Shown here: piece after piece, positions 1 to 64,000 of the stretch
Numbering within the stretch: position 1 is the stretch's first letter
Layout: the number at the start of each line of letters is the position of its first letter
Program-made: the position numbers and the translations under genes
Origin: Candidatus Poribacteria bacterium
Lineage (GTDB): Bacteria > Poribacteria > WGA-4E > WGA-3G
Direction: 5' to 3'
Assembly (NCBI GenBank): GCA_965205015.1
Contig: OZ242029.1
Location: 1,760,001-1,824,000 of the forward strand
Length of the DNA stretch: 64,000 nt
Notes under the pieces: model-generated
The model's input: only the letters and a program-made list of their open reading frames with translations
Database searches by the model: none
What the model was told of the DNA's origin: nothing

Positions 1-608
1 AATACCGCAAAAACGAAAGGAATGAGGACGGTTATTAAGGTGCCGAGGAATTTACCGATTAACAGAACCGGGCGCGAAATCGGATTCGCCAGACACAATC
101 GCAAGGTTCCCTGCTGTCGCTCGCCAGAAAGCGCGTCGAAGGTGAACAGGAGCGGAATGAAGGAGAGCAGGTAGGTGATAATGAATACCCAATCTATCTT
201 TGTTGCCTGCGGACGTAAATCTTTCGCGTCTGGATTCGCGGATCCGTAACTCAGCCACCAATTGCTTTTTGCCTTCCACCCCGGACCGCTTTTGGACCAA
301 GACCCCTCGTTCCCTATATTTCCCGGCAGATAAGCATTGCCGCCATCCGCGATGAAGGCAAGCGAAGAGGGACGTTTGTGAAGTTGACTGGGTCCCTTTT
401 GCGCTAAGGTGTACAAATCCGTCCGGGATTTCAACTTGTTGAGCGAACCTGTAACATTCTCAGAATAATCACGGATCCTTTCCGAGTGCGTCCGAAGGTG
501 CACCACGGCGTTGGTAACCATTAAGATGGAGAGTATTACAACGGTTAGAATGAAACGCAGACTATTGATGTGGTCAAAGAGTTCTCGTTTAATGATATGC
601 CAAATCAT
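1..608 (-). CDS. ABC-2 type transporter permease, partial (runs off the window start)
   Basis: Hand translation from ATG at 608: MIWHIIKRELFDHINSLRF...IDWVFIITYLLSFIPLLFTFDALSGERQQGTLRLCLANPISR. This is the same 'D..sGE.e.GTLRL' motif as the neighbouring permeases. Not in the ORF track because no stop lies in the window. Confidence 0.85.
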   Translation of the reverse strand, partial: MIWHIIKRELFDHINSLRFILTVVILSILMVTNAVVHLRTHSERIRDYSENVTGSLNKLKSRTDLYTLAQKGPSQLHKRPSSLAFIADGGNAYLPGNIGNEGSWSKSGPGWKAKSNWWLSYGSANPDAKDLRPQATKIDWVFIITYLLSFIPLLFTFDALSGERQQGTLRLCLANPISRPVLLIGKFLGTLITVLIPFVFAV

Positions 609-776
609 TTTTTTAATGTTCCTTGCGGTTCGATGAAGTTCGTTTGGTAATTGAGGTCCATCTCTGTTGAGCCAGCCCGGCGCGTCGCTTGGACTTACGG
701 TCTCTAACGAATGCGTGTAGCGGACACAACAAGAAAACACGTTCACTTGAATACTTTGCTCGCGCGCAAGCAACAT

Positions 777-2264
777 TTAGACTTCAAGTTTGGTGAAAAT
801 CAGAAATGTCACCGTGAACACAACCAGGTTGATGAGTAGCAGCAAAAACAGTTCTGGCAGTGCCCGTGTTGCGTTTTCCGAGACATCCGCCCGTGCGAAA
901 CGGAACTGGGGCAGATCCCACCAGTCTACCGCGCCTTTGTCAGAGGCGAACCATTGCCGACTGCCGAACGCATCTTTGTCATGGAAATAGTCAATAATGG
1001 TGCGGCGGTAACCTTGGACGGCTTGGACGAAATCAGACATACCGTCCAGATCGGTACCTGCCCACGCCGCGGTTGCAAACGTGTACAGACTCGCAGGACT
1101 GAGTTTCATCAGGCGTTCATGCCATATCGCTCGCCGGAGAGAGGTACTCTCTAAAGTCTGTTTTCGGACGAAAGCGATCTGTTCTGCCGAGCGGATGTAC
1201 AAGGCTCCCATAGTGGCATGATACTCTTGAACATGTGGCACGAGAGGGTCTGATTGGTTTGCCAATTTCATATCTATTCCATACCGTCTGTTGTGGCCTC
1301 CCGACGACGAGAAACTATTTGACTGCTTGGTATTTAGATTGAACTTTTGTGGCTTACCTTCAAGCGGACTGTTCGCTAAAAACCCGCTTTCTTCTCTGTC
1401 AACCTCTTCCCATATCTGTTCAATCTGTTGATCGCCTGATGACCGTATGGCGCGCGTATCACCAACGGGGGTGATAGTAAACCGGCTCCAATTCGGATAG
1501 ACAAGCACCAAAGTTACCCACAAAAACATACAGAGCATCAGGGATGTGGCAGTGCGGCGTGTTGCTGTAGAAATCAACAGTCCAATCAGGTAAAATACGG
1601 ACAAGTAGATGCCGGTCGTTAAAACTATCCCACCGATCCGGAGAAAATCCGCTCCATCCAATTGGATCGAACCGACAGTCGATAACAGAATCATGACCAT
1701 CAGGAGACTGATTAGCACCGGGAGCAGCAGACAAACCATTGCCCCAATATATTTGGCAAGCAGGATGGTTCCACGTCGCACTGGGTGGGAGATAACCAAA
1801 CGCAATGTGCCATTTTCCCAATCTCCTGCAATCGCGTCATAAGCGAAGAGCAGTGCCATCAGGCTCAAAACCACTTGAAAAATGAGGACGAGATCGATCT
1901 TTGAAAAGAGGTTCAGGAACGCGTTATCGAGACTTCGCGCCGAGCCGTCCGAAATCAGTGGGACGGAACCGTGGTAAATTTCGAAGGTGCTTCCCAGCCG
2001 CTTATCCAATCCCGCACTAAACAGACTTAAAGGGTTCGGCGGACGTTCAACGGACAGTTTTAAAGTTGAGTACGTTTTCGCCTCCTGCGCTTTCTGACGA
2101 TGTGTATTTTCTTGCTGGTTATATCTCCCTAATCGACGCTCGTAATCTTCGAGAAGGACGACGGCATTGGCGACAACGAGAAGAAGCGTAATCACGACAG
2201 CGGCAAGAAAGCGAGCGCTCATCAGATGGGAGAGGAGTTCTTGACGGATGAGGTTTCGAAACAT
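777..2264 (-). CDS. ABC-2 type transporter permease subunit
   Basis: 495 aa, multiple TM helices, motif YDAIAGDWENGTLRLVISHPVRR, AAGGAGG RBS upstream. Confidence 0.85.
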   Translation of the reverse strand: MFRNLIRQELLSHLMSARFLAAVVITLLLVVANAVVLLEDYERRLGRYNQQENTHRQKAQEAKTYSTLKLSVERPPNPLSLFSAGLDKRLGSTFEIYHGSVPLISDGSARSLDNAFLNLFSKIDLVLIFQVVLSLMALLFAYDAIAGDWENGTLRLVISHPVRRGTILLAKYIGAMVCLLLPVLISLLMVMILLSTVGSIQLDGADFLRIGGIVLTTGIYLSVFYLIGLLISTATRRTATSLMLCMFLWVTLVLVYPNWSRFTITPVGDTRAIRSSGDQQIEQIWEEVDREESGFLANSPLEGKPQKFNLNTKQSNSFSSSGGHNRRYGIDMKLANQSDPLVPHVQEYHATMGALYIRSAEQIAFVRKQTLESTSLRRAIWHERLMKLSPASLYTFATAAWAGTDLDGMSDFVQAVQGYRRTIIDYFHDKDAFGSRQWFASDKGAVDWWDLPQFRFARADVSENATRALPELFLLLLINLVVFTVTFLIFTKLEV

Positions 2265-2395
2265 GGTGCCTCCTTACTTAAAAGTTTCGGGTTTGTCTAT
2301 TAGAGACGCTTGAAATGAAAAGGATAGTAAAAACGACGCGGGATAGAAAAAGAGGAGGATTTTCCGATTGGAATCTGCGCAGTGTGGAAGTTGAA

Positions 2396-2760
2396 TTAAA
2401 TATCAGATCGGAAGAATTTCAGGAATGCCACGGTCGTCGAATAATCCCAGTACGCGTCATTCCAAGATAACCCGGCAAGGCATCCCCTAATCCGTTTGCG
2501 AATACGCTTAAAGGTGACGGTTTCAGGAAAAGCTTAGAAACTTCCAGCTCCGGTTTCAATTCGATCTTCGGGTTCATCGTGGTTTCTTCGATGTTTGCGA
2601 GTTTAACGGCTTCTTGATAGTCAACGAGGTTTTGTTGGTAGTGTCGATAATTAATAGAGAGGGTGAGCGGAATGAGTAAGAGACACATCAAAAGGAGCGC
2701 GACAAATCGGACGCTCAGAATATGATGCATCATCTCTTTTTGAATGAGCGTCGTTAACAT
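2396..2760 (-). pseudogene. Internally deleted ABC permease paralog
   Basis: The first ~104 codons are nearly identical to the 3740-5170 permease. They are joined out of frame to TTVAFLKFFRSDI* (2437-2396), which matches that paralog's C-terminus TTVAFLKFFRLDI*. Confidence 0.85.
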
Positions 2761-2801
2761 CTGGTACGCTCCTTATGTGGTGGACAAGGTATACCTATGT
2801 C

Positions 2802-3608
2802 CTACAGAGGTGGATAGGGTGATGTCTTTCTCATGTTCCGCTTTGGCGTGTTCGGCGATGGTTTGGGAGTCTTGGCTCGTTCGAATTCCGTCTTGATCCG
2901 TTCAAGTTGTGCTTTGGTACGTTCAAGCCTTTTTTGATTGTGGGGAATCTCAAGTTCTATAAAGCTTTCAAGTTGCGCCTTGATGCGCTCAAGTTGCACT
3001 TCGGTGCGTTCAATCCATGCCTTGTCCCGTTCTTCAGCTTGTTTCTTGGTGCGTTTAACCTGTTTCAAAGTTTCCTTGACCTTGGCGCGAATGTGCTTGT
3101 TTGCCAACTTATCAATATAAGCGGTTTTGTATATTTTCCAGTCTTTTGTCGGTGAAATACTGGAAAGTTTAAGCGTGCGAAGATTCGGGTTGTCCTCCAA
3201 AAATGCCAAAGTATGCCGTTTTGACAGATAGATCCTATAATCGTCGAAATTCTCTATAGTGATACCTCTCTCTAAAAGCATCTGAAGCCATTCTACTCGT
3301 GGATATCTCGTATCGATTTCGCCACTAATTGCAAACTCACTTTTATAAATACCATCCCCGCTAAAAGATGCGATCACCGTCGTTTTTGAATACTTTCGGT
3401 TGTACGCCGCATCGAAGGCGTTCATCAATCCCTTCACGGTTTGCGGTCCGTCGTATGCTTCAGGGATGGTATCTGGTGCGGGTGACCTGCCTTCTATCGA
3501 TTCCATGAAGAAATTAACTGTTTGCGAATTCGCTTGGAACCCCCAGAGAGCCATAATACCCAAAACGGTCAAAAATGTGAACATTTTAACAACGTTTTTA
3601 CTTCTCAT
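2802..3608 (-). CDS. Hypothetical exported protein with C-terminal coiled-coil repeats
   Basis: GGAGG RBS before ATG at 3608, signal-peptide-like N-terminus, repeated LERxKAQLE heptads. Confidence 0.65.
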   Translation of the reverse strand: MRSKNVVKMFTFLTVLGIMALWGFQANSQTVNFFMESIEGRSPAPDTIPEAYDGPQTVKGLMNAFDAAYNRKYSKTTVIASFSGDGIYKSEFAISGEIDTRYPRVEWLQMLLERGITIENFDDYRIYLSKRHTLAFLEDNPNLRTLKLSSISPTKDWKIYKTAYIDKLANKHIRAKVKETLKQVKRTKKQAEERDKAWIERTEVQLERIKAQLESFIELEIPHNQKRLERTKAQLERIKTEFERAKTPKPSPNTPKRNMRKTSPYPPL

Positions 3609-3739
3609 TTTCGTTATACCTCCTTTGTTAGTGTTGACTGGTTTAAACCGATTTCTCCTTAGAAATGGAGTCTCTATAATTAATGATCCAATATGTGGGT
3701 GAAAAGGGTGCATAATTTCAGAACCGGCTAATGTGCACA

Positions 3740-5170
3740 TCAAATATCCAACCTGAAGAATTTCAGAAACGCCACGGTCGTCAATACGACTCCAAAGAAA
3801 CAGAGGAGCAGCACATCTATTGCTGATTGACGGAACGTTTCTCCTAAGGTAGTTGTCGCCAAAGGGGGCGGTTGTGTAATTTTGACAATATCCGTCTCTG
3901 GGTTGTACATCCTCATACTTGCATGATCTACAATTTTACTGAACAGATCCGTATGGAGTTCATTATAGTAACGCTCGCCGGCTTGATAGTAATTGTTCAT
4001 TTTTCGTTTTCCTGTCTGTGTCAAGTTCGTGGCGAGATAGATAAGGGAGGATGTCGGCGTGATTCGAGAAAGTGTCTCACCGACCTGTTCTTGTCGTGCC
4101 GTTTCACGTTTGTAATCCCGATCAAGTTTATCCGCCTGCTCTTGGAATTTCTGTTGATATTCTTCTTCCAAAGGCTTCATGCGTTCATCAACTTCGTTTA
4201 GTACATCTCCGGCTATGACTCTGGCAACGTGACCCGCCGCGGACATCTCCTCTGCGGGTGTCTCCATGATAATTTTCATTTTTTCCTCTTGGAGCGCCGC
4301 GTCAAAATCGTCTCGCATCGCTTTCTTTTCCATATAGACGCTCTGTGAAGTTCGTGCGGGTGCGATAACTTTCGCTGCAAGAAAACCGACGCGGGGCGTA
4401 ATCAGCACAGCAAACACCCAGACAGTAAAGACGACGATGAGGGCTGTCTTGGCACTGTCTAAATAGGTGGAAATGACGGTTCCTATCGCAAAAAACACCC
4501 CAATGTAGAGGAGCGAGATACCTGTTAAGCTGAGAACCCGTGGAAAAATATCAGGCTCACCGAGCGGGAACCCTTGCCAGACAAGCACGAGTAAACCGAA
4601 CAGCAGCGATACCAAAAACGGAACTACAAACACAAGGTAGCCACCGATTAACTTGCTCCATAAGAAGATGTCCCGCGGCAGCGAATTTGCTAAGGTAACT
4701 CGCAGGGTCCCTATCTCTCGCTCGCCTGCGACGGCATCAAATGTGAACAGCAGGGCAAGCAAGCTGAAAACAGTACCTACCACAAACAGAAAGTCGAGAT
4801 GACCTAAAAGTTCGGAGAGAGGCGAAGAAAATGTTGTTGGGGGTCCCTGTGTAATTCCATTGCGCGTCATTCCAAGATAACTTGGGAGTGAGTCCTCTAA
4901 TCCCTTTGCAAAGACGCTCAAAGGTGTCGGTTTGAGGATAAGTTTGGAAACTTCCAGCTCCGGTTCCAGCGGCATCTTCGGGTTTACCCTAGTCTCTTCG
5001 ATGTTCGCCAGTTTCACGGCTTCTTGGTAGTCAACAATGTTTTGGTGATAGCTCCGATAATTGATAAAAAGCGTAAATGGAACAAGTAGGAGACACATCA
5101 GAAGGAGCGCGACAAACCGAACACTGAGAACATGATGCATTATCTCTTTTTGGATAAGCGTTCGTAGCAT
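3740..5170 (-). CDS. ABC-2 type transporter permease subunit
   Basis: 476 aa, motif FDAVAGEREIGTLRVTLANSLPR, multiple TM helices. Confidence 0.85.
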   Translation of the reverse strand: MLRTLIQKEIMHHVLSVRFVALLLMCLLLVPFTLFINYRSYHQNIVDYQEAVKLANIEETRVNPKMPLEPELEVSKLILKPTPLSVFAKGLEDSLPSYLGMTRNGITQGPPTTFSSPLSELLGHLDFLFVVGTVFSLLALLFTFDAVAGEREIGTLRVTLANSLPRDIFLWSKLIGGYLVFVVPFLVSLLFGLLVLVWQGFPLGEPDIFPRVLSLTGISLLYIGVFFAIGTVISTYLDSAKTALIVVFTVWVFAVLITPRVGFLAAKVIAPARTSQSVYMEKKAMRDDFDAALQEEKMKIIMETPAEEMSAAGHVARVIAGDVLNEVDERMKPLEEEYQQKFQEQADKLDRDYKRETARQEQVGETLSRITPTSSLIYLATNLTQTGKRKMNNYYQAGERYYNELHTDLFSKIVDHASMRMYNPETDIVKITQPPPLATTTLGETFRQSAIDVLLLCFFGVVLTTVAFLKFFRLDI

Positions 5171-5219
5171 ATTTTACCTCTAATCCCAAAAATCTTGGTT
5201 CAGACAATTAAAACCAGCA

Positions 5220-6812
5220 TTACCGAATTAAACTTTTAATCTTCGTTGAAAGGTTCTCTGGATCCAAGTCTATAAACACATCTTTGACGACCAGTTCTCT
5301 ATTTAAAAGGAGGGTTATGAGTTCCGTTTGCGGTTCGGAGGTATCTCGGTTGAGGAGCGTTTGTATATTGAGGAGCGTCTGCATCTGGTCGTTTTTATCC
5401 ATCCAGATGGGCATCGAAAGTTGGTGTCTCTCTTTGAACGCCGCAATCGCCTTCACGGAACCGCTGGTGCTAATCCCAACTGCTTGTAATTGGGGGGCAT
5501 CGTAGTTTGAAAGCCGTTTCTCTATCTGTTTTAACTTCGGCCCACAAGTGGTAGAATCTGGTGAAAAAAGGTTCACAAGGACAAACTTGCCGCGGAGTGC
5601 CTCTAACTTAACGGGTTGTCCTGAAAGGTCAGTCAGCGCGATGTCTGGCATCGGTTTGCCCAATAGGAGTGCCAATTCTTCCTGATCTATAGACACGGGG
5701 GATGTCGGTGTCAATTGCTTGAGCAGTGCTTTTCCTTCTACGGAGTCAAAAAACGCTTCACCCAATTGCTCTTCCAATTGCTCTTTAAGTTTCGCCTCTA
5801 AGTTGTCCGAGGGATGGATTTGGAAGGTGATCCTTTTTACCATTTTGGGGTTCTTGAGCAGCTGCGCTTCCATTTGCTTTCTGACTTCTGCGGGTAAACC
5901 CTCCGGCAGTTGCGTTTGGGTGGAAATCATTTTTACGATTGTTCTGTCATAGATGTTTCTTTGCGGTCCGTTTCGATAAAGTTTTCCACTGACGCTTAGG
6001 TTCAGCAGATGATGCTGGCAGCGCACGATGGGTACCATATCGCCCTCTATTTCCAATAGAAATTCCTGTCCTGCCTTCTGTTCGGGACGAAATTCATAGA
6101 GATAACTACACGGCAGGATCGGGTCCGATGCACCTTCGGTGAGAACTCCTGGACTTCCTGCTGTTGGATCCGCAGGACAAAGTAGCACTTTTTTCTTCAG
6201 GTATTCTGGAGAAAGTTCGGAAAGCCATTGCGGTTCCGTCCCTACCTCAGCGCGGTGGTTTTCGAGAGCAAGCTGTATTTGTCTTAAATTCTCTCGGCAG
6301 GTCTGAATCTCTTTGGAATTGTCAAGGGGCTGTTTTTCTGAGGGTGAGGCTAACTCATAAGGGTAGAGGTCTGCTAAGAGGAGGCGGTTCAAACGGATTA
6401 AATCTCCACCGCTTTGCGGATTTCGCGCAAGGAGCTCTTGGGTCTGTTCACTGAGTTCGATATTAGCAAGATGTTGTGCATCGTAGAGGGAGGGAACCTG
6501 GAGCAATCGGTTCAAGTCGTCGAGCAGTGCTTTCTGAAAAGCCGGGGAAGGGATACTTATACCATCATATGCATCCAGCAGCCTCTGGGTCTCCGCAGAC
6601 AATTGTGTGGCTATAGGTTTGGATACCGCAGCGCGCGGGTCTTGAAGTTTCACTGCCAAGCTGCCGGGATCTTTAAGATCTTTACTGTGAAACAGAAGTT
6701 GATTTCCATCTGCGGGGACAACTGAAGTCAGACTCAGTAGGATGGCAATCAGAAACGTTGCGATTGTGTTCAGTAGGACGCGAACCTTCAATCGTCCGAG
6801 TGTGTCTGGCAT
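5220..6812 (-). CDS. Exported multidomain protein with C-terminal TlpA/AhpC-TSA-like redoxin domain
   Basis: Signal peptide; C-terminal GKPMPDIALTDLSGQPVKLEALRGKFVLVNLF typical of the redoxin fold; active site degenerate (DSTTC). Confidence 0.65.
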   Translation of the reverse strand: MPDTLGRLKVRVLLNTIATFLIAILLSLTSVVPADGNQLLFHSKDLKDPGSLAVKLQDPRAAVSKPIATQLSAETQRLLDAYDGISIPSPAFQKALLDDLNRLLQVPSLYDAQHLANIELSEQTQELLARNPQSGGDLIRLNRLLLADLYPYELASPSEKQPLDNSKEIQTCRENLRQIQLALENHRAEVGTEPQWLSELSPEYLKKKVLLCPADPTAGSPGVLTEGASDPILPCSYLYEFRPEQKAGQEFLLEIEGDMVPIVRCQHHLLNLSVSGKLYRNGPQRNIYDRTIVKMISTQTQLPEGLPAEVRKQMEAQLLKNPKMVKRITFQIHPSDNLEAKLKEQLEEQLGEAFFDSVEGKALLKQLTPTSPVSIDQEELALLLGKPMPDIALTDLSGQPVKLEALRGKFVLVNLFSPDSTTCGPKLKQIEKRLSNYDAPQLQAVGISTSGSVKAIAAFKERHQLSMPIWMDKNDQMQTLLNIQTLLNRDTSEPQTELITLLLNRELVVKDVFIDLDPENLSTKIKSLIR

Positions 6813-6926
6813 ATTCGAATCTCCTTAGCACTTACAATTGTGTAAGGCGCAGTGTCGTATTATCGGATTGCACACCCCCTTTCCAAAAAAGTTCCCGCAA
6901 AAATAATTGGTATAAAAACCGCAGTG

Positions 6927-7349
6927 CTACGCGCCTAACAATTCAGCTTTATATTCTTCAACAATTGCCGCTAAAACAGATTCAGGGATATCCTCCAATT
7001 GCGACGCTAACTCTTCTTCGACGTTAACCATCAGGCTGTGATCGAATGTTTCGCGTTCGGCGCACGGATCGAAGTATTCACCGTGTGCTTCCAGCAAAGT
7101 TGCCAAGTGTGCTGGGGTCAACCCCTCAGAGATACCGTGTAGACTCCATGCTGTCCCTCGGTAGCCTTTCTCATAATCGTCACCGAGGTGTTTCTGTAGA
7201 ATTTCTTCTCTTTCAGTGCCTTGTGCCCCACTGTTTTCAAGGTCTTCTGCTGCGGCAATTGCGCGCGGATCCAGTTCCACTTGAAACGCAGTTGCAGCAT
7301 CCGCCGCTGGAACGGGATAAATTTTGTAGATTTCCATGTTTTTCTCCAT
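6927..7349 (-). CDS. Hypothetical acidic protein
   Basis: 140-aa ORF with protein-like composition; no family recognised. Confidence 0.55.
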   Translation of the reverse strand: MEKNMEIYKIYPVPAADAATAFQVELDPRAIAAAEDLENSGAQGTEREEILQKHLGDDYEKGYRGTAWSLHGISEGLTPAHLATLLEAHGEYFDPCAERETFDHSLMVNVEEELASQLEDIPESVLAAIVEEYKAELLGA

Positions 7350-7414
7350 AAGCTGTTAACTTTGGTATATAGCAAGTTTTGATGAAGTTTAAATAAATAT
7401 TTCGGTAATTCTAT

Positions 7415-7512
7415 TTGAAAGAACGATTGTAGGGGCAGGTCTTGTGCCTGCCCACGCATTACGGATTGAAAGAACGATTGTAGGGGCAGGTCTTGTACCT
7501 GCCCACGCATTA
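7415..7512 (+). repeat. Two tandem GTAG-type REP units (GTAGGGGCAGGTCTTGTGCCTGCCC)
   Basis: 51-bp period; the same REP occurs at 13152, 13235 and 14671. Confidence 0.8.
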
Positions 7513-7514
7513 AA

Positions 7515-7540
7515 GGCGGTCCCATCGGATGGGAACCGCC
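7515..7540 (-). terminator. GC-rich hairpin downstream of the SDR gene
   Basis: GGCGGTCCCATCGGATGGGAACCGCC followed by TTTAA on the minus strand. Confidence 0.45.
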
Positions 7541-7567
7541 CATTTCTCTACGTTTAGAAAATGTCTA

Positions 7568-8350
7568 CTATACCACCGCGGAAAGTCCGCCATCAATATT
7601 GATCGCAGTCCCTGTAATAAACGATGCACACTCCGAAACGAGGAAGGCGACAAGATTGCCCACCTCACCCGGTTCCCCTAAACGTCCGAGCGGATGCTCC
7701 GCACCCCGTTCTTCCCAATAGTCCTCGAGCGTTCCGGGTGAACCCGCGGCTTTCCAGGCGCGTTCCCCCTGGGCACTCTTAATCGAGGTCAGACAGACCG
7801 TGTTAACCAAGATTTTGTGAGGTAGCAGTTCTTTAGAGAGTGCCTTCGTCAGAGCGATGCCAGCCGCTCGACTGACGGAGGTCGGACAAGAACCTGCACT
7901 GGGCTGTTTGCCGCCCGGATGCGTGATGTTGATAATCCTACCACTGCCGTTGTTTTTCATGTGCGGGATTGCCAATCGTGCGCAGCGGATAGCACCCATT
8001 AACTTGAGATCCAAGTCCTCGTACCAATCCGCATCGCTGGTACTTTCAAACGCACCCCCCGCAGACTTGCCCGCGTTATTGACTAAAATGTCAATCTTTC
8101 CGAAATGGGTTACGGTTTGTCCAATAAGGTTCTCCAGCGTCTCCGGTTTCGTTACATCCGCCGGGATTGCCAGCACTTCACCACCGGTTTGTGCGCGGAT
8201 ATCTTCAGCCGCATCTGCTAAGACTGATTCGCGTCTCCCGCAAATTGCGACTTTCGCGCCCTCTTCACACAAACGGAGCGCAATACCTTTGCCAATTCCC
8301 TCGCTACCACCGGTAATAATGGCTACTTTTCCAGTTAATCCGAGTTCCAT
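7568..8350 (-). CDS. Short-chain dehydrogenase/reductase
   Basis: TGGSEGIG, LVNNAG and C-terminal ITGTAINIDGG motifs. Confidence 0.9.
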   Translation of the reverse strand: MELGLTGKVAIITGGSEGIGKGIALRLCEEGAKVAICGRRESVLADAAEDIRAQTGGEVLAIPADVTKPETLENLIGQTVTHFGKIDILVNNAGKSAGGAFESTSDADWYEDLDLKLMGAIRCARLAIPHMKNNGSGRIINITHPGGKQPSAGSCPTSVSRAAGIALTKALSKELLPHKILVNTVCLTSIKSAQGERAWKAAGSPGTLEDYWEERGAEHPLGRLGEPGEVGNLVAFLVSECASFITGTAINIDGGLSAVV

Positions 8351-8434
8351 ATTTTTAATTTTCCTTGCGGTTAAACGACGTGAGTTAAATGTGTGTCGTG
8401 CCTTCCTCAGGTCCGCCTGCGCCGTTGTTGCAGG

Positions 8435-10063
8435 CTACCGTTTTGGCTCTGGCATTCTTTGGGTTAAAGAATAAATTACTTGCGGGACTGCTTTGAGCAC
8501 GTCGCTGGCAATGAGTCCGTGCATCCCCAATCTCTCCGCTGCACTATCTCCCGCTAAACCGTGTAGATAGACGCCAAGCGCGGCTGCATGTTCGCTGGAT
8601 ATGCCTTGCGCTACTAATCCCGCGATGATACCTGTGAGCACATCACCCATGCCACCTGTTGCCATGCCGGGATTACCAGTTGAATTTACCCATAGATTAC
8701 CCTTTGGATCGCTGATAACGGTTGGTGCCCCTTTAAATACAAGGGTTACACCGTGTTCACTCGCAAATTGCTGGGCGGTGCTAATCCTATCTGACTCTAA
8801 TGTAGGCACTGCGGTATTCGTTAACCGCGCCATCTCACCGGGATGCGGTGTGAGCACCGTCTCGGTGTTGAGGAATGAGAGGGTTTCTCTATCTTGCGCG
8901 AGGGCATTCAATCCATCCGCATCGATAACCATTCGTAACGCAAGTCCCGATTCTCGATTCTCACGTATTAATTGATGGACGAGTGCTACTGTTTCGGGAT
9001 GTTGGGAAAGTCCCGGACCGATTGCAAGTATTGATTTGGTTTTTTCCGCAAATTCGAGGATAGTTGAAGTCGTGGAGGCTGCTAAGCTCCCCGCGTCCGT
9101 TTCTGGGAGTGGTAGGGTCATCACCTCGGGGAGAAGACCCTCTAAAATTGGGTTGAGATGTTTCGGTGTCGCGAGTGTCACCAACCCTGCACCGGCGCGC
9201 AAAGCCGCTTCGCTTGCGAGTGCAGCGGCTCCAGTCATGCCTGTCGAGCCAGCGACGACAAGCACGCGTCCATAACTCCCTTTGTGGGAAGATAGCGGAC
9301 GCGAGGGCATCCATTGTGATGCTTGTGTTGCTGTGGTCCAGTTTACCTTGATGTCTTGTGCGTTTACAACCTGTTCTGGGAAACCGATGTCGGCAACTTC
9401 CAGTTTTCCGGCGAGTTCGGCACCCGGATGCATCAACAGTCCCCTTTTGGGTAAGCCTATCGTTACGGTTCGATCCGCTCGAACACAGGTACCTAACGGA
9501 TGTCCCGTGTCTGCATCCAGACCGGAAGGCAGGTCGACAGAAAGGGTGGGTGTTGGAAGCCTGTTGATGGCGTTAATTACGGTAGCGATTGGATCGCGCA
9601 CCGCACCCCGCAACCCGGTACCCAAGATCGCATCCACAAGAAGCTCGCAACGCGCGAAGGTAGTAGGCACAGTCCCTGTGCCGTAAAACCCCGTCCCCGT
9701 CAGAATTTCCTCAATTCGCAACCCACCTTTTGGCGCAGCTTGCAAGCCAAAACTTGCTATTAAACGTTTCGCAATTTGAAGATTAATCTGTGCCTCTCCC
9801 GTAAAACTGTCTTCAGGAGAAACCAAGAAGAGAAGCACATCGCGCCCTATGTGAGCGAGTTGACGTGCGATAACGATCCCATCGCCGCCATTGTTACCCT
9901 TACCCGCAAAAATGCCAATCCGTTGACAGGTCGGGTAGTGTTGTTCGATTGCGCGGACAATGGCACTCCCAGCGGTTTCCATCAGAACGATGCCGGGAAT
10001 GCCAATACCTTCAATGGTGTCCTGATCGATCTGGCGCATTTCCGTCGCTGTCACGACTCTCAT
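8435..10063 (-). CDS. nnr: Bifunctional NAD(P)H-hydrate epimerase/dehydratase
   Basis: YjeF-N motifs LMETAG, GKGNNGGDG and DLPSG; YjeF-C motifs SHKGSYG, DADGLN, TPHPGE and GGMGDVLTG. Confidence 0.93.
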   Translation of the reverse strand: MRVVTATEMRQIDQDTIEGIGIPGIVLMETAGSAIVRAIEQHYPTCQRIGIFAGKGNNGGDGIVIARQLAHIGRDVLLFLVSPEDSFTGEAQINLQIAKRLIASFGLQAAPKGGLRIEEILTGTGFYGTGTVPTTFARCELLVDAILGTGLRGAVRDPIATVINAINRLPTPTLSVDLPSGLDADTGHPLGTCVRADRTVTIGLPKRGLLMHPGAELAGKLEVADIGFPEQVVNAQDIKVNWTTATQASQWMPSRPLSSHKGSYGRVLVVAGSTGMTGAAALASEAALRAGAGLVTLATPKHLNPILEGLLPEVMTLPLPETDAGSLAASTTSTILEFAEKTKSILAIGPGLSQHPETVALVHQLIRENRESGLALRMVIDADGLNALAQDRETLSFLNTETVLTPHPGEMARLTNTAVPTLESDRISTAQQFASEHGVTLVFKGAPTVISDPKGNLWVNSTGNPGMATGGMGDVLTGIIAGLVAQGISSEHAAALGVYLHGLAGDSAAERLGMHGLIASDVLKAVPQVIYSLTQRMPEPKR

Positions 10064-10467
10064 GCAGCATCGCTCTGCAATTTGTCCGCGAGCCCTAACA
10101 GGTGCGCTTCCATTTGCGGGATTGCCTGTTCTAAGGTTTCCTGCGCTATCTGTATTTCTTGAACCCTTTCATCTTGGTGGGTTTGGAGACAGAAATTCAA
10201 ATTTTTGCGGAGATCGAACAGGCTCTGCTGAATGTGGTCTTGGAAAGTACCGTCTGGGTACATCCACCGTCTACCGCGGGTCTGCCGCAGATTAAAATGG
10301 CAATGCCCATTATCGCCACCGAAGCAATCGAAGCGCATAATTTCATCGTCATAAACGAATAACGAAGCCGCAGGACCGCGTCCGCCGGCATCGTCACGCC
10401 AGTATGATTCTAACCGAACGTTCTCCTGGATGGGGTATTCAACCAGGTCGTGTTTTTCATTCGCCAT
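10060..10467 (-). CDS. Hypothetical protein
   Basis: GGAGG RBS before ATG at 10467; stop overlaps the nnr start (ATGA); contains RFDCF..GHCH. Confidence 0.65.
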   Translation of the reverse strand: MANEKHDLVEYPIQENVRLESYWRDDAGGRGPAASLFVYDDEIMRFDCFGGDNGHCHFNLRQTRGRRWMYPDGTFQDHIQQSLFDLRKNLNFCLQTHQDERVQEIQIAQETLEQAIPQMEAHLLGLADKLQSDAA

Positions 10468-10622
10468 CTGTAGACCCTCCTTGGGTGTTTCTACGCGATT
10501 ATGGTCGCGTCTAACAGGACCAGGATAAAAAAGTGACTTGAATTTGAACCAGATTTGCGCTAAAGTATAGCAAACCCAGAAATAGAAGTCAATAAGCAAT
10601 TTATAAAGGATGGAGCGATAAC

Positions 10623-11588
10623 GTGCATATTTCGATCGCTGATGCGCGGCAGCTCGCGGAAACTTTTTTGGCAAAAAGCGGCATGCCCCCAACGGATGCC
10701 GCTATTATTGCAGATGTTCTATTAGAAGCAGAACTCCGCGGGCGAAAAACACACGGCTTTATCCGATTGACCGGAATTAAAAGCCGTTATGAACAGGGCG
10801 AACGGACTGACATCCGGATTGACGAGGAAAAAGGACCCTGCGTGCGGATTGATGGTGGAAATCAACCCGGTTACCTCGTCGCTTATCGTGCAATGGAGCT
10901 CGCCATTGAACGCGCAAAACAGAGCGGTGCAAGCATCGTTGGTGTTTACAATACATCACATTGTGGTATGGCAGGATACTACGTCGATATGGCACGAAAG
11001 GCGGATGTCGTTGGACTCCTCTTCGTTGACTGTCTACCCCGAATTACGCCCGAGGGCGGAACCGAAGCCATTTTAGGCACCAATCCAATCGCTGTTGGAA
11101 TCCCATCCAACACAGTCCCACTTCTCTTTGATATGTCTACCGCTGCGATTACCAATGGCGATCTGCTCGTCGCCATGCAGGAAGGTGCTCCAATTGCTGA
11201 AGGAATCGCCTTTGATCCGGAGGGTGAGCCGACCACGGATGCCGATGCAGCGTTGAAGGGGAGTGTGCGTCCATTCGGTGGACATAAGGGGTTCGGACTT
11301 GCGCTTATCACACAAATCCTTGCGGGTGCCTTGGTCAATGCCGCGACAATCCCACTTCCCGGTAAAAACTACGGCTTACTTATTGTTGCGATAGACCCAA
11401 CAAGTTTTGTTCCATTGCCCCAGTTCAAGACGGAAGTCGATACCCTCATTGCGCGCGTCAAAAAGAACCGCCGAGAAGCAGGCGTTGCGGAAATCCTGAT
11501 CCCCGGTGAACGCGCCTATCGTCAAAGGGAGATACACCTCGCGAACGGTATCCACTTAGAGGACACACTCGTTAATCAATTAACGTAA
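10623..11588 (+). CDS. Ldh_2 family oxidoreductase (malate/L-lactate/sulfolactate dehydrogenase-like)
   Basis: Motifs ELRGRKTHG, HCG, GTNPIA, GGHKGFGL and IPGE. Confidence 0.88.
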   Translation: MHISIADARQLAETFLAKSGMPPTDAAIIADVLLEAELRGRKTHGFIRLTGIKSRYEQGERTDIRIDEEKGPCVRIDGGNQPGYLVAYRAMELAIERAKQSGASIVGVYNTSHCGMAGYYVDMARKADVVGLLFVDCLPRITPEGGTEAILGTNPIAVGIPSNTVPLLFDMSTAAITNGDLLVAMQEGAPIAEGIAFDPEGEPTTDADAALKGSVRPFGGHKGFGLALITQILAGALVNAATIPLPGKNYGLLIVAIDPTSFVPLPQFKTEVDTLIARVKKNRREAGVAEILIPGERAYRQREIHLANGIHLEDTLVNQLT

Positions 11589-11616
11589 TAGATTTTCCGT
11601 CGCGTTGAAAAGCAAC

Positions 11617-11645
11617 TTGCTTAAGGTTCGCCTTTCTGATATACT
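11617..11645 (+). promoter_or_regulatory. sigma70-type promoter (identical copy at 12252-12280)
   Basis: TTGCTT-17 nt-TATACT, identical in both cassette copies. Confidence 0.65.
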
Positions 11646-11651
11646 ATAAAA

Positions 11652-11746
11652 ACCAGTTTGGGTGGCACTGCGAAGCATCCCCGCAAGGGATATCTGCCAC
11701 CTTCCCACCTTCGCAGGGGGATAAAACACTGGCACTGGAACCTCCC
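11652..11746 (+). ncRNA. Putative pseudoknotted 5' leader RNA, copy 1
   Basis: Crossing stems GGGTGGCA/TGCCACCT and CTGCGAAG/CTTCGCAG; differences between copies preserve the pairing. Confidence 0.5.
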
Positions 11747-12109
11747 ATGAAAATGATTTTGCTTTTCTCAATACTCTTCTGTGTGATCGCCATGCCAGCA
11801 ATTGGGGCACTCAGCGATGCTGACCTTGACAAAATCCGCTTGATGGTCAAGGAGGAACTCAATGAGGAACTCAAGCCTGTAAAAGCAGATATAGAAACAT
11901 TAAAAACTGAAGTCGCCTATGTGCGAGGCAAACTTGATATTCTGGATAAATACGTTATCGCTGTGATAGCATTGATCGTCATTGCTGTTGGGGCACCACA
12001 AATCGTCACGGCATGGCGCAGTAGAAGAGACCGCACTCTCGAAAAGCAGATTGAAACCCTTACACAGGAAATCGAAACGATCAAGCAACAGCGGATTGTA
12101 AGTCCGTGA
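11747..12109 (+). CDS. Small exported/membrane coiled-coil protein, paralog 1
   Basis: Signal peptide, coiled coil, TM helix, coiled coil; ends QQRIVSP. Confidence 0.8.
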   Translation: MKMILLFSILFCVIAMPAIGALSDADLDKIRLMVKEELNEELKPVKADIETLKTEVAYVRGKLDILDKYVIAVIALIVIAVGAPQIVTAWRSRRDRTLEKQIETLTQEIETIKQQRIVSP

Positions 12110-12286
12110 CCCCCACAGACCGTGGGTGTTTTTGCTTGGGTGTCCATAGTGTTTTTCTCAGTTCCGCGCAACCCAACCTACGATGCTAACGAGGGACGGG
12201 AAAATGTTTATCTATTTTTAGGATTCCCTATGATGCTGTCTGAAAAGCAACTTGCTTAAGGTTCGCCTTTCTGATATACTATAAAA

Positions 12287-12381
12287 ACCAGTTTGGGTGG
12301 CACTGCGAAGCATCCCCGCAACGGATGTCTGTCACTCTCCTACCTTCGCAGGGGGATAAAACACTGGCACTGGAACCTCCC
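12287..12381 (+). ncRNA. Putative pseudoknotted 5' leader RNA, copy 2
   Basis: 635-bp-offset copy of 11652-11746 with six substitutions. Confidence 0.5.
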
Positions 12382-12786
12382 ATGAAAATGATTTTGCTTT
12401 TCTCAATACTCTTCTGTGCAATCGCCATGCCAGCAATTGGGGCACTCAGCGATGCTGACCTTGACAAAATCCGCTTGATTGTCAATGATTCCGAAAAGCG
12501 TGTTAAAGAGGAAGTCAAAGCAGAGATCACGATAACCCACACGAAACTTGACGGGTTAGACACACGACTTCGAACTGTAGAGACAAACGTTGCATGGACG
12601 CGCGGAAAACTTGACAGTCTCGACAAACACATCAATTGGCTGATGGCACTCATTATAGTCGCCGTCGGGATTCCACAGGTTATCGTCGCGTGGCGCAGCA
12701 GAAAAGACCGCGCCCTCGAAAAGCAGATTGAAACCCTTACACAGGAAATCGAAACGATCAAGCAACAGCGGATTGTAAGCCCCTGA
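12382..12786 (+). CDS. Small exported/membrane coiled-coil protein, paralog 2
   Basis: Nearly the same N- and C-termini as 11747-12109, with a divergent middle. Confidence 0.8.
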   Translation: MKMILLFSILFCAIAMPAIGALSDADLDKIRLIVNDSEKRVKEEVKAEITITHTKLDGLDTRLRTVETNVAWTRGKLDSLDKHINWLMALIIVAVGIPQVIVAWRSRKDRALEKQIETLTQEIETIKQQRIVSP

Positions 12787-12788
12787 CC

Positions 12789-12971
12789 CCCATCCGAAAA
12801 CAGGTCTTTCACCTCTATTACGGAGAAGACCTGTCCATCAAAGCCATCGCATCACTTTTGAAACGTTCCCAAGGCACGATCAAAACCCACCTCCGCCACG
12901 CACGCCTTCAGCGCCGAGAGTTGCTCACACCATATCTGCAAAACCGAGACCTCCCTCACATGCGCACTTAG
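12789..12971 (+). pseudogene. ECF sigma factor region-4 remnant
   Basis: Hand translation PIRKQVFHLYYGEDLSIKAIASLLKRSQGTIKTHLRHARLQ...* fits the sigma region 4.2 HTH pattern. There is no start codon or region 2. Confidence 0.7.
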
Positions 12972-13047
12972 AGACTTCTCAGAATCTCTTGCATTTTATC
13001 GCAAACCTGTTATAAAATGAACATCGGAAACACCTCTTTTGTAGAAT

Positions 13048-13265
13048 AGGACTTACGCAATTTCTATGGAAGACCTACGGCCCACACGCCGCTGGCGAGG
13101 TTTGATGAAGTTTAAGACAATATTTCGGTAATTCTATCCCAAAAAACAACTGTAGGGGCAGGTCTTGTGCCTGCCCACGCATTATCTTGTGCCTGCCCAC
13201 GCATTACCGAATTAAATTGTTAATCCTAACGACTGTAGGGACAGGTCTTGTGCCTGCCCACGCAT
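13048..13265 (+). repeat. Nested cluster: partial AGGACTTACGCA MITE plus GTAG REP units
   Basis: The left half of the MITE matches 14402-14460, then switches to the TTTGATGAAGTTTAA...TTCGGTAATTCTAT block also seen at 7378. Confidence 0.7.
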
Positions 13266-13332
13266 TACTATTATGGTTGATTCGTGTGATTTAACCAATT
13301 GACTTGACCGAACCGCAAGGAATAATTAAAAA

Positions 13333-14343
13333 ATGGAAACTACTTTTAAAGCAGGCGTTATCGGTTGTGGCGGACGGGGACGCTCGCATGCACGCGGGTA
13401 TCAAGCCTCCTCAGATGTGGACATCGTCGCCTGCTCTGACCCAGTTGAAGATGCGCGGAACGACTTTGCAGAGCAGTTTGAGGTACCCAACACCTACGAA
13501 AGTTATCAAGAGATGCTGGATACAGAATCCCTTGATTTCGTCAGCGTCTGCACGTGGATTGAACTCCATAAGGATATGGTCATCGCCGCCGCCAAGAGTG
13601 GAATTCGAGCCATCCATTGTGAGAAACCGATGGCACCCACGTGGGGTGATGCGAAGGCGCTCTATCAAGCCTGTGTTGATAACAACGTCGTGATAACGTT
13701 CTGTCATCAACGCCGTTTCGGCGCGCAGTTCGTCAAAGCGAAACGCTTGGCAAATGAAGGCGCAATCGGTGAGTTGCGGCGGCTTGAAGGGGCATGTCCC
13801 AATTTGCTTGACTGGGGAACACACTGGTTTGATATGTTCCTTTTCTACAATAATGACGAACCTGTTGACTGGGTTATCGGTCAAATAGATGTAGCAGAGG
13901 AAAAGACCGTCTTCGGTGTTCAGGTTGAAACGAGTGGAATCTCGTGGATTCGCTGGAAGAACGGCGTTGAAGGGCTGCTCGCAACGGGGGATACGTCTTT
14001 AGGCGGCTTCGGCAACCGTCTCATCGGTACGAAAGGTATCATTGATGTGGGAGGGGGTGGCGCGCCGTTGCGGATGCTCCGTGAAGGCGGAGACGGATGG
14101 GAAGTGCCCGATTTAAGCGATTTAAGCCCTGAACGCGACGCAACCACACTCTCTATACTTGATCTGATCCACGGTGTAAAGACAGGACGAGAGCCGGAAC
14201 TCAGCGGTCGCAAAGCACTTCAGGCAACCGAACTCATTTTTGCAACGTATCAGTCGAGCCGACAGCGTGCAAAGGTGAATTTGCCGCTGACAGTGGACGA
14301 TTCGGCGTTGCTGACCATGGTTGCCACTGGCGATATCGGTTAG
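13333..14343 (+). CDS. Gfo/Idh/MocA family oxidoreductase
   Basis: GVIGCGGRG, CEKPMA and DWGTHWFD motifs. Confidence 0.9.
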   Translation: METTFKAGVIGCGGRGRSHARGYQASSDVDIVACSDPVEDARNDFAEQFEVPNTYESYQEMLDTESLDFVSVCTWIELHKDMVIAAAKSGIRAIHCEKPMAPTWGDAKALYQACVDNNVVITFCHQRRFGAQFVKAKRLANEGAIGELRRLEGACPNLLDWGTHWFDMFLFYNNDEPVDWVIGQIDVAEEKTVFGVQVETSGISWIRWKNGVEGLLATGDTSLGGFGNRLIGTKGIIDVGGGGAPLRMLREGGDGWEVPDLSDLSPERDATTLSILDLIHGVKTGREPELSGRKALQATELIFATYQSSRQRAKVNLPLTVDDSALLTMVATGDIG

Positions 14344-14401
14344 ACGCTATACGACAGGTTACAGGCGCGGTTCACAAGTTAACCGCGCATTGTAACAGTT
14401 C

Positions 14402-14494
14402 AGGACTTACGCAATTTGCGGGTGATACGCTACAATTCACACGCCGCTGGCGAGGTTTGAAACCTCGCCCAGCACAGGGTGCTGCGTAAGTCCT
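14402..14494. mobile_element. ~92-bp MITE-like element with 12-bp TIRs AGGACTTACGCA/TGCGTAAGTCCT
   Basis: Perfect terminal inverted repeats and internal hairpin GGCGAGGTTTGAAACCTCGCC; second copy at 39688-39778. Confidence 0.65.
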
Positions 14495-14851
14495 ACAGTG
14501 TTTCGCTCCGTTGGTGTCTCTATAATTTTATCAACCTAATTGAAATTTCTGCGTCTAATCAGAATAAAGGGGATTCTTACACATCTGTTCCCCAAGAACG
14601 TGAAATCAAATAATCGGAAGCAGTCAATAGATACAAAATATGGTAAACCCGAAAAATAAATAGACATCTCGTAGGGGCAGGTCTTGTACCTGCCCGCCAA
14701 TGCATAGGTCCATAATGTCCAATTAATTCTAAGGTTTACCATAGTTAACAGAGGTCGGTTAAGGGACTGTCCTGTTGAACCAGAGTCCTCTTTAAATTTT
14801 AATGAATAACTGGCACCTGTAAAAATAGGGCACGGAATCTGTCCGGAAAAC

Positions 14852-17800
14852 TTGTGCCTTCACGCGAATCGCCGAAATTTAGTTAGCTTCGGACTCGCGA
14901 CAAGTAGGGAGAAGCGAGTGTCAACAAATAAAGATATGTACGGTGTAACTTGCAGGTCGATGCACAACAGTCGAGATCAACGTGATAGTGGAAGTTATCC
15001 TCCCACCCGATTCCCAATCCGCTCCGGGTTGGCGAATTTTCTCTTTTTTCTGAGTTTTGTTTGTTTCGCAATCCTAACGATACCGACCCCCGGTTGGACA
15101 AAACTGACCGGTTTGAGAGTCGATGCGGGTGGGGATAACATTTTCAGAGGCGGCGTAGATAGATTGCGGATTACCTTCAGTGTCGATGATGAGGACGACG
15201 AGGCTCCCTATATCGTTCAGGTGATGAACGAGGGTAAGACTGAGACCTTGGGGATCATCGATCAAGGGACCGTGTCGGCAGATGAGACGGTGAACCTTTT
15301 TTGGGACGGCACTATTAACGGCACACGCCTGCCGGACGCTATCTATACGATCCGTGTTACTGTTGATGATGGTGTTGTTGATGATGGTGTTCCTCCGGCA
15401 GATGAGGTTTTGACAGCAAAAGCAACTTTGGATACCAGTAGACCGCGTGTTTCCGGTGTCTTCGCAAACGATGATCCTGCTAAAGAGATTACCGATGGCA
15501 GTTTTATCACGGAACCGCTCGAATCAATTATGGTAACAGGGGTGGATGAAGGCGTAGGCGGTGATATTGATCTCGGTAACAGGCGAAACACTATTTTCCT
15601 GAGAAATGCACAGCAGGTTGTCGTGCGCGGAACTCTCGATTATCGTCCTGGACAGGAGGGCGGACAAGACAGGCCAGCGGTTCCTGGCAGTCTAACCTTT
15701 ACTTTAGTAGATCCCTTGGACGAACCTTCTGAAAATGGAAAATACACCCTTATTCTCATCTTAATAGATGAAGCCGGTAATGTGGTCCAAAGTTTGCGGG
15801 AATTTACCTTTGATAACATCAAACCCCGTTTGAGAAGAGTCTCGACCAACAGAGGGGGACTCATTCCGGGGGGCGGTGTGAGTCAGCGCCTCAATTATGT
15901 TGAAGCGGTACTCACGGATAACCTTGAAGACGGTGTCGATCTCTTTGAATCTACCATAAAGCTCTATCGCAAAGCCGACGGTACTGGCGAGCAGACTCTT
16001 ATACCGGGAGAAAAAACGGAGGATGTTGAAAGTGGTAAAATCCGGTGGAGCCTCCTAACACCCTTGTTAGGCAGAGACGATTCCCAAGATGGTGAATATA
16101 TTATTGAGGTCACCGTCGTTGATAAGGCAGGTAACCCAGCGGATGCGGTGCAGATTCCGTTTCGCTACGATAACCGGGCACCGAGCCCTGTGTCGGTAAG
16201 CCCTATGGACAATAGGGACGAACCCTTTGGTCCCTTTCCCGATACCAATTATTACAATGCCCCCATCACCGGATTTATCGTTGACTTTGGTGATACGGAA
16301 ACGGACGTGGACCTTGCCGGCAGGCGGCGATCTACGCAGATTGTGTTTGGGACACCGAAAGAATCTGGGGAGGGTGTGAATGTCCTTGAAGGACGCGTCG
16401 TCACAGATACCGATAGCAATACATTAACTTACATCCTCAATCAGCCGATCGTCAGTCGCGATGGCACCCAAGATGGACAGTATCTCCTCAACGTGCAGGC
16501 AACGGACACCCTCGGCAATATCAAGACTTACGATTACCAAATCGTCTACGATACGCAGCCGCCAGCACTCGTTTCTACAACGCCAACCTCCAACGAGACC
16601 GTCTCAGAGTTATCACAGGTTCAGATCAAGCTCGATGAAAAAACCAGCGGCATCGATTTCGTTCAGAGCGACATCAACTTTCAACTCTGGAAAGGGAGAG
16701 CGGCAGATGTTCTCCAAGACGAGCCGTCTGAAGCAAGACAGGTGCCTGTGAATATCGCGAGTAACGGCATGGATACAGTTACGCTGACCCTCTTGAAACC
16801 GATTGCTTTGGACTTTTCAGATGATGGCACCTACACAATTAAAGTCGCTCCCATTGACCGCGCGGGCAATCCAGGTGGGAATGCCGTGCGCGAGTTCTAC
16901 CTCGTCAGCCAGAAGCACGAACCCGAAGTCCGATTGACACTGCCCGAAACGACAACCGTCAACACGTTCCCGATGGTTGCCGTGGAACTGGTGGATTATG
17001 TCGGCGCGGGTATCGACTTTAACGCGTCAACGCTGGTTGTCAGAAACCCCGAGGGGGCTCCGGTCTCACAGGAAAAAATTGTACGCGATGCAGCAAACAA
17101 CGCATTAACCTGGACGACTGAAGCGGTGATCCCGCCTGATGGAAGTGCGGATGGTGAATATACCATAATTGCGACGTTTGTCGATTTTACGGGAAAAAGT
17201 TTTACACAGCAGTTCTCGTTTGTTTTGGACACACAGGTTCCCGAAGTTGAAAGCGTACACGTGGCAATCGAATCCCAACCCGAGCTTTCTGTGGAGACCA
17301 TAACGACGTTTACCGAGAGTTTTTCGCAAATCATCGTAACTTTTGAGGACACCCGCGGAGACGCTGAACAAGATTCGCAGGGACTCAGTAATGATGTTGA
17401 TTTTGCGGATACCGTGGTTGCGTTAGCGGGACCGGAGGGTTCCATTTCGACGAATGTCTCTGTCTATAGTCCCACGCAACTCGCCATCCGTTTTGTTGAA
17501 TTGATAGAGGATGGTTCGTATACGCTGTCGGTGACCCCTCAAGATATTGCTGGTAATACTGCCCGAGGTGCCCTGCACTACGCATTTCTGATTGATACTG
17601 AGAGTCCTCGGATAACTGCGGCCTCTCCGATAACATTGAGTGAACCTGTCTCTTATATCGGCACGGATTTCAGACAGTTTGTGTTTACGATTGAAGATGT
17701 GGGGCCCGCGGATCTATTTCTTGAGGAACAGACTGTTACGTTATTAGACGCTGCTGGCAATACTGTTCCCACTACACTAACGTATGATGAGCCAACAGGT

Positions 17801-20800
17801 CAGCTGTACCTCAGGATTGTGTCTCCATTTGCCCAAGATGGGAGTTCAGATGGCGAATATAGCGTGAAAATATCGCTTGTTGACAAAGCGGGGAACCGTT
17901 CGGATTCTGAACACACCGTCGTTTATGATTCCAAAGTGCCGCAGCTTTCTTCTGTCGTGTTGAATACTGAGCCTTCAACAGTGCTGGAACCGCAGCTGAT
18001 TGAGATGATTACTGAGCCCGTTAGCAGTATTACCCTTCAATTTTTTGAGGAAGCGACACGCATTGACTTTACCAATACCGCGGTTGAGTTAGCAGGTCCA
18101 GTAGAGGCTGCTGTCCCGGTCAATGTATCTGTGGATACGCCTACACAACTCACTCTCCGTTTTGTTGAATTGATAGAGGACGGTTCCTATACACTGTCGA
18201 TAACGCCGCGGGATATTGTGGGGAATGCTGCACAAGGTGCCGTGCGTTACGCGTTTATGATCGACACGGAAGCCCCTCAGATCACTGCCCCGACACCTTT
18301 GATATTTAACCAGAGTCCTGTTACGTATATCGGTAGCGCATTAAGACAATTTCAGTTCGCGTTTACTGTTACAGATGTAGGTCCAGCGGATCTGTATTTG
18401 GAGGAACAAACCATTGAAGTCGTGAGTGCATCTGGGGTGAATATTCCGGTCGCTGTGACGTATGACGAGTTGACGAATCAAATCTTTTTGTCACTGCCTG
18501 CCTCCTTTCCTCGAGACGGGAGTGTGGATGGTGAATATACCGTAAAAGTCTCGCTCGTCGACAAGGCGGGGAATCGTTCGGATTCCGAGTACACCGCGGT
18601 TTATGATTCCAAGGCACCTCAAATAGGTTCGGTGATGGTGAATACTGACCCCCCGATGGAGCTTATCCCGAATCGGGTTCCCGAGCTCGTGGAACCTATC
18701 AACAGTATCACCCTTCAATTTGAAGAGGCGACGCGGATTAATTTTGCCAATACGCAGATCACGTTGATGGGACCCGAATCAACGACTACGGACGGTGAGG
18801 CTACAACACCCACAATTCCGCTGACATTGGAGGATGATGGCGTATCTCAGATGACCCTCAGTTTCTTGGATTTGGAACAGATCGGTGCGTATGTCCTGTC
18901 TGTTACACCGCAAGACGTAGCAGGAAATGCCGCCGCAGGTCCTACTGAGTATAGATTCCTTGTGGAGATACCGCTGCCGCGCGTCGGTGCTGTTGTTATC
19001 GGGGAAGTAGAAACAGAGGCAAGCGGGGATGTCGCCTACGTCAATGCAGGCAATATGCGCATCGGCGCGTTTCTCCTTGACCCGACGGAGACGGGGTTAT
19101 CCTTTGGTAATGAAGGATCGGTTATCCAGGTGACGGAATCCGATGGAACCACAATTGTTCCCGGTAGAATAGGCTCCAATGGAGAAGACCTGATCGTTTG
19201 GGAACCGGTAACCCTTACATCGGATGGCACCACGGATGGCAGATACAATGTAGTCGTTGTACCCATTGATAAAGCCGGGCGGCAAGGAAGCGCGGTGTAT
19301 CGTGAATTTATCTATGACACACAGGAACCAGAGATCACAGCGGCTGGCCCAATCCCAATAGATTTGAGTCAACCCGTCTCCTATATGAGCCAGAGTTTGA
19401 CACAATTCAACTTCACTATCCAAGATATCGGTCCCGCAGACCTTGAGTTGTCGGATCAGGAAGTCAGCCTCCGCGATGCAGGGGGTGGTTTGGTCCCGGC
19501 ACAACTCACGAACAATGCTGAAAACCGACTCTTCCTCACGTTAGACCAACCCTTACCCCTCGATGGCAGTATGGATGGGGAATATACCCTCCGTGTTGCG
19601 TTGGTGGATAAGGCAGGAAACCCCTACACGGTCGAACACCTGATCGTCTATGATACACAGGCACCCACGCTTGTTTCTACAGTGCCAGCTGATGGTGCCC
19701 TACTGACAGAGGATATTACGGAGGTACACGTAACGCTCAACGATGAAGGTGGGAGTGGTATTGACTGGACAGCAACGACGGTGATGTTGGTTGACCCGAC
19801 TGGCGAGCAAATATCCGGTGAACTCGTCAGTGACGGAGAAACCGAGTTAACCCTTACGACAAACCAACTCGTTGAAGATGGTCGATATATCGTCCGTGTG
19901 CAAGCCTTTGACCGTGCAGGCAACGGAGGCGCGGTCATCTTTGAGCAGAGTTTTCTCTTGTCAAGGCGTTTGCCCACCATTGTTTCGACGGAACCTATTA
20001 CAGCACCCGTGGATGAAGCGTTTATGAATGAAGAACTCGAGCGGATAGAAGTAACGCTTGAAACAGATGACGAAAATCACTTATCAACACTTCGTTTACT
20101 AAATCCTGCTACTGAGGTCGTCGCGGGACAACTGCAACGAGAAACTGATCAGTTGATCTATAATCTTGTCCGGCCACTCGCCACCGACGGGTCCGAAGAT
20201 GGGGTCTATACCATTGAATTTACACCCATCAGTGCTTCTGGACGGAGCGGGGCGCTTCAACGATTGACCTTCACCTACGACACAGAGGCACCAGAGATTG
20301 AGACAGATGAAGCAATTAACCTCGTTGTCGTGCAACCGGAGGTTAACAATTCTCTGACAGAAATTCACGTCAGTCTTACCGACGACACGTCCGGCATTGA
20401 TTGGAAAAGCCTTGACGAGAAATGGTTGACCTTTGAACGACTGTCACCGAATCCAGCCAAAATTTCGGGACACATCTCTGACGATGGAGAAGAGACCCTG
20501 ACTTTCCGGTTGACTGTGCCGCTCGCAGACAACGGTTCCGCAGATGGTGAATATCGAATTACCCTTAACCCGAAGGACCGGGCAGGTAACGACGATGAAC
20601 CTTATGAAAAGGTCTTCGTCTACGATACCAGTCCGCCGATGATTGATTCAAGCACGTTACTTATCAATGAGGTGCCACTCCTTGTTGACATCAATGCGGA
20701 AAATTACCCAACCGCGGTTTCAACAACAGGCGGTGTTGTCCTCCAGGCGAACATCTTTGACACTGGTTTAGGGGTGAACTTGGCGAAATCGAGGATTGTT

Positions 20801-21682
20801 GTGAGAGGTCCCGATGGATCGGAGATTTCGGGTAGCACGCAGCAGAACGGCGTGGACACTCTCATTTTCAAATCCGATGGATTTAGGGTCGAAGGTATCT
20901 ATAATGTCACGATTGTGAGCATCGGGAATGATTCCGAACTCCTCGGATTCGCACCAACGGATTCGTTGACCACCGCATTTCTATATGAAACCACCGTACC
21001 GACTGCCGCTATAACGAGCGATGGGGGTGAAACCGAGCTGACCGATAAGGCACTCCCTTTAGAAGGTACAGCCGCCGACCCAAGTGGCACGCAGCGGATC
21101 GGTGAAAACGAAATTCAAGTCCCGGCATCCGGCGTATGGCTCGTTGAGATCGTCGGCACCGGACCCGACAAACAACCCATAGATCCTGTTGCTGCTGTTG
21201 ATGATAGCGACGCAGAACAGGAACCGTGGAGCGTTTGGTCGATTGACTTTCTGCCAACACGTTCCGGTGAATACGACTTAGATGTCCGGGTCACTGACAA
21301 TGCGGGGAACTATGAGGTTTACGACATTGGCGAGTATACGATGTCTGTATCTCTCACTTTCCGAGGGTCGACCTTTGGATGGCCAAACCCACTCCGACTT
21401 TCAAAGCGGGATGTTGCTTTCTTCTCCTTTGATGTCAATGTGCCACGCGGAGACACGATTGAACTCACACTGAGTATCTACGATTGGAGTGGTGACATGG
21501 TACTCTCCCAAACGTATCCCGATGTTGTATCAGGGCAGCGCAACGATCAGTTGGTGAAGTGGAATTTGGAGAATCAGGCGGGTACCCCTGTCGCACGAGG
21601 CCTCTATGTCTTCAGATTGGAAGCCGTCAATTCAGCGGGAAATCGCGCCAACATTGTCGGCAAAGTGTTGGTCGTGGAATAG
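14852..21682 (+). CDS. Giant Ig-like repeat surface protein with C-terminal FlgD-Ig/T9SS type A-like sorting domain (true start probably somewhat downstream)
   Basis: Many ~110-aa repeats ending DGxYxxxxxxxDxAGN; acidic; C-terminus WPNP...IYDWSGDMV...WNLENQAGTPVARGLYVFRL. Confidence 0.85.
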   Translation: MCLHANRRNLVSFGLATSREKRVSTNKDMYGVTCRSMHNSRDQRDSGSYPPTRFPIRSGLANFLFFLSFVCFAILTIPTPGWTKLTGLRVDAGGDNIFRGGVDRLRITFSVDDEDDEAPYIVQVMNEGKTETLGIIDQGTVSADETVNLFWDGTINGTRLPDAIYTIRVTVDDGVVDDGVPPADEVLTAKATLDTSRPRVSGVFANDDPAKEITDGSFITEPLESIMVTGVDEGVGGDIDLGNRRNTIFLRNAQQVVVRGTLDYRPGQEGGQDRPAVPGSLTFTLVDPLDEPSENGKYTLILILIDEAGNVVQSLREFTFDNIKPRLRRVSTNRGGLIPGGGVSQRLNYVEAVLTDNLEDGVDLFESTIKLYRKADGTGEQTLIPGEKTEDVESGKIRWSLLTPLLGRDDSQDGEYIIEVTVVDKAGNPADAVQIPFRYDNRAPSPVSVSPMDNRDEPFGPFPDTNYYNAPITGFIVDFGDTETDVDLAGRRRSTQIVFGTPKESGEGVNVLEGRVVTDTDSNTLTYILNQPIVSRDGTQDGQYLLNVQATDTLGNIKTYDYQIVYDTQPPALVSTTPTSNETVSELSQVQIKLDEKTSGIDFVQSDINFQLWKGRAADVLQDEPSEARQVPVNIASNGMDTVTLTLLKPIALDFSDDGTYTIKVAPIDRAGNPGGNAVREFYLVSQKHEPEVRLTLPETTTVNTFPMVAVELVDYVGAGIDFNASTLVVRNPEGAPVSQEKIVRDAANNALTWTTEAVIPPDGSADGEYTIIATFVDFTGKSFTQQFSFVLDTQVPEVESVHVAIESQPELSVETITTFTESFSQIIVTFEDTRGDAEQDSQGLSNDVDFADTVVALAGPEGSISTNVSVYSPTQLAIRFVELIEDGSYTLSVTPQDIAGNTARGALHYAFLIDTESPRITAASPITLSEPVSYIGTDFRQFVFTIEDVGPADLFLEEQTVTLLDAAGNTVPTTLTYDEPTGQLYLRIVSPFAQDGSSDGEYSVKISLVDKAGNRSDSEHTVVYDSKVPQLSSVVLNTEPSTVLEPQLIEMITEPVSSITLQFFEEATRIDFTNTAVELAGPVEAAVPVNVSVDTPTQLTLRFVELIEDGSYTLSITPRDIVGNAAQGAVRYAFMIDTEAPQITAPTPLIFNQSPVTYIGSALRQFQFAFTVTDVGPADLYLEEQTIEVVSASGVNIPVAVTYDELTNQIFLSLPASFPRDGSVDGEYTVKVSLVDKAGNRSDSEYTAVYDSKAPQIGSVMVNTDPPMELIPNRVPELVEPINSITLQFEEATRINFANTQITLMGPESTTTDGEATTPTIPLTLEDDGVSQMTLSFLDLEQIGAYVLSVTPQDVAGNAAAGPTEYRFLVEIPLPRVGAVVIGEVETEASGDVAYVNAGNMRIGAFLLDPTETGLSFGNEGSVIQVTESDGTTIVPGRIGSNGEDLIVWEPVTLTSDGTTDGRYNVVVVPIDKAGRQGSAVYREFIYDTQEPEITAAGPIPIDLSQPVSYMSQSLTQFNFTIQDIGPADLELSDQEVSLRDAGGGLVPAQLTNNAENRLFLTLDQPLPLDGSMDGEYTLRVALVDKAGNPYTVEHLIVYDTQAPTLVSTVPADGALLTEDITEVHVTLNDEGGSGIDWTATTVMLVDPTGEQISGELVSDGETELTLTTNQLVEDGRYIVRVQAFDRAGNGGAVIFEQSFLLSRRLPTIVSTEPITAPVDEAFMNEELERIEVTLETDDENHLSTLRLLNPATEVVAGQLQRETDQLIYNLVRPLATDGSEDGVYTIEFTPISASGRSGALQRLTFTYDTEAPEIETDEAINLVVVQPEVNNSLTEIHVSLTDDTSGIDWKSLDEKWLTFERLSPNPAKISGHISDDGEETLTFRLTVPLADNGSADGEYRITLNPKDRAGNDDEPYEKVFVYDTSPPMIDSSTLLINEVPLLVDINAENYPTAVSTTGGVVLQANIFDTGLGVNLAKSRIVVRGPDGSEISGSTQQNGVDTLIFKSDGFRVEGIYNVTIVSIGNDSELLGFAPTDSLTTAFLYETTVPTAAITSDGGETELTDKALPLEGTAADPSGTQRIGENEIQVPASGVWLVEIVGTGPDKQPIDPVAAVDDSDAEQEPWSVWSIDFLPTRSGEYDLDVRVTDNAGNYEVYDIGEYTMSVSLTFRGSTFGWPNPLRLSKRDVAFFSFDVNVPRGDTIELTLSIYDWSGDMVLSQTYPDVVSGQRNDQLVKWNLENQAGTPVARGLYVFRLEAVNSAGNRANIVGKVLVVE

Positions 21683-21800
21683 CTGTCAGCGGGAATGGAA
21701 GGTTAGAAGGTTGGAAGATTGAGGTCTCCATCCTTCCACCCTTCCTTTCTTCCATCCGAGGACCTTCCACTCTTTAAATCATCAAAAAGGAGAATTTATA

Positions 21801-22781
21801 ATGCTGAAAAGGGGAATCGGTCTAATCGCAATAGTACTTCTCATGTTAACTGTGGCTGCCCCAAGCGCACACGCAATTAGTATCCACGATGGCGCGGGAA
21901 CAGTCGGTGCCGCTTTCTTAAAAATTGAAGGTGGAACTCGGCCTGTTGGAATGGGGGGTGCCTTCACTGGACTTGCGAATGATGTCAGCACTATCTTTTG
22001 GAATCCAGCAGGGTTAACCGCTGTCCACGATCAGGAACTCACCGCAATGCAACACTTCTCGTTTGCGGACATCAACAATCAAACCATCGGATACGCGCAG
22101 CGGATCGACCAACTCGTCTGGGGCGCGAGTTTTCTCGGAAGTTTCACTGAAATCGAACGCCGACAAGGACCAACAGAAGACCCAGATAGTACTGTGACAG
22201 TCGGGGGGTTCGCTACGGGGTTGTCTCTCGCCTACCCGCTTGGCACAGCACTGTCAGTCGGTGGCACGGCAAAGATGATTTCGCAACAATTGGACATTCA
22301 GAATGCCTATGGTGTTGCAGCAGATGTCGGTGTGATCTTACGTTTATTTGACAATCACCTCGGAATCGGGGTTGCTGTCCAAAATGCTGGGGTCTTAGAT
22401 GGTGGGGAAAATCTGCCGATGGCACTCCGGGCTGGGCTGGCTTATAGAACTTGGAAACAACCCGCGGAAACCGAAACAGAAGAAACAATGCCGCCAAGTG
22501 AGCTGTGGGCATTCGTTGCGGACGCAAACCTCCCGCTCCTTGATGCACATCCGAGTTTTCACATCGGGGCAGAACGGTGGTTTTACGAGAGCATTGCTGC
22601 ACGTATCGGATACCGGATCGGGATGAACGAGAATCCCAGTGATGGGTTAGCACTCGGTGTCGGTGTGCGACGCAGCGGTGAAGATGCATTGGCGAATATT
22701 GATTTCCAATTCGACTACGCTTTCGTGCCAGACGCCTATGTCGGTAATGCGCATCGCGTCTCTTTCATCACGCGGTTTTGA
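21801..22781 (+). CDS. PorV/PorQ-family outer membrane beta-barrel
   Basis: FLKIEGGTRPVGMGGAF and FWNPAGL motifs; C-terminal FDYAF...HRVSFITRF. Confidence 0.82.
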   Translation: MLKRGIGLIAIVLLMLTVAAPSAHAISIHDGAGTVGAAFLKIEGGTRPVGMGGAFTGLANDVSTIFWNPAGLTAVHDQELTAMQHFSFADINNQTIGYAQRIDQLVWGASFLGSFTEIERRQGPTEDPDSTVTVGGFATGLSLAYPLGTALSVGGTAKMISQQLDIQNAYGVAADVGVILRLFDNHLGIGVAVQNAGVLDGGENLPMALRAGLAYRTWKQPAETETEETMPPSELWAFVADANLPLLDAHPSFHIGAERWFYESIAARIGYRIGMNENPSDGLALGVGVRRSGEDALANIDFQFDYAFVPDAYVGNAHRVSFITRF

Positions 22782-22910
22782 CCCGGATTTTTACCATGCT
22801 AATGAGACCGTCGCCCTCTTATATCGGAGGGCAGGGCAATCCTTCAATGTAGGGGCTGGGGAACCCAGCCCTTACGGAAGATTGATAATCCGAGTTCAGA
22901 CTTTATTCAT

Positions 22911-24038
22911 TTACACACTTGCTTCAAGCATTCGCTGGATCGGCGTGCGCGCTTTATCAATAATTTCAGGACTCAATGTAACTTCGTATTCACCGAGATC
23001 CGCGTTCTGATCGATCGCTTCCAGAATGTTCGCTATTTTCCCCAAGCTCACCTGTGCCATATGTGAGCATCGGACTGAGCACGCTGTCCAGAACTGAACT
23101 TCTGGAAACTCTTGTGCCAGATTCGAGGTCAATTCACACTCCGAAGCAACAAAGGCACGCTCAAGTTGGTTCGCTCCAACACGCTCCGCTATATCCTTCA
23201 TGATTTGACTGGTACTGCCGTAAAAATCTGCTTCCTGTAAAACGTTTGGACGACATTCCCAGTGCGCGTAGAGTTTACGGCGAGGATGTCCTTTCGGGAT
23301 TTCAAACGATTCACGGATTCCGAGGAGATCATCCAGTGTGAATCTTTCATGAACTTCACAAACGGCGCCGCGCGCTGTGTTGTCTTTGCCGGGATAGACG
23401 ACATTTTTCTCGCCCTTCAGTTCTTCCTCCAAATTCTGCGCAAAGAAAATATCGGGCACGAAAATCACGGTATCCCCGGGCATCGTCTTCGCGATGTGTG
23501 CTGCATTCGCTGACGTACAGCAGATATCCGATTCTGCTTTCGCGTCGGCGTAGCTATTGACGTAAATCATCACTGGCGCACCGGGATAAAGTGCTTTCAA
23601 TTTTCTGACATCTTCGGCACCGAAGTTATCGGCGAGCGAGCATCCTGCTGTTTTATCTGCAACCAGCACTGTTTTGCTTGGATTTAGAATTTTCGCTGTT
23701 TCTGCCATGAAGGGTACGCCGTTAAAGATAAGATACGGGGCTTCTGTTTTTGCGGCGTACATACTCAGCCCGAGCGAATCGCCCTGCTCCTCTTTTTCAG
23801 AAAGTCCAAAAACCAGCGGCTCCATATAGTTGTGACCGAGCATCACAACGTTGTGTTTCTGTTTCAGTGTCCGTATCTTGTGAATCGTCTTCGCATGGGC
23901 TTCTATGTCAAGAAACGTTAAACTCGGGTGGTGACGGCTATATAATTCCTGTTTAACGTCCTCAAGGCTCAGTTCTGTCGTACAATTCGGTGCATCTGCT
24001 GTGTCGGGAGTCTCTCCCTTAGAATGTCTGACAGTCAT
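22911..24038 (-). CDS. nadA: Quinolinate synthase
   Basis: GHNY, GDSL, FMAETAKILNP, GCSLA, CTSANA, CEVHE, HWEC and CSHM motifs. Start set at ATG 24038 because the upstream extension consists of repeats. Confidence 0.92.
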   Translation of the reverse strand: MTVRHSKGETPDTADAPNCTTELSLEDVKQELYSRHHPSLTFLDIEAHAKTIHKIRTLKQKHNVVMLGHNYMEPLVFGLSEKEEQGDSLGLSMYAAKTEAPYLIFNGVPFMAETAKILNPSKTVLVADKTAGCSLADNFGAEDVRKLKALYPGAPVMIYVNSYADAKAESDICCTSANAAHIAKTMPGDTVIFVPDIFFAQNLEEELKGEKNVVYPGKDNTARGAVCEVHERFTLDDLLGIRESFEIPKGHPRRKLYAHWECRPNVLQEADFYGSTSQIMKDIAERVGANQLERAFVASECELTSNLAQEFPEVQFWTACSVRCSHMAQVSLGKIANILEAIDQNADLGEYEVTLSPEIIDKARTPIQRMLEASV

Positions 24039-24270
24039 TTTTTTACACGCTCCCAGTAGGTGTCGGTTATCGGTTGTCGGGCGTCGGTTACAAGCGGGTG
24101 TTTTTGCGGGGGTGTTTCCCTCGCTAAACGAGAACCTCTTCACCGAAAACTGAGAACCGAAAGGATTTTCATTAGAAAATCCGAACCGAAAACCATTTTT
24201 ATTCGTTCCAATTAGGATACTCCCAAAATATTTTTTTGTCAAGCCCTAATATATTCAAAAGGACACACAA

Positions 24271-24903
24271 ATGTTAAATTTATGTCATATTTTCTCGCTA
24301 AAACGAAAAAAAATCTGTGCATTCGTCCTTATTGTGTGTCTCATCCCGGGATTAGCACCAACTGCGGAGGGTGTTTCAGTCAAATTAAGAGGGAAAATAG
24401 TTTTAGGTGGGATTCTTTCGGGGGTGGCGTATGCGACGTATGCGCTTGTTAAACGTGACAAGCGGGCAGCGGAGAAGTTGCAGCTTCACCTCGGCCCGCC
24501 TGATCGGGTTATCCAGTTTGAACGTGGGTTTGATCGATGGCGTATCAACGCTTACGGAGAGCAGTGTTATCTATTTCGCAACAACCGGTTGGTAGGCAAG
24601 ACAGCTCTGAAAATTTCCTGTTCCTGTTCCATAAAGAGGCTTCCTTGGAAGACCCTCGGATGGAAGAACGGAGGAATGGAAGGATGGAACCTCCAACCTT
24701 CCAATCTTCCAACCTTCCAATCAAACACCTTCCAACCTTCCAATCAAACGCCATTTCTTATTGATACACCTGTTTCAGACCGCCCCACGTGGTTGCGGCT
24801 TTCCCTTTCGCGTCCACAGCGAGTCCCTCAATCTGTATCTTCCTATCTTTATCGGTTGGAAGCCGGACGTTTGCTTGGTCGGCGACTGTGGCTTTCACGT
24901 TAG
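24271..24903 (+). CDS. Hypothetical protein; C-terminal part probably read-through of octamer repeats
   Basis: The N-terminal ~110 aa look protein-like. Thereafter the ORF encodes CCTTCCAA repeats and overlaps the convergent gene. Confidence 0.4.
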   Translation: MLNLCHIFSLKRKKICAFVLIVCLIPGLAPTAEGVSVKLRGKIVLGGILSGVAYATYALVKRDKRAAEKLQLHLGPPDRVIQFERGFDRWRINAYGEQCYLFRNNRLVGKTALKISCSCSIKRLPWKTLGWKNGGMEGWNLQPSNLPTFQSNTFQPSNQTPFLIDTPVSDRPTWLRLSLSRPQRVPQSVSSYLYRLEAGRLLGRRLWLSR

Positions 24904-25432
24904 TCGTCACGAAAATCGCATCCAACATCGTGGCATCTTCCCGCACTGCGATCCGTAGGAGTGTTTCACCGGCTTTGTTGAATTTCCATTCCCGGTCGAA
25001 GGTTCCGCCATCTAACCAGTGATTGATCCGATCCCAATGCCAAGCAGCACCTTGACCAACACCCCAACGGAACTGTGTATTCTGGGTTGCTTGTGCATCT
25101 TCCTTTGGGTCGGCGGGTTCCCATGTTACCCAGAAGGAATCACTGTTGCCGTCCCACGCGATAACGTGACCCCAGAGTGCGTACTTCCCGGGTTCTGGGA
25201 TGTTGACAATAAAATCTGCATGACCTGCACCGCCGCCACCTTGTACAGGGGCACCTTCCATCCAGATGAATTTCCCATCAGAGGCGTCTTTCTCTTCATC
25301 AATAATCATCGGTTCTACGATCTCTTGTGCCAGTTCGGCTTCAAGTGCAATTTCTACCTCCGCCCTAAGCCCCACAATACCGCATAAAAACGCTGTCAAT
25401 ATAATCAGTGGAAAAATTATTCCGTATCTCAT
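24758..25432 (-). CDS. Secreted beta-sandwich (CBM-like) protein with TTWxxLK tail
   Basis: Signal peptide; EAE...PGKYALWG...NSDSFWV...REDATMLD; tail AVDAKGKAATTWGGLK. Confidence 0.75.
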   Translation of the reverse strand: MRYGIIFPLIILTAFLCGIVGLRAEVEIALEAELAQEIVEPMIIDEEKDASDGKFIWMEGAPVQGGGGAGHADFIVNIPEPGKYALWGHVIAWDGNSDSFWVTWEPADPKEDAQATQNTQFRWGVGQGAAWHWDRINHWLDGGTFDREWKFNKAGETLLRIAVREDATMLDAIFVTTNVKATVADQANVRLPTDKDRKIQIEGLAVDAKGKAATTWGGLKQVYQ

Positions 25433-25498
25433 TTTTTAATGTATGACCTCCTTATCGTAGGGGCGGGGTTTCCCCGCCCACTTATCCGCAAGGGAAAA

Positions 25499-26152
25499 TT
25501 AAAAACCCGCTTTGAGTTGACCCCACGTTGTCGTGAGTTTATCTTGCGGTTCGACAGGTGTTAAGGAATCTTCAGGAATTGGATCCCGCGGATTCACCTC
25601 TGCTTCGTCTTCTGAAAGATTGTCGGTGATGTAGATCACGTCCAGCATTGTTGCATCTTCCCGAACGGCGATACGCAGCGTGGTGTCCCCGGCTGCGTCT
25701 ATCTCCCATTCCCGTTCAAACGTGCCACCGTCTAACCAGTGGTTAATCCGATCCCAATGCCAGTCGTTACCTTGAGCAACGCCCCAGCGGAACTCAGTGT
25801 TCTGAGTGGCTTGTGCGTCTTCGTCTGGATCGGCGGGTTGCCATGTCACCCAGAAGGAATCGCTATTACCATCCCAAGCGATGACTTTGCCCCAGAGTGC
25901 GTAAGTGCCGGGTGCGGGGATATGGAGCGTGTATTCCGCCCACCCTTCACCACCACCACCAGCAACGGGTTCACCTTCCATCCAGATGAACTGTCCACCG
26001 GAAGCATCTGCATCGTCAGCGACGACCATCGGTGCTTCGATTGCATCCGCCATCTCTGCCTCGATCGCCCGTTCATAGCCGTAACTGATACCGCTTGTGA
26101 GCAGTAAACCAAGTATAAAGAACATACCGAATACTAACGTTTTGAAACGCAT
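25499..26152 (-). CDS. Tandem paralog of 24758-25432
   Basis: Near-identical core; tail PVEPQDKLTTTWGQLK. Confidence 0.75.
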   Translation of the reverse strand: MRFKTLVFGMFFILGLLLTSGISYGYERAIEAEMADAIEAPMVVADDADASGGQFIWMEGEPVAGGGGEGWAEYTLHIPAPGTYALWGKVIAWDGNSDSFWVTWQPADPDEDAQATQNTEFRWGVAQGNDWHWDRINHWLDGGTFEREWEIDAAGDTTLRIAVREDATMLDVIYITDNLSEDEAEVNPRDPIPEDSLTPVEPQDKLTTTWGQLKAGF

Positions 26153-26267
26153 GAAATGTCTCCTTTCATAAGTTGTCAGTTGTCAGTTATCAGTTGTCAG
26201 TTAAAGAGATGTCTGATTTGTATCCTGATACTGAAAACTGTTGTATAATCTGTTCTACCTATTTACC

Positions 26268-27266
26268 TTACATTTTCTTATGAGCCCGGATTTTGCCCCA
26301 TTGCTGAATCTGTAATGTTGACGGTTCTATAGGCAGGATATCCGAGTTTCCGCTGAACCATTTCGGTTGCGCTGCCCATGCCCCATTGTTAATCAATTCA
26401 CGACGTTCGGTTCCATCGGCATGCATCAGGTGGATAACCCATCTGCCGTCCTTTTCAAATTGAAACGCAAGCGTTTTGCCATTAGGCGCCCAAGCGGGAA
26501 CTGCCTCATCCGTTGGTGTGTCGGTGAGTGCTTGCTTGTTCCCACCATCAAGTGCATCCATAATATACAAGTCGAAATCGGCGAGTTCTACCTCTTGATG
26601 CATAGACGCGTATACGATCCGTGTGCCATCGGGCGACCAGGCAGGATAGGTGTCCATTAGCGGTTGATCTGTCAATCGCCGCTCCACCCGACTGCTTACA
26701 TCAATCACGTAGATATCCCAGTTAAGTTCCCGTTTTGAGTGGAAAACTAAGGTATTTCCATCGGGTGCCCACGCCGGGGCTTCATCTTCAAATGGATTAT
26801 CGGTGAGGTGGGTTACCTCGCCGTTCTTGAGATGCAGCAGGTAAATATTGAAATGCCCATCTCGATTTGACGTGAAAGCAAGTCGCTTACCATCGGGTGC
26901 CCAAGCAGGCGCCTTATCCGTTGCTGGGTGATGTGTTAAGCGTCGCTGATGGGTGCCATCAGCCTGCATCACATAAATTTCATGATTCCCATCGCGCCGA
27001 GAAAAAAAAGCGATCTGAACGCCATCAGGTGCCCACGTCGGGTAATAATCCGCAGCCGGATTTTGCGTAAGATTCACCGGTCGTCTGCCGGTTGTATCCG
27101 TCAAGTAAATTTCCCAATCACCGCTCACGTCCGAAGCAAAAGCGATCGTCACCGGCGGGTGCGGTTGGCACAGAGCACTGCTGATTAAAAGTGCAAACGT
27201 CACAAAAACACTGCCGAAGGTCGCGATTCGGAGATCGCGCCTACCGTATACTAACAAAATTTGCAT
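26268..27266 (-). CDS. TolB-like PD40/WD40-like repeat protein
   Basis: Repeated PAWAPDG..LAF.S.RDG..IY units; variant tail PIEPSTLQIQQWGKIR. Confidence 0.85.
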   Translation of the reverse strand: MQILLVYGRRDLRIATFGSVFVTFALLISSALCQPHPPVTIAFASDVSGDWEIYLTDTTGRRPVNLTQNPAADYYPTWAPDGVQIAFFSRRDGNHEIYVMQADGTHQRRLTHHPATDKAPAWAPDGKRLAFTSNRDGHFNIYLLHLKNGEVTHLTDNPFEDEAPAWAPDGNTLVFHSKRELNWDIYVIDVSSRVERRLTDQPLMDTYPAWSPDGTRIVYASMHQEVELADFDLYIMDALDGGNKQALTDTPTDEAVPAWAPNGKTLAFQFEKDGRWVIHLMHADGTERRELINNGAWAAQPKWFSGNSDILPIEPSTLQIQQWGKIRAHKKM

Positions 27267-27304
27267 TTTTTGTCTATGTTGTTTTTACCGGCTGGGACAA
27301 AATA

Positions 27305-28372
27305 TCAAAACTTTCCGTCGCGCACCTCGAAATGCGTCGGTTTACGGAGTGTTGTACCGCCTCTCCGAACCCACTCTGCTATCCACTCGATCATCTGCTC
27401 CAAAGAAACACGTGGGTATCCAAATAGACGATGACACCGAGATGCATTACTGAGCAATGCCGTTTCTGCCTCTTCGCCCTCGAACCGTAGCCGTTTGTTG
27501 AAAAGCGCGCCGAAACGTAAAGCAAGGTATCGGACAGAAACAGTCTCCGGTCCGGTCACGTTGAGGATCAAGGGTGGGCTTTGGCAGTATGCGAAAGCCC
27601 GCAAAACCACAGAATTGGCATCGCCTTGCCATATTACATTCACGGTGCCCATCTCAAGTGGAATCGGTTGTTCTGTGTAAACTTTTTCGGCGATATCCAG
27701 CAGTATTCCGTAGCGGAGATCGATCGCGTAATTTAAGCGCAAAATCGCCATAGGTGTACCGAATTGCGATGAAAAGTAGGCACATATACGCTCACGGCTC
27801 AGGCAGGATTGCGCATATTCACCGATTGGGGCGGGGGGCAAACATTCTGTCGCACCCCCATGGGAGACTCGGGTCAGCGGATAGACATTCCCCGTTGAAA
27901 AAACGACCAGTCGAGAATCTCTGAACTTATCTGCTATACGTCCCGGCATGTAGCTATTCATCGCCCAAGTTAGACTTTCATTATCTGTAGAACCGAACTT
28001 CCTACCTGCCATCAAGATCACATTTTGGATGTGAGGCAGGTTTTGCAGACACTCTTCCGAAAGCAGATCCGCCGCAATCGTTTCAATACCGGCTCCGTGC
28101 AAACCTGCTTGCACACTGGGCGTCGAAAAACGGGACACACCGATAACCTTTTTTGTTATCCCTGCGAGGTCAATGGCGCGTTTCGCCTGTTTGGCGAGCG
28201 TCGGGCCCATCTTTCCACCAACACCGAGGATAAGGATATCCCCCTCCAGTGCAGCCATGGACGCTATGACTTCGTCTGTCGGTTCGGATAGATATGATTC
28301 TAACTGGGTTTCTGTTTTTATCAAGGGAAGGGTCCTATACAAACTTGATAGCGATTTAGGATATAATACCAA
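27305..28372 (-). CDS. NAD-dependent epimerase/dehydratase (start possibly TTG at 28324)
   Basis: ILGVGGKMG, STGNVY and YAQSC motifs. Confidence 0.85.
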   Translation of the reverse strand: MVLYPKSLSSLYRTLPLIKTETQLESYLSEPTDEVIASMAALEGDILILGVGGKMGPTLAKQAKRAIDLAGITKKVIGVSRFSTPSVQAGLHGAGIETIAADLLSEECLQNLPHIQNVILMAGRKFGSTDNESLTWAMNSYMPGRIADKFRDSRLVVFSTGNVYPLTRVSHGGATECLPPAPIGEYAQSCLSRERICAYFSSQFGTPMAILRLNYAIDLRYGILLDIAEKVYTEQPIPLEMGTVNVIWQGDANSVVLRAFAYCQSPPLILNVTGPETVSVRYLALRFGALFNKRLRFEGEEAETALLSNASRCHRLFGYPRVSLEQMIEWIAEWVRRGGTTLRKPTHFEVRDGKF

Positions 28373-28442
28373 AAGTTCTTTTTGATGTCAAAGAGAAAAG
28401 ATAGGGATGTGTAAAGCTTTTGACATTCACTGTCCCGAGCCT

Positions 28443-28545
28443 GTAGGTTGGGTTGAACGGAACAGAAAAATCCCACCATTGGTCCAGAGAACTCAAACCC
28501 CTTCAAACCCTTTAGAATTCCTGAAAAATCAGTGAAACCCAACAT
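28443..28545 (+). repeat. GTAGGTTGGGTTGAACG...GTGAAACCCAAC REP-like unit
   Basis: Same family as 34456-34492 (inverted), 37924-38142 and ~12170-12181. Confidence 0.65.
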
Positions 28546-28581
28546 CTTCGGTTTTGACAAGATATTACATCCCCGATGGTG

Positions 28582-31386
28582 CTAATGGTTTTTATATCGC
28601 TCAAGTTCGTATCCCAGGATTCGAGGATTGCGGCACACCAGAAAATCCCATCTGCCAAACTTTTGGGAGTGATTGACAGCCTGAACCCATCGCCGTGCCG
28701 CTTGATGTTTCGCCTGGTCTTGCATCGTTTCTTGCCCTTTGATTTCAATAATCAGATGTATACCGTTCGTCATATTAACAATGAAATCTGGGACGTAGTC
28801 GCGCGTCGTGCCTGCGAAATGATAAGGTATTGTAAACCAGAGACCGTCATTCCGAACGTAGCTTTTAACATGTTCCGAACGTTCAAGTCGGAACGCTGCA
28901 CTTGCTTCCCATGTACTATCGACTGCAACCAAGTTAACGTGGCTTTTTTCCGTTGAGTGACAGTCTTTAGTCGTACTGAAATCCACGTCTTTAGAACTGC
29001 CGATCGGTTTGTTCAGATTGATAATCGGGAGTAACGGGGTTTCGCCTGCCGTTTCATTTGGCTGAATAGCGGCTAGGAAAAGCCCCACGATGTGATTCTT
29101 ATATTTTACATTGCCTAATTCGCGCGGATCGGTGTATCCAAATTTAACTCTCTGGTGCATGTAGTTCTCTATAAGCCTGTAGATTTGTGGAAAGAGTTGC
29201 CGACGAGACAGCATGGGTTTTCGTTCCCATTGGTCTATTGGGAGTTTTGCCAGAATTTGCCGAGCGATATCGAATTTGATGGTTTGGAAGTGATTGGACT
29301 CGTAAAATTTTTGTCTGTTATGCACTTCGCGTTCCCCGAGATAAACAGGTTTGCCTTCGTGCAAAACGATCCCTCCTGCGAAAAGTTCATCGGGACCGAG
29401 TTCGAGTTTGAGTTTCTCCATCTGATCAATGTTGGCGGTAATTGCATCGTGACGTAGTTCAAAGCTATAACTTTCAACGTTGGGAAACTGAATCTCGTAA
29501 GACTTTCGTGTCGGCAAGGCGCGCACACGGTAGGTAGGTTTATCAGGTCTTTGTTGCCGACGCTGGCGACCTTTAAATGGAATGAGTGTGAAGGGGATAC
29601 CGTAGATGTCGACGTACTCCGGGGGTAACAGTCCTGTTTCTGGATTGATATCGTAACTCATACGGCGCAGCCCGCGTCCGACAACCTGTTCGCATAACAA
29701 TTGGCTCTGAAAGGCGCGTAATCCGATGATCTGTGTTACGTTATTAGCATCCCACCCTTCGTTTAGCATTGAGACGGAAACGACGCACCGGATCTGTTCA
29801 CCCGGCTGCCCTTCTTTACCGATTGTGCTAACGACTTTTCGCAACTGCTCCGCGTCGCTTCCTTCCTCCGTGAGTCTTCTGCTGTCAATACGGAACGTTT
29901 TTACATCCCCATTTCTGTTTTCAAGCTCTGGAAACAGATCCCCGTGTCCATAAACAACTTCACCGTCTGTCACCGTTTCACCGGAGATACCGCGGTGAAA
30001 TACCTCGGCAACTTTCGTCTCTGGACAGACGACTATCATGCAGTTCGGTATATCCGATCCATTTGCATCAAACTGCGTTTTCCATTGACTGGCGAGTGTT
30101 ATGAGTGCATCGTTGGCTTCGGTATAGATATCCTCTGGTTTCGGTTTCGTACCGAGTTCGTCCGTGATGTGTTCCCACAGTCGAAAATACTTCGGTTCCG
30201 GTCGACCGGTACTGTCACTGATAGGGATACGCGGGATTTTTGTAATACCACTCTCAATCGCATCACCTAAACTGAAGTCACTGACGAGCCATTCAAAGGG
30301 TTTCCCTTCTGAGTGTCCGCTGCCTTGAAGATAGAAAGGCGTTGCTGACAAATCAACCGCAAATCGGATTCCACACGCTTGCTGAATTCGGTCCAGTCCC
30401 TGGATCCAGATGGTTGCGGTCTGTTGTTCCTCTTTCTCGTTTCTGTTAAGTTTTAGGTTGGATTCGAGGGGGCGGTAGGCATGATGTCCTTCATCGTTTA
30501 GGATCATGATTTCACCGCGTCCAGCGAGTTCCCCTAAAATACGCTCGGTATACGCTTCTGCTGTTTCTTCGCCTTTACTAACGACTTTATGGGATGTACC
30601 ACTTTCTATGTTCTCTGAAGCCAACTCGAGTTGATGCCAGTTAGTAATCTTGACTTTACCGCGCCGGAGAAACGCTTTAAGTGTCGGTGGAATCAGATCG
30701 AATGTGTCGTAATAATTCTCATCCGAGTCTGGGCGTAAAACCTGTAGGCGTTCTTTGATAGTGAGATTCGGACAGACTGCAAGTACAGCGGATGGAAAGC
30801 GTGTATCCGCACGCACTTTTCCACGATTGCAAAACGCCCATGCGATAAGCATTGCCATGACGACGGTTTTTCCGCTCCCAGTTGCCATTTTACACCCGTA
30901 ACGGATGATCTCATCGTCGCGGAGCTGCTCCAAATCTGGATCCTCAAATTCAGGGGTGAAGCCAAGACGGTGTCCTGCTCTGCGGATTTCGGCGATATAG
31001 ATAACGGTTTCTACTGCTTCTAATTGACAGAAGAAGAGTGGGCGTTGTCTCCCTTCGCGCTGCCAATACCGTAGCAGCTGCTTTGTAATGTTTGTAGCAT
31101 TTCTATAGCCAGATGCGCGCCAGCGTTTAACATCGTTGCGAAGTTTACTAACCAACGGGAGCGTGCTCCATCCCTCTTCCCGAGTGATGCTCAGTTCTAG
31201 CTGCTCATCACTGGTCCCCTGATCTCCTATCCAGTAACCGGCAGGACGACGCCCTGGCATTTCGCGAGGGTTACCAGTATCTTTGTCGTAAACCCAGTGT
31301 TTCATCGGTTCTTCGTAAGGCGAACACAAGATGGGTTCATCTACTGGTTGAATAGGGATCTCCTGTTGTTCTCGGTTTCTATCCAT
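28582..31386 (-). CDS. res: Type III restriction enzyme Res subunit (helicase + PD-(D/E)xK nuclease)
   Basis: MATGSGKT Walker A, DEGHH, EGWD and EQVVGRGLRR motifs; C-terminal YVPDF...IEIKG. Confidence 0.88.
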   Translation of the reverse strand: MDRNREQQEIPIQPVDEPILCSPYEEPMKHWVYDKDTGNPREMPGRRPAGYWIGDQGTSDEQLELSITREEGWSTLPLVSKLRNDVKRWRASGYRNATNITKQLLRYWQREGRQRPLFFCQLEAVETVIYIAEIRRAGHRLGFTPEFEDPDLEQLRDDEIIRYGCKMATGSGKTVVMAMLIAWAFCNRGKVRADTRFPSAVLAVCPNLTIKERLQVLRPDSDENYYDTFDLIPPTLKAFLRRGKVKITNWHQLELASENIESGTSHKVVSKGEETAEAYTERILGELAGRGEIMILNDEGHHAYRPLESNLKLNRNEKEEQQTATIWIQGLDRIQQACGIRFAVDLSATPFYLQGSGHSEGKPFEWLVSDFSLGDAIESGITKIPRIPISDSTGRPEPKYFRLWEHITDELGTKPKPEDIYTEANDALITLASQWKTQFDANGSDIPNCMIVVCPETKVAEVFHRGISGETVTDGEVVYGHGDLFPELENRNGDVKTFRIDSRRLTEEGSDAEQLRKVVSTIGKEGQPGEQIRCVVSVSMLNEGWDANNVTQIIGLRAFQSQLLCEQVVGRGLRRMSYDINPETGLLPPEYVDIYGIPFTLIPFKGRQRRQQRPDKPTYRVRALPTRKSYEIQFPNVESYSFELRHDAITANIDQMEKLKLELGPDELFAGGIVLHEGKPVYLGEREVHNRQKFYESNHFQTIKFDIARQILAKLPIDQWERKPMLSRRQLFPQIYRLIENYMHQRVKFGYTDPRELGNVKYKNHIVGLFLAAIQPNETAGETPLLPIINLNKPIGSSKDVDFSTTKDCHSTEKSHVNLVAVDSTWEASAAFRLERSEHVKSYVRNDGLWFTIPYHFAGTTRDYVPDFIVNMTNGIHLIIEIKGQETMQDQAKHQAARRWVQAVNHSQKFGRWDFLVCRNPRILGYELERYKNH

Positions 31387-31548
31387 CTTTCTCTCCTAAT
31401 TTAACCCAAGTTGCTACTTACAAGATTGTAGCATGCAGACACTGTTTCTAATTGAGAGAGGTTCACTGTTCCAAAGGTTTCGTAGTGTAAACTTTTAGTT
31501 TGGGCACTCACGAGCACAATCTAACAGATTATGCTACAACGGGACAAC

Positions 31549-34412
31549 TTAGGTTAATTTATGAATTCGCATGAGTTCATTCCCGCGGCGGTCTATAACC
31601 TTCACGGCGACGCGTTTGTGTTCACCTACTGAAAATGGAAGTGACTCTGTCCCGGAAAATGCTGCTAAACTTTCTTCGTCGATGACTGCTTTCAATGAAC
31701 GCGCGATGTTGTTCCATGCACTTCTGTTTGGGAAAAACGATTGCGTCGGACAAAATGTTCTGCCATCATAATTTGCATCTAAAAACCATGCTGCAACTTG
31801 CGATCCCTGCGTCGGTTCGATGGTATTATCAACCGGATTGTAAGTATCAATACCCTCCATGATGACTTTGAACTGTCCATCCGTCGCCTTTATCACCTCT
31901 GTTCGCGGGGCCCCGATAACAGTGAAGAGTTTATCGGTCTGCGTTTTTCGGAGTAGATCTGTCATAGCGACATCTGGTGCAATTTGCACGAGATGTGTTT
32001 GCAGTCGGGGGTGTCGATCTTGAATAATCGCTTGTGCCTCCGCTTCAAAGTGAAACCCAGCGAATAGCAGGACATCATAAATTCGCCTCGCTTCTCGTAA
32101 ACAGTCTTCTACCTGTAAAGCGGTTACGGGCCCGTGTTGTGGTCCGAACACGATCCCCACCTCTCGCTCGTCATTTTCAAATTGCCCTTCCGCGTGAAAA
32201 ACCTCATCTTCAAGTCGGTCTAAACGCGCGAACTTCTTTTTTTTGTTTTCAAAGTCAACACCGGTTGTTTTGAGCAGGGCATACATCTGTTCCAGATGTG
32301 CCGCAGCGTTCGCAGGCTCTGTGTCTAATGCAATAGGTGTTGCGTCACTATCCAGCGATTGTGCTGGCGGTTGTACAGATTCTACTGTAAAAGGACCACT
32401 CACCCGCAGGAGATTTTTCTCAATCTCCGGTTGGTCTACTAATTCTTCTTGTTTCGCGGATTCAGCGATGCATGTATTCACTTCGTCCATTTTTGCCCGC
32501 CATGCTTTCCGGTATACCAATAACGCTTCTTGCAGTGCTTCGGGCCACACTTCATCAACGTCAAACGGGACTTCCCACTCTTCCCAGGCTGTTTCTGGCA
32601 GACTCCAACGCCTCTTATCCGCATCTGTAAGTTCGCTTTTCTTTTTAGTCGCTAATTTCCGTTGGAGTTCTTGCCGGATCGCGGGAGTGACCTGTTTCAG
32701 TGCTGCGTTAAGTTTTGCCAATTTTGCAGACAGTATCGGCGCATGTTTCGCAAAGATTGGGTCAAGTGCCACGTTGTTTGCGATGTCGTTTGGCTTGATA
32801 TGTGGAGCCATTTTGAACCTAAAACCGCCCTCGACTCCCTTTGGTTCATTTTTGAGTTTGTAGTAGTCATAGTTGGCGGTGAGGAGCCGAGTACGGGCAA
32901 GTGTAATCGCAATCCGTGAAGTATCAATTGTTATCCAGCGTCTACCCCATTGCTCAGCGATGTATGCAGTGGTCCCGCTACCGCATGTTGGATCGATTAT
33001 CAGATCACCAGGATCTGTGCTCATTAACATACAACGTTGAATAACGGTTTTGTTCGTTTGGACAACATATATTCTATTTTGCTCTGACATTTGTGCAGTC
33101 CAAAGGTTATTTAGTTTCATATAGGAAAAGTCAGAAATGTAGGCTTTATAACGGATGGTGGTCTTGTGGGCAATTATCCGATCAGCTTTTGAGAATCGCT
33201 CTATTCCATCAAGTGTACACCGCCAACCTCCTTTTCGCCTTGATGGTTCATATTTTTTTTTGCGAAATATAAAAGGCTGTTGAGGATTTGCTCCTCCACC
33301 TAAAGATAGACTTTCGATGAATTTAGCCCCTTCAGGCAAATGCTCTCCAGAAGAGGTGGAAATTATTTCCCCACTCAGCAGTTGCGCGTTTGAAAATTTC
33401 TTCTTATCAATATCTTTTTCTGTATACAGGGGCCGGAACTTCAACTGTTCTCGATCCTTGGCATACCAGAGGATAAAGTCGTTCAACGTTGATAGGTACT
33501 TACTTTGGGTGTTACTCCGTGTTTTGAAGATAATTTCGGCCACAAAATTTTCGGGGCCGAACACTTCGTCGAGCAAGCAGCGAACCCGGTGGACGTTATC
33601 CTCTCCAATTTGCATAAAGATGCTTCCCGAGTCCTTGAGCAGTTCACGGGAAGTGATGATTCGTTTTTGCAGGTAGGAGAGGTAGGAATGGATACCGAGT
33701 TTCCATGTGTCGCGATATGCCTTAACTTGTTCTATTTCTCGTGTGAGATGTTTATCGCCTTCTTTACCTCTTGTGTCAACAACATCCGGTTGAAAATTAG
33801 AACGGAAGTTAATCCCGTAGGGCGGATCGATGTAAATCATCTGGACCTGTCCTGCCAAGCCTTCACGATTGGCGAGTGAGTCCATCACCTGCAGGCTATC
33901 GCCGAGGATAAGACGGTTAGCCCACGGGACCTCGTGTTCATAAAATTGCACGGCATCCCGATATTTCTGCTGCGGATCGGCGAAGAGATCGCGTTGGATA
34001 TCGTTACGTTTGGCGGTTTCAAGGATGGCTTGCGCACTCAAACGTTCGTGGATAAAGAGCGGTACTGGATCAACAGTAAAGGATTCACCTTCCTCGCGTT
34101 TATTTGCCCATTCTAACCACGGTTGGGCATGAAGCGCGTCAGAAATCCGCTGGACTTCGTCAGCTGTCAGCGGTTCTTTTTCTGCTTTAGTTAATATGCT
34201 TAATATTTGTGGAGTGGGGGGGCAGATGTGTTGTCTGTAGAATCGAAGCGGAGTGTAGGTTGGAGGTGTGGATTGTAGTAATAGGTCGTCCGTGACATTT
34301 CGGTAATATCTCCATCGGAGCCGAGCCCGACAGCTGGATTATTGGTTCGCGTTTCCGTTCCGTGTTGGTATGGTTGTGTTTGTGCGCGATTCTGTCTGGG
34401 GTTTCGTGCCAT
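31549..34412 (-). CDS. mod: Type III R-M DNA methyltransferase (Mod), frameshifted at the G7 tract 34216-34222
   Basis: DPPY and DPTCGSGTT motifs. The N-terminus (MARNP...YNPHLQPTLRFD) lies in a different frame from the continuous frame TPQILS...QPWLEWANKRE...VPLFIHERLSAQ; adding one C on the coding strand fuses them. Confidence 0.85.
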
Positions 34413-34620
34413 GGTTATCGGGCCTCTCGTTTTCTTTCCGGTTCTCAATTGTGAAATGTTGGGTTTCACGGCAAGCGTTCAACCCAACATACAATTTCGG
34501 AGCGTGTTCAATCCAAAATTGGATATCCGTTTGTAACATGGGATTTAGTTTCTATAATGACGGGTGATACGTCGCCCTACTACGAACGAGACTACCCATA
34601 ATTTCAGGATGGACAGTCCA

Positions 34621-35400
34621 TTAGTATTCAGCCTTAATCGCTGCCCACGTCGTGCTCAATTTTTCGGCAGGATCAACGGCAAATAAAACACCGTCATTCA
34701 TATCGGCGTTAATCTCGTCCTCACTCAAGGCGCGCGTATAGAAGGCGAACTCATCAATAAACCCGTTTAGGTATTGAATATCTGCCTCATTGTCTTTACC
34801 GAGGACTATGGCACCTGTTGGTGCCGCAAAGATCGAGACTTTTCCACTCCAATCCGTTTCACCCACCACTTTGCCATTAAAATAGGATTTCTGGACTTTG
34901 CCGTCATACGTGCCGGCAATATGCACCCACTTTTTGACTGGGAGTTCTGGAATCGGTGTCCGATGTTCCGTGTTTTTGGTGTCGTAGATATAAAACACCA
35001 TGTTCCCCGTCCCTTCAATGAAGGTTTCGGCGGGCCATGCACCTGCGGCATTCAAGGCTTCCCAAACTTGCTGCGTCTCGCCGGTGATTGCAGTGAGCAT
35101 CACCCAATGCTCCACTGTCATCGCCGTTAACTCGGTATCAGTGAGACCCGGGACTTCTTGTGGGCTTTTGATAGCACTGCCGCCGTCAAACTCCATCGCG
35201 CCACCGTGTTTGCCATCTTTGCTCCAATCCGCATTTGAGACTTCAGCATCAAACCCGTTACCGGTGTCGTCTGCCACCTCTTTGCCATCTTTGTCGAAGG
35301 AATAGTAGATTATCAGGTCTGCGTCATTCCGAATCGCTTCAACGTTCATAGAAAGCGCGAGGATCGCGCCAAAAGCTAACCAAAATACTAACAATTTCAT
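34621..35400 (-). CDS. LamG/concanavalin A-like domain protein
   Basis: YYSFD, GKHGGAMEFDG, WVHIAGTYDG and IDEFAFYTRALS motifs; tail AVDPAEKLSTTWAAIK. Confidence 0.88.
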   Translation of the reverse strand: MKLLVFWLAFGAILALSMNVEAIRNDADLIIYYSFDKDGKEVADDTGNGFDAEVSNADWSKDGKHGGAMEFDGGSAIKSPQEVPGLTDTELTAMTVEHWVMLTAITGETQQVWEALNAAGAWPAETFIEGTGNMVFYIYDTKNTEHRTPIPELPVKKWVHIAGTYDGKVQKSYFNGKVVGETDWSGKVSIFAAPTGAIVLGKDNEADIQYLNGFIDEFAFYTRALSEDEINADMNDGVLFAVDPAEKLSTTWAAIKAEY

Positions 35401-35494
35401 GATAACCTCCTTGTCTGTATATTAGAAGAAAGGCTGGTGCCTAAGCCCCAGCCTTTCCGAAACTTAGCACAGAATTAGGTGATTCGTTTACAGA

Positions 35495-36280
35495 TTATCT
35501 GTTCGATTTGATATTCGCCCAGGTCGTGGCGAGTTTCCCTTGCGGTTCTACTGGCGTCAGGAATGATTCAGCGTTTTGATCCATGCTCGCTTTGATCTCG
35601 TCGGCTGAGAGGACGCGATCCCACAGTCGAACTTCGTCAACGCTCCCCGGCCACGCTTCACCGCCCCAAGTGCCGATCGTCACCGCACTCGTATTTTGCG
35701 CTGGTGCAACCGGATTTCCCGACTCTTCTGAGTATGTTACCTCACCATCTACATAAATCTCCACTAAGCCGTTGCTATCATCTGTGTGAGTGTAGGCGAG
35801 ATAATACCACTTGCCTGTTTCCAGTTCTGTTTCGTTATCGTTGATGTCCTTGAATCCACCGGCTGCGCCGTTGGTCCAGACTTTGATGCCATTCGCTGGA
35901 TTCATACCAAACCCGAAACCGATGTGTCGAGTCGCACCGCCCTGCCGAGTCCCGAAGATAATCGCGTGTGCACTCGGTAACCTGTCCAGCTGGACCCATG
36001 CGGCTTGCGTGATCGCACCTTCAAGATGAAAAGCGGCATCATCTTCAATGAGGACGTGATCGGCAGCAGCCCCAAATTGGAGGGCTTTGCCGTGCTGCCC
36101 GTCGATCCATTTCGCGCCGCCCTGTACTTCACCTTCAAAGCCGTTTGCGGAGAAGTCTTGTGTCGCGGTCCCAGAGCCTTCATCGAGCGGCATGTATAGG
36201 ACAAGCCCCTCCATTAAGTCAGCGTGCGAAAATGCCGCACATAAGAGTAAACAGAACGTGAGTATTGAAAAGATTTTCAT
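35495..36280 (-). CDS. LamG/concanavalin A-like domain protein
   Basis: LDEGSG, GKALQF, WYYLAYT and VDEVRLWDRVLS motifs; tail PVEPQGKLATTWANIK. Confidence 0.88.
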   Translation of the reverse strand: MKIFSILTFCLLLCAAFSHADLMEGLVLYMPLDEGSGTATQDFSANGFEGEVQGGAKWIDGQHGKALQFGAAADHVLIEDDAAFHLEGAITQAAWVQLDRLPSAHAIIFGTRQGGATRHIGFGFGMNPANGIKVWTNGAAGGFKDINDNETELETGKWYYLAYTHTDDSNGLVEIYVDGEVTYSEESGNPVAPAQNTSAVTIGTWGGEAWPGSVDEVRLWDRVLSADEIKASMDQNAESFLTPVEPQGKLATTWANIKSNR

Positions 36281-36340
36281 GTATCCTCCTGAATTGAAAA
36301 GTAAACAGTTTGAATTTAATATTGAAATTGGCTTTGCAAC

Positions 36341-36553
36341 TCAAAAAAAACTTTTGAGAAGTGCTACCAGTGCTATAGTTGTCGGGACAATCCACGCCGC
36401 ATGTTTCCAGAAACGTGCTGAAAACGCTTGTTGCCCACGCTGGTAATTTAGCAACTCCAATGCCTTATCTAACTTCTCTTGAATATCGCGAACATCGCGT
36501 TCAAGTCGTTCAAATCGTTGGTCTAAAACCTCTCTTAATTCCTGAACTGTCAT
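36341..36553 (-). CDS. Small coiled-coil protein with C-terminal TM helix
   Basis: AGGAG RBS; 70 aa; heptads followed by a hydrophobic tail. Confidence 0.6.
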   Translation of the reverse strand: MTVQELREVLDQRFERLERDVRDIQEKLDKALELLNYQRGQQAFSARFWKHAAWIVPTTIALVALLKSFF

Positions 36554-36735
36554 CGTTTTTCTCCTGCGGCTTGTATTGTGTCTGTCTCTTTTCTGTCCAT
36601 GCGATTGTTTTGTTGGTGCTGTGTCGGTGTTCCTTCCTTATATTTTCTATGTTTTTTATTGTTAGATGCTGTTAACATTATGCCACAGAATGCTATACTG
36701 GGTCAATGAAAAAACATTACTCATCGGAATATGTA

Positions 36736-37893
36736 CTAAGGCGATACAGATGTCGCACAACGGAATCCAAGGGCACCGATGCCAGCATACGCTGGACTTG
36801 TCCCGTGACGATTCGCCGCACGCAGCCACTCAGGATTACTGTTCCATCCGCCTCCCCGCAACACGCGAAAATCTGCAATATTCTCGAAATCGTTGACGAT
36901 CTCTTCGATAGTATTCGCGCCTGCCGTGGGATTTTGACGTGGGGAGTTGGCGTAGAAGTCAGCCTCATATCCGTCGAGACACCATTCCCACACGTTTCCC
37001 GCGATGTCATATACACCATAGTCGTTCGGAGGGTAATCGCCGATAGGGGTTGTCTCGCCGAGATGCTTACCGTAATTTGCTCTGTTCAAATTGATGCCAT
37101 TGCCCCACGGATACTGTTTTTTGTCTAATCCACCGCGTGCCGCTTTCTCCCATTCCGCTTCTGTCGGTAAGCGTTTGTCTACCCACACGGCGTAAGCCAT
37201 CGCTGCGTACCAACTCACATAGCGAACGGGATGCTCCCGTTCACCGAGAGGATGGTTATTCCCGTTCCAATCGTTTAGGTAATTAGCATCGGCGAATTTA
37301 TCGTCAATGCGATCTTTTTGCCATCTCGGGTTCGCGAGGACGAAATCCTTAAATTCTCCATTGGTTACCTCGTTTGCGTCTATATAAAACGCATCAAGAT
37401 GGACGGTGTGAACTGGCTGTTCATCATCATCGGCACCGCCATCATTACTACCCATCTTAAACTCGCCTTCTGGAATCAATACCATTCCATCTGGAATAAT
37501 GGGTTCAGGTTCAAGGATAGGTTCCTGTTCAACTTCGGGAGTTGGTTCAGTCGTCCCTATTTTAGGTGTTGTGACGATGTAGGTGAGTGTTTGCGCCCCA
37601 TCTTCCCAAGTAATTGTTAGGGGCAGTGGACCCGGGTTGAAAGGTCCTGCGATTGTAACCGTTGTTCCTGCTGTTTTAACAATACCTATATTCACTGATA
37701 CGCTTCCGGGAATAGCGTCAAAAGTAACAGTAATAATTCCGTTTACGTCGAGAGTACTCCCATCTGCTGGCTCCGCACGCACCAGTCCAACTGGTGTAAT
37801 TTCGTCACCATCTTCACGCGTTCCGCAACTCACGATATAAATAGCGGACAGACCTATAAGGGCAAAGCCGAGCAGTTTAAATGATTTTTTCAC
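36736..37893 (-). CDS. Formylglycine-generating enzyme (SUMF1/FGE-sulfatase) family lipoprotein
   Basis: GTG start at 37893, lipobox IVSC; motifs EVTNGEF, RLPTEAEWEKAARGG, GNVWEWC, RGGGW and GFRC. Confidence 0.88.
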   Translation of the reverse strand: MKKSFKLLGFALIGLSAIYIVSCGTREDGDEITPVGLVRAEPADGSTLDVNGIITVTFDAIPGSVSVNIGIVKTAGTTVTIAGPFNPGPLPLTITWEDGAQTLTYIVTTPKIGTTEPTPEVEQEPILEPEPIIPDGMVLIPEGEFKMGSNDGGADDDEQPVHTVHLDAFYIDANEVTNGEFKDFVLANPRWQKDRIDDKFADANYLNDWNGNNHPLGEREHPVRYVSWYAAMAYAVWVDKRLPTEAEWEKAARGGLDKKQYPWGNGINLNRANYGKHLGETTPIGDYPPNDYGVYDIAGNVWEWCLDGYEADFYANSPRQNPTAGANTIEEIVNDFENIADFRVLRGGGWNSNPEWLRAANRHGTSPAYAGIGALGFRCATSVSP

Positions 37894-37923
37894 CAATTCT
37901 TTCCTTCTGTTTTCCAATTTCTT

Positions 37924-38142
37924 GTAGGTTGGGTTGAACGGAACTTCACCAGAACCCCTCAATTCCCCGACAGCCTCGGGCATACAAAAACACATTAGTG
38001 TCCCAACGCCGTAGTGAAACTCAACGAAAGCATCAATAAAGTTGGGTTTCGCTGCCTTTCTCTGATACGGTAGAGCTCATCCAAGCTTAAAGGTTTCTTG
38101 GGTATATCCCGAGCTGAGTCGATTCCGCTCAACCCAACCTAC
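37924..38142. repeat. REPIN-like element (two inverted REP units)
   Basis: Starts GTAGGTTGGGTTGAACGG and ends CCGCTCAACCCAACCTAC. Confidence 0.7.
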
Positions 38143-38171
38143 GTTCAGCTATGCCACAATCTTTACACCCT

Positions 38172-39509
38172 TTAGTAGACTTCCAGGTAGTTGTCAATCT
38201 CCCATTCGCTGACGCTCAAATGGTAGTTCCGCCATTCCTTGCGTTTAACCTGAATGTAATAGTCGGCGTACTCCATTCCGAGTGCATTCTTGATGACTTC
38301 ATCTTTGTTGAGGGCCTCTGCTGCTTCGCCAAGTGTTGCGGGGAGCGAACCGATACCGCGCTGCTGCAGTTCGTCCTCCGGCACTTCATAAAGGTTATCC
38401 TCATTTTGCGTGCCTGGATCGATCCGATTCTCGATGCCGTCCAAACCAGCGGCAAGCAGAACCGTCGCCGCAAGGTAAGGATTCGCCGCGCCATCACCTA
38501 ATCGGTTCTCAATCCGTCCAGGAGCAGGAATCCGAATCATTTGTGTTCGATTGTTTGCCCCATAGGTGACGTAAACGGGTGCCCACGATGAACCGGAACG
38601 CGGGGGTCTGCGAACTAAACGTTTGTAACTGTTCACAAGCGGATTCGTAACCGCCGTTACTGCTTTCGCATGTTTGAGAATACCTGCCGTAAACCAGTAA
38701 GCGAGTTGAGACAAACCGTTTCTATCCTTCTCATCCAAGAATAAATTCGTTTGATTTTCCTCATCCCAGAGGCTCATGTGGAAGTGGGCACCGTTTCCCG
38801 TCAAATTGGTAAACGGTTTCGGCATAAACGTTGCCAACAACCCCCGTTCCTCTGCGAGCGTTTTGACCATCCACTTGAAGAAGGTATGCCGATCCGCCGT
38901 CGTAAGGGCATCCGAATAGGTCCAATTCGCCTCGAACTGACACGTTCCATCCTCATGATCGTTTGCGTAAGGTTCCCACTCCAATTCTTGCATGTATTTA
39001 ATCAGGGTGGTCATCATATCAAGATTGCGATGGAGTGCCCTGAGGTCGTAGCACGGTTTATCCAACGTATCAAGTTTGTCCCATGGGGCATAGGAACCCG
39101 TCTCATCCTGTTTTAACAACATGAATTCTGCCTCTATGCCAACGTTGAAGATATAACCTTTTTCACGCGCTTTTTCCAATTGCCGCCGCAGGATGGTTCT
39201 CGGACAGTAGTGCCATGCTTCGCCTTCGACATACATATCTCCTGCAACCCACGCTATGTTTTTCCGCCACGGCACGATTGTCAGCGAGTTAAAGTCGGGG
39301 ATACTTGCCATCTCTGGGTCGTGGGGATATTGCCCGATCTCACCCGCAGCGAAACCACCGAACCCCGCACCCGCTTCTGCCATATCTTCAAGGTGTGTGG
39401 AGGGAATAACCTTTGCCTTCGGGGCACCGCTCATCTCTACGAAAGAGCAGAGAAAAAACTCAATACCGCTTTCTTCAACGAAACGTTTGACCTGATCTGG
39501 ATTCATCAA
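38172..39509 (-). CDS. glnT: GlnT-type glutamate-ammonia ligase (gamma-glutamylmethylamide synthetase-like)
   Basis: GAGFGGFA, NDHED..QFE, FMPKPF..TGNG.H, NSYKRL and NNRTQMIRIP motifs. Confidence 0.8.
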   Translation of the reverse strand: MMNPDQVKRFVEESGIEFFLCSFVEMSGAPKAKVIPSTHLEDMAEAGAGFGGFAAGEIGQYPHDPEMASIPDFNSLTIVPWRKNIAWVAGDMYVEGEAWHYCPRTILRRQLEKAREKGYIFNVGIEAEFMLLKQDETGSYAPWDKLDTLDKPCYDLRALHRNLDMMTTLIKYMQELEWEPYANDHEDGTCQFEANWTYSDALTTADRHTFFKWMVKTLAEERGLLATFMPKPFTNLTGNGAHFHMSLWDEENQTNLFLDEKDRNGLSQLAYWFTAGILKHAKAVTAVTNPLVNSYKRLVRRPPRSGSSWAPVYVTYGANNRTQMIRIPAPGRIENRLGDGAANPYLAATVLLAAGLDGIENRIDPGTQNEDNLYEVPEDELQQRGIGSLPATLGEAAEALNKDEVIKNALGMEYADYYIQVKRKEWRNYHLSVSEWEIDNYLEVY

Positions 39510-39687
39510 AATCTTCTCCGATGGTTCGCACCTCGGACATATAAATGAATTTCCTAAAAGTCTCTTTTATCGAGGTGCAACGCGACCCATATACTTTGTA
39601 TCAAAAATGCTATTCACAAATCGTGAAACATGATAGCATTATAACTGAAGTCGTGAAAAATTCAAGACTGAATCTTTTAACAGTAAT

Positions 39688-39778
39688 AGGACTTACGCAT
39701 TTTTCCATGAAAACCTATATTCTACACACTGCAGGCGGGGTTTGAAACCCCGTCTGCAAAAGGGGCTGCGTAAGTCCT
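39688..39778. mobile_element. MITE-like element with AGGACTTACGCA TIRs
   Basis: Same TIRs and GGTTTGAAACC hairpin as 14402-14494. Confidence 0.65.
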
Positions 39779-39810
39779 GAGTCGGTTTAGGGAACCTGCC
39801 CGTTACCGAA

Positions 39811-41370
39811 ATGGATAGAAGGAAAGCAATGACACTCTTTTCTCGTCTCTACACACTTCTACATAAAAGGGGAGCGCTTTTAATGGGTGCGCTAATTATC
39901 GTCTATCTACTACCGATATGGTTGTTCCCCTATTTTCCAACACAAGATGGCGTGAGTCATGTTTATAACTCGCAAATTTTGACGGAGTATAACAACGCGG
40001 AATATCAGTTTCGCGACTATTACGAGATTAACTGGTACCCTTTTCCGAACTGGCTTTCTCATTTTTCGTTAGCGGTGTTAATGTTCGTCTTCCCGCCTCT
40101 CATTGCTGAGAAAATTTTTCTGAGCCTCTATGTCATCCTGTTCCCGCTTGCAATCCACTATTTTCTCGAGGCTGTCCAACGTGGACGACAGCCGCTCGTA
40201 ATACTCAGTTTCACCTTTATCTACAACTATCTCTTTCTCATGGGGTTCTACAATTTTGCTGTCAGCGTGCCGCTCTTTTTCCTCGCCCTCGGTTACTGGT
40301 GGAAACACAAGGATGAGATGAACAGAACACGAATTATTCTGCTCAACCTGCTTATCGTTATTACCTATTTTGCACACCTCATCTCGTACGCTTTCATCCT
40401 GTTCTCTATAGCCTTGCTGGCACTGTTCCATTTCAAACGGGATCTCAGGCGAATTCTGATGACAGGATGTTATCTGCTACCTGCAGCCGTACTCATCCTT
40501 GTCTATCTCCCTACCTCTGATCTCCTTGCGGGAGCGCCTCCCGAATTTGGAATCGGACGGATCGGAGAGCTGTTCCGTAACCTCATCGGTATGCATGTGC
40601 TTGTTGCCTACGCCGAACCGCCGAATTGGATTTCTGCTGCGGTCTCCGTTCTCTTGCTTTTTCTTGCTGCCGTAACAATCTGGCAAAATAGGAAAGACCC
40701 CGAGGAAGGTCCCGTTGGACAGAGGACGTTTCTCTATCTTGCGGGTATACTGTTTGGACTCTATTTCATTTTGCCAAATTCTATAGGTCCCGGCGGCTGG
40801 GTGAATGACAGGCTCGCTATTTTGGCGGTCCTTGCTATATTTGCATGGTTCCGTGTTCTCGATCCTCTCCCATGGAGACGCGTATTTACAGCGATAGCCG
40901 TCCTACTCGCGCTCCTTAACATCCTCTATGTCGGCATTCTCTTCAAGAATCTTAACGCCGAGATACGCGAGTTTAACGCTTTTGTCCAACAGGTTGGGAA
41001 GAACAAAGTTATCCTTCCGCTTCACTTTGATCCGAGGGGCAGCTCTAAACGCGTGGGTATCTTTGTCAACGCTGCCAATTACTACTGCCTTGACAATGGG
41101 GGCATTAATCTCGGCAACTATGAGATACAGTTCGACTACTTTCCAATCCGATTCAACGCCGATTTTGAGACCCCATTAGACGAGAAGGAATGGGTACAAG
41201 TCGTGCACTGGGAGCCCGAAAGGATTGACCTCTGCGATTATGCTGACAATGTGGATTATCTATTGCTGTGGGACACGCCAGATGAACCTATTGTCGCCGA
41301 GGCGATTGAGGCGTGTTATACCTTGGTGGCATCTGAGGGAAAGTTGAAGTTATTTAAGGGACAGCGGTAA
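39811..41370 (+). CDS. Polytopic membrane protein, GT-C glycosyltransferase-like
   Basis: About 12 TM segments; PTQDGVSH loop after TM1; MGFYNF motif. Confidence 0.65.
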   Translation: MDRRKAMTLFSRLYTLLHKRGALLMGALIIVYLLPIWLFPYFPTQDGVSHVYNSQILTEYNNAEYQFRDYYEINWYPFPNWLSHFSLAVLMFVFPPLIAEKIFLSLYVILFPLAIHYFLEAVQRGRQPLVILSFTFIYNYLFLMGFYNFAVSVPLFFLALGYWWKHKDEMNRTRIILLNLLIVITYFAHLISYAFILFSIALLALFHFKRDLRRILMTGCYLLPAAVLILVYLPTSDLLAGAPPEFGIGRIGELFRNLIGMHVLVAYAEPPNWISAAVSVLLLFLAAVTIWQNRKDPEEGPVGQRTFLYLAGILFGLYFILPNSIGPGGWVNDRLAILAVLAIFAWFRVLDPLPWRRVFTAIAVLLALLNILYVGILFKNLNAEIREFNAFVQQVGKNKVILPLHFDPRGSSKRVGIFVNAANYYCLDNGGINLGNYEIQFDYFPIRFNADFETPLDEKEWVQVVHWEPERIDLCDYADNVDYLLLWDTPDEPIVAEAIEACYTLVASEGKLKLFKGQR

Positions 41371-41394
41371 CGACGGTCTGAACTGGGATACGAC

Positions 41395-42600
41395 TCAATA
41401 CTGACCGCGAAGCGTAACAGTCGCGATGGTATGTGTGTAGTTAAGGAAATCAAGGAATGGATCTACCTCATTTGTACGGTTCTGGGTAACCTGATAATCA
41501 GCGTTGAGTGTTAGATATGGATTAAATCCCCAATTCAACTGCACATTCGCACCTATCTGTGTGTCCCGACGGTCTGGTGCGTTTTCTGGTATATTCCCGA
41601 GTTCATCCGGAATCTGTCTACCTTCAAAATGCACCCAGAGTCTGGAGAAGCGAAGCCGAAGCCATCTTCCCGTCTCAAGTCGATAAAAGGAACTTGCTGC
41701 GACTTCGGTGCTAACGAAGTTAAAGAAATCGGCGTTGGAACGGTTCAGAAATAGGTTAACCTCTTCTTGGAACACGAACCTGTCCATTGCGGCCTGTATC
41801 AGTTTTGCGGAACCTATGTGTCGCCAATCCTTCCGAGGTTTGTCGTCGTCAAGCCCTGTTATCCCTAAGATAAGATTATTCAGATTGGTTTGGTAGCTAC
41901 TCTGCTCTATTCCGTATTCCAGTTTGCCCAAGATCTGTTTAAAAATTCCAAATTGCAACCGTGTCGTTATATGATGGCTGGTAGAACCGACGAGCAGAAA
42001 ATCATCTCTTCGCGAGTCTTCATCGTCAAATCGGTGTAACCGCAGATTATATTCCAAAACGCGCCCAAAACGGAGACCGAATTGCCGTTCGGTGTTATTA
42101 TAGACGTTTGAAGTTCGCACGAGGCGTTGTAGTCGATGTGAGGTGACGAGAGGTGGTAAATTCGCAACGGGTTGGAAACTCACTTCAGTTAAGAATACAT
42201 CGCTAACCGCATTGAATTCGTTGAGTTTTCCGTCAGCACCGGTGTAGTTTTCAACTTGTGGCGCGTATTGCAACTTGAACCTAAGTTTATCGGTTACCGG
42301 TAAATCCCCGACCAGATTAACACCGAAACGGTTAATCATACCTTCAAGTTGTGGATCTTCTTTACCGACGAGCCCACTGGTATAACGGTCGAGGCTGAGA
42401 CCGAATTCAATGTGGTTGTTGAATGTATTAGAAAAGTGGGAGTCAATTGTAAGTGTCGCGGCATCGGTTTCAGGCGTTTCGGGTTCTCTTTCTAACAGGC
42501 TCTGCCCAAATTCAGATTGAAGTTGGGCTTGCACGCTGCTTACACCCAGTTGTATAAAGATGAGGAGGTATGTCACCAAAGAGAAAGCTACTTTTTTCAT
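41395..42600 (-). CDS. Putative outer membrane beta-barrel protein
   Basis: Signal peptide, alternating amphipathic strands, C-terminal aromatic residue (LRGQY). Confidence 0.65.
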   Translation of the reverse strand: MKKVAFSLVTYLLIFIQLGVSSVQAQLQSEFGQSLLEREPETPETDAATLTIDSHFSNTFNNHIEFGLSLDRYTSGLVGKEDPQLEGMINRFGVNLVGDLPVTDKLRFKLQYAPQVENYTGADGKLNEFNAVSDVFLTEVSFQPVANLPPLVTSHRLQRLVRTSNVYNNTERQFGLRFGRVLEYNLRLHRFDDEDSRRDDFLLVGSTSHHITTRLQFGIFKQILGKLEYGIEQSSYQTNLNNLILGITGLDDDKPRKDWRHIGSAKLIQAAMDRFVFQEEVNLFLNRSNADFFNFVSTEVAASSFYRLETGRWLRLRFSRLWVHFEGRQIPDELGNIPENAPDRRDTQIGANVQLNWGFNPYLTLNADYQVTQNRTNEVDPFLDFLNYTHTIATVTLRGQY

Positions 42601-42692
42601 TTTTTATCGGATTCCGGTGTCAAAACCCCTGAATTCATTCGGGGGATGTAGACACCGCCTTCTTGGAAGGGACCAAAACATTCATTTTTCCA

Positions 42693-42722
42693 TTGACGTT
42701 TGGTCCGAAAGTGTGCTATAAT
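42693..42722 (+). promoter_or_regulatory. Strong sigma70 promoter inside the element
   Basis: TTGACG...TGCTATAAT: near-consensus -35 plus extended -10. Confidence 0.75.
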
Positions 42723-42724
42723 AC

Positions 42725-43042
42725 TATTAGAGTGTAAGAGGTTGCTATAGAGGGTTGTTACGCGCCTACAGGGTTAGATTCCTATAGTGTAAAGCTCTAA
42801 TATCTAAAATCCCGCAAGCCGTAGCTTACAGTCGTTAGTAGGGAAAGACGCGTAATGGCGAATCCCGTTTGAAACATACGACTCAAAACTTTTCGTAAGG
42901 ACACTTCGGTGTCGCAGTTGGGATAGCAACTGTTGCAGTAGGACCGAGTAAGACTTTCGTAAGAAAGCAACGGTCGTTGATCGCACGAGTGCTTCTGCTT
43001 AACAATTGCAGAAGCCCCCGACTTCAGTCGGGGGTCTATCAC
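42725..43042 (+). ncRNA. Large structured RNA with a 3' TnpB omegaRNA-like domain
   Basis: No plausible ORF; many stems, UUCG and GUAA tetraloops; GTAAGAC...GCAA motif and right-end hairpin typical of IS605 right ends. Confidence 0.65.
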
Positions 43043-43809
43043 TCAATCATTCCGTCCTGCGGACTTGAGGCGGTCGCGTAGAGTTTGCGCGGAATACGTC
43101 CAGCTAAAAACGCCGCTCTACCCGCTTCGACTGCTTTTTTCATTGCCTCCGCCATCAGCACCGGACGATGCGCTTTCGCGACCGCTGTGTTGAGCAGAAC
43201 ACCATCACACCCTAACTCCATTGCTATCGCTGCATCCGATGCCGTCCCAACGCCAGCATCCACGATAAGCGGCACTTGCACAAGATTCCGGATAATCTGG
43301 ATATTATACGGATTGCGGATCCCCATCCCTGAGCCGATCGGGGCACCTAACGGCATCACCGCTGCACAGCCAATATCTTCTAATTTCTTACACGTAATCG
43401 GATCGTCGTTACAATACGGGAGCACGGTAAAGCCGTCTTTGACGAGTGATTCCGCTGCGCTGAGCAGCTGCTCCACATCCGGAAACAGTGTTTCCTCGTC
43501 TCCGATAACCTCGAGTTTGATGAGGGATGTCTCAAGTGCTTCACTGGCGAGGTTCGCTGTTAGAATCGCGTCCTTGGCTGTGAAACAACCGGCGGTGTTT
43601 GGAAGGATGGTCATACCCCGTTCACGGAGAAGCGCGAACAAATTCTCACCCGGTGTATCTGTAAATTTCACGCGACGCATCGACACCGTCGCAATTTCGG
43701 CACCGCTCGCGGCGATGGACTCCGTCATTATATGGAAATTCGGATATCCTGCCGTTCCGATAAGGAGTCTTGATGTATATATTTCGTCAGCAATTTTAAA
43801 TTCTTGCAT
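43039..43809 (-). CDS. thiG: Thiazole synthase
   Basis: [25 protein letters not shown] and [10 protein letters not shown] motifs. Confidence 0.95.
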
Positions 43810-44060
43810 TTCTTCTTTTTTATTATTGAGTTTTCCCTAAACTCTATCCGTTGTTCAAAGCAAAGTTCCGTTAAAGACGCTATTTTTTGTAAAGTGCTAC
43901 GCCGACACGCTCGATCTGATCAACCATTTGGTTCTTCATAATCCTTCTGCCGGAGTTTACCTCTAAATAAGGGTTTGAATTAGTATAACACCTTCAAAAC
44001 CTCTTTATCAAGCGTTAAACGAAGGTCCGCATTTCCGAACGGACATGCTTTGCCGGAGTA

Positions 44061-44267
44061 TTATCCACCTTGGACGGCGCGGATAATCTCAACTTCACTA
44101 TTCTCGCGAAGTTCTGTTGCTTGCCACTCCATTTTCGGGATGACTTCCCGATCCACGGCGACGGCGATACCCGACTGTGTTGGATCCATCGCTAAAGCAC
44201 TGAGCAGATCATGGACATTCAAATTCGGACGGACCGCTTTTTCTTCGCCATTAACGCGTATCTTCAT
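44061..44267 (-). CDS. thiS: Sulfur carrier protein
   Basis: 68 aa, MKIRVNGE...AVQGG C-terminal diglycine, located between thiO and thiG. Confidence 0.93.
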   Translation of the reverse strand: MKIRVNGEEKAVRPNLNVHDLLSALAMDPTQSGIAVAVDREVIPKMEWQATELRENSEVEIIRAVQGG

Positions 44268-44279
44268 TTTTGACTCCTG

Positions 44280-45422
44280 TTATACCAAAAATCTGTCCAA
44301 CCGAAACGAGGCAATTGTTTCTGAAGTCTCACCGGTCAGAATCAGTTTGGAGATCTCGTAAGCCGTGATAGGTGTAAGCAAGATGCCGTTGCGATAATGT
44401 CCAGTAGCGTATATCAGATTCTTGATGGGCGTTTCGCCAAGTATCGGTGCGTTGTCTCTGCTACCGGGGCGTAAACCTGTCCATGTTTCCAGAAGTGGGA
44501 GTTCATAAACACCCGGCACCGCTTCCCATGCGCCGCGGAGCAACTCAAACACACCACCGGCGGTTAAACGCGTATCAAATCCCATCTCTTCGCTTGTTGC
44601 ACCCACGAGAAGCCTGCCGTCGGCTCTCGGCACCAGATATACCGAAGTCGGATACCTTGCTCTGACAGTCCGGATAACGTTTTTAACCGTGATACCAGCT
44701 TCCATTTGCAGCGCCAGCATCTGTCCTTTCACAGGGCGCACCGGGGGGCGGATGGGATCTGGAATTCCCTCAATTTGGGCAGATTCACATCCTGCTGACA
44801 GCACGATAACATCTCCGTTTTGTTTCTCTCCATTTCGTGTCTTTACGCCAACCGCGATTCCGTTTTCTATGTGAATGTTTTCGACGGCGCTGTTTTCGTG
44901 CAGCACACCACCATATCTCTGATAGGCGCGTCCAAGTGCTTTCACCATCAGTCGGTTATCAACTTGATGGTCGCTCTCGCAGCGGATCGCCGCCGTCACA
45001 CGCGGTGAAAGCGCAGGTTCTATCTCACGCGCCTCCCGTCCTGTCAACCATGTAACATCCAATCCTAAATCTTGTTGTGCCGTATAGAGATGCTGGAGTT
45101 GATGTGTATCATCAGGTTCCAATCCGACGATGAGGGTGCCTTCCACCCGATACCCGATAGACATCTCGGCATCCGCCTCTAACTCCTGAACCCATTGCGG
45201 GTAGCATGCTAAACTTTGGCATCCCAGTTTCAGCAGGTCGGGTTCTTCGGTATGTGCTTCGGCGAGTGGGGCGAGCATTCCGGCAGCTGCCCAAGAAGCC
45301 GCACGCCCGGCTTCAGCTTGTTCGTGGATAGTGACGGAAGCCTCTGTTTTTGCTAACTGCCATCCGATACCGAGGCCAATCACACCGCCACCGATGATGA
45401 TAACGTTTTTTTTTCCCGACAC
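44280..45422 (-). CDS. thiO: Glycine oxidase
   Basis: GGGVIG, ASWAAAGML, PVKGQ and GHYRNGILL motifs. Confidence 0.92.
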   Translation of the reverse strand: MSGKKNVIIIGGGVIGLGIGWQLAKTEASVTIHEQAEAGRAASWAAAGMLAPLAEAHTEEPDLLKLGCQSLACYPQWVQELEADAEMSIGYRVEGTLIVGLEPDDTHQLQHLYTAQQDLGLDVTWLTGREAREIEPALSPRVTAAIRCESDHQVDNRLMVKALGRAYQRYGGVLHENSAVENIHIENGIAVGVKTRNGEKQNGDVIVLSAGCESAQIEGIPDPIRPPVRPVKGQMLALQMEAGITVKNVIRTVRARYPTSVYLVPRADGRLLVGATSEEMGFDTRLTAGGVFELLRGAWEAVPGVYELPLLETWTGLRPGSRDNAPILGETPIKNLIYATGHYRNGILLTPITAYEISKLILTGETSETIASFRLDRFLV

Positions 45423-45538
45423 AGAAATATCCTTTTTATCTCTGTTGCTGCCTGATAGGTAAAGATTGGAGGGTTAGAAGATCGGAAAGCGTCCACTTTT
45501 CCATGCTTCCGCTTTCAGTATCATAATTTTTTGCGAAC

Positions 45539-46618
45539 CTATAGGGATCCCGTTTTAGATGAGTCCACCGGCATCGCATGCGCTGGAATTTCCACGCCCT
45601 GTTCACTCCAAAATTTGTATGCCCCGCGGTGTAGTGGAATTACAAAGGCTTTCGGTCCATTCTCTATCGTCATGTCTGCTGCGGCTTGGTTGGTTTGCAG
45701 CATCGTCTGATGGCCTTCCGAGGAATAAACATGCTTTAGAAGTTTATAGATAGTTTCCTCGCTCACCGCTTTGTTTGAGATGAGTACTGTTGGCATTAGG
45801 ATAGTGTTCACCGGTTTCACTTTGCCTTCATACGCGCCCTCTGGCAGAGCGCCGGGGAGGTAGAACGGATACTTTTCGTAGAAGCCATACTTTTTCGCAG
45901 GTGCGTCAAGATCGATCATCCGAATAGATTTAATCGCTGTCAACTGGATAACAGCACTGTTCGGCACGCTGACGAGCCACTGGAACCCAGCGACCTGTCC
46001 ATCTTGGAGAGCCTCAGCAGCAGCACTCCCGCCTTTGTAGATCGGCGTAAACTTTCCCCAGATGCCCACCAATTTTGATAGACGTTCTAACGTCTGTGCG
46101 GTCCCGGACCCACTCGCTCCAGAAGCAATTTTTTTCCCAACAATGTCTTCAAACTGATGAATATCACTGTTTGCCAGCGTCGAAAATTGGTCGTAAGCGA
46201 TGAAAAGCAGCGTTACCATACGAATGTTGGTTTTCGGTCCCTCTTCTGCGAAAATTTCTTCACCGTGGTAACCGAGGTAGCTTTCAGCAGCAAAAACAAC
46301 GCCAAGTGCTTCTGGGTCTTCGTTCACACGCCGCGTGTTTTCGACCGAACCTGCGGAAGCATCGACGGATATTTTCACATGTGGTTCCTGGTGGGCCAAA
46401 ACGCGACTCACGCCCCCGGCGAATTGTGAAAAACTACCGCCCATCACGCCACCCAAAATCGACAGCCACTCCTTTTTTGGGGGGACGGCATCACCTGTTT
46501 TCGCCTTTTCACTTGACTGCTTATCGCTACATCCGTGAAGGACAACCAGTGCAGCTAACAGGAGGGATATAGATATATGGCGTAAATTATGATGTGCGTT
46601 TCTGTCCTTTGTAAACAT
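45539..46618 (-). CDS. TAXI-family TRAP transporter solute-binding lipoprotein
   Basis: Lipobox, SAGSVEN, GASGSGT and IPLHRGA motifs. Confidence 0.85.
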   Translation of the reverse strand: MFTKDRNAHHNLRHISISLLLAALVVLHGCSDKQSSEKAKTGDAVPPKKEWLSILGGVMGGSFSQFAGGVSRVLAHQEPHVKISVDASAGSVENTRRVNEDPEALGVVFAAESYLGYHGEEIFAEEGPKTNIRMVTLLFIAYDQFSTLANSDIHQFEDIVGKKIASGASGSGTAQTLERLSKLVGIWGKFTPIYKGGSAAAEALQDGQVAGFQWLVSVPNSAVIQLTAIKSIRMIDLDAPAKKYGFYEKYPFYLPGALPEGAYEGKVKPVNTILMPTVLISNKAVSEETIYKLLKHVYSSEGHQTMLQTNQAAADMTIENGPKAFVIPLHRGAYKFWSEQGVEIPAHAMPVDSSKTGSL

Positions 46619-46930
46619 AAGATTTCCTTTTTCGTTTGTATATTGAAGAGTTGTCGGTTATCAGTCGTCGGTTGTCGGTTAAGAAATTTGATGTAACGAT
46701 CTGTTTTGTCCTGAAATACGCCAAGTTGGGGCTATTTGGACAAAGCACCTCTTTAACTGAAAACTGATAACTATAAGCATACCAGATATTTTCTCGGATT
46801 TCAAGTGCTTTTCTGGCTTGGGTAGAAGCCCAATTTCCCGGAGGCTTAAATTTTCTTGATAAATCTTACGAAGACTGCTAAATTATAGGTGTAAAAGGTA
46901 ACCAAAGGAAAAGAAGGAGGCGAAAAAACG

Positions 46931-48190
46931 GTGAAACGCATCTTTTCATATCTGTTAGTGATGGGATTCAGTCTGTGCTTTATGATTAGCACGGTTGCTG
47001 TTGGTGAGGTTGCTCCAAAGAAACGCATTGCTGTTCTCTATTTTGAGGATCACAGCCGCTTTGATTCTCCTACCGGCTGTGGTTGTGTCCCCACTTTCAT
47101 CGGAAACATATTCAGTACAAAGAAACGATGGGATTTGGAGGCAGGATTTGCCAAAATGCTCAATCGGAAAGTCGTCGAAACGAATGTCTATGAACCCGTC
47201 AGCAAAGACGAACTTCTTGATGCGATGGCACTTATGACGCTCTCACGACAGAACCTCAGAAAGCTGGATCAGGCGCAGCTTGCAACGCTTGCGAAGCATC
47301 TCAATGCAGACGTAATTGTGGCAGGTGATATCCGCAAATTTAATCAGGAACGGTTGCGGGCTAACGCTTCGCGCACGCTGCGGGAAGGTGGACGTGAAGC
47401 GCAGCAAGGACTTGGGAAGGCGAGTCTCCTTGCTCCTGTTATCCTACGAGGGTCCCTACACCGTGCCACCATTAAACTGAACATGAAATTCTACAACGCC
47501 TCCGGTAACCTTTTGGCTGAGCCTCGAATCTCCGCCAGCCGCGACCACCGGTACACCGGCACAAAATTCGCTTCTCTTGAAGCCAGTATGACTGAGGAAG
47601 GAACAAACCTCTCTTTTGGTCAAACAAAGGACACGCAGCGGAAGAATCCACGCCCGATTGTTAAACCGACTGAACTGAATCGGATCCAGTTTGCAAGTGC
47701 CGAATACGACAGAACCCTTTTTGGCGTCGTAACCAATGAGGCGTTGATTAAGGTCGTTTTGGCACTTCGAGACAACGTAGGACCCAACTTCATTACGCCT
47801 TGGGAATCGCAACCTGCAACTGCCGAAAAATCAGGGAAAACCGATGCAAAGACAGCGGATGGACCTGTCAAAGGGCAAATTCTGTATGTTGATGAAGAAA
47901 ATCCGGATATGATCTACGTCAATATTGGTTCCGATAAAGGAATCGCCATCAACCAAGAATTTACTGTCCATACCAAGGGCAAGCCAGTGCGAGATATAGA
48001 TACCGGTGAAATCCTAACATACGTACCGAAGCAGATCGGGACCTTGGCGGTTTCCGAAATTCAGACGGGTAAAGTCTCTATTTTCCGTGTCGTTGAAATA
48101 ACGGAACCCCTGAAAAGAGGTGATGTCGTTAGAGCGGCTGCCCCCGAGCCCCCGGCGTCGGAAACGGAGACACCCGAGAAACAAGAGTAA
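46931..48190 (+). CDS. CsgG/FlgT-like exported protein
   Basis: KKRIAVLYFED...ADVIVAGDIRKF N-terminal domain; C-terminal IYVNIGSDKGI...VRDIDTGEIL...KRGDVV. Confidence 0.65.
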   Translation: MKRIFSYLLVMGFSLCFMISTVAVGEVAPKKRIAVLYFEDHSRFDSPTGCGCVPTFIGNIFSTKKRWDLEAGFAKMLNRKVVETNVYEPVSKDELLDAMALMTLSRQNLRKLDQAQLATLAKHLNADVIVAGDIRKFNQERLRANASRTLREGGREAQQGLGKASLLAPVILRGSLHRATIKLNMKFYNASGNLLAEPRISASRDHRYTGTKFASLEASMTEEGTNLSFGQTKDTQRKNPRPIVKPTELNRIQFASAEYDRTLFGVVTNEALIKVVLALRDNVGPNFITPWESQPATAEKSGKTDAKTADGPVKGQILYVDEENPDMIYVNIGSDKGIAINQEFTVHTKGKPVRDIDTGEILTYVPKQIGTLAVSEIQTGKVSIFRVVEITEPLKRGDVVRAAAPEPPASETETPEKQE

Positions 48191-48202
48191 ATCTTAAAAG
48201 GA

Positions 48203-49321
48203 GTGTTATACATGAAGCACCGCTCGACTTTTAACAGTATGCCTATCCTTAAAAGCAAGATTTATCTGAGATTGCTCCCCATTTTCTGCGTTTTAACGGC
48301 GTGTCTCGTCCTGCTATGTGGATGTGCTGACCCCAGCACACAAAAGGAGAGCGAAAAGGCGGATACGACTGCCACCCAGAAAATCAAAATCGGCTTGTCC
48401 ATGGATTCATTGCGTGTGGAACGCTGGCAGAAGGACCGAGATATTTTCACGACTGAAGCAGAGAAACTCGGTGCCGAAGTTATCGTTCAATCTGCGGATG
48501 GAGATGAACGTCGACAGAACGAGCAAGCCGAGAACATGATTACCCAAGGTGTGGATGTTCTCGTTGTTATTCCGAAGGATAGCGTCGCTGCCGCCCAGAT
48601 TGTCCAAACCGCGCACGCGGAGGGGATCAAAGTCATCGCCTATGACCGGCTGATCCGCGAGAGTTCACCCGATCTTTATATCTCTTTCGATAACGAACAG
48701 GTCGGATACCTGCAAGCCGAGTACCTATTGCGTCAGAAGCCAGAGGGTGCCTATTTCCTACTCGGTGGTGCGCCAACCGACAACAACGCACAACTCCTCC
48801 GACAGGGACAACTCCGTGCCTTGCAACCCGCAATTGACAGCGGTGCCATTCGTTTAGTCGCAGGAGGGGAACATTGGGCGGTTAATTGGGATCCGCGGGA
48901 CGCACTCAAAAAGGCGGAGCAGGTCTTGACACAGACGAACAACCAGATAGATGCTGTCGTTGCATCGAATGATGGCACAGCCGGTGGCGTGATACAAGCA
49001 CTTGAGGGACAGAATTTAGCAGGAAGTGTCCTTGTTTCGGGACAGGATGCGGAACTCGCCGCCTGCCAACGGATTGTCAAAGGCACGCAGACCATGACGG
49101 TTTACAAACCGATCCACCTCATCGCAACGAAGGCGGCACAAGCCGCTGTCGCACTCGCAAAGGGGGAAGCGATCGCTGAAGCAACACAGACCGTTAACAA
49201 CGGCAAAATTGATGTGCCATCGATCCTGCTGACACCTATTCAGGTTGACAAGGAAAATTTGGACGAAGAGGTCATTAAAGATGGGTTTCACACACGCCAA
49301 GCCGTTTATCAAACACAGTAG
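48203..49321 (+). CDS. xylF: D-xylose-type sugar ABC transporter substrate-binding protein
   Basis: ERWQKDRD, AYDRLI, ISFDN, GAPTDNNA, SNDGTAGG, SGQDA and MTVYKP motifs. Confidence 0.82.
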   Translation: MLYMKHRSTFNSMPILKSKIYLRLLPIFCVLTACLVLLCGCADPSTQKESEKADTTATQKIKIGLSMDSLRVERWQKDRDIFTTEAEKLGAEVIVQSADGDERRQNEQAENMITQGVDVLVVIPKDSVAAAQIVQTAHAEGIKVIAYDRLIRESSPDLYISFDNEQVGYLQAEYLLRQKPEGAYFLLGGAPTDNNAQLLRQGQLRALQPAIDSGAIRLVAGGEHWAVNWDPRDALKKAEQVLTQTNNQIDAVVASNDGTAGGVIQALEGQNLAGSVLVSGQDAELAACQRIVKGTQTMTVYKPIHLIATKAAQAAVALAKGEAIAEATQTVNNGKIDVPSILLTPIQVDKENLDEEVIKDGFHTRQAVYQTQ

Positions 49322-49467
49322 TTGTCAGTGGAGGAGTCTTCAGTCATGGGTAAACTTCAACAAGAATAGCACCAAGATTGTAGCGCGTAATGAAATGGAG
49401 CGCGGATTTAAGAAAAAGATGCTAAAGTCCAAACCCACTTTGTTTAACCGCAAGGAATAATTAAAGA

Positions 49468-50643
49468 ATGCCTATTTTTCTCATCGGGACGAATGCTCCA
49501 GACATCGGAATCGATGATCGGCTGAGTTGGGTTTGGCGTTCCGATGCCTATCAAAATCTCATCGTCATTGCATGCCTTATCGGTGCGGCGTGGCTCCTCC
49601 GATACGCCGCACAGCAAGCGTATTGGCGCAACGCCGCAAGACAAATTCGCAAGAACCCCCTCGCTATTGTTTGCCTTTTCGTTCTCTTAGGGTACCTCCT
49701 TGTCGGTGTGTTAGATAGCATCGGTTGGCGTGACCCACTCATACGGCAGACCGATCAAACACTTACCCGAAATGAGAGGGGTGCCGTTGTCTATAAACCG
49801 AGAGGGTTAAGTCTTCTTGATAGACTTTGCACACCGCTTCGGGAACGGACTGAAAAAACCTATTCCGCACCGTTAGCAACACATCTGTATGCGAAAAGCA
49901 CCCTCCAAACACCGGATGGACGCACGGTTCGCGACTATCCACCGCTTCAGTATCCCCGGCGTCATCTCCTTGGTACCGACAAAGTCGGCAATGATGTCCT
50001 CTACCGTGCTTTAAAAGGCATCCGCACAGGACTCGTTATCGGTGGATTGACCACCTTGATTGCTGTTCCGTTCGCCATATTTTTCGGTGTTATCGCCGGT
50101 TATTTTGGGGGGTGGATAGACGATGCCGTTCAGTACATCTACGCCACGCTCGATTCCATTCCGTCTATCCTTCTGATTGTTGCCTTTATGCTCCTCTTTG
50201 GACAGGGGTTATTCAATCTCTGTCTCATCATGGGCATCGGAAGTTGGACGGGACTGTGTCGTATCCTACGCGGTGAAACCTTGAAACTCCGGGAATTGGA
50301 GTACATCCAAGCGTCCGAAGCCTTTGGTGTCCATCGTGGACTTATTATTCTTAAACATCTCGTTCCGAACCTCATGCATATCGTGTTAATTTCCACCATC
50401 TTACGATTTAGTGGGCTGGTGCTCACAGAAGCGTTGCTCAGTTACCTCCAAATCGGTGTTGAACCGACGACGGGAAGTTGGGGCAATATGATCAACACAG
50501 CGCGTTTAGAACTCGCTCGCGACCCGGTTGTCTGGTGGAATCTCACTGCGGCGTTTGTGTTTATGTTCGGATTGGTACTCCCTGCAAACCTCTTCGGCGA
50601 TGCCGTCCGTGATGCCTTAGATCCAAGGCTGAGGACGGAGTAG
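49468..50643 (+). CDS. Peptide/nickel ABC transporter permease (OppC/DppC-like)
   Basis: LGTDKVGNDV, EAA loop YIQASEAFG, KHLVPN and GDAVRDALDP motifs. Confidence 0.88.
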   Translation: MPIFLIGTNAPDIGIDDRLSWVWRSDAYQNLIVIACLIGAAWLLRYAAQQAYWRNAARQIRKNPLAIVCLFVLLGYLLVGVLDSIGWRDPLIRQTDQTLTRNERGAVVYKPRGLSLLDRLCTPLRERTEKTYSAPLATHLYAKSTLQTPDGRTVRDYPPLQYPRRHLLGTDKVGNDVLYRALKGIRTGLVIGGLTTLIAVPFAIFFGVIAGYFGGWIDDAVQYIYATLDSIPSILLIVAFMLLFGQGLFNLCLIMGIGSWTGLCRILRGETLKLRELEYIQASEAFGVHRGLIILKHLVPNLMHIVLISTILRFSGLVLTEALLSYLQIGVEPTTGSWGNMINTARLELARDPVVWWNLTAAFVFMFGLVLPANLFGDAVRDALDPRLRTE

Positions 50644-50744
50644 ATAGCTTATAAGGAAAACGGGAAAGACCCATATTAGACCAATTAAAAGTAAACAACG
50701 GGCATCACTGCCCGTTGTTCGCTTTTCGGTTTGTTCTAAAGAGA

Positions 50745-51206
50745 CTATTCCTTCTCAAATTCCTTAAGGAACCCGACAAATTCCCTACGATGTTTTTCCT
50801 CATCGGCGAGAAGTTTGATACAGAGGTCCTGTGTGACGTAATCGATCCCATCGCACATGCGGATAATCTTGTTGTATTGATCGCACGCGAGATTTTCTGC
50901 CTCAATCACACCACGAATCGTCGAAATAAGATCTGTGGAATCTTCTGGCGGTTGAAGCGATGCCTGTTCCGCTTTGAAGCCGAACGAACCTGGAACCCGA
51001 CCGCCGATTTCTTTGATGCGATTTGCTAATTCTTGGGCGTGTGTTAGTTCTGCTTGGATATCTGTTGCCAAAGATTTCTTGATTTCTTCAGCGCGGATGC
51101 CATCCAAATCGACGGAAATCGCAATGTAGTTGATGGTTGCCTCTACCTCAAGCCAATAGGCACGAGCGAGTTCTTCGATGATTGTGTCGGTTGTTGCTTG
51201 ACTCAT
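50745..51206 (-). CDS. Ferritin-like (Dps/bacterioferritin superfamily) protein
   Basis: Di-iron motifs ELTHA, EAE and DEEKH. Confidence 0.85.
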   Translation of the reverse strand: MSQATTDTIIEELARAYWLEVEATINYIAISVDLDGIRAEEIKKSLATDIQAELTHAQELANRIKEIGGRVPGSFGFKAEQASLQPPEDSTDLISTIRGVIEAENLACDQYNKIIRMCDGIDYVTQDLCIKLLADEEKHRREFVGFLKEFEKE

Positions 51207-51328
51207 AATATGTCTCCTATGATATAAGTGTTGTTAGAATTCCAGTTTTCTATTGCTACCTTTATTAGTGTAGCATACATCAAAACGAATTTCAATGCTT
51301 TTTTGTTTCAGAAACATAGATGAAACTT

Positions 51329-52111
51329 CTACGAGGGATTCAGACTCGGCATCACCCACGGATAGCCGTTCGGGTGCGGCAAGACTTCAAAGGGAATACC
51401 GTAGGTCTCCGATAACAGACCCAGGGTTAGCACCTTTTTAGGCGGACCGCACGCAACGGAAACCCCCTCTTTCAACAGCAGCAGTTGGTCGGCATACATT
51501 GATGCGAGATTCAGGTCATGAATTGCCGTGATAGCGGTTTTACCGTGTTCACAAATCGTTTTGCACAAGTTGAGTATCTGCACTTGGTGTCTCGGATCCA
51601 GATGATTCGTTGGTTCATCTAACAGGAACAGTTCCGGTGCCTGTGTGAGGATCCGCGCAACATCAACACGGCTCGCCTCACCGCCGGATAACGTTGGATA
51701 GAGCCGTTCCGCAAACATGTGGGCTTCAACCTGTCGCAATGCTTCCTGAGCAATTAAGAGATCAGCAGTTGTTTCTTTTCTGCCGTTAAGGTATGGGTGT
51801 CGCCCGAATAATGCAATCTCCAAGCTGGTGAAAGGGAAGTTTAGGTCCCTTTTTTGTTGGAGATAGGCTCGGAGGCGTGCCAATTTTTGGGGCGTGTAAC
51901 TGTGAATCGGTTTACCAAGGAGTCGTATTGCCCCCGTCGTTGGCGAAAGTTCACCCGAAATCAGTCGTAAGAGCGTGGACTTACCCGCACCGTTGGGACC
52001 GACGAAACCCCAGAGCATCCCTTTTTCAATTCTGATGTTGATGTCGCGGACTAACCAATTCCCACCAATACGATAACCAACCCCTTCCAATTCGATCATC
52101 TTTACCTCCAA
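51329..52111 (-). CDS. hmuV: Heme ABC transporter ATP-binding protein
   Basis: GPNGAGKS, YPTLSGGE and LDEPTNHLD motifs; operon context. Confidence 0.85.
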   Translation of the reverse strand: MEVKMIELEGVGYRIGGNWLVRDINIRIEKGMLWGFVGPNGAGKSTLLRLISGELSPTTGAIRLLGKPIHSYTPQKLARLRAYLQQKRDLNFPFTSLEIALFGRHPYLNGRKETTADLLIAQEALRQVEAHMFAERLYPTLSGGEASRVDVARILTQAPELFLLDEPTNHLDPRHQVQILNLCKTICEHGKTAITAIHDLNLASMYADQLLLLKEGVSVACGPPKKVLTLGLLSETYGIPFEVLPHPNGYPWVMPSLNPS

Positions 52112-52177
52112 AAACTTAGGGAAGTGCGCCTTATACTGGCGATTGTCAGTGTAGGAGCGAGCTGTGCTCGCGATTTC

Positions 52178-53191
52178 CTATAGAAAAACCTCACGTTTGA
52201 ATCTGAGCAGTAACCACAGAAAAAATGGACCGCCGATCAGCGCGGTGACAATGCCAACGGGCAATTCAGCAGGGGCGACGACGGTTCGTGAGAATAGGTC
52301 TGCCGAGACAAGTAGGATCGCACCACCGACTGCTGAACCGGGTAACACATACCGATGATCTGCGCCACCCAAAAGTCTCAGCAGATGTGGCACAACGAGC
52401 CCTACAAAACCGATGCCACCTGCGGCGGAGACCGCCGCGCCTACCGTTAGTGCAACACCGAAAACCGACCACCTTTTCAGAGTTTCCGTTGAAACGCCGA
52501 GATGATACGCTTCGGATTCTCCCAAACTCATGGCATTCAATGCGGCTGCCTGTCTTAACAACACGGACAATCCTATAATTGCAATCGGTAGCGTTATGAA
52601 AACAACGGGCCACGTCGCACCCCCAAAGCCACCGAGTAACCAAAAAGTCAGGCTGCGTAACTCCTCATCGTCAGCGAGAAACGTCATTAGACCGATACCC
52701 GCGCCAGCGAAACTGTTAAGAGCAATGCCTGCCAACAGGAGGGTCAATGTGCGCACTCTGCCTTGTTCCTCTGCTATTTTCCATACGGCGATGGTCACAA
52801 GGACTCCGCATCCAAAAGCGGCGATAGGAAGTCCCCACACGCCTAACGCCCCTCCACCAATCAGGACAATCCAGAGTGTCGCGCCTAACCCCGCACCTGC
52901 TGTGACACCGATTAATCCCGGGTCCGCCAGTGGATTGCGGAAAATACCTTGCAGCGTCGCCCCCGAAATGGCTAACATTGCGCCGACAACAGCAGAGAGA
53001 ATAACGCGTGGGAAACGGACATGGACCAGGACTGCGAAGCCATTCTCTCGGGAAAATAGAATCTCAGGGATACGCCACGGTAGGATTTGATATGCGCCTA
53101 TCCCTGCCGCAACGCACATTGATACTGGAAGTAAACCGATGAGTGTTAAGAGAATCTTGATATATTTAAGGGGCATCGACGATGTTTCCAA
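52178..53191 (-). CDS. hmuU: Heme/iron ABC transporter permease (FecCD family)
   Basis: RFPR, QGIFRNPLADP, IGFVGLVVPH and ELPVG motifs. Confidence 0.88.
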   Translation of the reverse strand: METSSMPLKYIKILLTLIGLLPVSMCVAAGIGAYQILPWRIPEILFSRENGFAVLVHVRFPRVILSAVVGAMLAISGATLQGIFRNPLADPGLIGVTAGAGLGATLWIVLIGGGALGVWGLPIAAFGCGVLVTIAVWKIAEEQGRVRTLTLLLAGIALNSFAGAGIGLMTFLADDEELRSLTFWLLGGFGGATWPVVFITLPIAIIGLSVLLRQAAALNAMSLGESEAYHLGVSTETLKRWSVFGVALTVGAAVSAAGGIGFVGLVVPHLLRLLGGADHRYVLPGSAVGGAILLVSADLFSRTVVAPAELPVGIVTALIGGPFFLWLLLRFKREVFL

Positions 53192-54338
53192 ATGCCGCAG
53201 CGACCAACGTCAAATCCAGTATGTTCACGATGCCATCTGCATTGACATCCGCATCGTTTTCTCCGCTTTTGCCGAAGTTGGACGCAATCAGAGTTAGGTC
53301 AAGGATGTTAACAGCACCATCCCTATTGACATCTTCGGCAAGGTGATCTGGTGCAGCAGAAGGCAACTCCCATAACAACACCACGCCATCCAACCCGTTA
53401 CTCGCAAGGGTATTGCCATCTGGACTAAACGCTACGCCAATAACCGGATCCGTATGTCCTGTGAACTTTCGTATCTCGTTGCCAGTCGCAACATCCCACA
53501 GACGCAGTGTGCTGTCCCTACTACCACTTGCAACGGTATGACTCTCTGGACTAAATGCTATGCTAACGACCGCGTCCGTATGTCCTATGAGGGTTTGTAT
53601 CTCGTTGCCAGTCGTAACATCCCACAGACGGGCGATGCCTTCCTGCCAAGCACCACCACTCGCAAGGGTGTTGCCATCTGGACTAAACGCTATGCTAATG
53701 ACCGCATCCGTATGTCCTGTGAGTTTTCGTGTCTCGTTGCCAGTCGTAACATCCCACAAACGGACAGTGCGGTCCGAACCACCACTGGTAAGGATCTTGC
53801 CATCTGGACTAAACGCTATGCTACTCACCCAACCTGTATGTCCTCTCAGGGTTTGTATCTCGCTGTCAGTTGCCACATCCCACAAACGGATGATACCGTC
53901 CCTATCACCACTTGCGAGGGTGCTGCCATCTGGACTAAACGCCACGTTAATGGCGCCAGCATGCTCTGTGAGCGTTCGTATCTTGCTGCCAGTTGCAACA
54001 TCCCACAGGTGTCCAGTACCGACAGTGCCGTCCGAACCACCACTCATAAGCGTGTTGCCATCTGAACTAAACGCTATGCTAATGACCGCATCTGTAGGCG
54101 CTGCGATCAGGTCAAGTTCCTCACCCGTCTGCGCGTTGTAAAGCCAAATCTCAGTACCAGTTGCTACCGCGAGATGCGTGCCATCGGGAGAATACGCGAT
54201 TTCGCTTATCGTGCCTTTGTCGAGGCGGGCTTTGGCACCTTCCGGTAAATCCGATTGTGTGAAATCTTGGGCAAAAACGTTTGTTGTCACTGCAAATATG
54301 GCAACCCAAATCAGTGAAATAGAAAATCTATTTCTCAT
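53166..54338 (-). CDS. WD40-repeat protein with C-terminal dockerin-like EF-hand pair
   Basis: Repeated GH...V.SIAFSPDG..LASG..D..VRLWD; DVNRDGAVNILDL and DVNADGIVNILDL. Confidence 0.9.
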   Translation of the reverse strand: MRNRFSISLIWVAIFAVTTNVFAQDFTQSDLPEGAKARLDKGTISEIAYSPDGTHLAVATGTEIWLYNAQTGEELDLIAAPTDAVISIAFSSDGNTLMSGGSDGTVGTGHLWDVATGSKIRTLTEHAGAINVAFSPDGSTLASGDRDGIIRLWDVATDSEIQTLRGHTGWVSSIAFSPDGKILTSGGSDRTVRLWDVTTGNETRKLTGHTDAVISIAFSPDGNTLASGGAWQEGIARLWDVTTGNEIQTLIGHTDAVVSIAFSPESHTVASGSRDSTLRLWDVATGNEIRKFTGHTDPVIGVAFSPDGNTLASNGLDGVVLLWELPSAAPDHLAEDVNRDGAVNILDLTLIASNFGKSGENDADVNADGIVNILDLTLVAAAFGNIVDAP

Positions 54339-54362
54339 AAATCTTTCCTTTTTGGTCTCAGA

Positions 54363-55331
54363 TTAATGTCTTTCCTCGTCACCTGTTGCAACAAAATATC
54401 CGTCGGTTTCATAGATACCTCGGAATAGATCGAGTGCAGCGCGCCCACAACGAGGACCGAATCCAGATAAATATTGCCCGTCCAATGTTACAACGCGTCT
54501 GTTTTGCCCGGCTGGTGTGTGTGCCAAACCCGGCAATTTGAGCAATCCATCAACACCCCCAACGGATTTCAGACTTGTGGTGAATAGGACATACACGTCC
54601 GGTTGTGCAGCGATCACCGCTTCTGCCGTCATCGGTTTGTTGCCTTTAATACTTCCTGCTGCATTCTCAACGCCAATAATATCAAACATTGCGCCAGGTG
54701 CGGTATCCGTTCCTAAAACCAGAGTGGTCTGTGTGCCGCGTAGATAGAGGAACAGGGCTTTCTGTTTCGGTTGCTCTTTTCGCGGGGCAAGTTTAACGTC
54801 CAGTTCTTTGATGTGAGTGTCTAAGGCGTTTATTAATGCCTCCGCTTTTTTCTCTCGTCCAACTGCTTTACCGATAGTTCGTAATCGTTGCTTGGCTGCT
54901 TCAAAGCTGCGAGGTTCCTTCAGCGATAAAACGGTTACGCCTGCCATACGAAGTTGCTGCACAACTTGTGGAGGCCTCACATCGTCTCGTCCAATCACCA
55001 GTGTCGGATTCAAGGAGAGAATCCCCTCGGCGTTAAGTCCATACTGATATCCGACACTCGGAAGTCGTTCCTTCACACCTTTCGGATACGTTGATGACGC
55101 ATCACAACCGACTACGTTATCACCGACACCCAGAGCAAATAAAATTTCAGTCGTACTGCCGTTGAGACTCACGATACGTTCTGATGACGTAATGACGACG
55201 GTTTTGCCCTCAGCATCTGTTACCTCGATTGCATCTGCAACAGCAAGGCAGAGTAAGATGCCAAACAGAACGAAAATCGAAACGCTTAATATCCACGCCT
55301 TACATAAGTTCGATCGAATAATTTCCATCAT
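54363..55331 (-). CDS. hmuT: Heme ABC transporter periplasmic binding protein
   Basis: RIVSLNGSTTEI, SSTYP, VGY...AEGILSLNP and GFGPR motifs. Confidence 0.85.
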   Translation of the reverse strand: MMEIIRSNLCKAWILSVSIFVLFGILLCLAVADAIEVTDAEGKTVVITSSERIVSLNGSTTEILFALGVGDNVVGCDASSTYPKGVKERLPSVGYQYGLNAEGILSLNPTLVIGRDDVRPPQVVQQLRMAGVTVLSLKEPRSFEAAKQRLRTIGKAVGREKKAEALINALDTHIKELDVKLAPRKEQPKQKALFLYLRGTQTTLVLGTDTAPGAMFDIIGVENAAGSIKGNKPMTAEAVIAAQPDVYVLFTTSLKSVGGVDGLLKLPGLAHTPAGQNRRVVTLDGQYLSGFGPRCGRAALDLFRGIYETDGYFVATGDEERH

Positions 55332-55470
55332 GTCCTCCTTCTGAAAATGAGGTGTCGGGCATGGAACTCGTTTAAGTGAAAGGAGATTCTTAGACGAAAT
55401 TGTGCCATGCCCAACGGCTTATGAACTCGTTGTTCAGTTGTTCAGTGTAAAGTTCTTTGTTGTGCTGACT

Positions 55471-56163
55471 TTAGAAATTTCGGTTCCCATCTGGTTGGTG
55501 GACATACTCAAACGTCACGAAACCACTATCTTTCTTGTTTTCGTTATCTTTGTAGTATCCGATGAAGCGAACCTTGGCGAATGTTCCATCAGCGGCTTTG
55601 ATCACAAACACTCGATCTTCCAGGGGAAGAATCCAGTGTGCTGGCGGTCCGGTGTAGATATACCAGCCTTTTTCACTCTGTGGAACGATCGCAAGGGTAT
55701 CCTCTGTATCAGAGAGGTAACCGTCCGCGGGTGCTTCGGTTACAGCCGCAAATGTCGTTTCAGTCAGCATAACGGCACTCCCCATGCCCGGTCCACTGAT
55801 ACCACCGTTAAGTTTCACTTGGGTCCGCTGGAACCCGATGTCCCACGCTTCCGAATTTTCGGCATCTTCAACGTTGACGGTGTCACCGGACGCAAAAGAG
55901 AAGTATGCCCATGCCTCTCTATTCGTCGCGTCGATTGTGAACGTTAGGCTCTCTAACCCGACAGGCGCGTCAGCCGGAATTTGGGCATCCGGTTCAGGGG
56001 TTCCAGATGGTGTTGCATCAGGGGTTTCCTCCGGCTGAAGCAACCGATCGATATCGCCTTCGTCAACAGAATCGCAACCGAAACTGAAAAAGATGACAAC
56101 ACCTAACATTAGCATGAGAGAAATGGTGATGTACGGGTTGACAAAATCTCTGGTTTTTTCCAT
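55471..56163 (-). CDS. HmuY-family lipoprotein
   Basis: Lipobox FGC; IDAT..WAYFSF, WDIGFQR..KLNGG and GWYIY motifs. Confidence 0.82.
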   Translation of the reverse strand: MEKTRDFVNPYITISLMLMLGVVIFFSFGCDSVDEGDIDRLLQPEETPDATPSGTPEPDAQIPADAPVGLESLTFTIDATNREAWAYFSFASGDTVNVEDAENSEAWDIGFQRTQVKLNGGISGPGMGSAVMLTETTFAAVTEAPADGYLSDTEDTLAIVPQSEKGWYIYTGPPAHWILPLEDRVFVIKAADGTFAKVRFIGYYKDNENKKDSGFVTFEYVHQPDGNRNF

Positions 56164-56183
56164 GATAATTCTCCTTTATCCGA

Positions 56184-56414
56184 CTAAACTTTCACGAGCG
56201 TATCCATATTTTCTAAATCGAGCTCCTCGGTCCCCGACTCATCAAGCTTCCGTAAAACACGCAGGGCTTCAACAAAGACTTCGGCGACTTGGTGGAAATC
56301 GCAGGAATCCATCGCGATATCCAGGGTGCGATATTTCAGGTGGATATGACCATCAAGACATTGGTAGATGGCGCATACTTCGGCTTGTGATAAAAATTCG
56401 ACTTTATAACCCAT
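56184..56414 (-). CDS. Small hypothetical protein with Cys/His motif
   Basis: GAGGAG RBS before ATG at 56414; IYQCLDGHIHL; lies within the heme operon. Confidence 0.6.
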   Translation of the reverse strand: MGYKVEFLSQAEVCAIYQCLDGHIHLKYRTLDIAMDSCDFHQVAEVFVEALRVLRKLDESGTEELDLENMDTLVKV

Positions 56415-56444
56415 TGCTAATCTCCTCACGGCACGGCGGCGCGC

Positions 56445-57101
56445 CTATTGTAGTAACTTAATCGCTGCCCACGTTGTCGTTCCCTTTCCTTTCGGATCAA
56501 CACGCGTGGGTTCAGATTCAACAAAGATGGGGGTGCCATCATCTTGAAAAACGTATTCTATAGTGATGTTCCCCGAGCCTTCTTTGGTTTCGTTGTTCTC
56601 ATAATAGCCAATGAAACGGACTTTCGCGTAGTTATATGGACTCGCAGGCTGCGCCTTTGGGTCGCGAGCAATCCGTAAGACGTAAACTTTAGGGTTCGGT
56701 AAGACCCAGTGATTTGGGGGTCCGGTGTAGGTATACCAACCATCGCCTCGCGCGAAGGTCATAATTTGGTCGGTGTCCGAAACGTAGGCACCTTCCGGGG
56801 CTTCAAGGACATCTTCAAAAGAGATGTCCTTTAAAACCAATACACCGGTTTTCCCGGGACCGCTAACACCCCCATTGGCGATGACCGCGGTCCGCTTAAA
56901 ACCGAGGTCCCACGCCAGTGAGGAGGCAGCATCAGCAATATCAACCGTTTCACCTTCGGTGAAGTTGATATATGCCCAGTTCTCACGATCGGTCGCATCA
57001 ACCGTGAGTGTGTTTTGATGAAGTTCAGCAGACACTGTATGGACAGCGATGCTGACGGTGAAAACCATAATTGAAGTTGTGTAGACCATGAGCCGTGTCA
57101 T
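56445..57101 (-). CDS. HmuY-family secreted protein with TTWxxIK tail
   Basis: VDAT..WAYINF, WDLGFKR..ANGG and GWYTY motifs; tail RVDPKGKGTTTWAAIK. Confidence 0.82.
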   Translation of the reverse strand: MTRLMVYTTSIMVFTVSIAVHTVSAELHQNTLTVDATDRENWAYINFTEGETVDIADAASSLAWDLGFKRTAVIANGGVSGPGKTGVLVLKDISFEDVLEAPEGAYVSDTDQIMTFARGDGWYTYTGPPNHWVLPNPKVYVLRIARDPKAQPASPYNYAKVRFIGYYENNETKEGSGNITIEYVFQDDGTPIFVESEPTRVDPKGKGTTTWAAIKLLQ

Positions 57102-57123
57102 GTCTTTCGTATCCTTTCCAGTA

Positions 57124-59109
57124 TTAATAGGTTAAAGAGAGACCGCCGTAAAATGAGCGGCCCGTAAAGGTATAAAATGTCGGCATTTTGAAATCAAAGA
57201 TATTGTTGCATCCGATTGAGGCTTTGAACATTTTAAAAAGTGTCTTTGAGGCGCGAAGGTTCCAAACCCAATAACTCGGTGCGAGCTCTTCGGGTTCCAA
57301 CACTTTGTCCCCATCGTCGAAGAAACCCCACTGACTCGCATATCGTCCACGTAAATCAACCTGAACACCGCTATCCGAATGCAGATACGCCAATTTGAGG
57401 GTGCCACTGTGTGTGGAACGGTTCAGTAAAGGGAGTCCCGTCTCCTTATCCGCACCACGGAGGTAAGCGTAGCCAATAGCCGAGGTGAATCCATCTATTG
57501 AACCGGTAGTCGCTTCAACGTCAACCCCTTCTGTGTAAGCTCTACTGATGTTTTGATATTCGAACTTGCTGCCCCCCGCTGCGCTTTCTCCAACACGTTC
57601 CGCTTCAATCAGATTGTACAGGTCATTACGATACATGTGGATTCTGGTAAGTAAACCGTCGAATACCTGATATTCCAACCCCAGATTATAGTTGTGTGAG
57701 GATTCGGGTTGCAAGCTTGGGTTGCCCAGCACTTGGTAGCCGGCTGTCACGTTTGTGAAGTCGAGGTAAAGGTTTTTGAAGTCTGGTGCCCGAAATCCTT
57801 GACCATACGAGGCACGGATCCGCAAGTTGTCGATCAACCGATACATCGCACTTAGCTTTGGACTCAAATGAGAACCAAACTCGGAGTGATTGTCTAAACG
57901 TCCACCGATGACGAGTGCGAACGCAGAGATCGGACGGAATACGTTCTGGACAAAGAGGGAGTTCGTAAAAATCTCACGTTCCCCACCTGTGATGCGTTGC
58001 GATTGCAGGTTCTCCAGGATGACCTCACCCCCCAGCGTCAATTGATGTTTTTCCCAAAGCATTGTGTCAAATTGAACTTCGCCCTTAACCAGATCTTGGA
58101 TGTTGAGGTTTCCAGAACTTGTTTCTCCTGTCTCTCTGTTGATAACTGTTGATTCATCGTCATATCGGGTTGCATAGAGTTTTCCAGTCAGTAAAGGTGA
58201 AGACACATTCTGCAGGTTCCCAGCGTCAAATTCGTGCGCTATGCCCATACTTCCACTGAAGTTTTCGATATCACCAAGCCTGTCCAAGGCAATGGGACCA
58301 TTTTCACTGATTCCTTCCTGGTCTTGTGTAAAGTATTGTCCAGAGAGTATCAGGTTGGTCGCTGGTGTGAGTTGGTATTCGGTCCGTGCGGAACCTGTCA
58401 CATTGGCATAGCCATCGATTGTGGTTGTGAGGTCGGACGTATCCAGATCAATTGGACTTCGACGATTGTGGCTGAGCGTTAAAAGCGCGTTGAGTTTATC
58501 GCGTTGCAATTCAAGCGTGCCTCGACTGTCGAGGGTACTGTTTTGCTCAAAATTTTGGGAGACCTGAACTGAAAAGGGAGCAGTGGCTTTACGGGTGATG
58601 ATGTTAATAACGCCGCCGAGCGCAGAATTCCCGAAAAGAGAGGCGGTCGCGCCTTTGACGATTTCTATCCTCTCGACGTTTTCAACAGCAAGCCGTGCCA
58701 TGTCGAGTTTACCCGCAATACGCCCAACTTGCGGTTCACCATCCACAAGAATCAGTACGTATTCCGAATCAAGTCCTTGAAGTTGTACACCGTCGCCGTG
58801 CCCATCGCGATGGATAATGATGCCTGCCGTGTGCTCTAACACTTCTCCGATGTTCTCTGCCCCTGTTGCTTCAATTTCCGCGCGTGTAATGAGATTTGTA
58901 ATAACGGGTGTGTCTTTCAAGCGTTGCGGTGTCTTTGTTGCTGTTACCACGACCGGCTCTAACGCTACCGTCCCATCGGTTTCACTGCTCTCTGCTGAAC
59001 GCAATATTGCGAATAGAAATAATCCCAACACAAGCTTTATCAGTATCCCTGAAAGCCATTTGAAAGCAATGTTTGCGCTGCAAGAACGAATTGTTCTGTC
59101 TAAAAGCAT
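57124..59109 (-). CDS. TonB-dependent receptor (probable heme receptor)
   Basis: VVVTAT TonB box, ERIEIVKG..S.LFG..ALGGVINIIT plug, GFRAP and NPSLQPE motifs. Confidence 0.9.
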   Translation of the reverse strand: MLLDRTIRSCSANIAFKWLSGILIKLVLGLFLFAILRSAESSETDGTVALEPVVVTATKTPQRLKDTPVITNLITRAEIEATGAENIGEVLEHTAGIIIHRDGHGDGVQLQGLDSEYVLILVDGEPQVGRIAGKLDMARLAVENVERIEIVKGATASLFGNSALGGVINIITRKATAPFSVQVSQNFEQNSTLDSRGTLELQRDKLNALLTLSHNRRSPIDLDTSDLTTTIDGYANVTGSARTEYQLTPATNLILSGQYFTQDQEGISENGPIALDRLGDIENFSGSMGIAHEFDAGNLQNVSSPLLTGKLYATRYDDESTVINRETGETSSGNLNIQDLVKGEVQFDTMLWEKHQLTLGGEVILENLQSQRITGGEREIFTNSLFVQNVFRPISAFALVIGGRLDNHSEFGSHLSPKLSAMYRLIDNLRIRASYGQGFRAPDFKNLYLDFTNVTAGYQVLGNPSLQPESSHNYNLGLEYQVFDGLLTRIHMYRNDLYNLIEAERVGESAAGGSKFEYQNISRAYTEGVDVEATTGSIDGFTSAIGYAYLRGADKETGLPLLNRSTHSGTLKLAYLHSDSGVQVDLRGRYASQWGFFDDGDKVLEPEELAPSYWVWNLRASKTLFKMFKASIGCNNIFDFKMPTFYTFTGRSFYGGLSLTY

Positions 59110-59129
59110 AATCTCTTCCCTTCGATTTG

Positions 59130-59843
59130 TCAGAAGGCTCGCCAAACAAAGAAGATGGCAAGGGTTAGCGATCCGAGCCCAAGTCCTGCAGCGAGCAGCC
59201 GCGGTCCATGTAAACGCGTCCAGAGCAATATGCCACTGAGGGCAAGGATAATTAGACTGCCAGCAATCGTATCAGCGAGGAGAATCCATGCAACCCCCAT
59301 TCCACTCGCCATATGCAACCGATTGAGAAAGGCGAATATATTCCTATCAAACTGCCTGACAGTCGTGTAAGCATTGCCGACCCAATATTCGGCGCTGTAA
59401 CTCTGTTTCGGGTTGCTGAAACTGACGCTCCATCTTTCAGGTTGCGTGACGGATTTTCCGCCCCAACTGATTTCTCGGGGCTCCTGTGAGCGCGCCCGGC
59501 TCCATTTCTTGTCGAGATCAAGTTCTACTTGCAGCCAGGCTGCGAACGCCTCGACATTTTCAAATTTATAATCTGGCAGTGGAAGTTCTCTTTTCGTCTG
59601 ATCGGTTTTAGCTGCGTTAATTTTCAAAGTTCCTCGGTGGTTGAGTAGGATACCAGTGACACCGAACAGGATACCCAAAGTCGCTCCCCATAATCCAAGC
59701 CATGCGTGTATTCGCCGAAGCCATTTGAGGAACGCGCCTCTGCTCCATGCAAGAGGTAAAAAGGAATATGGCGAACGTCGACGCTGTTTCTCCAGCTTTT
59801 TCACTGTTTTTTCAACGGATACTGAATGTGTAGGACTTGGCAT
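59130..59843 (-). CDS. PepSY-associated TM helix protein
   Basis: RRIHAWLGL...TGILLNH, LNRLH and SGILLW motifs. Confidence 0.8.
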   Translation of the reverse strand: MPSPTHSVSVEKTVKKLEKQRRRSPYSFLPLAWSRGAFLKWLRRIHAWLGLWGATLGILFGVTGILLNHRGTLKINAAKTDQTKRELPLPDYKFENVEAFAAWLQVELDLDKKWSRARSQEPREISWGGKSVTQPERWSVSFSNPKQSYSAEYWVGNAYTTVRQFDRNIFAFLNRLHMASGMGVAWILLADTIAGSLIILALSGILLWTRLHGPRLLAAGLGLGSLTLAIFFVWRAF

Positions 59844-60082
59844 GTGAGTCTCCGAATTCTCTTGACAATCCCAATGCCGATAGCGTAATCTAATTAAGGC
59901 AGAAAAGGCATCGGACACGAAACGCGCGAACCAAAAAGCGCGAAAGGTCCGCGGTACGCAAAATACTGTCGATTTTCAATCGGCATGTGTTGATTTCCCG
60001 CAGAAACATGGACGATAGCTAACAATTGGCAGTTGGGAGCGGGTCCTGTTTCTTGCGTCGCTTTTTCTGCTATTATTTTACT

Positions 60083-60439
60083 TTAGTGAACCTTGAATGG
60101 ACCTCCGCGAGGTTCTTCCTTCAACTCAGGTCGAGCGGAATCGAGGAACACCTCATGAAGTTCGAGTTTATTTGATTGTGTGAACGCCTCTTTCGGCAAC
60201 GTACCGGATTGAGCATGGCCCTTACGGAACTCCTCGGATTCTACCCAATTTTCAAAATCCTTTCGCGATTCCCAAAGTGTAAAGACAATATATGGATCGC
60301 TGTCATTGACAGGACGTAGGACTTGGTTGGAGATGAACCCCGGCATTCCATCGACGAGACGAGCCCGGTTTTGGAACCGTTCCTCAAATTCGTCCTGATA
60401 TTCAGGCGCGACATAGATTCGATTCGCAACAGTTATCAT
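60083..60439 (-). CDS. IsdG/ABM-family heme-degrading monooxygenase
   Basis: ANRI.V, FEERF..R, PGF and WESRKDF..W..SEEFRKGH motifs; AAGGAG RBS before ATG at 60439. Confidence 0.82.
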   Translation of the reverse strand: MITVANRIYVAPEYQDEFEERFQNRARLVDGMPGFISNQVLRPVNDSDPYIVFTLWESRKDFENWVESEEFRKGHAQSGTLPKEAFTQSNKLELHEVFLDSARPELKEEPRGGPFKVH

Positions 60440-60460
60440 AAAGGTTCTCCTTCTTTTTTT

Positions 60461-60479
60461 GAGAATGAGATTCGTTATC
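60461..60479. promoter_or_regulatory. Fur box
   Basis: GAGAATGAGATTCGTTATC, 15/19 matches to GATAATGATAATCATTATC, just upstream of the heme operon. Confidence 0.7.
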
Positions 60480-60636
60480 AAATTCATGGGAAGGCGGGGT
60501 ATCCTGTTCCCCGCCGACCATGCGGAACATGCTGTACTTCGGTGAATGCATCTTGTATTCCCGTTTCGTACGCATCTTCTTTTGAATTTCCACCCTTGGA
60601 GGAAAGTGATATACCTGAGTACCACCTTCAAAAATT

Positions 60637-60655
60637 GAAAATGAGACTCATTATC
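60637..60655. promoter_or_regulatory. Fur box
   Basis: GAAAATGAGACTCATTATC, 16/19 matches to the consensus. Confidence 0.72.
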
Positions 60656-60923
60656 GTTTTTTCTGAAGGCGGTATTCAGAGGGGCAGTATATCAATCAAC
60701 GCGTTCGAACATAATCCGAACATATATATTATACTGTACGCCATGAACCGATGTCAAATTTTTTTTTATCAGTTCCTTAATTGGATCAATATCGTCCACA
60801 TTTTCGCTGTAAGGTATCACGATACGCATTACATCCTACAAAATTTCGGTTTTATAATCAAGAAAAAGTACTAATTTTGTGTTTTTTACCCAAACTTGTG
60901 GACTTCTATCCGTCTCTGCCCTC

Positions 60924-62288
60924 TTAAGCATTTGCAATTTTTGCTATCACTTCCTGTCCTGCTTTAAATAGGTCGTGCAAGTGTAGATAGCGGAACAGGG
61001 AACTCCTACCCGTCAAATACAGATTCTCGAACGTTTCAAAGTATCTTACCAGACGCGTTACCCTTTCTTCAAATCCTACTTCAAGCACAGGATAAGCAAA
61101 TGGGAGCTTATAAGTTTGATAGTGGATAACCTCTTCTGGAAATAGCCGTTTAACGCGTTGCAACGCTTCCCATACCTCGGTTTGTAATGCCGCTTCTGGC
61201 ATGTTCCAAACCGCATCGTCACTGTAACAGGGCAATTCTAACACGATAACCGTTTGTCCCTTGGGTGCCATTTCAGAACTTCGATTTTTGGGTTCGTACA
61301 GGCGCGTAAATGGAAACGCTGCGTCCGGAAAATAGAGGGAGGCGTTGGGTGAAAAAGTATCCCGATTTAAACAGAAGACGCAAAGCATCAGGTGACGGTA
61401 TTTAATCCTGTCTGCAACAGCACGGAGTTCTGATGGTGGCGGTGGCTCTAACATCCGTATCGAAAGCGTTAGCGGTAGGGTATTAATCACTGTAGCAGCT
61501 GGTATCTCAATATCATCGTTTAGAACAATACGCTCAATTCTTCCATCTTTGTGAATTAAACGGCTGATTCGGTGCTGCAGCTTAATGTGTCCCTTTCCGA
61601 TGAATTCGCACAATTTGTCGCTAATCATGCCGATACCGTACCTCGGGTAAAAGAAGGAACCATCTAAGTGGTTTGGATTTTGTGGGGTGCCTAACACGGT
61701 TGAACGGAGGAAACTCCGTAGATCCAGTCCTTTAAGTCGATTGCCGGCAATTGTGGTAGAGAGACTGTGTGAGGGCGCCCCCCACAGTTTTTCGGAATAG
61801 TTTAGCAGGAAACGTTCTGCCAGCGTTTTGCCATACTGGTTGATCGCAAACGCTGCGAAATTCTCGGCGTATTTTTCACGGTTGTTATGTAGTTGCTCCC
61901 ACATAATTTTCAGTAGAGTCTTTGTCTCAAGTTTTTGGGTCAAATCGCTCAGCTGGAGTGGAAACCGATAGAATTTCCCTTTGAAAAAGATTTCGCTCGG
62001 TGCTTCTACCCGTAGCAAATCGTTTCCGAGAAGGGTCCTGACCTCTTCGGTGACCTGTGGATCCTTATCGTGGAAACGGTGCGCGCCGGTGTCGAATCGG
62101 AAATCACCGCTTTGCAAAACACGGAACCTACAATCTGCGCCCTTAATCTGGAGTGTCCGGCAGTTTCCACCGGGATGCTCACCCGCTTCAAAAATGGTGA
62201 AATTGAGGAGACCCTGTTTCTTAGCGTGGTAACCTGTTGTCAAACCCGCGGGACCGCCACCTAAGATATGAAGATAAGTGGTTTCCAT
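60924..62288 (-). CDS. FAD-dependent oxidoreductase (protoporphyrinogen oxidase / UDP-galactopyranose mutase-like)
   Basis: GGGPAGL, DTGAHRF, YSEKLWG, FTRLYEPKN and AYPV motifs. Confidence 0.82.
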   Translation of the reverse strand: METTYLHILGGGPAGLTTGYHAKKQGLLNFTIFEAGEHPGGNCRTLQIKGADCRFRVLQSGDFRFDTGAHRFHDKDPQVTEEVRTLLGNDLLRVEAPSEIFFKGKFYRFPLQLSDLTQKLETKTLLKIMWEQLHNNREKYAENFAAFAINQYGKTLAERFLLNYSEKLWGAPSHSLSTTIAGNRLKGLDLRSFLRSTVLGTPQNPNHLDGSFFYPRYGIGMISDKLCEFIGKGHIKLQHRISRLIHKDGRIERIVLNDDIEIPAATVINTLPLTLSIRMLEPPPPSELRAVADRIKYRHLMLCVFCLNRDTFSPNASLYFPDAAFPFTRLYEPKNRSSEMAPKGQTVIVLELPCYSDDAVWNMPEAALQTEVWEALQRVKRLFPEEVIHYQTYKLPFAYPVLEVGFEERVTRLVRYFETFENLYLTGRSSLFRYLHLHDLFKAGQEVIAKIANA

Positions 62289-62322
62289 TGTGTGCTATGC
62301 CTCAGGCTCCATCCGTATAGAC

Positions 62323-63789
62323 TCAATACTCAAATAAGGGTAGTTCGGGCCACATCCGGTTCACATACGGGTTGTGATAGAAGATCCTTTCCACTTTCGG
62401 TTCCCGATGTGGCAGAGGACTTCCGATAACGACCAATCCCGTTTCCAATTCATCGAGTTGTGCGAGGTCAGCCTCGCTTTTAATGGGTATGTAAACTGCC
62501 TCTACTGCTTGAGCAGCCAAATAGTACTTAATCAGCGGCACGGATACAATATGCAGTTGATTGCCCTGTTCACGCTGTGTGTCACGCAGATATTCGTGGA
62601 TCTGAGCGATCGCTGTCGGTTTGGTGTGTTGAACAACTATATTTATCGTAACGTAACTGTAACAGAAAAAAAAGATGATAACGGTACTCCAGGCAAAAAT
62701 GTAGCCGAATCTTCCTTTTCCTCCATGGATCGGGATTTCTGTGATTCGGTTGCAAACGGACGCGATGCCGAGTGCTAAAAAGGGGAGTAAAGGTAAAACG
62801 TGTCGACTTTTGTGGATGACGTTCTGCCCTAAGAATATCCATACGAGATAGACGATACAGCCGATGAAGATAGGGTTTGAAAGTATGGAATCGTCCCCAG
62901 AAAGTTTTTCTATCGTCCATTTCTTCAATGTTGGTTTCCAGTTAAAAACTACAATGACCCCGATTAAAATTGTCGTGCAAGCGGTTATAAGATGACGACC
63001 ATGCCAGTAGAACCCGAATCCGTCTGCCCAAATACTCTCAAAAATTTTCGTCAAACGGAGCCATGATTCCGGGTGAGTGGAAACAGTGCCACCAAAATCT
63101 GAAAAATGTCCGTGACTCTGTGTCTGTGCCGAGGTTATCAACGCGTTCCATCCTGTAATCCAGAGCAACGGAATTAGCCAAACAAGAACGCCAATGGTCC
63201 CCGCTATAATGTATTTCAACCGCTCAGGATGCTTTAGCCTCACCAATAGCGCGGGCACTAATAACGGAAGATAGGAAAGCCGTATCCCAAGCAGAATGCC
63301 AGCAAGGAGGAAACCGACACAATTGGTACACCACACTGGGTCATGCTTACGGCTTTCCGGTTGTAATGTCGTGAAGTAAAGGCTTGCCAGCAGACATGCA
63401 ACCCCCATTGCATCTGGCATGTAGCGATTGCCCATCAACCAGAACAAGGGATTCATGAATATCACAAAAATGGCAATTTTTCCTATCCGCGTGATGCTGT
63501 GAATTTTCGCGATCTTTAGTGTAAAGAGGAGTGTGAAAAACGTTGACAATCCTCCAAGTAGCGAAAATGCTAACGCATAGCGACGGATAACAGCATAAAA
63601 GAGTTTAGCGGTCCAACAGAAAACAGGATACGCTGGAAAATGCGGTTGCAGCTTAGCCACATCATAGTCTACCATGCTCAGTGCAAAGCGAAGACTGTCC
63701 AAATCTTCGATATAGTAGATAGTACTGAGCAGCCGAGAACCTATGCAACTGATGAGGACGATACTCCAGACTCTGAATTCCGGCGTCAT
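62323..63789 (-). CDS. Polytopic membrane protein, GT-C-like
   Basis: EDLDS...QPHFPAYPV after TM1; many TM helices. Confidence 0.65.
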   Translation of the reverse strand: MTPEFRVWSIVLISCIGSRLLSTIYYIEDLDSLRFALSMVDYDVAKLQPHFPAYPVFCWTAKLFYAVIRRYALAFSLLGGLSTFFTLLFTLKIAKIHSITRIGKIAIFVIFMNPLFWLMGNRYMPDAMGVACLLASLYFTTLQPESRKHDPVWCTNCVGFLLAGILLGIRLSYLPLLVPALLVRLKHPERLKYIIAGTIGVLVWLIPLLWITGWNALITSAQTQSHGHFSDFGGTVSTHPESWLRLTKIFESIWADGFGFYWHGRHLITACTTILIGVIVVFNWKPTLKKWTIEKLSGDDSILSNPIFIGCIVYLVWIFLGQNVIHKSRHVLPLLPFLALGIASVCNRITEIPIHGGKGRFGYIFAWSTVIIFFFCYSYVTINIVVQHTKPTAIAQIHEYLRDTQREQGNQLHIVSVPLIKYYLAAQAVEAVYIPIKSEADLAQLDELETGLVVIGSPLPHREPKVERIFYHNPYVNRMWPELPLFEY

Positions 63790-63804
63790 ATATTTAGACA
63801 ATGG

Positions 63805-63870
63805 GGTCGACGCGCTTTGGAAGCGCGCCGATTGTTGCCCGGTCGACGTGCTTTGAAAGCACGCGACCGG
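63805..63870. repeat. Two tandem palindromic units GGTCGACGYGCTTTGRAAGCRCG
   Basis: Direct repeat in which each unit forms a hairpin, with a compensatory C-G to T-A change. Confidence 0.6.
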
Positions 63871-63914
63871 TGGAAAGACATCTTTGCAGTTTCGAGCCCC
63901 ACCTACATTGATGC

Positions 63915-64000
63915 CTACCAGTTCTCCATGTTCGCATTGGAAAATCCGTATGCCGCCTGCAGGACACCTTTCGCGCGTTTGTAATTGTTTACCTGTGTAT
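63915..64000 (-). CDS. C-terminal end of a gene entering from beyond the window (DUF4856-like ending)
   Basis: Hand translation TQVNNYKRAKGVLQAAYGFSNANMENW*; the family assignment is from recall of similar endings only. Confidence 0.45.
   Translation of the reverse strand, partial: TQVNNYKRAKGVLQAAYGFSNANMENW

Follow-up and report, generated by a model that had tools for sequence, protein, structure and literature searches.

The leader RNA at positions 11652-11746 of a 64,000-nt stretch of a Candidatus Poribacteria genome (contig OZ242029.1; this whole stretch is called the window below) is a member of an uncatalogued RNA family that occurs phylum-wide in Poribacteria, with dozens of copies per genome. 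The fold of the family is settled by covariation. Three helices meet in it at a junction: P0, P1 (which P3 extends) and P4. A loop-loop helix of 7-8 bp, P2, joins the P1/P3 internal loop to the P4 loop and crosses both P1 and P4. The family is new but belongs to a general kind that is known, the structured cis-acting mRNA leaders; its unusual features are a duplicated putative switch strand, the replacement of the Shine-Dalgarno sequence and the carriage by TnpB elements. A first-pass annotation had described the leader and its helices from the letters of the window. To this, our analysis adds the phylum-wide multi-copy family, the tandem 3′ strand of P0, and start codons that usually lack a Shine-Dalgarno sequence.

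All features of the window locus lie on the plus strand. The promoter-like site at 11617..11645 includes TTGCTT (11617-22), a 17-nt spacer and TATACT (11640-45) with a preceding TGA, as in promoters of the extended -10 type. It was not listed by a consensus promoter scan because its -35 box matches in three of six positions only; it is conserved together with the leader in relatives. Transcription is predicted from these letters to start at about A11652. The P0 5′ strand CCAGT (11653..11657) would then stand at the 5′ end of the RNA. It is followed by the 5′ strand of P1 (11660..11667), which forms eight pairs with 11695..11702, the outermost of them G-U, and by the 5′ strand of P2 (11668..11675), which is located in the P1/P3 internal loop and forms eight Watson-Crick pairs with 11709..11716 in the P4 loop. 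The P3 hairpin ATCCC-CGCAA-GGGAT (11677..11691) has a stem 11677-81/11687-91 and a 5-nt loop. The P4 5′ strand TCCC (11703..11706) is part of a conserved C-rich joiner, and its partner GGGA (11718..11721) lies within a conserved G-run. The A-rich joiner TAAAAC (11722..11727), which leads from P4 to P0, is conserved in alignments A4, A6 and A7 and may have a role. The first P0 3′ strand, ACTGG at 11728..11732, pairs with CCAGT. A second ACTGG at 11734..11738 overlaps GGA, the sole Shine-Dalgarno-like letters before the start codon. The promoter, the closing stem, P1, P2, the hairpin and the TCCC/GGGA pairing that crosses P2 are all present where the first-pass annotation had placed them.

The gene behind the leader (11747..12109) encodes 120 aa, comprising a signal peptide, a coiled-coil segment and a single membrane helix. 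Pfam gives sub-threshold coiled-coil matches only for this protein, and its family was found among Poribacteria records only. A terminator-like hairpin with a T-run (12112..12135) ends the unit. A second such unit lies at an offset of +635 nt; over 248 nt, which take in the promoter, the leader and the initial 107 nt of the gene, the two are 96% identical. The second promoter and leader (12252..12381, 103.8 bits with the covariance model) precede a paralogous gene (12382..12786) for a 134-aa protein. The window carries these two leader copies and, according to the covariance model, no more. The six differences between them (at 11687, 11692, 11697, 11701, 11702 and 11706) all fall within 11687-11706, as had been reported. 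They are four G-C/G-U exchanges, one change of C-A to C-G and one that opens the loop-closing pair.

The two tandem small-protein genes (11606-12118 and 12241-12796) are mosaics. Their 248-nt fronts, comprising promoter, leader and signal peptide, are 96% identical and their last ~110 nt are near-identical, with a middle of ~75% identity that contains indels. The C-terminal motif IETLTQEIETIKQQ of the protein family is invariant even at 35-50% overall identity. This mosaicism suggests gene conversion or a cassette-like swap of the central coiled coil. Right after the second small gene, at 12792-12971 (+), there is an orphan C-terminal fragment of a sigma-70 family factor (Sigma70_r4_2, E 1.1e-08), whose N-terminal portion is missing from the vicinity; insertion of the cassette of leader and gene may have cost this sigma-70 gene its front. 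Small genes of the 12382..12786 type have different surroundings in four other genomes.

The window contains several other repeats. A dispersed ~41-nt repeat with a GC-rich hairpin (GGGGCAGG...CCTGCCC) is present in six copies at 7372-7513, 13095-13268 and 14664-14704. It forms part of a 90-nt unit, whose versions at 7372 and 13095 share 88% identity. It looks like an intergenic repeat of the REP type and had no Rfam match in the scan of the window. Six tandem units of 126/132 nt, 66-84% identical, at 53376-54096 probably belong to a gene for a repeat-domain protein, and four unit copies ~680-1050 nt apart at 17138-19625, with a common 64-nt core, are probably a repeated domain in a large gene.

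Covariation was counted over 102 distinct sequences aligned to a covariance model (2052 cells, whose counts overstate the number of independent events since many rows are insertion-sequence copies identical by descent). The fraction of paired cells is 95.7%, versus 75.1% with shuffled partners and 28-42% with partners slid by 1-3 columns. Two-sided change was found in 17 of the 21 pairs, and none of 500 shuffles equals any of five measures. The model alignment was fitted to P0 (with its 3′ copy 2), P2 and three P3 pairs, and favours those helices; with this, 97.4% of P0 cells are paired with two-sided change in 4 of 5 pairs, and 94.0% of P2 cells are paired. P1 shows 96.2% paired cells although it is absent from the structure of the model. 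Substitutions that preserve the structure, previously seen between two copies, are abundant at the family level, with compensatory change in P0, P1, P2, P3 and P4; in the larger alignment 6 of the 8 P1 pairs and 7 of the 8 P2 pairs covary.

Evidence for individual helices was also obtained from other alignments and counts. The covariation of P2 is seen already in a structure-blind MAFFT alignment of 19 leaders, where two columns show compensatory change (UA 8, GC 6, AU 3 and AU 11, CG 5, UA 2, respectively). RNAalifold, applied to a MAFFT alignment of 31 diverse members, recovers P0, P3 and P4 unaided, with 12 of 17 pairs compensated. P3 is variable in length and sequence and tolerates a 30-nt insert; a stem of at least four pairs is formed in 97 of the 102 copies, by 68 distinct stems and with 37 GNRA loops. 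P4 has at least four contiguous pairs in 86/102 copies; with re-dealt tails, this number averages 61.3 and does not exceed 70. Its forms include UCCC/GGGA, ACCC/GGGU and ACCU/AGGU, and a U-A pair is replaced by A-U in another subfamily. G-U cells are more numerous than A-C cells (77 vs 29), which fits the plus-strand RNA proposed earlier, as does the location of the element, always between a promoter-like site and a start codon of this strand. The folding of single sequences is unremarkable (nested MFE z-scores of -1.45 and +0.21, no better than shuffles, with P2 missed), so that the case rests on comparison: chance is excluded by the comparison with homologues and not by energy.

The strands of the junction are very short (0-2, 0-1 and 4-6 nt). 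Without P2, the remaining helices are a nested three-way junction. Both crossings in the proposed 'double pseudoknot' are thus made by a single helix, P2, that runs across two others, P1 and P4. Two other pairings were considered and rejected. The hairpin that replaces P2 in the MFE structure is broken by the P2 covariations. The helix between the G-run and a C-rich segment before the ATG is not a general feature: it is 75% paired, with one compensatory case, and is not kept in other subfamilies. In three leaders of one genome (L215, L216 and L225 of G004), the halves of P2 come from different subfamilies and the pairing is lost; these look like recombinant or decaying copies. Four leaders of TnpB genes in another genome (L217, L218, L227 and L230 of G091) have an identical GC-rich insert of ~30 nt in the P3 loop, which appears to be a small mobile hairpin that entered the one tolerant arm.

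No known family was found for this fold. Rfam 15 (4227 models) gave no match to the whole window at the gathering threshold, no match to 11500-11900 even at E<=10, and none to 12 further loci in all variants, in agreement with the earlier view that the leader is a candidate novel structured RNA and no recognised riboswitch. Among the papers listed by literature searches on Poribacteria RNAs and on TnpB/IS605 elements, titles and abstract openings mention no such 5′ leader. A catalogue of candidate RNAs from 2017 reportedly includes a motif named 'Poribacteria-1'; if this motif is in Rfam 15, it does not match the leader element.

The small protein encoded downstream of the leader was found at seven loci, six with Poribacteria record titles and one in an uncultured-bacterium MAG. 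A search with a protein alignment identified 84 further loci, of which 80 were kept. Upon inspection by eye, 19 of these 80 have a full leader, three have a divergent form that is beyond the reach of the first covariance model, three have a truncated leader, and the rest lack it. A metagenome scan with the small-protein alignment returned 493 pattern-matching stretches, none of which was confirmed. The first covariance model, built from the 19 leaders, has 4-15 matches in each of five Poribacteria genomes. The second model (47 sequences) matched 88 of 150 sampled Poribacteria genomes at E<=0.001, with at least ~710 matches over the sample, in which 26 candidates were scored per genome. Full scans of three Poribacteria genomes gave 43, 20 and 39 copies, and all 102 were retrieved. 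Among viral contigs, a pattern scan produced four matches, and two IMG/VR contigs were accepted by the model with 43 bits.

The first open reading frames after the 102 copies are mostly TnpB-like (77). The others are nine genes of the small signal-peptide/membrane protein family, two HsdR_N genes, one further pair and 12 singletons. Pfam domains of the downstream genes include OrfB_IS605 and the Cas12f1-like TNB domain, BglII endonuclease, the N6_N4 and D12 DNA methylases, HsdR_N and a Gp49-type toxin. A conserved protein of 85-97 aa with an MDILE... start, which has no Pfam family, is encoded behind the leader in different genomes (L094, L099, L101, L109 and L159). The 77 copies before TnpB genes sit inside insertion sequences of the IS200/IS605 type. 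For one TnpB clade, the closest 80 relatives of a leader-bearing member were examined; their record titles name Poribacteria or an uncultured bacterium (MAG) throughout, and 68 of these loci have the leader immediately before the tnpB start codon.

The position of the leader within these elements is best seen in one element with 13 copies, where similarity begins ~115 nt 5′ of the leader at a TTATC boundary and is followed by a subterminal hairpin, a TGG-TATACT promoter and, 6 nt on, the leader. Boundary, hairpin and promoter are all 5′ of the leader, which is thus internal to the insertion sequence and not its end. The left end of this element (L162-L189, genome G004) has an imperfect palindrome GGTGTC...GACACC around CCCCC...GGGGG, and then TTAGAC-17-TATACT; this layout of boundary, palindrome and promoter is typical of IS200/IS605 elements. 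Two known parts of such elements were rejected as identities of the leader: the transposase-binding hairpin of the left end is a separate hairpin ~115-70 nt 5′ of the leader in the 13 copies, and the guide (omega/re) RNA of TnpB, whose scaffold overlaps the 3′ end of tnpB and whose guide lies at the right end, does not fit an element that lies 5′ of the tnpB start in the 68 loci and also precedes unrelated genes. The insertion sequence might instead use the leader as a signal at the DNA level, for instance as a fold of the single strand that its transposase recognises. This would agree with the 77/102 copies inside TnpB elements, and single-stranded DNA tolerates G-T pairs too. We nevertheless regard it as highly improbable, given that the leader begins ~115 nt from the left end, with a subterminal hairpin of its own and a promoter in between, that it also precedes genes outside insertion sequences, such as the window genes, which have no IS end, and that the conserved spacing is that to the -10 box and the start codon.

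The leader starts 6-7 nt after the -10 box. The start codon is exactly at the end of the model in 73 of the 102 copies and 2 nt later in seven more. No GGAG, GAGG, AGGA, AAGG or GGA is present at -4 to -16 before 64 of the 73 fixed-position starts; in the same interval, one start has one of the tetramers and eight have GGA only. Paralogues of the small protein without a leader have a different promoter and sites of the AAGGAG type. In one member of the family, the 3′ strand of P4 is itself a GGAGGA Shine-Dalgarno sequence 3 nt before the ATG, and the P0 3′ strands are absent. In 22 of the 102 copies, the first open reading frame of at least 40 aa starts 12-153 nt past the end of the model; many of these still have the P0 3′ strand in tandem, and some have a short open reading frame or a T-run ~45 nt downstream. 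In three leaders before N6_N4 methylase genes (L151, L139 and L096), there is a short open reading frame at the usual start and a six-T run ~45 nt on, and the methylase gene begins 100-140 nt further. This layout may be an attenuator-type version of the leader control. Short metatranscriptome contigs of relatives overlap parts of the leader; these are assembled contigs only (three metatranscriptome runs and one of uncertain type, 5-6% of sampled words), and since they also cover the promoter they carry no information on start, cleavage or strand and do not make transcription certain.

The 3′ strand of P0 occurs twice in tandem, and both copies follow the sequence of the 5′ strand in 83/102 leaders. 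Full complementarity to the 5-nt core of the 5′ strand is shown by 3′ copy 2 in 91/102 and by 3′ copy 1 in 88/102 leaders. The match of both copies is maintained through at least eight different 5′ core sequences, with a spacing of 5-7 nt. On a looser count, at least 84 of the 102 leaders have two or more sites complementary to P0, and on alignment A4 copy 2 is 100% paired. In 64 of the 73 measured leaders, copy 2 ends 3-8 nt 5′ of the start codon. For the window leader, closing with copy 1 or with copy 2 gives -25.2 kcal/mol each, and -20.9 kcal/mol is obtained without P0.

We tentatively propose, with a confidence that falls a little short of even, that the leader is a cis-acting translational switch before TnpB, restriction-modification, Gp49-type toxin and small membrane-protein genes. 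The RNA would begin at or beside P0, and P2 would lock the three-way junction. When the 5′ strand of P0 pairs with 3′ copy 1, the last 10-15 nt before the start codon would be single-stranded and translation would be on. When it pairs with 3′ copy 2, the ribosome landing site would be buried and translation would be off. Stabilisation of the knotted core would favour copy 1; candidate triggers are a small ligand, a protein or temperature. Translational 'on' riboswitches are usually built on such a competition of three strands. As the two closings have equal computed energies, a little additional stability could tip the balance; for the same reason, the switch would be a shallow one at best unless the core strongly favours one copy. 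The 22 leaders with a distant open reading frame, in many of which the tandem copies are kept, indicate that masking of the start codon is not the whole story there.

Alternatively, the leader could be constitutive and involve no switching. P0 and the knot would protect the mRNA from decay that depends on its 5′ end, and the fold would recruit or position the 30S subunit, for instance via protein S1, making a start codon without a Shine-Dalgarno sequence usable. Genes that move horizontally would thereby carry a portable expression module. Stems at the 5′ terminus are known to stabilise mRNAs of bacteria, and pseudoknots are known targets of S1. P0 occupies what would be the first nucleotides of the transcript, with constant spacing to the -10 box, which is consistent with this, as are the 64/73 fixed-position starts without Shine-Dalgarno-like letters and the downstream genes, which are unrelated in function and all of mobile or selfish types. 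However, the tandem duplication of the P0 3′ strand, with co-variation of both copies, is left unexplained, and a stabiliser needs neither so many conserved nucleotides in the joiners nor a locked three-way junction. We hold the constitutive explanation to be possible and rather unlikely.

The compact, self-closed domain of ~85 nt, its very high copy number and the copies without a nearby open reading frame could also suggest that the leader releases a trans-acting small RNA, or that it titrates as a decoy some protein of the host or the transposon, TnpB for example. This seems very unlikely to us: most copies have no terminator after the domain, the start codon is at a fixed distance in 73/102, and the P0 sequences vary between subfamilies, so that there is no common seed.

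A more far-reaching reading, which we consider doubtful and offer as speculation, takes the fold for the core, sensory or catalytic, of a new class of riboswitches or ribozymes that serves selfish and defence genes. TnpB nucleases, restriction-modification enzymes, a toxin and the small membrane proteins would then be translated only on a shared cellular signal, such as a nucleotide messenger produced under stress or during infection, and the expression of a transposon nuclease would depend on a signal through RNA alone.

Gene regulation is very poorly known in Poribacteria, which are sponge symbionts that have not been cultivated. Here, a single RNA family that is absent from Rfam, numbers hundreds of instances and has its fold established by covariation links genes that usually have no common regulation, namely those of RNA-guided TnpB nucleases, restriction-modification systems, a toxin and small envelope proteins, and takes the place of the Shine-Dalgarno sequence before them. 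If the leader is a switch, it shows how mobile elements can use RNA structure to set the timing of their expression; as a constitutive module for initiation or stability, it would be a natural compact 'insulator' leader for synthetic biology. The whole element is ~95 nt long and therefore directly testable in vitro.

Among known systems, HDV-like ribozymes have the most similar order of strands: the P1 5′ strand, the P2 5′ strand, the P3 hairpin, the P1 3′ strand, a joiner and the P2 3′ strand follow each other in both. In the leader, P1 runs on into P4 and P2 into P3, which suggests two side-by-side stacks, as in these ribozymes, and both are found at the 5′ end of transcripts of mobile elements. 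In contrast to the HDV-like order P1, P2, P3, P3′, P1′, (P1.1), P4, P4′, J4/2, P2′, the 3′ strand of P4 in the leader comes after P2′, so that P4 encloses the P2 3′ strand. The two-pair P1.1, which in the ribozymes links L3 to the nucleotides after P1′, cannot form with a P3 loop that is either closed as a tetraloop or variable, and P3 loops hold no conserved partner for the C-rich joiner. A J4/2 with its catalytic C is unassignable, and the leader has an extra closing helix, P0. The first-pass annotation, which called the likeness loose, judged it correctly.

These similarities bear on the possibility that the leader is a new self-cleaving or self-processing RNA, which would trim read-through transcripts and set the 5′ end of the mRNA, as do the HDV-like ribozymes of some retrotransposons. 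The conserved joiners and the P1-P2-P3-P1′ order with its two stacks speak for it. So does the setting of the leader, multi-copy, on mobile elements and beside restriction-modification and toxin genes, which is typical of bacterial self-cleaving ribozymes. We think it unlikely nonetheless, since no Rfam ribozyme model matches at E<=10, P1.1 cannot form, and the element starts at the predicted transcription start, where transcripts from its own promoter would have no upstream part to cut off. The assembled RNA contigs displayed no end or joint, a feature that contigs would not reveal in any case.

Structured leaders that limit ribosome access are also known from insertion sequences, where they stand right in front of the gene of the element itself, namely the hairpin in the 5′ UTR of IS200 tnpA and the fold-back inhibition in IS10 and IS50. 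These are simple hairpins that hide a Shine-Dalgarno sequence, whereas the poribacterial leader is a covarying knot without a Shine-Dalgarno sequence, is common to genes outside transposons and has a duplicated putative switch strand. The c-di-GMP riboswitch classes resemble the leader in their many copies per genome and in their mixed genes, which include those of membrane or secreted proteins of unknown function and of mobile elements; the leader has no similarity to the Rfam models of these classes, and ligand binding by it is a conjecture. Purine-type riboswitches share with the leader a three-way junction with two arms joined by a distal loop-loop contact and, on the proposed mechanism, a closing helix that would compete with an alternative pairing near the start codon. 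The contact in the leader differs in being a full helix of 7-8 bp between an internal loop and a hairpin loop, and there is no similarity in sequence or to Rfam models. More generally, the leader has the conserved, covarying, aptamer-like domain in the 5′ UTR that is a feature of translational riboswitches. Their second feature, mutually exclusive pairings, could be provided by the two co-varying partners of P0 in 83/102 copies, which would alternate, the second of them 3-8 nt from the start codon.

Follow-up and report, generated by a model that had tools for sequence, protein, structure and literature searches.

On the evidence of sequence comparison, positions 42608-43042 (+ strand) of the 64-kb window, by which we mean the whole stretch of 64,000 nucleotides analysed here, are one copy of a protein-less element of IS200/IS605 type that occurs in multiple copies; this mobile element of 435 bases has no protein gene and lies at the stop codon of thiG. 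The mobility, anatomy and homology of the element, and the covariation of its pairings, are apparent from comparison with its relatives, and we consider it probable that it is a non-autonomous, protein-less member of a Poribacteria IS605-type (tnpA+tnpB) family resembling the palindrome-associated transposable elements (PATEs), with an RNA that would act as a TnpB guide in trans and a conserved 5' RNA domain that acts generically. The new part is this conserved 5' domain, joined to the retained promoter of tnpA. Read from left to right, the element is made up of a TTAT target, a left-end hairpin, a sigma-70 promoter, a 5' domain of ~190 nt, a 3' module of ~129 nt and a right end closing with ...TCAC (Table 1).

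Table 1. Coordinates of the element, its parts and its neighbours in the 64-kb window (LE, left end; RE, right end).
Feature	Position	Strand	Remarks
401-aa gene	41395..42600	-	no Pfam family; signal-peptide-like N terminus; orthologue follows thiG in L001, L002
TTAT target site / presumed TAM	42604..42607	+	directly 5' of element; TTAT before C in all full copies
LE	42608..42692	+	nested imperfect hairpin, then spacer reaching promoter
LE hairpin	42616-42656		GGTGTC (42616-21) ... CCCC/GGGG (42626-45) ... GACACC (42651-56)
sigma-70-type promoter	42693..42722	+	TTGACG-18-TG-n-TATAAT; position homologous to that of the tnpA promoter in autonomous elements
5' RNA domain	42725..42913	+	model R1 match to window 42720-42913
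P1	42725-33 / 42794-802	+	TATTAGAGT/GCTCTAATA
P2	42745-50 / 42782-87	+	CTATAG/CTATAG
pseudoknot	42774-79 / 42802-07	+	TTAGAT/ATCTAA
small hairpin	42816-27	+	
P4	42830-35 / 42878-83	+	AGTCGT/ACGACT
P5	42841-44 / 42863-66	+	GGGA/TCCC
P6	within 42849-60	+	CGC/GCG
P7	42900-13	+	GACAC-TTCG-GTGTC
3' module (omegaRNA-type scaffold + RE)	42914..43042	+	homology to tnpB-linked right end
S1	42914-33	+	GCAGTTG/CAACTGT; then conserved TTGCAGTAGG
S2	42942-75	+	GACCG...CGGTC with inner CTTTC/GAAAG; then GTTGATCGCACGA
S3	42990-43015	+	
S4/RE hairpin	43015-34	+	
TCTATCAC	43035-42	+	end of element
presumed guide segment	43043..43062	+	position only; antisense to last thiG codons; needs read-through past RE
thiG	43039..43809	-	256 aa; Pfam ThiG 1.9e-109; alignment with L001, L002

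An earlier note on this DNA had proposed a protein-less IS200/IS605-type transposon with its target at TTAT and its right boundary after TCAC, a reading that comparison supports: both limits agree with the alignment of copies and with metagenome contigs that carry other copies and part from the window sequence ahead of 42604 and beyond 43042. The note had let the element begin at the promoter, whereas the alignment of copies puts its start at 42608 and adds the left-end hairpin that had been missed. The flanks of copies diverge after TCAC or TCAA and are unrelated beyond the right-end boundary, while a left flank of ...TTAT followed by C is common to all full copies and all autonomous relatives with tnpA and tnpB. 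In metagenome contigs from four runs, where holes in cover were not counted as evidence, summed depth is higher over 42612-43015 and contigs run into other flanks at 42604 and 43042. A 29-nt pattern of S1, allowing at most two mismatches, had 38 occurrences, spread over 15 of 175 Poribacteria genomes (reversed-pattern control, 0), and a pattern scan of the metagenomes gave one contig only (L161). The 64-kb window holds no second copy, and blastn of 42690-43062 against plasmids and phages gave no match. Some family members (L086/L118, L210, L211 and L182) are truncated or rearranged.

At thiG the insertion shows in the gene spacing and in the stop codon. The distance from thiG to the next gene is 81 nt in L001 and 55 nt in L002, two related genomes, against 438 nt in the window, and the ATG of the 401-aa gene stands 7 nt from the left boundary of the element. 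On the minus strand the TTAT at 42604-42607 reads as A-TAA, which holds the original thiG stop codon; the present stop TGA (43039-41), together with the last base of the final Glu codon, is supplied by the end of the element, and the empty-site reading of the sequence restores ThiG ...M-I-E-stop. Because the transposon landed on the stop codon and supplied a new one, the ThiG protein is unchanged. An exact empty site was not recovered in close relatives, the flanks of L193 and L194 mapping to non-adjacent places in G167 and others.

Several features by which PATEs are recognised are present here. Subterminal imperfect hairpins occur at both ends and are homologous to those of tnpA-bearing autonomous elements; there is no protein-coding gene inside; and the multiple copies lie 3' of a conserved short target, without target duplication, between unrelated flanks. 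An nhmmer profile of the copies matches the left end upstream of tnpA in autonomous elements, and both ends of the copies match the tnpA-upstream left end and tnpB-downstream right end in L150, L143, L156, L148, L152 and L142, three of which (L148, L152 and L142) share the TCAC end. L150 has the complete arrangement LE-tnpA-tnpB-RE (Pfam Y1_Tnp 2e-36, OrfB_IS605 2.3e-23, Cas12f1-like_TNB 1.5e-18), and Y1 TnpA genes were found in related genomes, with 1-13 matches in each of five. Neither tnpA nor tnpB occurs in the 64-kb window, and we agree with the earlier note that no + strand ORF of at least 40 aa lies between 42722 and 43042. The antisense ORFs of the window element (81, 60 and 40 aa) are without a conserved counterpart in most copies, and an antisense small protein was rejected as a candidate, frames of ~100-125 codons opposite to or overlapping the RNA being found in only some loci and covering another part than the 81-aa frame of the window. 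When 27 TnpB-family and 20 TnpA-family ORFs were compared by tblastn with 91 small-element loci, three loci matched, each with a stretch of 19-44 aa from the C-terminal tail of TnpB that falls within the 3' module.

The promoter recognised in the earlier note, TTGACG-18-TATAAT with TG before the -10, matches the consensus at 11 of 12 positions. Of 36 distinct copies, 24 have a match of at least 10/12 in the homologous position, compared with 0/36 for the reverse complement and 23/720 for shuffles; a good sigma-70 match is missing in the other 12. Ahead of tnpA, autonomous left-end regions carry TTGACA-17-TGgTATAAT. The promoter is located 85 nt inside the left-end boundary, and P1 starts only 3 nt past the -10 hexamer; the first P1 pairs may lie upstream of the transcript start. 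Both the promoter and its orientation fit a transcript with a 3' guide derived from the flank.

The covariance model of the 5' domain (R1), built for this comparison from relatives only, matches the window at 42720-42913 with 47.9 bits (E 3.4e-9). R1 matches occur in 51 of 150 Poribacteria genomes, about 185 in total and up to 14 per genome, and the elements that carry them have three end types, TTAT...TCAA, TTAT...TCAC and TTAA/TTAG...TGAC; in complete loci the domain is always together with the ends and the scaffold. The dense pairing remarked on earlier is borne out by a fold stronger than that of shuffles on both strands (z -3.7 on +, -4.6 on -), and the individual helices named then, P1, P2, P4 and P7 in the 5' domain and S1, S2 with its inner pairing and the terminal hairpin before TCAC in the 3' module, lie where they had been placed and show compensatory changes in relatives. 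Changes on both sides were seen in 32 of 43 pairs of the 5' domain (3-10 for slid partners) and 20 of 27 pairs of the 3' module (3-7), with 95.4% and 95.2% of cells paired as against 29-47% and 38-58% for slid partners, where pair counts from the alignments fitted to models (A4 and A6) are inflated and the MAFFT-only alignment A3 gives 96.2% for the 5' domain against 31-45%. The description of the RNA as multiply pseudoknotted survives in part. One pseudoknot, TTAGAT/ATCTAA, has compensatory changes in relatives: 46 of the 52 distinct rows can form a helix of at least 6 bp (30 different sequence pairs), compared with 542 out of 2600 tails after shuffling, a comparison in which related sequences can outdo shuffles even without structure. 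The other long-range pairing, of GTTGTTACGCG-CCTAC (42754-69) with GTAGG...CGCGTAATGGC (42838-59), has to be given up, its 3' bases sitting in the locally covarying P5 and P6 and its partners mismatching in the nearest relatives, L091 and L103. Besides the covarying pseudoknot, the domain contains long invariant unpaired stretches.

That this extra structured domain is real and not decayed tnpA or tnpB, as the earlier note held, is upheld by translated searches and by R1 searches of TnpA/TnpB loci. A blastx comparison of 27 RNA bodies with the ORFs of 40 TnpA/TnpB loci gave matches only from query position 189, in the 3' module, and an apparent TnpB extension of 44 aa in L177 was dismissed, having two stops and little identity upstream of HKVG. 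R1 had no match in the 40 TnpA/TnpB loci with default filters, and in 14 of them with filters off its best score was 8.7 bits (E 0.87). The Rfam searches gave no match at gathering score in the whole 64-kb window, chance-level matches only (E 1.6-7.3) for 42500-43200 with Rfam 15 at E up to 10, and none for L095, L171 and L183, whose 5' domains were searched at E up to 1.

The 3' ~130 nt had been called omegaRNA-like, and nhmmer, covariation and a model of the 3' module (R2, from 25 stand-alone copies including the window's own) all show homology to the TnpB-linked right end and omegaRNA. The homologous region overlaps and follows the 3' end of tnpB in L133, L138, L129, L150 and others (nhmmer E 8e-23 to 3e-18), and R2 finds 15 places in the 40 TnpA/TnpB loci (E 2.4e-24 to 9e-5). 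Homology to tnpB starts at CAC-AAG-GTT-GGG, which is the start of S1. In full elements the tnpB 3' end overlaps the right end to which the module is homologous, and the homology includes compensatory changes; we therefore take the module to be an omegaRNA scaffold. No tnpB is present in cis, either in the window or in the fetched flanks of 91 loci, and the candidate omegaRNA would therefore have to work in trans. Larger TnpB-like genes (~530 aa) were considered as dedicated partners and discarded, four such loci giving no R1 or R2 match with filters off.

We propose that the element retains three things from its full relatives: the end hairpins that a Y1 TnpA produced from another locus would need to mobilise it, the tnpA promoter, and the omegaRNA scaffold of ~130 nt overlapping the tnpB 3' end. 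The conserved pseudoknotted domain of ~190 nt stands where tnpA and tnpB would be. The promoter would yield an RNA of ~315 nt, with transcription continuing past the right end into the flank, and by analogy with TnpB biology (PMC8612924, PMC10097598) the sequence from 43043 onward would serve as guide. A TnpB made by a full element would bind the 3' scaffold in trans, and the flank-derived guide TCAATCATTCC..., together with TTAT, would steer cutting of the empty site after excision, the candidate target of the window RNA being TTAT + TCAATCATTCCGTCC; the cut would then lead to restoration of the copy by recombination. The 5' domain may be a module for folding, stability or processing that replaces the tnpB-mRNA context, and would not be a protein-binding part of the scaffold. 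It is joined to several scaffolds and end types and therefore most likely acts generically, and a catalytic role for it would be pure conjecture.

Among known RNAs, HEARO RNA (the omegaRNA of IscB/IsrB) likewise serves as guide for an IS200/IS605 nuclease, is large, structured and pseudoknotted, and can occur without an adjacent ORF. In IscB systems, however, the RNA is located upstream of iscB and has its guide at the 5' end, whereas here the direction of the promoter, towards the right end, and the homology to tnpB-linked ends indicate a 3' guide; the HEARO model had no match in the Rfam searches of the window, including that of 42500-43200 at E up to 10. HgcC RNAs (Rfam RF00062) occur at the 3' ends of tnpB-type genes, and the right end of the autonomous L150 has a full-length, sub-threshold match to this family (27.9 bits, E 0.004, gathering score 50), while the window RNA has none at E up to 10.

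The remaining comparisons are with published systems. PATEs are gene-less IS200/IS605 derivatives (PMC10055086; see also PMC3119063), and the preprint of Meers et al. 2023 states that gene-less IS605-family elements (PATEs) 'often encode omegaRNAs', with TnpB acting in trans (PMC10055086); the claim of an undescribed system was too strong, omegaRNA-bearing gene-less elements being already in print. The window element shares with PATEs its shortness, the want of an ORF, the IS200/IS605-type hairpins at both ends, the multiple copies, a presumed dependence on TnpA in trans and the insertion 3' of a 4-nt target without duplication, and differs in that its interior holds, beyond ends and scaffold, a covarying pseudoknotted domain of ~190 nt under a retained tnpA promoter. 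In the literature searched we found no description of such a 5' domain, and the supplementary data of the papers may show PATE anatomy. As in the omegaRNA or reRNA of ISDra2 (PMC8612924, PMC10097598), the scaffold is at the right end, the guide would be the flank 3' of it, the presumed TAM is the transposon target, and the scaffold start coincides with the last ~20 tnpB codons in full relatives; the 129 nt found here are near the working scaffold of 116 nt in ISDra2 (PMC10097598). Unlike TnpB omegaRNAs, the window element is without tnpB in cis and has its own promoter, and unlike the 5' extension of ISDra2, which is dispensable (PMC10097598), its 5' extension is a conserved fold and not trimmed-off coding sequence; by eye, no conserved pairing was found in the 3' module for the omegaRNA-type pseudoknot of ISDra2. 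IStrons, group I introns fused to IS605/IS607 for which an ORF-less PATE with IStron ends has been shown (bioRxiv 10.1101/2023.11.20.567912), also combine structured RNA in the 5' part with omegaRNA in the 3' part of an IS605-type element. Here, in contrast, the 5' domain is only ~190 nt long and matches neither the group I intron nor any other Rfam family, and with a promoter located within the element, past the left-end boundary, the IStron 5' splice site would fall outside the transcript; a group I intron or IStron was rejected on these grounds.

The position of the stretch between two genes, and a minus strand that folds well too, could suggest a cis-regulatory leader or terminator, serving the 3' end of thiG or as 5' UTR or riboswitch of the 401-aa gene, but this is contradicted by L001 and L002, where the stretch is missing between the same two genes and is thereby seen to be an insertion; elsewhere it sits between unrelated genes, its G-U pairs and promoter are on the + strand and no riboswitch family matches, and we hold the regulatory reading to be extremely improbable. 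It is also very improbable that we are looking at a dead, decaying IS605 remnant without present function. The single copy in a 64-kb window devoid of tnpA and tnpB, and the truncated or rearranged relatives listed above, are what such decay would leave, whereas intact ends, as many as 14 R1 matches in one genome, compensatory changes in 32 of 43 pairs, a conserved promoter and a 5' domain free of tnpA or tnpB remnants in translated searches speak against it. The pairing might instead act in DNA, the folded top strand compacting the single-stranded intermediate and joining left and right ends for TnpA, with the RNA incidental. IS200/IS605 elements move as top-strand ssDNA (PMC10055086), the same strand as the predicted RNA, and because DNA hairpins tolerate G-T wobbles, covariation cannot tell RNA from top-strand DNA; 24 of 36 copies nevertheless retain a promoter in the homologous position, the GNRA- and UUCG-type loops and the pseudoknot are RNA-typical, and full elements manage without such a domain, which leaves this in our judgement a quite improbable explanation.

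Another possibility is that the 5' domain is what the element is for: an RNA active in its own right, for example as a decoy or competitor that draws TnpB or TnpA from the autonomous elements, by regulating transposition or by processing itself, while the 3' omegaRNA would serve for retention only. We think this unlikely. The domain is conserved more widely than any single 3' scaffold, across three end types, has the invariant unpaired stretches and covarying pseudoknot described above, and is absent from the TnpA/TnpB loci (40 with default filters, 14 with filters off, at best 8.7 bits). However, it matches no known ribozyme or other family in the Rfam searches of the window and of L095, L171 and L183, has no antisense match to autonomous elements by nhmmer on both strands, and is always accompanied by ends and scaffold where the locus is complete. 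A related idea, which we entertain tentatively and regard as doubtful, is that the domain is a new functional RNA class through which a transposon without protein genes becomes a parasite of the IS605 machinery, perhaps by outcompeting the cis omegaRNA for TnpB, recruiting TnpA or processing itself; if so, the elements would be hyperparasites of TnpB transposons and their RNA module could be transferred to engineered guides.

TnpB systems, from which Cas12 descends, are compact genome editors, and there is active interest in the way their guide RNAs are produced and loaded. The reading we prefer, a PATE-like member of an IS605-type family with a guide RNA for TnpB in trans, would provide a natural family that is predicted to supply omegaRNA in trans from its own promoter and that has been retained in roughly one in three of the sampled Poribacteria genomes. 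The extra folded domain in this family is always the same and meets the minimal scaffold precisely at the scaffold's 5' edge, and its retention there points to a selectable function, in stability, folding, processing or competition for the nuclease. With three classes of ends and TAMs and one common 5' domain, the natural variants could serve in experiments on what makes an omegaRNA effective when it is supplied in trans, and on how non-autonomous elements persist alongside autonomous ones.

Sequence comparison identifies the element, a protein-less insertion of the IS200/IS605 type, as one copy of a mobile family. In the related Poribacteria genome G001 several places match window 42840-42988, others match 42601-42658, and a single place matches both with ~370 nt between them. 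The invariant hairpin pattern GCAGTTGGG-N4-CAACTGTTG-N2-GTAGG, with up to 2 mismatches allowed, was found 38 times, spread over 15 of the 175 Poribacteria genomes scanned (MAGs of unknown completeness), and the reversed pattern, used as control, has 0 occurrences in the 175. Aligned copies share a plan in which a flank ending ...TTAT/C (slash, element boundary) leads into a nested left-end hairpin, a -35/-10 pair, conserved sequence of ~190 nt, a second conserved block of ~130 nt and a terminal hairpin, the right end being GTCTATCAC/ in the window and loci L091, L106 and L105 and GAGTATGTCAA/ in most copies. Beyond that boundary the flanks are unrelated, with assorted housekeeping genes as neighbours. 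Public-run contigs show summed depth over 42612-43015 several-fold above the flanks, a quantity that does not equal copy number, and contigs from other loci enter the element at 42604 and exit at 43042; the shared plan and these junctions together delimit a 435-nt element preceded by TTAT.

The DNA fetched around small-element loci contained neither tnpA nor tnpB in 91 of 91 cases. In G001 itself, which carries 9-11 small elements, TnpB zinc-ribbon matches number 14, many of them lying in short open reading frames, and Y1 TnpA is represented by one weak match only (26.9 bits; the MAG may be incomplete). A third class of small elements (L171-L191, e.g. L171, L173 and L183) has TTAA/TTAG before the initial C, a different 3' scaffold and ends in ...TATGAC/ or ...TTGAC/, yet the same 5' domain; L182 (~1501-1717, minus strand) carries an internal duplication of GGCATCTATTGCACGTTT within that domain and a broken right end.

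The promoter proposed in the earlier note is present, matching at 11/12 positions with TG before the -10 hexamer, and, as also claimed there, no plus-strand ORF of at least 40 aa lies downstream. Autonomous elements have the same ...TTAT/C and the same hairpin, then TTGACA-17-TGgTATAAT ahead of tnpA, and we identify the element's promoter by this correspondence as their tnpA promoter. At the homologous place a match of at least 10/12 is found in 24 of 36 distinct small copies with a left end, against 0/36 reverse complements and 23/720 shuffles.

Homology identifies the 3' module as an omegaRNA scaffold. In each of five related genomes TnpB zinc-ribbon matches number 14-50 and Y1 TnpA matches 1-13. 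The last ~140 positions of a small-element profile match DNA overlapping and following the tnpB stop (E 8e-23 to 3e-18; L138, L133, L129, L150, L153, L156, L143), and its first ~110 positions match what lies ahead of tnpA in those elements. One of them, L150, is complete, running LE-tnpA(140 aa)-tnpB(391 aa)-RE (Y1_Tnp 2e-36, OrfB_IS605 2.3e-23, Cas12f1-like TNB 1.5e-18), and its RE/omegaRNA region (255-372, minus strand) gives a full-length, sub-threshold Rfam match to HgcC (27.9 bits, E 0.004, cut-off 50). R2, a covariance model built on 3' modules from 25 stand-alone copies, one of them the copy in the window, finds 15 places in 40 TnpA/TnpB loci, all full-length (E 2.4e-24 to 9e-5). In its alignment, which is fitted to the model, 95.2% of cells are paired and 20/27 pairs have both partners changed; slid partners give 38-58% and 3-7. 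The autonomous elements L148, L152 and L142 of genome G073 end in ...GGGGGTCTATCAC, as the window does, and tnpB homology begins at codons CAC AAG GTT GGG, the first base of hairpin S1. The working scaffold of ISDra2 is reported as 116 nt, its 5' extension being trimmed and dispensable (PMC10097598); the window module, at 129 nt, is close to it in size. TnpB-like ORFs of ~528-563 aa (L212-L215) are present in several Poribacteria genomes, with no R1 or R2 match near them.

The 5' domain, in turn, is a real, conserved RNA fold and not coding debris. The dense folding noted earlier is borne out, the fold exceeding shuffles on the plus strand (z -3.7) and on the minus strand (z -4.6). The 64 kb hold 0 Rfam 15 matches at gathering score, and over 42500-43200 there are chance-level ones only at E up to 10. 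When 27 RNA bodies were translated and compared with all ORFs of 40 TnpA/TnpB loci, matches were confined to the 3' module, in agreement with the view that the region is not decayed coding sequence. The covariance model R1, built from 16 majority-type relatives with the window left out, covers helices P1 to P7 (P4-P5-P6 as one unit) together with a small hairpin between P3 and P4; on the plain MAFFT alignment 96.2% of its cells are paired (31-45% slid), both partners changing in 15 pairs (1-3 slid). R1 matches window 42720-42913 at full length (47.9 bits, E 3.4e-9). The 40 TnpA/TnpB loci give it no match with E of 1 or below, and with filters off in 14 of the 40 it reaches at best 8.7 bits. 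Its alignment of 29 distinct rows, of a fitted kind that favours the model, has 95.4% of cells paired (29-47% slid) and 32/43 pairs changing on both sides (3-10 slid). R1 matches occur in 51/150 Poribacteria genomes (MAGs, completeness unknown), ~185 in all and at most 14 per genome. Among them are elements that differ in their 3' scaffold, have TTAA/TTAG as target and end in ...TGAC, as well as ~480-nt forms with TCAC ends, so that the domain is common to at least three end classes.

Of the two long-range pairings proposed earlier, the TTAGAT/ATCTAA pseudoknot stands: bases on the 3' side of the P2 loop pair with those that directly follow P1, and a contiguous helix of at least 6 bp forms in 46/52 distinct rows against 542/2600 shuffled tails, a contrast of the kind that relatedness among sequences inflates. 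It is realised by 30 different sequence pairs (AGCAGU/ACUGCU, GUCAAU/AUUGAC, GAUAUU/AAUAUC and AGUCGU/ACGACU, beside UUAGAU/AUCUAA in the window). The other, joining 42754-69 to 42838-59, is not supported, as its 3' partner bases sit in the helices P5 and P6, where covariation is local (CGC/GCG, CAG/CUG, CAC/GUG, AGC/GCU, GUU/AAC), and the proposed partners mismatch in L091 and L103.

Features of the window
Feature	Position	Strand	Remarks
AACCGCAAGGAATAATTAAAAAATG motif	13311-13335, 49446-49470	+	terminates in the start codon of several genes; perhaps a shared leader or ribosome-binding site region
AACCGCAAGGAATAATTAAAAAATG motif	606-650, 8345-8386	minus	
GC-rich hairpin repeat (GTAGGGGCAGGTCTTGTGCCTGCCC...)	7422-7513, 13145-13268, 14664-14704		six copies, 41 nt; REP-like, intergenic
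ORF, 2276 aa	14852-21682		internal repeats ~680 nt
401-aa gene	41395-42600	minus	without Pfam family; flanks element opposite thiG
Insertion junctions	42598-42607, 43039-43047		element landed on thiG stop, supplies new stop TGA; last Glu retained
Target TTAT	42604-42607		
Element	42608-43042	+	
Promoter, TTGACG-18-TATAAT	42693-42722	+	
5' domain	42725-42913	+	P1-P7
3' module	42914-43042	+	S1-S4
thiG	43039-43809	minus	Pfam ThiG 1.9e-109
Tandem coding repeats	53376-54096		period 126-132 nt; within ORF 53166-54338 (minus)

The window ThiG is 90% identical to that of two Poribacteria MAGs, L001 and L002, in which thiG and the 401-aa gene are 81 and 55 nt apart against 438 nt here; measured against these two MAGs, the stretch is thus an insertion of at least ~360-380 nt. 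With the element taken out the minus strand reads ...ATG ATT GA/A TAA AAA ATG..., ThiG ending M-I-E-stop (compare DMIE-stop in L001 and GLIE-stop in L002) and the 401-aa gene starting 3 nt after the thiG stop. Read on the minus strand, the target TTAT is the A-TAA in which that old stop lay, and the element's last bases give GA/G TGA, so that ThiG keeps its final Glu and a stop codon. The insertion has widened the distance between thiG and the neighbour's ATG from 3 to 438 nt, which may uncouple the two genes. In a less related population (run X7) thiG ends GAG TAA, followed by other sequence without the element; an exact empty site was looked for in relatives and none was recovered. A contig of run X4, ~86% alike, has 661 other letters in place of the window's 584 at 42455-43038, with the same thiG/401-aa junction, where this relative may carry a different insert.

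The preprint of Meers et al. 2023 (PMC10055086) reports IS605-family elements without genes that carry omegaRNAs and rely on TnpB supplied in trans, and the IStron preprint (bioRxiv 10.1101/2023.11.20.567912) shows an ORF-less PATE with IStron ends. The element is thus not the undescribed system for which the earlier note took it as a candidate; what stands of that proposal is the 5' domain, since the main texts of the searchable literature yielded no account of gene-less IS605 elements with a 5' RNA domain that is conserved and promoter-driven, and no paper with both "Poribacteria" and "TnpB".

The comparisons establish that this is an IS605-type element without genes, that its ends are of the TnpA type and its outward-reading promoter is conserved, and that it carries an omegaRNA-type scaffold in its right end and, in addition, a conserved RNA fold. 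On rival readings, each less probable than the one given next, its RNA would be a decoy, a competitor or otherwise active, the conserved pairing would serve the single-stranded intermediate of transposition, or the element would be junk. The 5' domain joins exactly at the minimal-scaffold edge and is combined with different scaffolds, and omegaRNA is reported to arise from tnpB mRNA through processing by TnpB itself (PMC10278001); in the reading we prefer, guide expression for TnpB in trans, the domain would be a generic folding, stability or processing module replacing the tnpB-mRNA context, which is the weakest part of that reading. On the published TnpA/TnpB cycle (PMC8612924; PMC10055086), TnpA of a full element would mobilise the gene-less one, whose RNA would read on into the flank, antisense to thiG judging from geometry alone; TnpB in trans would use this RNA to cut the TTAT-plus-guide empty site, and the copy would thereby be restored through recombination.
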